DNA of 64,000 nt from Escherichia coli (lineage in GTDB: Bacteria; Pseudomonadota; Gammaproteobacteria; Enterobacterales; Enterobacteriaceae), in the NCBI RefSeq assembly GCF_003334355.1, contig NZ_QOWP01000002.1. The stretch is one strand, 5' to 3'. The translations under genes and the position numbers were made by a program. Shown one piece after another: positions 1-64,000 of the stretch. Numbering within the stretch: position 1 is the stretch's first letter; the number at the start of each line of letters is the position of its first letter. The notes beneath the pieces are model-generated. The model was not told the DNA's origin, did not search any database, and saw nothing but the letters and a program-made list of their open reading frames with translations.

Positions 1-197
1 TTATAGGGAATATTTACAGGTTTGTTACACTTATCGTGCCATAAAATTGACCATCAAGGCAAAATATCCCGCCCCGTTAGACGTATTATTTTTCATTAAA
101 AATGCTTAAGTATGCATTTCAATGCACCACGATAGTGCAACAAACCTGGCGTGCACCATGATGATCATTCCATCAGGTACAGCTTCCCAGCGACGTA

Positions 198-980
198 TCA
201 GTCACCGTAGACATTAAAGTCGAAATACTTTTTCGCCATCTTGTCGTAGGTGCCGTCCTGACGCAGCTCGCCAAGCGCCTTATTGAAGGCAGCCGTCAGT
301 TCAGCATCATCTTTACGTAGCCCTACACCGGTGCCATCACCGAAGTATTTTTTGTCTTTTACTGATGAGCCAGCAAAGGCGAAATCTTTACCAGCAGGTT
401 GCTTGAGGAATCCTTCGCTGGCAGCAACTTCATCTTGTAACGCAGCATCCAGACGTCCTGCAGCCAGATCGGAATAGACCAAATCCTGGTTGGCATAGGC
501 CACCACATCCACGCCTTTACTACGCCAGGTCTCGTTAGCGTAAGCTTCCTGGGTTGATCCCTGCAGCACACCAACATGTTTACCTTTCAGTGAATCCAGC
601 GTTGGCTGAATCGGTGAACCTTTGGCCGCAATCAAACGAGAATCTGCGGCGTACAGCTTGTCGGAGAAGGCAATCTCCTGCTGACGTTTATCGGTAATGG
701 AAAGCGACGAAATAATAGCGTCGATTTTTTTCGCTTTCAGTGAGGGGATCAGCGCGTCAAAGTCACTGGCAACCCAGGTACATTTCACCTGCATCCGTTT
801 GCACATCTCGTTACCGAGATCGATATCAAAGCCAACAAAATCACCTTTAGCATCTTTCGATGAGAACGGTGCGTAGGTGGTATCGGTTCCGATACGTACC
901 GTCTCCGGTAGCGCCGCATAGCTGGAAGCCGCTGTGGAGAGACCGACTAACAAAGACAGAGCGAGAATCGACTTCTTCAT
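198..980 (-). CDS. argT: Periplasmic lysine/arginine/ornithine-binding protein (ABC transporter substrate-binding protein)
   Basis: 260-aa ORF with signal peptide and family-3 solute-binding protein sequence; sits immediately upstream of ubiX as argT does in E. coli; sequence matches ArgT rather than its paralogue HisJ from recall. Confidence 0.85.
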
Positions 981-1245
981 ACATAACCCTCAAGTGAAAA
1001 TGGCTTTTTTATGTTGTGTATTGTGTTGTGTGTTTGCAGGCTCTTTCATGCAGGTCTTATGCCATCTTGACGACAACAGTAACATTCAACGTTAAATATG
1101 TTAATAAGACGTTGCATTATTGTCCTGAAGTTGAAGATAGCAGGTATAGCGGTTGAATCGCAGCGTTTCGATTGAATGGCAGAAACAAAATGTCGAGGAT
1201 TTGATCGCGGTTGCAAAATTGCCCTGAAACAGGGCAACAGCGGAG

Positions 1246-1815
1246 TTATGCGCCCTGCCAGCGGGCAAAGAGATCTTCAGGAAGGGTTATCGCAAACTGG
1301 TCAAGAACACGATTAACCGTCTGATTTATCACATCATCAAGGGATTGCGGGCGATGATAAAACGCCGGAACGGGAGGCATAATCACCGCACCGATTTCTG
1401 CCGCCTGAGTCATTAAACGCAGATGGCCTAAGTGCAATGGTGTTTCACGCACGCAGAGCACCAACGGGCGACGCTCTTTCAGCACCACATCTGCCGCACG
1501 GGTCAGTAAGCCATCAGTATAGCTATGGACAATGCCGGAAAGGGTTTTGATTGAACAGGGTAAAATCACCATCCCCAGCGTCTGGAAAGAACCGGAAGAG
1601 ATGCTGGCGGCAATATCGCGCGCATCGTGCGTGACATCGGCTAATGCCTGCACTTCGCGCAGAGAAAAATCCGTTTCGAGGGATAAGGTCTGGCGCGCTG
1701 CCTGGCTCATCACCAGATGCGTTTCGATATCTGTGACATCGCGCAGAACCTGTAATAAGCGCACGCCATAAATCGCGCCGCTGGCACCGCTGATGCCTAC
1801 AATGAGTCGTTTCAT
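1246..1815 (-). CDS. ubiX: Flavin prenyltransferase UbiX
   Basis: 189-aa ORF, flavoprotein fold (MKRLIVGISGASGAIYGVRLL...), conserved position next to purF. Confidence 0.9.
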   Translation of the reverse strand: MKRLIVGISGASGAIYGVRLLQVLRDVTDIETHLVMSQAARQTLSLETDFSLREVQALADVTHDARDIAASISSGSFQTLGMVILPCSIKTLSGIVHSYTDGLLTRAADVVLKERRPLVLCVRETPLHLGHLRLMTQAAEIGAVIMPPVPAFYHRPQSLDDVINQTVNRVLDQFAITLPEDLFARWQGA

Positions 1816-1909
1816 AAATAGTTGCCCTGTCAGACTTGCAGGCAGACTTTGCAGGATTTCGGCGGGAGTTGCAAGTCAGGGTGCCAGACCGGCACCCTCA
1901 GCGAAGGCA

Positions 1910-3427
1910 TCATCCTTCGTTATGCATTTCGAGATTTTCCACTTCGTTCTGACGTTGCACTGCTTTGGCGTCATCATTACGTAACGTATCGAGGAAATCG
2001 AGGTAGCCCTGATCAACGTCTTTGGTGACGTAGACGCCGTTGAATACCGAGCATTCAAACTGCTGAATATCCGGGTTTTCCGCGCGGACGGCTTCGATCA
2101 GATCGTTCAGATCCTGGAAAATCAACCCGTCAGCACCGATGATCTGGCGAATTTCATCCACTTCACGACCGTGAGCGATTAGCTCCGTGGCGCTCGGCAT
2201 ATCAATACCATAAACGTTCGGGAAGCGAATTTCCGGTGCCGCAGAAGCGAGGTACACTTTCTTCGCTCCGGCTTCGCGTGCCATCTCGATAATCTGCTCA
2301 GAAGTGGTGCCACGGACGATGGAGTCGTCGACCAGCAGGACGTTTTTATCGCGGAACTCGGCGCGGTTGGCATTCAGTTTACGGCGCACGGACTTACGAC
2401 GCAGCTGCTGGCCCGGCATGATAAAGGTGCGGCCAACATAGCGGTTTTTAACGAAGCCCTGGCGGTACGGTTTGCCCAGAATACGAGCAATTTCCAGCGC
2501 GATATCACACGAGGTTTCTGGGATCGGGATCACCACGTCGATATCCAGATCTTCCCATTCGCGGGCAATTTTCTCGCCCAGTTTCGTGCCCATATTCACA
2601 CGCGCGCTGTAAACGGAAATTTTGTCGATGAACGAGTCCGGGCGAGCAAAGTATACATACTCAAACAGGCACGGATTGCTGACCGGATTGTCAGCACATT
2701 GACGGGTAAACAACTGCCCTTCTTCAGTGATGTAAATCGCTTCGCCCGGCGCGACGTCACGCAGGAAATCAAAGCCCAGCGTATCGAGCGCTACGCTTTC
2801 GGAAGCGACCATATATTCTGTACGGTTCTCGTCAATATCACGTTTTCCCAGTACCAGCGGACGAATCCCGTTTGGATCGCGGAAAGCAACCATACCGTGG
2901 CCGATAATCATCGCCACACAGGCATACGCGCCGCGGATTAAGCGGTTTGTGGCAGCAATGGCAGCGAAAATATTGTCGGCTTCCAGCGGGTAGTGGCGGA
3001 AATTGTCCAGCTCGCTGGCGAAGATATTAAGCAGAATTTCCGAGTCGGAAGTGGTGTTGATGTGGCGGCGTTTTTCTTCAAACAGTTTTTTACGCAACTC
3101 GTGAGCGTTGGTCAGATTGCCGTTGTGGGCAAGCGTAATGCCATACGGGGAGTTAACGTAAAACGGCTGCGCTTCAGAGGCGCTGGAGCTGCCAGCCGTG
3201 GGGTAACGCACATGACCAATGCCCATATTGCCCTGCAAACGCTGCATATGGCGAGCTTCAAATACATCGCTCACCAGCCCGTTCGCTTTACGCAAACGGA
3301 AGCAGTTATTGGCATCTATGGTGATGATGCCGGCGGCATCCTGACCGCGATGCTGAAGCACCGTTAAGGCATCATAAATCGACTGGTTAACCGGCATAAC
3401 ACCGGCGATACCGACAATACCGCACAT
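1910..3427 (-). CDS. purF: Amidophosphoribosyltransferase
   Basis: 505-aa ORF starting MCGIVGI (N-terminal Cys glutamine amidotransferase) with PRTase domain. Confidence 0.95.
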
Positions 3428-3463
3428 ACGTCTTTTTCCTCGTTAAGCCACATCTCAGAGCAC

Positions 3464-3952
3464 TTACGCTCTGGGCAAGAAACTTGACGAGCTTTGCAGA
3501 TAATCAAAAAACCATCTGATGATAAAACTGAATTGCGGGATCAGCTGTGATTTGCTCCAGTCTTCGCTTTTCGACACCCCGGTAAAGGAGTCGAGAAAGA
3601 AGAGAATGGCAGCAACAATCAACACACCGCGCAACGCACCGAAACAGACGCCCAGCACCCGATCGGTGCCTGACAACCCCGTTTTCTCCACCAACTGGCC
3701 TATCACGAAGTTCACGATAGCACCAACGATCAGGGTAGCGATAAACAGTACCGCGATGGCAATCCCATTTCGAACCAGTTCGTCTTCAAAGCCCGTAAAC
3801 CAGACTGACAGGTAAGTGTAGTAATGACTGGCAACAAAGAAAGCACAACCCCATGTCACCAGCGATAACGCTTCACGAACAAAGCCGCGGATCAGGCTAA
3901 CCAGAGAGGAAAAAGCAATCACCGCGATTATGGCGTAATCAATCCAGACCAT
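3464..3952 (-). CDS. cvpA: Colicin V production membrane protein CvpA
   Basis: 162-aa hydrophobic ORF directly upstream of purF in the same orientation (purF operon). Confidence 0.9.
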   Translation of the reverse strand: MVWIDYAIIAVIAFSSLVSLIRGFVREALSLVTWGCAFFVASHYYTYLSVWFTGFEDELVRNGIAIAVLFIATLIVGAIVNFVIGQLVEKTGLSGTDRVLGVCFGALRGVLIVAAILFFLDSFTGVSKSEDWSKSQLIPQFSFIIRWFFDYLQSSSSFLPRA

Positions 3953-4094
3953 ATGTGTCCCACGATTTTACGCCCTGTCATCCTGTTCGGGGCGCATTCT
4001 AACAGAAAAAGAAAACGTTTGCGTAGGGATTTCCTTCCCGCGCATCAATAAAAATGGCGCTGAAAAAATATTCAACGCCATCGACTTTTTATGC

Positions 4095-4205
4095 CTTTGC
4101 GGCATCGGGCAATGCGTGTCGGATGCGGCGTAAACGCCTTATCCGACCTACGGTTCTACCCCTGCGTAGGCCTGATAAGACGCGCCAGCGTCGCATCAGG
4201 CAAGA
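4095..4205. repeat. REP/BIME repetitive extragenic palindromic elements
   Basis: Intergenic GCCGGATGCGGCGTAAACGCCTTATCCGACCTACG-type motifs between cvpA and dedD. Confidence 0.5.
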
Positions 4206-4210
4206 CCGTA

Positions 4211-4873
4211 TTAATTCGGCGTATAGCCCATTACCACGCCACTTAAGCCAGAAAGTTGCTTCAACTCACCCAGCGAACCTTTCAGCTTATCTTTCGAGGC
4301 ATCCGGCCCAACCAGAATACGGGTAATTTTACCCTGCACTGGCGTGGATGGCGACGTATAAACCCGATAACCGGCACCGCGCAGCTTACCGACAATCTCA
4401 TTCACTTTATCGGCATTTTTCAGCGCACCCAGTTGCACAACATAGGCTTTACCCGTCGGTGCAGCTTTTTCTTCCACGACCGGCTTCGGTTCTGGCTTCG
4501 GCGCAGGTGGTGCTTCAACCTTTGGTTTAGGCGGCTCCACCGGTTTCGGCTTCGGTGGGGCGACCGGTGCAGGTTCCGGTTCAAACTCGGTGTTATTGGC
4601 TGCAATAGTGGCCGGATCGAGCGACGGTGCTGCGGCATCACCTGCCCGCACCTCTTCCGCTGCGCCTTCCGGCGGCTGCGTCGGTAACGCCTGGGTGGCG
4701 GCTGGCATCATATCAGGCTCATCACGATCGCCCGCTTTCGGCACCAGCGGGATAGCCGCGAACTCATCCTGATAATGTTTTTTCTGCCCGTCCAGCAGCC
4801 CTGGAAGTACAATCACCCCCAGCGCCACCAGCACGATCGTGCCCACTAACCGATTCTGAAACTTACTTGCCAC
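4211..4873 (-). CDS. dedD: Cell division protein DedD (SPOR domain, Pro/Ala-rich linker)
   Basis: ORF track gives 4211..4891; probable GTG start at 4873 yields the 220-aa DedD; start overlaps folC stop. Confidence 0.8.
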   Translation of the reverse strand: MASKFQNRLVGTIVLVALGVIVLPGLLDGQKKHYQDEFAAIPLVPKAGDRDEPDMMPAATQALPTQPPEGAAEEVRAGDAAAPSLDPATIAANNTEFEPEPAPVAPPKPKPVEPPKPKVEAPPAPKPEPKPVVEEKAAPTGKAYVVQLGALKNADKVNEIVGKLRGAGYRVYTSPSTPVQGKITRILVGPDASKDKLKGSLGELKQLSGLSGVVMGYTPN

Positions 4874-6131
4874 CGCTTCTCCTCGCGTCAATCACTTCCA
4901 TGACATGTGCGACCGTGTGGAAAGAACCACACACCAGCACGGTGTCTTCCGCTTTAGCGTCCGCCATTGCGGCATCCCATGCCTGCGCAACGCTATCAAA
5001 TGATTTGCCGTTACCCAAATGCTCAAGCAGTTGTTCTGCCGTGGCACCGCGCGGCCCTTCCAGTGGCGCACAATACCAGTCATCAACCACGCTTTTCAAC
5101 CAGGCCAGAGTTCCGGCAATATCTTTATCATGTAGCATACCGATAACCGCCAGCACGCGCCCGTTTTTCGGTAGCGCTTTCATACGCCCGGTGAGATATT
5201 CCGCCGCATGTGGATTATGCGCGACATCAAAAATAACGCGTGGCGACTCGCTCACAATCTGGAAACGTCCCGGCAAAATTGCGCTGGCAATCCCGTCGCG
5301 AATGGCATTTTCACTGACTTCCAGCCCGCTGGCACGCAGTGCCGCCAGCGCTGTTGCGGCATTCGGTTGCGGGACAAGCGGCAACGGCAGATTTTCCAGC
5401 GTGCCGTGAGCATCGCTAAACGCCCAGTCATGATCGGTGACGGAATAGTTCCACTCAACGCCCCGACGTTGTAACAGTGCACCTTTTTCCTGCGCCACAT
5501 CAGCAATGGTAGAAGGCATTTCCGGCTCACCGACAATTGCCGGTTTTTCGCTGCGGAAGATGCCTGCTTTCTCGCGACCAATACTTTCGCGATCTGGACC
5601 CAGCCAGTCGGTATGATCCAGCGCAATACTGGTTACTACCGCGACATCGGCGTCGACAATATTGGTTGCGTCCAGACGACCGCCCAGCCCTACTTCCAGA
5701 ATCACCACGTCAAGTTGTGCCTGCTTGAACAGCCACAACGCCGACAGCGTACCGTACTCGAAATAGGTCAGGGAAATATCACCGCGTGCCGATTCAATCT
5801 CCGCAAAAGAGGCGGTGTGGGCCGATTCCGGCAATTCCTGGCCCTGCACACGTACGCGCTCGGTATAACGCACCAGATGAGGCGAACTGTAGACGCCCAC
5901 TTTGTACCCTGCCGCCATCAGAATCGACTCCAGCGTACGGCAGGTGGTGCCTTTGCCATTCGTACCCGCAACGGTAAACACAAATGGCGCTGGTTTCAGG
6001 ACGCCAAGACGCGCCGCGACCAGGCTCACGCGCTCAAGGCCGAGATCGATAGTTTTACTGTGCAGGTTTTCCAGATAAGAAAGCCACGAAGCCAGAGGCG
6101 ACGCGGCTTGAGGAGTGCGTTTGATAATCAT
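4863..6131 (-). CDS. folC: Bifunctional folylpolyglutamate synthase / dihydrofolate synthase
   Basis: 422-aa ORF with Mur ligase family motifs (TVAGTNGKGTT). Confidence 0.9.
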   Translation of the reverse strand: MIIKRTPQAASPLASWLSYLENLHSKTIDLGLERVSLVAARLGVLKPAPFVFTVAGTNGKGTTCRTLESILMAAGYKVGVYSSPHLVRYTERVRVQGQELPESAHTASFAEIESARGDISLTYFEYGTLSALWLFKQAQLDVVILEVGLGGRLDATNIVDADVAVVTSIALDHTDWLGPDRESIGREKAGIFRSEKPAIVGEPEMPSTIADVAQEKGALLQRRGVEWNYSVTDHDWAFSDAHGTLENLPLPLVPQPNAATALAALRASGLEVSENAIRDGIASAILPGRFQIVSESPRVIFDVAHNPHAAEYLTGRMKALPKNGRVLAVIGMLHDKDIAGTLAWLKSVVDDWYCAPLEGPRGATAEQLLEHLGNGKSFDSVAQAWDAAMADAKAEDTVLVCGSFHTVAHVMEVIDARRSGGK

Positions 6132-6200
6132 GGTATCCGCTGATTCGTTACGGTGAGAATAGCAAAAGGGCAGAGCCAGTGGCCCTGCCCTTATCAGTTA

Positions 6201-7115
6201 TCAGGCCTCAGGTTCCTGATCCGGTACCGGGGGTACCACTACGCCTTCACGCGGCGCTTCAGGATTCGGCGCTGGCAGATTCATCAACTTCGCCAGAATG
6301 CTCGCCAGTTTCAGGCGCATTTCCGGACGACGGACGATCATGTCGATCGCGCCTTTCTCGATCAGGAATTCACTGCGCTGGAATCCAGGCGGCAGTTTTT
6401 CGCGAACGGTCTGTTCGATAACACGCGGACCGGCAAAGCCGATTAACGCTTTCGGTTCAGCGATGTTGAGATCGCCCAGCATGGCGAAACTTGCAGAAAC
6501 ACCGCCCATCGTCGGGTCGGTCAGCACGGAGATGTACGGCAAGCCGCGCTCCTGCATTTTTGCCAGTGCCGCAGAGGTTTTCGCCATCTGCATCAGCGAC
6601 ATCAGTGCTTCCTGCATACGTGCGCCACCAGAGGCGGAGAAGCAGATCAGCGGGCAGTTATCTTCCAGCGCCTGCTCAACGGCACGCACGAAACGTGCAC
6701 CCACAACAGACCCCATTGAACCGCCCATAAAGGCGAACTCGAATGCCGCAGCGACAACCGGCATTCCATACAGAGTGCCTTTCATCACCACCAGCGCATC
6801 TTTTTCGCCGGTTTCTTTCTGCGCAGATGCCAGACGGTCTTTATACTTCTTGGAGTCACGAAACTTCAGCACATCTTTCGGCTCAAGCTCGCTACCCAGC
6901 TCCACAAGGCTTCCTTCATCTAACAGGCTATGCAGGCGATTACGCGCTGTCATACGCATGTGATGGTCACACTTCGGACAGACCTCAAGATTACGTTCCA
7001 GCTCAGCGCGGTATAAAACCTGACCGCAGCTATCACACTTAGTCCACACCCCTTCAGGAATGCTCGCCTTGCGGGTGGGAGTAATGTTGCTTTTAATTCG
7101 TTCAATCCAGCTCAT
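6201..7115 (-). CDS. accD: Acetyl-CoA carboxylase carboxyltransferase beta subunit
   Basis: ORF extends to 7199, but the AccD N-terminus [10 protein letters not shown] with its Cys4 zinc finger begins at the ATG at 7115 (304 aa). Confidence 0.9.
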
Positions 7116-7270
7116 TAGGGACCTTTCTGTCTGAACCTGGTTCGATGCCAGTTTTATCTTTGGGGACGCATAATGCCATTTTTGCCCCCAACAGACCATG
7201 AATGTTGCACATTAAAACATAACAGCCCGAAACTTTGGATAAAAAAGTGGTCGAACCGCGGAGTTACTTT

Positions 7271-7930
7271 TTATTTTGCGGCGCGTGCCGCAGCGCGTTT
7301 GTGACGGATTATTTCGATGACGCCCGGCAAAATAGAAACCACAATAATCCCGACGATCAGCAGCTTAAGGTTATCCTGAACCATCGGGATTGTACCGAAG
7401 AAATAGCCTGCGTAGGTAAAAAGCAGTACCCACAACAGTGCGCCGATCACGTTATAAGCGGCGAAATGACGGTACGACATGTGGCCCATTCCCGCAACAA
7501 ACGGGGCGAACGTTCTGACGATCGGCACAAAACGGGCGAGAATAATCGTTTTGCCGCCATGTTTCTCATAAAACTGATGGGTTTTGTCGAGATAACTGCG
7601 ACGGAAAATTTTCGAATTGGGATTACTGAACAACTTTTCACCGAACAACCGCCCGATAGTGTAATTGACCGCGTCACCCACAATCGCGGCGATCAGCATC
7701 AGCACCACCATCATATGGACGTTGAGATCGTTGGTTTCCAGTGATGCCAACGCTCCGGCAACAAACAGCAATGAATCACCCGGTAAAAACGGCGTTACCA
7801 CCAGACCGGTTTCACAGAACAAAATTAAGAACAAAATGGCATAAACCCAGACGCCGTACTCCGCGACCAGCTCTGCCAGATGCACGTCAATGTGCAGGAT
7901 AAAATCGATGAGGAAATAAATCAGGTCCAT
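7271..7930 (-). CDS. dedA: DedA family inner membrane protein
   Basis: 219-aa multi-TM ORF, conserved position between accD and truA. Confidence 0.85.
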
Positions 7931-8012
7931 ATTTGCCTATGCCTTGTACTCGTCATCTTTCAGGCTGTAACTACGTTGGCTACAGCCTGAAATGTTCCGA
8001 GCATTATTCTCG

Positions 8013-8825
8013 TTAGTCCGCCAGAAATAGCGGGCCCATTGGCGGTTTTGGAAGATCATACCGGTCAGGGTAATCCACCGCGACCAGATACAGCCCTTCC
8101 GCTTTTGCCGTTGCTGCCGCCAGCGTTCTGTCCTTTGCCGCCAGCAACTCTGCTATCCAGCTCTCCGGCTGGTTGTGGGCACCGACTTCCATCAGGCTGC
8201 CGACAATATTCCTGACCATATGATGTACAAAAGCATTCGCTTTAATATCTACCACCACATAAGGACCGTGACGCGTGACATTAATATGCATAACGTTGCG
8301 CCACGGGGTTCGGGACTGGCACTGCACCGCACGGAACGAGGTGAAATCATTCTCGCCCAGCAAGCATTGCGCAGCCCGATGCATCCGTTCAGCGTCCAGC
8401 GGTTCGTAAAAATGGGTTACCCCTTTACTCAGTACCGCCGGGCGCAGCCGATGATTGTAGATGATGTAGCGATAACGGCGAGCCGTGGCGCTAAATCGGG
8501 CATGAAAATCATCAGGTACAGCTTTAACCCAACGCACAGCGATGTCACCAGGTAAATTCGCATTTACGCCCAAGGTCCACGCCGCGTCTTTGCGCAGCGC
8601 GGTTGTTTCGAAATGCACAACCTGCCCGGTACCGTGTACCCCTGCGTCAGTACGCCCGGCGCAGAAGACGGTGATGGGTTCGTTCGCCACCTGGGAGAGC
8701 GCCTTTTCCAGCTTCTCCTGCACACTGCGAACTTCGTTCTGCCGTTGCCAGCCGTAATACTTACTGCCGTCGTACTCAATGCCCAGCGCAATTTTATAAA
8801 CTGGCGGTTGTTGCTGGTCGGACAT
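8013..8825 (-). CDS. truA: tRNA pseudouridine(38-40) synthase
   Basis: 270-aa ORF with TruA family sequence (catalytic Asp in RTDAGVH). Confidence 0.9.
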
Positions 8826-9838
8826 TAGTACAGATACTCCTGCACCAGTTTCTCGGCGATTTTTACTGCCATCAGCGCGCCGCCAAAGCGAACGTTATCG
8901 GCCACCGACCAGAACTGGACTTGCTCCGGCATACCGTAGTCATTACGCACGCAGCCAACAGAAAGATGCGGCGTACCCGAAGCATCACCTACCTGAGTTG
9001 GGAATTCGTTCTCTTCAGAGAGCACAATATCTTCGCCTTGAACAAACGCATCACGCGCTTCTTCTGCTGCCAGTGGACGCAGAGCTTCAAAGTTGACCAT
9101 CTGGGCATGACCGTAGAATACCGGTGCCTGGACGACGCTAGCCGAAATCATCAGCCCTTCGTCCTGCAGGATTTTGCGTACTTCGTCAACGATACGACGT
9201 TCTTCACGCACGCTACCTTCGCTATCCGGCAGTAACGGCAGCATGTTGAACGCCAGCTGACGCCCGAAGAAATCTTCTTCGTCAATCGGAATGCCGTTGA
9301 GCAATTTCGCACTCTGCCCCGCTAACGCATCGACCGCTTTTTTGCCCTGGGCGGAGGCTGAAATCAGGCTGGTAACGCTGATACGTGATAAACCGCCCTG
9401 ATCGATTAACGGTTTCAGTGCCGCCAGCAGCTGGCTGGTCAGACTGTCTGGTACGGCGATGACATTCCGGTTCCGGTAATCTGTCAGTACAAACGGGTTT
9501 ACTTCCGGCACCACCAGCGGTACGTCGGGTTCGAGAGCAAACAATCCACTGCTGTCGATCACCAGGCAACCTGAGTTGGTCGCTTCTTCAACCCAGGCAG
9601 CGGTAGCTTCTTTGCCTGCGACAAAAAATGCCAGCTGCGCCTGCGTCCAGTCGAATTCAGCGGCATCCTGCACGGTGATTGTCTTACCACCAAAGCGCAG
9701 TTGTTCGCCTGCGCTTTCGTTACGTGCCAGTGCATAAATTTCCCCAACCGGGAACTGACGTTCAGCCAGCGTTTCAAGCAGGGCTTCGCCCACAGCGCCA
9801 GTTGCGCCCAGGACGGCAATGTTCCAGCCTTCAGACAT
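8825..9838 (-). CDS. usg: USG-1 protein (aspartate-semialdehyde dehydrogenase homologue)
   Basis: 337-aa ORF with N-terminal NAD-binding GATGAVG motif; overlaps truA start by 1 nt. Confidence 0.8.
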
Positions 9839-9903
9839 GGTGGTTTACTCCAGAAATAGCAAAGCTCCCTGCCAATGTTACAGCAGAGAGCATGAAGAAG
9901 AGA

Positions 9904-11040
9904 TTAACGTGCCGGATGATGAACGGCGTTAAAACCCAGTTTACACAGCAATGATGCCGCACTGGCGTCATCACAAATTACATACAGAGATGACCATTCA
10001 CGGCGCTCAAGATAGTTTTTGCGCAGTTTATCGAACTCACCCGGTATCCCGGCGACTTTACGCAGCGGTGCGTCATCGCGGCGCACATCATACACCAAAT
10101 GCACCAGCCTTTTCAGCGTCGGTTGATCGAGCGGGCCATGCAGCGTAATGCGACCAAACTCTGGCGCGGGCAGTAATGTATCCAGCGCAACGTGCTGTTC
10201 ATGCCCAATAAACTTGCTATAGGCTTCAAACACTTGCGTAGTACCGCGTGCTTTACCTTCCAGGGTATAACCTGCGATATGCGGCGTGCCGATATCCACT
10301 TTTGTCAGCAACTCCACGTTAAGTTCCGGTTCGCCTTCCCAGACATCCAGCACTACGCTTAACTTCTGGCCTTCATTCAGGCAGGTCAGCAACGCAGTAT
10401 TATCGACGACTGCGCCACGGCAGGCGTTAATCAGAATCGCTCCCGGCTTCAGGCTACGGATCAGTTTTTCATCCGCCAGATGCAGCGTTTTGTACGGCCC
10501 ATCTTTGAAGAGTGGCGTATGGAAAGTCAGAATATCCGCATGCTGAACTAATTCATCCAGCGAGCGGAAATCACCCTCATCCCCACGGTCAGCGCGAGGC
10601 GGATCGCAAAGCAATGTTTTAATCCCTAACGCTTCCAGTCGCGCCTGCAATCGACGTCCAACGTTACCAACGCCCACGATCCCCACCGTACGGTCGTGCA
10701 GTGAAAATCCATCGCGTTCGGCAAGCATCAGTAGTGAGGAGAAAACATATTCCACCACCGCAATCGCATTACAGCCAGGTGCAGCGGAAAAACCAATTCC
10801 CGCCTGCTTCAACCATGCTTCATCGACATGGTCGGTCCCCGCAGTGGCAGTGCCAACAAATTTAATGGGTTTTCCTGCCAGCAAAGATTCATTCACTTTC
10901 GTGACCGAACGCACCATCAGCGCATCCGCGTCTGCCAGTTGAGCGACGGGGATTGGACGCCCGGGAACCGCGGTCACCTCACCCAAACGGCTAAATAAGT
11001 CGCGGGCATAAGGCATATTTTCATCAACAAGGATTTTCAC
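9904..11040 (-). CDS. pdxB: Erythronate-4-phosphate dehydrogenase
   Basis: 378-aa D-2-hydroxyacid dehydrogenase family ORF at the conserved position. Confidence 0.9.
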
Positions 11041-11138
11041 GTTTGTGTTACCTGTATGAGACGAGAGTTAACCGGACAAGTGTGCCATAATCTCGCGGCC
11101 AGGCATACTTGCGAAGATTTCAGGTATAAGGATACGTA

Positions 11139-13312
<2,174 letters not shown>

Positions 13313-13504
13313 TTACTCCAGAATGCAGCGCAAGGCGAGGAGTATCCCCGTCTCATCTCTCTGGTTTCAGGGTTACGGTGCGTTGGCAGGATTTAACGCG
13401 TACGTCTTTTCAGAAGGAAATCGACAAAGCGGGAAGTTTGCCTGGAACAGGCGGCGATTGTCAATGATGTGAAAAAGGGAACCATCAGGTTCCCTTTTGC
13501 GTTA

Positions 13505-13600
13505 GTGCCGGAGGCCGCATTAGCGCGTAACGTCGGATGCGACGCTGGCGCGTCTTATCCGACCTACTCCGACTACTCCGACTACTCCGGCCTACTGCGA
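13505..13600. repeat. REP element with short tandem 9-mer (CTACTCCGA x3)
   Basis: CGTCTTATCCGACCTACTCCGACTACTCCGACTACTCCGGCCTAC immediately downstream of the fabB stop. Confidence 0.45.
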
Positions 13601-13601
13601 A

Positions 13602-14822
13602 TTAATCTTTCAGCTTGCGCATTACCAGCGTGGCGTTGGTGCCGCCGAAGCCGAAGCTGTTAGACATAACGGTGGTCAGTTCGCGATCGGTCGTTTCGGT
13701 CACGATGTTCAGACCTGCAGCCTGCTCGTCCAGCTCTTCAATGTTGATGCTCGGGGCGATAAAGCCGTGTTCCAGCATCAGCAGAGAGTAGATAGCTTCC
13801 TGTACGCCAGCAGCGCCCAGAGAGTGACCGGTCATGGCTTTGGTTGCAGAAATCGCCGGGCTCTTATCGCCGAACACTTCACGGATAGCTGCCAGTTCTT
13901 TCACGTCGCCAACCGGAGTCGAAGTACCATGAGAGTTCAGGTAATCGATTGGGGTATCAACGCCGTGCATCGCCATCTTCATGCAGCGTACTGCGCCTTC
14001 GCCAGACGGAGCAACCATGTCTGCACCATCAGAGGTTGCGCCGTAGCCAACGATTTCAGCATAGATGTGAGCACCACGCGCCAGCGCGTGTTCCAGCTCT
14101 TCAACCACTACCATACCGCCGCCGCCAGCGATAACGAAACCGTCACGGTGAGCGTCGTAAGTACGGGAGGCTTTTTCCGGGGTGTCGTTGTATTTAGTAG
14201 ACAGCGCACCCATCGCGTCGAATTCGCAGGCCATTTCCCAGCACAGCTCTTCGCCGCCGCCAGCAAACACGATGTCCTGTTTGCCCAGTTGGATCTGCTC
14301 TACTGCGTTACCGATACAGTGTGCGGAAGTCGCACACGCGGAGCTGATGGAGTAGTTAACGCCATGAATTTTAAACGGGGTGGCGAGGCAGGCAGAAACG
14401 CCGGATGCCATCGCTTTGGTGACCACATACGGGCCAACCGCTTTCAGGCCGCGCGGGCCGCGCATTGCGTCAGCGCCGAACACCTGGAAACGCGGGGAGC
14501 CGCCGCCGGAACCTGCAATCAGGCCAACGCGCGGGTTATTCTGGTAAGCTTCCGGAGAGAGGCCCGCATCTGCGATTGCCTGCTCCATAGAAAGGAATGC
14601 ATAAATGGATGCGTCGCTCATAAAGCGCACAACTTTGCGGTCAATGAGGCCAGTGGTATCCAGTTTTACGTTGCCCCAGACGTGGCTACGCATGCCGGAA
14701 TCCTTCAGCTCCTGAGAGAAAGTGATCCCTGAACGTCCTTCACGCAGAGATGCCAGGACTTCCTGCTGGTTATTACCGATGCTGGAAACAATGCCCAGGC
14801 CAGTAATCACTGCACGTTTCAT
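13602..14822 (-). CDS. fabB: 3-oxoacyl-ACP synthase I (KAS I)
   Basis: 406-aa ORF with thiolase-fold condensing-enzyme motifs (active-site Cys, [16 protein letters not shown]). Confidence 0.95.
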
Positions 14823-14914
14823 TCAATACCTCTGTAAGTCGCACATAGAGTAAGTTTCGAATGCACAATAGCGTACACTTGTACGCCGAACAAGTCCGAT
14901 CAGCCAATTAATAG

Positions 14915-16987
<2,073 letters not shown>

Positions 16988-17000
16988 CCAGCTTTGGCAT

Positions 17001-17101
<101 letters not shown>

Positions 17102-17107
17102 CGCAAC

Positions 17108-17386
17108 TTACTGCTGTGACGCCTGCTGAAACAGGTTTTCCCACATATCGGTCACCAGCGCCTGGTCACGCGGCGACAATTCACCAGCACCAATGGCTTT
17201 TTCCAGACTCTGGCTAACGGTCGTATGCACCGCCTGAGCGGAGTGGTCATCACCACTTTCCAGTTCTGCGATGGCTAATGTCAGGTGGCCACGCAAATAC
17301 CCACTGGCAAACAACTCATCATCACTGGCATGGTCAACCATACCGTCGATTAATGCCAGAATGCGTGATTCAAACTCCGCGATCAT
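17108..17386 (-). CDS. yfcL: Uncharacterised protein YfcL
   Basis: 92-aa ORF at the conserved position. Confidence 0.7.
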
Positions 17387-17419
17387 CTTCTTTCCTCATT
17401 GTAAAACGTGGCGCTGGCT

Positions 17420-17968
17420 TCAGTTGAGCGCTTCCGGCCACGGGAACTGTTCCGCCGTAAGTTCCGGCGTGTGATAATAATTTTGTAGTGCTTTAATGAA
17501 GCGTGCCGGGCGTTCCGGAATGCCATTTGTCAGATAATCCATCACCTGCGCATGTACTCGCCGTTGAAACACCACGCGGTCCGGTTCGAAGTCGCCTTCC
17601 AGATTGTCGCAACTGACGTTAAACGGATATCCAGCCGCCACGCAGAACAACCAGTCAAGCGCCTGCGGCTTCACTTCAACATCTTCAAACTGGCTTTGCG
17701 TTTGGGCATCGCGACCGTCCGGGCAATACCAGTAGCCGAAATCAACCAGCTCACGGCGCGCTTTCCCGGCAATACACCAGTGCGAAATCTCATGAATTGC
17801 GCTGGCATAAAAGCCATGAGCAAAGACGATTCGGTTATACGGTACTTCCGCATCAGCAGGAAGATAGATCGGTTCGTCGTCGCCTTTAATCAGACGGGTA
17901 TTAAAATCATCGGCAAAGCAGCTATTAAAAATTTCAATCAACTGCTCATAGTGGTGTGTACTGTTCAT
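17420..17968 (-). CDS. epmC: EF-P hydroxylase EpmC (YfcM)
   Basis: 182-aa ORF at the conserved position. Confidence 0.75.
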   Translation of the reverse strand: MNSTHHYEQLIEIFNSCFADDFNTRLIKGDDEPIYLPADAEVPYNRIVFAHGFYASAIHEISHWCIAGKARRELVDFGYWYCPDGRDAQTQSQFEDVEVKPQALDWLFCVAAGYPFNVSCDNLEGDFEPDRVVFQRRVHAQVMDYLTNGIPERPARFIKALQNYYHTPELTAEQFPWPEALN

Positions 17969-18777
17969 TAGTTCATCCCCAACCAGTGGAGGATCTCCTG
18001 TCCGTGGCTATCATAAAGTAATTTGGCACTCATCACCGCCGAGACGATAACGATCATCGGGCGGATCAGTTTTTGTCCTTTGCTCAACACCAGTCTTGAA
18101 CCCATGCGCGCGCCGAGGAACTGCCCCACCAGCATGACAAAGCCCGTCGCCCAAATCACTTTGCCACCGAGAATAAACAGCAGTAAACCGCCGATATTTG
18201 ACGTTGCGTTGAGTAATTTGGCGTGAGCCGTGGCTTTGGCGAGGTTGAATCCGCACAGCGTAACGAAGGCCAGCGCGTAAAACGATCCGGCAGCTGGCCC
18301 AAAGAATCCGTCGTAAAAACCGACGCAGCCACCTGCAATTAACGCGAAGGGTAAACCGTACATCCGGCGCTGGCGATCTTCTTCACCCAATTTTGGCATC
18401 AGCAAGAAATAGAGGCCGATACAAATCACCAGAATGGGCAAAATCTGTCGTAAGACATCAGCCTGAACGTATTGCACCAGCAGTGCGCCGCTCATTGAGC
18501 CGACAAAAGTCATGGCGATATTGAGTTTCTGATCGCTTAAACTAACCACTTTGCGGCGAATAAAGTAGATAGTGGCGGAAATAGAGCCGCCGCAGGCTTG
18601 CAGTTTATTGGTTGCCAGCGCATTAGCGGGAGACATCCCCGCCGCCATCAATGCCGGAATGGTGAGTAACCCACCGCCACCGGCAATCGAGTCGATAAAT
18701 CCCGCCAGCATGGCGACAAAAAAGAGAACTCCCAGCAACAGCGGGGAAACCATAAACAGGCTATTAAACGTTTCCAT
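17968..18777 (-). CDS. yfcA: TSUP/TauE family membrane protein YfcA
   Basis: 269-aa multi-TM ORF. Confidence 0.8.
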   Translation of the reverse strand: METFNSLFMVSPLLLGVLFFVAMLAGFIDSIAGGGGLLTIPALMAAGMSPANALATNKLQACGGSISATIYFIRRKVVSLSDQKLNIAMTFVGSMSGALLVQYVQADVLRQILPILVICIGLYFLLMPKLGEEDRQRRMYGLPFALIAGGCVGFYDGFFGPAAGSFYALAFVTLCGFNLAKATAHAKLLNATSNIGGLLLFILGGKVIWATGFVMLVGQFLGARMGSRLVLSKGQKLIRPMIVIVSAVMSAKLLYDSHGQEILHWLGMN

Positions 18778-19601
18778 TAGATCACGTGCTCATCCAGTAG
18801 CGCCTGGCAGGAAGGCGGCAACGGAGGCGGTGTCTTCTTCTCAGGCTTTGTTGTTCCCGGTTTTGGAGGTTCAAACCAGCTTTGCAGTTCTGCCCCGCAA
18901 CCATCGCCTGGTGGCGGTAAAGGTTGATCTTCACACTCCAGACTATCGGCAGGACAACGTAATCGTACATGCATATGCGCGCGATGCTGGAACCAGGGCC
19001 GCACTTTGCGCAACCAGTCGCGATCGGTGCCCGCATCAAAGCAAAGTTGTTGTTTAATCGCCGGATTAACAAAAATGCGTGTGACGTCTTTGTCCTGGGC
19101 GGCGAGTTTGATCAAGCTGAAAATTTCTGGCTTCCACAGCGTGGAGACAACGTGTTTACCGTCGCGGGAAACCAAATCTAACGCTTGCGGGCGCAAAAGT
19201 TGCGCGGAGGTCCAGCGTGTTTTCGGCAGTTGTAAGAAGATATCAACATCCAGTCCGGTCTGGTGGCTGGCATGACCGCCGTTGAAACGCCCACCAGCGG
19301 GCATCCCCATATCGCCAATCAGCACCGTACCCATGCCCAGATTGCTCACCTGGCTACTCAGACGCTGAATAAACATCACCAGATCCGGGTGACCGAAATA
19401 GCGACGCTGATCGGTACGCATGACCTGATAATGTTCGGACTGTATCGGCAACGTGTCAGCGCCGACAATACAGCCATTAGAAAAACTGCCTATCGATTGT
19501 GCGCTACCCGGCACAGGTTGGGTTATTTTTTGCCACGGCGTCGCTGCCAGGCTGGCGCTACTGGCAAGCAGGGCCAGCAGCGCAATCGCGGTTTTGTTCA
19601 T
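18777..19601 (-). CDS. mepA: Penicillin-insensitive murein endopeptidase
   Basis: 274-aa ORF with signal peptide, conserved position upstream of aroC. Confidence 0.85.
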
Positions 19602-19604
19602 TTT

Positions 19605-20690
19605 TTACCAGCGTGGAATATCAGTCTTCACATCGGCATTTTGCGCCCGCTGCCGTAACAGGTGATCCATTAATACGATCGCCAGCATCGCTTCTGCGAT
19701 CGGCACGGCGCGGATCCCGACACAGGGATCATGACGGCCTTTGGTGATCATCTCAACTTCTTCGCCAAAGCGGTTAATGGTACGCCCCGGCACGGTGATA
19801 CTGGAGGTCGGTTTCAGCGCCATATGAGCAATGATTTGCTGCCCGCTGCTGATACCGCCGAGAATGCCGCCCGCATGGTTGCTCTGGAAACCGTCTTTGG
19901 TGATTTCGTCGCGGTTCTGGCTGCCGCGCAGCGCCACTACGTCAAAACCGTCGCCAATTTCCACGCCTTTCACCGCGTTGATGCTCATCAGCGCATGGGC
20001 GATGTCAGCATCCAGGCGGTCAAAGACCGGCTCGCCAAGTCCGGCGGGGACGCCACTGGCAACAACGGTGACTTTCGCGCCGATGGAGTCGCCCTCTTTT
20101 TTCAGCGCGCGCATCAGTTCATCTAACGCGTCGATTTTGTCCGGGTCCGGGCAGAAGAACGGATTTTGTTCAACCAGCGACCAGTCTTTGATTTCCAGCG
20201 GAATGTCGCCCATCTGGGTCAGGCAGCCGCGGATTTCAATACCAAATTTCTCGGCGAGATATTTTTTGGCAATCGCCCCTGCCGCCACGCGCATGGCGGT
20301 TTCGCGGGCGGAAGAACGTCCACCGCCGCGATAATCGCGCAGACCGTATTTTTGTTCGTAGGTGTAATCAGCATGGCCTGGACGGAAGACGTCTTTAATT
20401 GCGCTGTAATCCTGAGAACGCTGGTCGGTATTTTCGATCAACAAGCCAATGCTGGTGCCAGTAGTAACGCCTTCAAAAACACCGGAGAGTATTTTGACCT
20501 GATCCGGCTCGCGGCGCTGGGTGGTATAGCGCGATGTCCCAGGGCGACGACGATCAAGGTCATGTTGCAGGTCCGCTTCCGTCAGCGGAATGCCTGGCGG
20601 AACACCATCGACGATGCAGCCGAGCGCCAGCCCATGCGATTCGCCGAAGGTGGTTACGCGAAAGAGTTGTCCAATTGTGTTTCCAGCCAT
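19605..20690 (-). CDS. aroC: Chorismate synthase
   Basis: AroC N-terminus [23 protein letters not shown] track begins one Met earlier (20693). Confidence 0.9.
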
Positions 20691-20724
20691 CACGGCTCCG
20701 TTATTGTTGTGTTTGCGTGTTTAC

Positions 20725-21657
20725 TTAATCTTTATAAATCGCGAAATATTCACGGGCCGCCAGCAGCTGCTCTTTGGTGAGCATAAACACACCATCGCCG
20801 CCGTTATCAAACTCCAGCCAGGTGAACGGAACATCCGGATATTGTTCCATAAGATGTACCATGCTGTTGCCGACTTCACAAATCAACACGCCATCATCAG
20901 CAAGGTAATCTGCCGCGTTTCCAAGAATGCGACGCGTCAGTTTCAGGCCGTCGGTGCCAGATGCCAGGCCCAGTTCCGGCTCGTGGCGGTATTCATTTGG
21001 CAGGTCGGACATATCTTCCGCATCGACATACGGCGGGTTAGTGACAATCAGATCGTACTGCACTTTCGGCAAGTCGCGGAACAGATCGGAACGAATCGGA
21101 ATGACGTTGTGGATCAGACCGTGTTCTTCGATGTTCTGTTCGGTAACCGCCAGCGCGTCGGGAGAGATATCTACCGCGTCGACTTCCGCTTCCGGGAAGG
21201 CATAAGCACAGGCAATGGCGATGCAGCCACTACCGGTACACATATCTAAAATATGCTGCGGTTGCTTGCTGATAAGTCCGGCAAATTTATTGTTGATCAG
21301 TTCACCAATCGGCGAGCGCGGCACCAGCACGCGTTCATCGACGTAAAATTCATGGCCGCAGAACCACGCTTTGTTGGTCAGGTAAGCCACCGGAATGCGT
21401 TCGTTGACGCGGCGGATCACGCGCTCAACAATGCGGTGTTTTTCGCTGGAGGTCAGACGCGCGGTGCGCATATCTTCCGGAATATCCAGCGGCAGGTAGA
21501 GCGAAGGCAACACCAGTTGCACGGCTTCATCCCACGGATTATCGGTGCCGTGACCGTACCAGATATTTGCCGCGCTGAAGCGGCTAACCGACCAGCGCAA
21601 CATGTCCTGAATGGTTTGCAGCTCATTTACTGCTTCATCAACGAAAATTTTATCCAC
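20725..21657 (-). CDS. prmB: Ribosomal protein uL3 glutamine methyltransferase
   Basis: ORF track extends to 21990, but the conserved N-terminus (DKIFVDEAV...) starts at GTG 21657 (310 aa); NPPY methyltransferase motif present. Confidence 0.85.
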
Positions 21658-21822
21658 GTATTCCTCCAGGGCATGATCGCAATAATTTCGGCGGCTAGTT
21701 TGCCATGAAGATGACGATAAATCAGCATTCACGCGCGGTGAGTGAGGAAAAATACGTTTTAAACGATCGATTGTGCTACGAGTCGGGTAAACTGTAGGAA
21801 AATTAGAAATAGAGACAGATAA

Positions 21823-22374
21823 ATGAAAAAGAAAACAACACTTAGCGAGGAGGACCAGGCTCTGTTTCGCCAGTTGATGGCGGGGACTCGCAAGATTAAG
21901 CAGGACACGATTGTCCACCGACCGCAGCGTAAAAAAATCAGCGAAGTGCCAGTGAAACGCTTGATCCAGGAGCAGGCTGATGCCAGCCATTATTTTTCCG
22001 ATGAGTTTCAGCCGTTATTAAATACCGAAGGTCCGGTGAAATATGTTCGCCCGGATGTCAGCCATTTTGAGGCGAAGAAACTGCGCCGCGGCGATTATTC
22101 ACCGGAATTGTTTTTGGATTTACACGGTCTGACGCAGCTGCAAGCTAAGCAGGAACTGGGCGCGTTGATTGCCGCCTGCCGCCGTGAACATGTGTTTTGC
22201 GCCTGCGTGATGCATGGGCACGGGAAGCATATTTTGAAGCAACAAACACCGCTGTGGCTGGCACAACATCCGCATGTGATGGCCTTTCATCAGGCACCAA
22301 AAGAGTATGGTGGTGATGCGGCGTTGCTGGTATTGATTGAAGTGGAAGAGTGGCTGCCGCCGGAGTTACCCTGA
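21823..22374 (+). CDS. smrB: Ribosome rescue endonuclease SmrB (Smr domain)
   Basis: 183-aa ORF with C-terminal Smr domain, divergent from prmB. Confidence 0.8.
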
Positions 22375-22445
22375 GAAGTTTAGCGCGTTGCGCCATGTAC
22401 GGGGAATGGCAGGGTCAAATGACCCTGCCTTGTGAAAAAGACGCA

Positions 22446-23303
22446 CTAGTACATATTCAGTATGTAAGTGAACCGGCAGGTGGCATCTATTGGCTGTTGC
22501 GCCGTTGTGTCCACGCGTAGCTTCATATCATGCAGTTGCCTGGACGTGATCGGTTGCGGCTCTGGCGTCACTGTCACTTTGGCATCGTCACAGCCCGAAG
22601 TGGAGAAGGTCATCTGCTGTGCGACAAAACGGCAGTAAGCACCACGCTCGTCATATTTACTACCATCACACAGTTTTCCACCTTCCATCAGATAAGTGGG
22701 CAGCGTTTGTTCAATCACAGCACCTGTTGATTGCATCCTGACTATTTTGTTATGCACGACCGTATTTTCATTCCAGGAGACATCATAAGGATCTAAAGGT
22801 ATTGCGCTACAGTCAGAACTGACTTTTGTCGGGCCAATATAGGGAACATTATTACCTGTATATATTGCCTCCGTTGCGTCCTCACTCTTTACATACGAGG
22901 AAACTATCCACGGACAACCATGCATATCACCGTCATAGAAAACTGTGACTTTCATTTCCACGCAGGCCCAGGTCGTTTGTGGGGTGCGAGCATCATATTC
23001 TTCAAGGCCCGGGCAACGTGAAGTTGGTAATATGGTTCTTGCGTCTTCTAAATGCAGTTCCGGAGCAGTACCTTGACCAGTCCATGATACTAGTGGCACA
23101 TTCAAAATCGCAACTGACCTGGATTGATATACTCCATATTGCGCGCCTTCTGGTGTGAGGATAGAAAGATTAAACTGAAAACCTGTGAGCACTCCCATTG
23201 ATCCCGCAGGAATGTATAACGTCGCGATCTTTTTCGCGGCCTGCACTCCTGTGCTGAGGCAAATGAGCAGCAAAAAGTAAAAGACATAACGTAGAATTTT
23301 CAT
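22446..23303 (-). CDS. yfcO: Fimbrial operon protein YfcO (putative tip adhesin-like protein)
   Basis: 285-aa secreted ORF, last gene of the yfc chaperone-usher cluster. Confidence 0.6.
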   Translation of the reverse strand: MKILRYVFYFLLLICLSTGVQAAKKIATLYIPAGSMGVLTGFQFNLSILTPEGAQYGVYQSRSVAILNVPLVSWTGQGTAPELHLEDARTILPTSRCPGLEEYDARTPQTTWACVEMKVTVFYDGDMHGCPWIVSSYVKSEDATEAIYTGNNVPYIGPTKVSSDCSAIPLDPYDVSWNENTVVHNKIVRMQSTGAVIEQTLPTYLMEGGKLCDGSKYDERGAYCRFVAQQMTFSTSGCDDAKVTVTPEPQPITSRQLHDMKLRVDTTAQQPIDATCRFTYILNMY

Positions 23304-23304
23304 T

Positions 23305-23844
23305 TTAAATATACTCGAAGGTAGCGGTCAGGCTGGCAGTGAATTCACCGATCGTCACATCGCGACCGCTTTTCGCCTGGATCCAGGCCCGGAAATTAAT
23401 ATCATTGTTGCCGTTGGTAAGCGCAAAAGTCGCCCCGGTAGTGTTGTTAATATCCACCCGCTTGCCGTCGAGCGTTTCCATCCCTATCCCCACGCCCTGC
23501 GCGGTGGAGGTGTCATCGACTGCCAGAAAACCCGGCTGACCGCTGTCTTCGGTGCCGCTCAGCGTGACTTTGACGTTGTAGCCCGCTGGCCCTTTGCAGT
23601 CTTTCAGCTTAAACACAACCGGCAGATGCACAGACTGTCCGGCGACTATCAAATCCCGGTTGCTGACGGTGGGAAAATGGATTTCTGCCAGATTGGCACC
23701 ATCCACCACCAGCGTGCAGGATTTACTCAGCAGGTTGCCGTAAAAATGCAGGTTGTTATCGACTGCCCGTGCCCCCGTGCTGGCGGTCAGCAGCAGGCCT
23801 GCTAACAGCGCATAACCGGGTGAATAAATGTGTGCTGTTTTCAT
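23305..23844 (-). CDS. yfcP: Fimbrial subunit YfcP
   Basis: 179-aa ORF with signal peptide and fimbrial subunit C-terminus. Confidence 0.65.
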   Translation of the reverse strand: MKTAHIYSPGYALLAGLLLTASTGARAVDNNLHFYGNLLSKSCTLVVDGANLAEIHFPTVSNRDLIVAGQSVHLPVVFKLKDCKGPAGYNVKVTLSGTEDSGQPGFLAVDDTSTAQGVGIGMETLDGKRVDINNTTGATFALTNGNNDINFRAWIQAKSGRDVTIGEFTASLTATFEYI

Positions 23845-24329
23845 TGGTAATCCACCCGTAAGGTTGCGTAAGCAGAAAAGGTCGTGTCCGTCAGCACCGC
23901 ATCAGCCGCTTTGACCGGTACCGCCTCCAGCTTTGGCTTCTGGCTAAAATCGGTGGCGTTAATGGAAAGCGGCTCGTTGAGCTTAAAACGCTGACCGTCA
24001 TGCTGAAGCTCAATTCCGAAGCCCGGTACATCCGTCTCAATAGCAGAGTCGTTGTAGGAGGTGGCAGTCCCCGTCCATGAGAGTGTCATATTCCACTCGG
24101 GATCGCGGACATCAGACTCACAGCTCAGTTCGTAGTCCACTTCCTGACGACCATAATTGCCGTCAATGCTGTCGATAATGAGATCGCGAAATTGCACTTC
24201 GATGGTTTGCCCGCCGCTGATGCTACAGGCGGGCGGCGACATCAGCGTACCGTGGAATGTGATGTCATCTTCCGCCGCCAGCACAGCCCCGCAACCAGCG
24301 CACAGTAAAAGGAGCAGGAATTTTTTCAT
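23841..24329 (-). CDS. yfcQ: Fimbrial subunit YfcQ
   Basis: 162-aa secreted ORF within the fimbrial cluster. Confidence 0.65.
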   Translation of the reverse strand: MKKFLLLLLCAGCGAVLAAEDDITFHGTLMSPPACSISGGQTIEVQFRDLIIDSIDGNYGRQEVDYELSCESDVRDPEWNMTLSWTGTATSYNDSAIETDVPGFGIELQHDGQRFKLNEPLSINATDFSQKPKLEAVPVKAADAVLTDTTFSAYATLRVDYQ

Positions 24330-24835
24330 TGGTAATCCACCACCATGGTCATCGTGGCGTTAAACTCCGACGGCGTCAGTTGCACCCCGCTCTGTTTTAC
24401 CGGCACCGCTTTCAGCTGAGGCTGTGTGTTGACATTAAAAGGCGTCCAGTTATTTTCACCAACTGCAAACAGGGAGTTGTCGGCGGCGTTTTCTATCCGC
24501 ACCCCCAGGCCGGCGATATCCGTGCTGAGAACCGTTTCTCCGTTGATCACGGCGGTATTGCCTTTGAGCTGCATCCGTAAGTCATCGCTGACTTTATTAC
24601 CGCAGTTGAGGGTGTATTTCGCATCCTGTTGGTAATTGGTACCATCGATCCTGTTGATCACCACATTGCCAAATTCCACCGCGCTTCCCTTCACGGAGCA
24701 CGGCGGCGGGCCATCGACCAGGATTCGCAGCGTCAGATCCACCTGTTTGATATCGCTGCCAGCAACGGCTAAACCGCTGACACCCCATCCGGCCAGTACC
24801 AGTAGCCCCGCGCCCGCTAAAAACTTGTGACTCAT
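24326..24835 (-). CDS. yfcR: Fimbrial subunit YfcR
   Basis: 169-aa secreted ORF within the fimbrial cluster. Confidence 0.65.
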   Translation of the reverse strand: MSHKFLAGAGLLVLAGWGVSGLAVAGSDIKQVDLTLRILVDGPPPCSVKGSAVEFGNVVINRIDGTNYQQDAKYTLNCGNKVSDDLRMQLKGNTAVINGETVLSTDIAGLGVRIENAADNSLFAVGENNWTPFNVNTQPQLKAVPVKQSGVQLTPSEFNATMTMVVDYQ

Positions 24836-24850
24836 AAGTCCCTCCCGGCA

Positions 24851-25603
24851 TCAGCCTTTGCGGCTCTGCTCTTCATCCACCTGGCAGTTGTTGCCGGTGC
24901 ATTTGAAGTACAGCGGCATCCGCGCGCCGTAGTCGTTGATGTAGGTCAGCACCGGCACGCTGTCCATCTTCGCATTCAGCGGTGCGGAGGTTTTCGGCTC
25001 CATCATCAGCGGTGTGAATCCCGCCGGCGGGTTGCCGCCTTTTTTAGCGCTGGCGTTGCTGATGATCACGTAGTACGGCGTCGGGTTATTGACGGTGAAG
25101 TCCTGGCCGTTACGGATGAGCGTCACCTTATGCTGCCACGGACTTTTCATGCTGGTGTTCTCCAGCGCCTTCGGTCGCCAGAACAGCTTGATACGCGTCT
25201 GCAGCGCAATCTGCAGCGTGTTTGGCTTGTTCGATTTCGGCGGAATTTCGCGCACGTTAAAGTAGAACACGCTCTCGCGGTCGGCCGGCAGTTTGTTGAT
25301 ATCCGGCAGCCCCTGCACCTTCACCTGGCCGTTCATCATCGCATCGATGCGCTGCACTGGCGGCAGCACCGCCAGCGGCGAGCTGATTTTGTTGCCCTTT
25401 GCATCCTCTATCCAGCTCTGCGCCAGATAGGGCAGTTTGGGATCGTTATTGCGCAGCGTGACGCTGATGGATTTGTCACTTTCGTTAAACACCAGCCGTG
25501 TCCTGTCGGGCGTCACCGAAGCGTGGCTGGAGAAACTGACCGCTGTCGCCAGCAGCGCCAGTGCCGGGACAACGATTTTTGCAGTGTTAGTCAGATTAAA
25601 CAT
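24851..25603 (-). CDS. yfcS: Fimbrial periplasmic chaperone (PapD-like)
   Basis: 250-aa ORF with signal peptide and pilus chaperone fold. Confidence 0.8.
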   Translation of the reverse strand: MFNLTNTAKIVVPALALLATAVSFSSHASVTPDRTRLVFNESDKSISVTLRNNDPKLPYLAQSWIEDAKGNKISSPLAVLPPVQRIDAMMNGQVKVQGLPDINKLPADRESVFYFNVREIPPKSNKPNTLQIALQTRIKLFWRPKALENTSMKSPWQHKVTLIRNGQDFTVNNPTPYYVIISNASAKKGGNPPAGFTPLMMEPKTSAPLNAKMDSVPVLTYINDYGARMPLYFKCTGNNCQVDEEQSRKG

Positions 25604-25622
25604 GGATCATTCCTTAATCACG

Positions 25623-28265
25623 TTACTGGTTTACTGAAATTGAAGTCGGGGGTTCCGTTGGCGTCACCCGCTGTGTCTGTTCCTGAATCGCCGGTTTGAC
25701 CGCCGGCGAAGTGACAGGTGCTACATTGCCTTTATGCTGGCATGGCAGTAACAATCCGTTAAACAGATCGGCAGGCAGCGGGTCCGGCAGGTTGATATCG
25801 CAATGCGCAACACCACTCCAGAACACACTCATGTGTTCGCCAGGTTTCACCCCTGCCAGATAAACATTGCCGTCATCATCGACAAGGCCCACTGTCTGCT
25901 CGTTATCATTTTTTACTTCTGCGCCAAACGGAGGATGGCTGCCGTCGCTCAGGCGCAGCACCGCCATCGCTTTTTGACCACTGATGACGGTAAATTTGCG
26001 GTAGCCAATCGCCCCTTCAGTTAGCGTGGCTTGTACCACCGACTGGGTTGCTTCGGCGTTTTCCGGCAGTTTGTTGAGGTCGATATACGCCTGATTGCGG
26101 TAATAGTTATTGACGTCAGAAACGACGGCCTTACCAAACATATTGGTATAAACAGCTGCCCCGTTACCTTCCACCGGAACATCGGCAACGCCATCGGCAT
26201 CAATCAACAAGCGTGTCCCGCCCATATTCTGGGTACGGTGAAGTGCGCCACCGTGGGCAGTAAGCGTTGCGCCGCCCTGTAACGACAAGCCCGCAGAGGT
26301 GTATTGCCCTTCATGGTAGTTCGCGCTGAGGTCAACCTGCGCCAGCGAACCATCATGGCTGTAATAGCCGTCAACGCTGGTGTGTTTGTCACTGGTGCCG
26401 ACGTTCAACTGATAGTGAGTCGCGTCATCGACACGGCTAAAATAACCGACCTGGCTGCTGTCCGTCCCACTGCCATAGTTGCCGTTATAGCTAACGGTAC
26501 TGTTGTCGCCCCACGGCATACTGAGCGAAATGTACATGCCTTTGTCGGCCTGGTTGTCATACTCGTAACGGTAGCCAGTCATCGAGATGCTGACATTACG
26601 AATACTGCCCATATTGAAATAGTGCGAGAGCATGATGTTGTAGTTTGTCTGCTCCTCGCGATCCCAGTAGGTATGGCGGGTATAGTTGAGATAAACCGAA
26701 ACACCCGCATCGCGGAAGTTCTGGTTATAAGTGGCGGTGTACATCTCTTTGTCGTTGCCCGTGCGTACCATTCCGCTGTCACTGGCATCCAGATACTCGC
26801 TCATGGTCATAAAGTTCTCTTCCGAGAAGCGATATCCAGCAAAAGTAACGCGGCTGTTGAGCTGGTCAAAGTCTTTGGAATAACTCACACGGAAGGAGTT
26901 ACCGTCCAGCGAACCTTTGCCATAAGCGGTGTCTTTATCCAGTTTGGTGTGCGAGTGAGTAACATCAAACGCGACCGCGCCGAATGTAGACAAATCGCGA
27001 CCGACGCCAAGCGCCGCAGACTGATAGTTTTCATCTCCCAGTGCGCCGCCATATAACGACCAGCCGTTAGCGATCCCCCAGGAAGCTTCAGCACCAGAAA
27101 AAAATTCACCCTCGACATGGTGTCCCCACTCTTGCGGACGGCCCATCATGATCTTATAGCGAACCTGACCTGGACGAGTGAGGTATGGCATCGAGGCGGT
27201 GCTGATGTCATATTCCTGCACCTGGCCGTTCTGTTCTTCAATGCGAATATGCAACGTACCGGAGACAGAATCACCAAGATCCTGAATACGAAACGGTCCA
27301 GCCGGAACCTGCGTTTCGTAAATCACACGCCCCATCTGGCTGACGGTCACTTTTGCTGTGGTGTGTGCCACGCCGGAAATGTCTGGCGCGTAGCCGCGCA
27401 GATTGGGAGGCAACATTTGATCGTCAGTACTGACACTGCCACCAACATAGTTAAAACCATCAAAAATATCGGATCTGAGGTAATCCTCGCCCAGCGCCAG
27501 TTTGGCTTTTAATGATGGTAACGCCCGCCAGGCATAGTAGCGACTCCACTCCCATTTTTTTTGAGTTTCATCGCCGCTGAATTCATCGTCATCATTACTG
27601 CGAGTATGTTGATAGTTAGTCTGCCAGTCAGCACGCATACGCCACGGCCCCAGGTTAACCCCGACCGTCCCGTTGCCGCTGATCTCGTTACTATCATCAC
27701 CGCCATTTTCTTCGTGCCGGGTTTGTGCGTTGATGCTGTAGTCCGCGACGATCCCGGAGATGCCGTCATCCCAACGTGAAGGCGGATCCCAGTCGGGATA
27801 AGTATATTCGAGGTAAGCCTGTGGCAGTGAAATGACTAATGCGGACTGGCTTAAATCAGCCTTAATTTCCACGCCTTCCAGTTGACCGGATTTCAGGCAT
27901 TTAGCATCGTGGCTCCATTGCAGATTTTTCGCCACGTCTTCTTTTAAACCAAACTGCGCTACCAGTTCCGGTGTCAGACAAGCATAGCTTTTGCTCGCGT
28001 CATCTTCACCAGCATACCAGTAAATATCGTACTCTTCCGCCAATGGCTGTTTATTTAGTTGAACCTGTAAATTGTATTTTCCGGGCTCAACATATCCCTG
28101 GCTGGAAAAACGCTTCAGATCAATTTTTGTGTCGCCTTTTAATTCCAGAAAACGGGAATCAAACTGAATGTCGTCTTCAGCCCAGACACTGCTATAACTC
28201 CCTGACATTGCCAGCGCAATGCACCACGGAAGAATCCGTAATCGAAAAAGAGAATGGTCAGGCAT
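25623..28265 (-). CDS. yfcU: Fimbrial outer-membrane usher protein (intact)
   Basis: Single uninterrupted 880-aa ORF with usher family sequence; in K-12 this gene is split into yfcT/yfcU fragments (recall). Confidence 0.85.
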   Translation of the reverse strand: MPDHSLFRLRILPWCIALAMSGSYSSVWAEDDIQFDSRFLELKGDTKIDLKRFSSQGYVEPGKYNLQVQLNKQPLAEEYDIYWYAGEDDASKSYACLTPELVAQFGLKEDVAKNLQWSHDAKCLKSGQLEGVEIKADLSQSALVISLPQAYLEYTYPDWDPPSRWDDGISGIVADYSINAQTRHEENGGDDSNEISGNGTVGVNLGPWRMRADWQTNYQHTRSNDDDEFSGDETQKKWEWSRYYAWRALPSLKAKLALGEDYLRSDIFDGFNYVGGSVSTDDQMLPPNLRGYAPDISGVAHTTAKVTVSQMGRVIYETQVPAGPFRIQDLGDSVSGTLHIRIEEQNGQVQEYDISTASMPYLTRPGQVRYKIMMGRPQEWGHHVEGEFFSGAEASWGIANGWSLYGGALGDENYQSAALGVGRDLSTFGAVAFDVTHSHTKLDKDTAYGKGSLDGNSFRVSYSKDFDQLNSRVTFAGYRFSEENFMTMSEYLDASDSGMVRTGNDKEMYTATYNQNFRDAGVSVYLNYTRHTYWDREEQTNYNIMLSHYFNMGSIRNVSISMTGYRYEYDNQADKGMYISLSMPWGDNSTVSYNGNYGSGTDSSQVGYFSRVDDATHYQLNVGTSDKHTSVDGYYSHDGSLAQVDLSANYHEGQYTSAGLSLQGGATLTAHGGALHRTQNMGGTRLLIDADGVADVPVEGNGAAVYTNMFGKAVVSDVNNYYRNQAYIDLNKLPENAEATQSVVQATLTEGAIGYRKFTVISGQKAMAVLRLSDGSHPPFGAEVKNDNEQTVGLVDDDGNVYLAGVKPGEHMSVFWSGVAHCDINLPDPLPADLFNGLLLPCQHKGNVAPVTSPAVKPAIQEQTQRVTPTEPPTSISVNQ

Positions 28266-28346
28266 ACACGTTTCTATCCGTTTTTATTCTTGTTCGGTCA
28301 AAATCCATTTAAATCCCCCATAGCAGTGTCGCTATGGGGGTATGCC

Positions 28347-64000: not shown

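What the first reader, a model, noticed from the sequence alone, without database searches (positions are those of the whole stretch)
13563..13590. Triplicated 9-mer embedded in a REP element downstream of fabB
CTACTCCGA occurs three times in tandem inside an otherwise typical REP sequence. It is probably a slippage product, but could be a strain-typing marker or affect fabB transcript stability.
Basis: seen in the sequence. Interest (0 to 1): 0.12.

Follow-up and report, generated by a model that had tools for sequence, protein, structure and literature searches.

The report
Variable short repeat beside fabB REP
A 9-base repeat sitting between the end of the fatty-acid gene fabB and a common bacterial hairpin element (REP) is real and varies from 0 to 6 copies among 5,426 E. 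coli genomes, but it looks like an ordinary replication-slippage product with no demonstrated function.

Summary
The repeat is real but slightly misdescribed. CTACTCCGA occurs twice exactly (13564-13581). The third copy is CTACTCCGG (13582-13590). In a wider register the array is four 9-10-nt units (13558-13595). Each unit is the REP's 3' foot (TCCGA) plus CTAC, the conserved GTAG of REPs on the fabB sense strand. The array lies between the REP hairpin (13532-13563) and the fabB stop codon, in the fabB 3' UTR, not inside the hairpin.

Copy number is clearly polymorphic, with 0 to 6 CTACTCCGA units. The window's length class is in 317 genomes (99 identical). About 57% of genomes, K-12 included, have no expansion. 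Identical 745-nt flanks carry 4, 5 or 6 copies, so the array changes faster than point substitution. It is nevertheless stable in laboratory lineages.

The unexpanded state already has TCCGA repeated 10 nt apart, which is a slippage substrate. E. albertii and a cryptic-clade Escherichia have 10-nt-unit expansions at the same site. Other REPs in the window show no stutter.

Predicted RNA folds keep a stem 3 nt after the stop codon in every allele, and added units behave like shuffled inserts. Verdict: an ordinary, probably neutral VNTR of low interest.

The parts
13558..13600 (-). Tandem array. On the + strand it reads TCCGAC-CTAC / TCCGA-CTAC / TCCGA-CTAC / TCCGGC-CTAC / TGCGA (partial). On the fabB sense (minus) strand each unit is GTAG plus the 5' foot of the REP stem.
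   Evidence: allelic series
13532..13563 (-). REP palindrome (Y-type core GATGCGACGCTGGCGCGTCTTATC with a variant foot GTCGGA/TCCGAC). Arms are 13532-13545 and 13550-13563, 86% complementary, with a 4-nt loop.
   Evidence: I2. One search gives the published Y-type REP query GCCTGATGCGACGCTGGCGCGTCTTATCAGGCCTACG.
13564..13567 (-). CTAC, which is the conserved GTAG tetranucleotide of the REP on the minus strand. It is the first CTAC of the array, and its CT is where IS621 is inserted in strain LP5-1.
   Evidence: GTAG and CT roles from PMC8266576 and PMC11208160
13507..13531 (-). Degenerate partial copy of the REP 5' half (13509-13528 is 70% identical to 13534-13553). Its GCCGGAG pairs with CTCCGGC of the last repeat unit (13585-13591) to form the outer stem that encloses the REP and the array.
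   Evidence: (D2, I1); absent in L022
13473..13498 (-). Perfect 11-bp hairpin (AAAAGGGAACC/GGTTCCCTTTT) followed by a T run on the minus strand. This is the likely intrinsic terminator of fabB.
   Evidence: (I3), folds. It was not picked up by the simple terminator scan, so it is inferred from sequence.
13602..14822 (-). fabB (beta-ketoacyl-ACP synthase I, 406 aa). Its stop codon is at 13602-13604, 6 nt from the array.
   Evidence: RefSeq annotation
12131..13309 (-). yfcJ (MFS transporter), the next gene downstream on the same strand.
   Evidence: annotation

Best explanation
This is a short variable-number tandem repeat (VNTR) in the fabB 3' untranslated region. It was created and is resized by slipped-strand mispairing during replication at the edge of a REP element. 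In the unexpanded allele the REP's 3' foot TCCGA happens to recur right after the REP's CTAC (…TCCGAC-CTAC-TCCGA-ATTAA). That gives a 5-nt direct repeat 10 nt apart, next to a hairpin-forming palindrome. Misalignment between these copies duplicated the 10-nt unit. One unit then lost a C, and the resulting 9-nt unit CTACTCCGA was amplified stepwise. The window carries two exact 9-nt units plus the flanking 10-nt variants. Shown: the array, its polymorphism, its faster turnover than flanking substitutions, and its recurrence in other Escherichia. Inferred: slippage as the mechanism, and selective neutrality. The array probably does nothing beyond lengthening the 5' arm of an extended 3'-UTR hairpin.
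For: There is a stepwise allelic series of 0-6 CTACTCCGA units with otherwise identical context. Counts over 5,426 genomes are 655/1064/317/86/110/9/6, with nothing longer than 7 units against a 13-unit synthetic query. L015, L025 and L013/L014 have 0 differences in 745 nt of flank yet carry 4, 5 and 6 copies. One yfcJ protein allele (WP_000127789.1) occurs with three different array lengths. The single-unit allele already contains TCCGA…TCCGA 10 nt apart (L006, L009). E. albertii has 2 and Escherichia sp. E1V33 has 3 perfect 10-nt units at the same place, while E. whittamii has one. K-12 has a 10-nt loss in a shifted register (GCGTC-TAC-TCCGAC-CTAC-TGCGAA), as expected from misalignment between units. 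Other REPs in the window that end in CCGACCTAC or CAGGCCTAC but are followed by unrelated sequence show no stutter. For neutrality: the outer stem starts 3 nt after the stop codon in all alleles, the REP core hairpin is retained, and the free-energy gain of added units equals that of shuffled inserts for N<=3. No Rfam family reaches threshold.
Against: Slippage was not observed directly. Lab-derived lineages show no change (E. coli W, KO11FL and LY180 are all 4-copy; four EC0880B derivatives are all 6-copy), so the rate is not high. Each unit contains GTAG and CT, the recognition and cleavage motifs of the REP-associated transposase, so an enzymatic origin is not excluded. Some sharing of alleles across haplotypes could come from recombination rather than recurrent slippage. 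For N=4 and N=6 the real repeat folds 2-3 SD better than shuffled inserts, because the units pair weakly with each other. No expression data were available.
Confidence: 0.8

Rival explanations
1. The units are footprints of the REP-associated tyrosine transposase (TnpA_REP/RAYT). The enzyme recognises GTAG plus the hairpin and cuts at CT. Abortive cleavage and rejoining on single-stranded DNA would duplicate or delete the segment between successive CT/GTAG motifs.
For: Every unit is GTAG plus the 5' foot of the REP stem on the REP's canonical strand and contains CT dinucleotides. GTAG is indispensable for E. coli TnpA_REP, and cleavage occurs at CT 5' or 3' of the REP (PMC8266576). The same CT is used by IS621 in strain LP5-1, so this junction is recombinationally active.
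Against: None of the four other REPs in the window shows a stutter. The locus has its own slippage substrate. Units of both 9 and 10 nt and a register-shifted deletion in K-12 fit misalignment better than site-specific cutting. No such RAYT product is described in the papers read ('slippage' 0 and 'duplication' 1 occurrence).
Confidence: 0.06
2. The array is a selected, evolvable tuner of FabB expression. By moving the REP core hairpin away from the stop codon (10 nt in unexpanded alleles; 20, 29, 38 … 74 nt with units) it would relieve REP-induced ribosome stalling, or it would alter 3'-end protection of the fabB mRNA.
For: REPs fewer than 16 nt from a stop codon are reported to down-regulate translation (Liang et al. 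2015, as summarised in PMC12306157). REPs can act as 3'-UTR terminators and stabilisers (bioRxiv 10.64898/2026.03.23.713779). The stop-to-REP-core distance crosses that 16-nt limit between the single-unit and expanded alleles.
Against: In every allele, including the REP-less one, a predicted stem begins 1-3 nt after the stop codon, so the structure met by the terminating ribosome barely changes. Stability gains equal shuffled-insert controls for N<=3. Allele frequencies fall off with length as expected for a drifting VNTR. A strong terminator follows anyway. There are no expression data.
Confidence: 0.07
3. The diversity is produced mainly by homologous recombination or gene conversion, either between strains or between REP copies, that shuffles a few old alleles, rather than by ongoing unit gain and loss.
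For: The 109-nt allele sits on two different flanking haplotypes (L005 and L012). L004 and L011 have identical flanks but differ at several positions in the REP-like segment left of the REP.
Against: Recombination cannot create the stepwise 3-4-5-6 series seen on flanks that are identical over 745 nt and share a private REP SNP, GTAGGATGCG. Independent expansions with a different unit length occur in other species.
Confidence: 0.05
4. Sequencing or assembly artefact in the window's genome.
For: Short tandem repeats can be miscounted in some assemblies.
Against: The window's exact 95-nt allele is present in 99 independent complete genomes, and its length class in 317. The whole series is reproduced across hundreds of assemblies from different laboratories and platforms.
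Confidence: 0.01

Closest known systems
Bacterial VNTR / minisatellite loci used in MLVA typing
   Same: Both are head-to-tail short units in intergenic DNA. Copy number differs among strains in single-unit steps, changes faster than flanking substitutions, and is stable over laboratory passage.
   Different: This locus was not found in the literature searched: there were no papers with the sequence, and the gene-name search returned nothing relevant. The array is short (at most 7 units) and has mixed 9- and 10-nt units. It is built from the tail of a REP element rather than from anonymous sequence.
REP / BIME elements of E. coli (Y-type REP with GTAG tetranucleotide)
   Same: The adjacent 32-nt imperfect palindrome with the GATGCGACGCTGGCGCGTCTTATC core, the flanking GTAG, the extragenic 3'-UTR position and the multicopy nature are all typical REP features.
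   Different: A normal REP has one GTAG and one foot. Here GTAG plus foot is reiterated up to 8 times on one side, and the 5' half of the REP is partly duplicated on the other side. The repeat is a local secondary mutation, not part of the REP family consensus.
Phase-variable simple-sequence contingency loci (e.g. in Haemophilus, Neisseria)
   Same: Both show slippage-driven copy-number change of a short tandem repeat.
   Different: Contingency loci lie in coding regions or promoters, switch expression on and off, and mutate at high rates. This array is in a 3' UTR after the stop codon, has a unit length that is irrelevant to reading frame, and did not change in lab-derived lineages.
REP-proximal translational down-regulation (Liang, Rudd and Deutscher 2015)
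   Same: A REP lies 10 nt after the fabB stop codon in unexpanded alleles, within the reported <16-nt range.
   Different: fabB was not found in the papers available. The effect was not tested here. The expansion moves the REP core but leaves a predicted stem next to the stop codon.

Membership tests
REP (repetitive extragenic palindrome), E. coli Y-type | Imperfect GC-rich palindrome of about 30-35 nt with internal mismatches/bulge | tested here: met
   Arms 13532-13545 and 13550-13563, 14 nt, 86% complementary, 4-nt loop. The core is identical to the published Y-type REP query sequence.
REP (repetitive extragenic palindrome), E. coli Y-type | Conserved GTAG tetranucleotide immediately 5' of the palindrome | tested here: met
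   CTAC at 13564-13567 on the + strand is GTAG on the minus strand, directly abutting the stem. The role of GTAG is from PMC8266576.
REP (repetitive extragenic palindrome), E. coli Y-type | Extragenic and present in many copies per genome | tested here: met
   It lies between the fabB stop codon and the terminator. There are four further REP tails in the 64-kb window against 0.16 expected. Extra partial matches per genome were seen (median 2 places).
VNTR (variable-number tandem repeat) | Head-to-tail copies of one unit | tested here: met
   TRF period 9, 3.4 copies, 95% matches; exact adjacent copies.
VNTR (variable-number tandem repeat) | Copy number differs among strains at the same locus | tested here: met
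   0-6 units in 655/1064/317/86/110/9/6 of 5,426 genomes; sequences read.
VNTR (variable-number tandem repeat) | Changes by replication slippage (unit gain or loss observed in a clonal line) | not testable with these tools
   Only indirect evidence: identical flanks carry 4, 5 or 6 copies. Lab-derived lineages show no change.
Phase-variation contingency locus | Repeat located in a coding region or promoter so that copy number switches expression | tested here: not met
   The array lies after the fabB stop codon and before the terminator. No promoter-like site was found in 13250-13700.
REP acting as translational down-regulator (REP <16 nt from stop) | REP stem begins fewer than 16 nt after the stop codon | tested here: inconclusive
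   The REP core stem is 38 nt from the stop in the window allele and 10 nt in single-unit alleles, but a predicted outer stem starts 3 nt after the stop in all alleles.
Rfam naRNA4 (REP325-derived RNA) | Score at or above the family gathering threshold | tested here: not met
   41.5 bits against a gathering score of 59.5 at 13488-13564 on the + strand. This reflects REP-pair likeness only.

The most novel reading that the evidence does not exclude
The array is not neutral. By reiterating GTAG plus foot it sets the distance between the fabB stop codon and the REP core, and it lengthens the 3'-UTR hairpin. That would give E. coli lineages a heritable, stepwise-adjustable dial on FabB output, and hence on unsaturated fatty-acid content. 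The units might also be written by the REP-associated transposase rather than by polymerase slippage.
Probability: 0.05. Interest if true: 0.45.

Novelty: new member of a known kind. Interest (0 to 1): 0.12.

Why it matters
It matters little for biology as it stands. It is a clean, well-populated example of how a chance direct repeat next to a REP hairpin seeds a small VNTR, with a full 0-6 copy series in public genomes. Practically, it is a cheap PCR-sized marker. It separates O157:H7 (N=0), K-12 (a register-shifted single unit), the E. coli W lineage (N=4) and others, and it flagged a probably mislabelled 'DH5alpha' assembly. It also offers a natural allelic series, including REP-less and IS621-disrupted alleles, for anyone wishing to test how REP position in a 3' UTR affects expression of an essential gene.

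Tried and rejected
- **Rfam scan of 13250-13750:** it gave only a sub-threshold naRNA4 (REP-derived) hit. No RNA family explains the array.
- **Literature search for the repeat sequence on either strand:** nothing was found.
- **Search on fabB/yfcJ/tandem repeat:** it returned only irrelevant papers because of word-start matching.
- **Liang et al. 2015:** the paper could not be read. Its claim is cited second-hand from PMC12306157.
- **First REP pattern:** it had a wrong spacer length and found nothing. A shorter tail pattern replaced it.
- **First folding script:** it timed out and was rerun more lightly.
- **Identity bands from long queries:** these could not give allele counts, because gapped and split alignments mix classes. 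They were replaced by allele-specific queries with E-value cut-offs.
- **Idea that the expansion frees the stop codon from nearby structure:** rejected as the main reading, because an outer stem stays 3 nt from the stop in all alleles.
- **Idea that added units specifically stabilise the hairpin:** rejected for N<=3 by the shuffled-insert control.
- **Idea that the REP-less allele is the ancestral empty site:** rejected, because all Escherichia outgroups carry the REP and its flanks equal those of a REP-bearing strain.
- **Simple terminator scan:** it did not list the 13473-13498 hairpin, so the terminator call rests on the sequence and folds.

Full report
**What is in the sequence**

The + strand at 13550-13607 reads GCGTCTTATCCGAC CTACTCCGA CTACTCCGA CTACTCCGG CCTACTGCGAA TTA. 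CTACTCCGA is exact at 13564-13572 and 13573-13581. The third unit, 13582-13590, ends in G instead of A. TRF reports 13558-13589 with period 9, 3.4 copies, 95% matches and score 55. That is the second-best array in the whole window. The 9-mer is expected 0.25 times per 64 kb, so the tandem arrangement is not chance.

In the register TCCGA(C)-CTAC the array has four units (13558-13595, of 10+9+9+10 nt) and then a partial TGCGA.

**Context**

- fabB is the 406-aa minus-strand ORF 13602-14822.
- yfcJ is the next minus-strand ORF, 12131-13309. RefSeq annotation of matching records confirms both.
- Between them, on the fabB sense strand, the order is: stop codon, 6 nt, the array, a REP palindrome (13532-13563; 14-nt arms, 86% complementary, 4-nt loop), a degenerate partial copy of the REP's 5' half (13509-13528, 70% identical to 13534-13553), and a perfect 11-bp hairpin with a T run (13473-13498) that is the likely terminator.
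- The REP core GATGCGACGCTGGCGCGTCTTATC is identical to a published Y-type REP.
- On the sense strand each repeat unit is GTAG plus the 5' foot of the REP stem. The array therefore abuts the REP and reiterates its edge. It is not inside the hairpin.

A megablast of 13440-13700 against 5,426 complete E. coli genomes hit every genome. Locus spans were 261, 253, 252, 243, 233 and 200 bp. Reading representatives gave a clean series:

- the REP 3' arm;
- then CCTACTCCGA;
- then (CTACTCCGA)×n;
- then CTACTCCGG;
- then CCTACTGCGAATTAA.

In total there are 0, 1, 2 (the window), 3, 4, 5 or 6 CTACTCCGA units.

Further allele types also occur:

- single-unit alleles (…CCGAC-CTAC-TCCGAATTAA);
- a K-12 allele that has lost 10 nt in a shifted register (GCGTC-TAC-TCCGAC-CTAC-TGCGAA);
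- alleles made of 10-nt units (L004);
- an allele with three exact 9-mers (L026);
- a REP-less allele (L011).

Synthetic queries with 7 and 13 units showed that 7 units (297 bp) is the maximum in the collection.

Identity bands from long queries mix classes. I therefore used allele-specific queries of 77-113 nt, with E-value cut-offs placed between the full-length score and the best score a ±9-nt allele can reach. The counts are:

| Class | Genomes | Source |
|---|---|---|
| N=0 | 655 | |
| N=1, including the 253- and 249-bp variants | 1064 | |
| N=2, the window's class (99 identical to the window over 95 nt) | 317 | |
| N=3 | 86 | |
| N=4 | 110 | |
| N=5 | 9 | ranking |
| N=6 | 6 | ranking |
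| REP-less | 105 | |
| IS621-disrupted | 2 | |
| Single-unit alleles (remainder, 56.6%) | about 3,072 | by subtraction |

The remainder agrees with two evenly spaced samples of the rankings. Of the single-unit genomes, 1,290 are ≥99% identical to the K-12 allele. 'Invariant copy number', the stated refutation, is clearly not the case.

**Tempo**

- L015, L025 and L013/L014 have no difference in 745 nt of flank and share a private REP SNP (GTAGGATGCG), yet carry 4, 5 and 6 units.
- One YfcJ protein allele occurs with three array lengths.
- The array therefore turns over faster than point substitution.
- It is not hypermutable. E. coli W, KO11FL and LY180 all have 4 units, and four EC0880B derivatives all have 6.

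**Origin**

The single-unit allele already contains TCCGA twice, 10 nt apart (TCCGAC-CTAC-TCCGA). By chance, the sequence after the REP's CTAC repeats the REP foot. That is a classical substrate for slipped-strand mispairing, and it sits next to a hairpin-forming palindrome.

A species-level scan returned six loci, five of them Escherichia. Four were informative for the repeat:

- E. albertii has two perfect 10-nt units.
- Escherichia sp. E1V33 has three perfect 10-nt units.
- E. whittamii and a divergent E. coli have one unit each.

The REP is therefore ancestral at this site. Expansion has happened more than once, with 10-nt units outside E. coli and a derived 9-nt unit inside it. The four other REP tails in the window are followed by unrelated sequence and show no stutter. 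All of this points to local slippage rather than a REP-wide process.

**Possible function**

I folded the fabB 3' UTR of every allele.

- All alleles, including the REP-less one, have a stem beginning 1-3 nt after the stop codon.
- In expanded alleles this stem is GGCCGGAG paired with CUCCGGC on the far side of the REP.
- The REP core hairpin and the terminator hairpin are kept.
- The stop-to-REP-core distance grows from 10 nt (single unit) to 20, 29, 38 (the window) and up to 74 nt.

REPs closer than 16 nt to a stop codon are reported to reduce translation (Liang et al. 2015, as summarised in PMC12306157). REPs can also act as 3'-UTR terminators and stabilisers. A regulatory effect is therefore conceivable.

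Two results argue against it. The structure next to the stop codon hardly changes. The extra stability of added units equals that of shuffled inserts of the same composition for N≤3. For N=4 and N=6 there is only a trivial gain, from units pairing with each other. No Rfam family reaches threshold. I therefore take the array to be neutral, with modest probabilities for a tuning role or a RAYT-mediated origin. The RAYT idea rests on each unit carrying the GTAG and CT motifs that the E. coli REP transposase needs.

**Comparison and novelty**

This is a REP (membership features met) with a secondary VNTR at its edge (VNTR features met). It is not a contingency locus, because it lies after the stop codon and is stable in lab lineages. 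It is not a member of any Rfam family. I found no paper containing the repeat sequence. It is thus an undescribed but ordinary VNTR locus, a new member of a known kind.

**Verdict**

Biological interest is low (0.12).

Noticed in passing
L018 (NZ_CP101866.1, strain LP5-1) about 1590-2930; corresponds to window 13565/13566: An IS621 (IS110-family, bridge-RNA recombinase) copy is inserted exactly at the CT of this REP's CCTAC. The junctions are …TTATCCGACCT|TGTATTATCC… and …ACAGTATCT|ACTCCGACTACTCCGA…. The site ATCCGACCTAC differs at two positions from the published natural target ATCAGGCCTAC. Only 2 of 5,426 genomes have it, both pigeon isolates of identical size.
   Followed up: partly
L011 (NZ_AP041125.1); corresponds to window 13532-13565: A REP-less allele (GCGTAAC-CACTCCGAATTAA) is present in 105 of 5,426 genomes. 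Its 745-nt flanks are identical to those of L004, which has the REP plus three 10-nt units. All Escherichia outgroups have the REP. It is therefore a derived, nearly precise loss of the REP, not an empty ancestral site. The mechanism was not examined.
   Followed up: partly
window 13509-13528 vs 13534-13553: The segment left of the REP is a 70% copy of the REP's 5' half at 25-nt spacing, so the REP has been partly duplicated on this side too. The segment is absent in L022 (E. coli E69, a separate GTDB species), which has a single REP.
   Followed up: partly
L001 (K-12 MG1655 2440251-2440483): The K-12 allele is not the simple single-unit form. It reads GCGTC-TAC-TCCGAC-CTAC-TGCGAA, which is the N=0 allele minus TTATCCGACC. 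This changes the REP's own 3' arm (TCTTATCCGAC becomes TCTACTCCGAC).
   Followed up: no
NZ_CP026085.1 (H149): An assembly labelled 'DH5alpha' (4.83 Mb) carries the 4-copy, 279-bp allele typical of E. coli W-like strains, not the K-12 allele. It is probably mislabelled.
   Followed up: no
L024 (NZ_PVBM01000121.1, 410 bp): A 410-bp low-coverage contig in a Neorhizobium huautlense assembly contains the K-12-type E. coli fabB 3' end and REP tail. This is almost certainly contamination.
   Followed up: no
window 13488-13564 (+): Sub-threshold Rfam match to naRNA4 (REP325-derived RNA), 41.5 bits against a gathering score of 59.5. It reflects the REP-pair-like arrangement only.
   Followed up: no
window 42815-42856: This is the highest-scoring tandem repeat in the window: period 18, 2.3 copies, 87% matches, TRF score 63. 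It was not examined.
   Followed up: no
window 4117-4201 and 17006-17085: Two BIME-like pairs of inverted REPs (tails CTTATCCGACCTAC / CTTATCAGGCCTAC) with no tail stutter. They were used only as local controls.
   Followed up: partly
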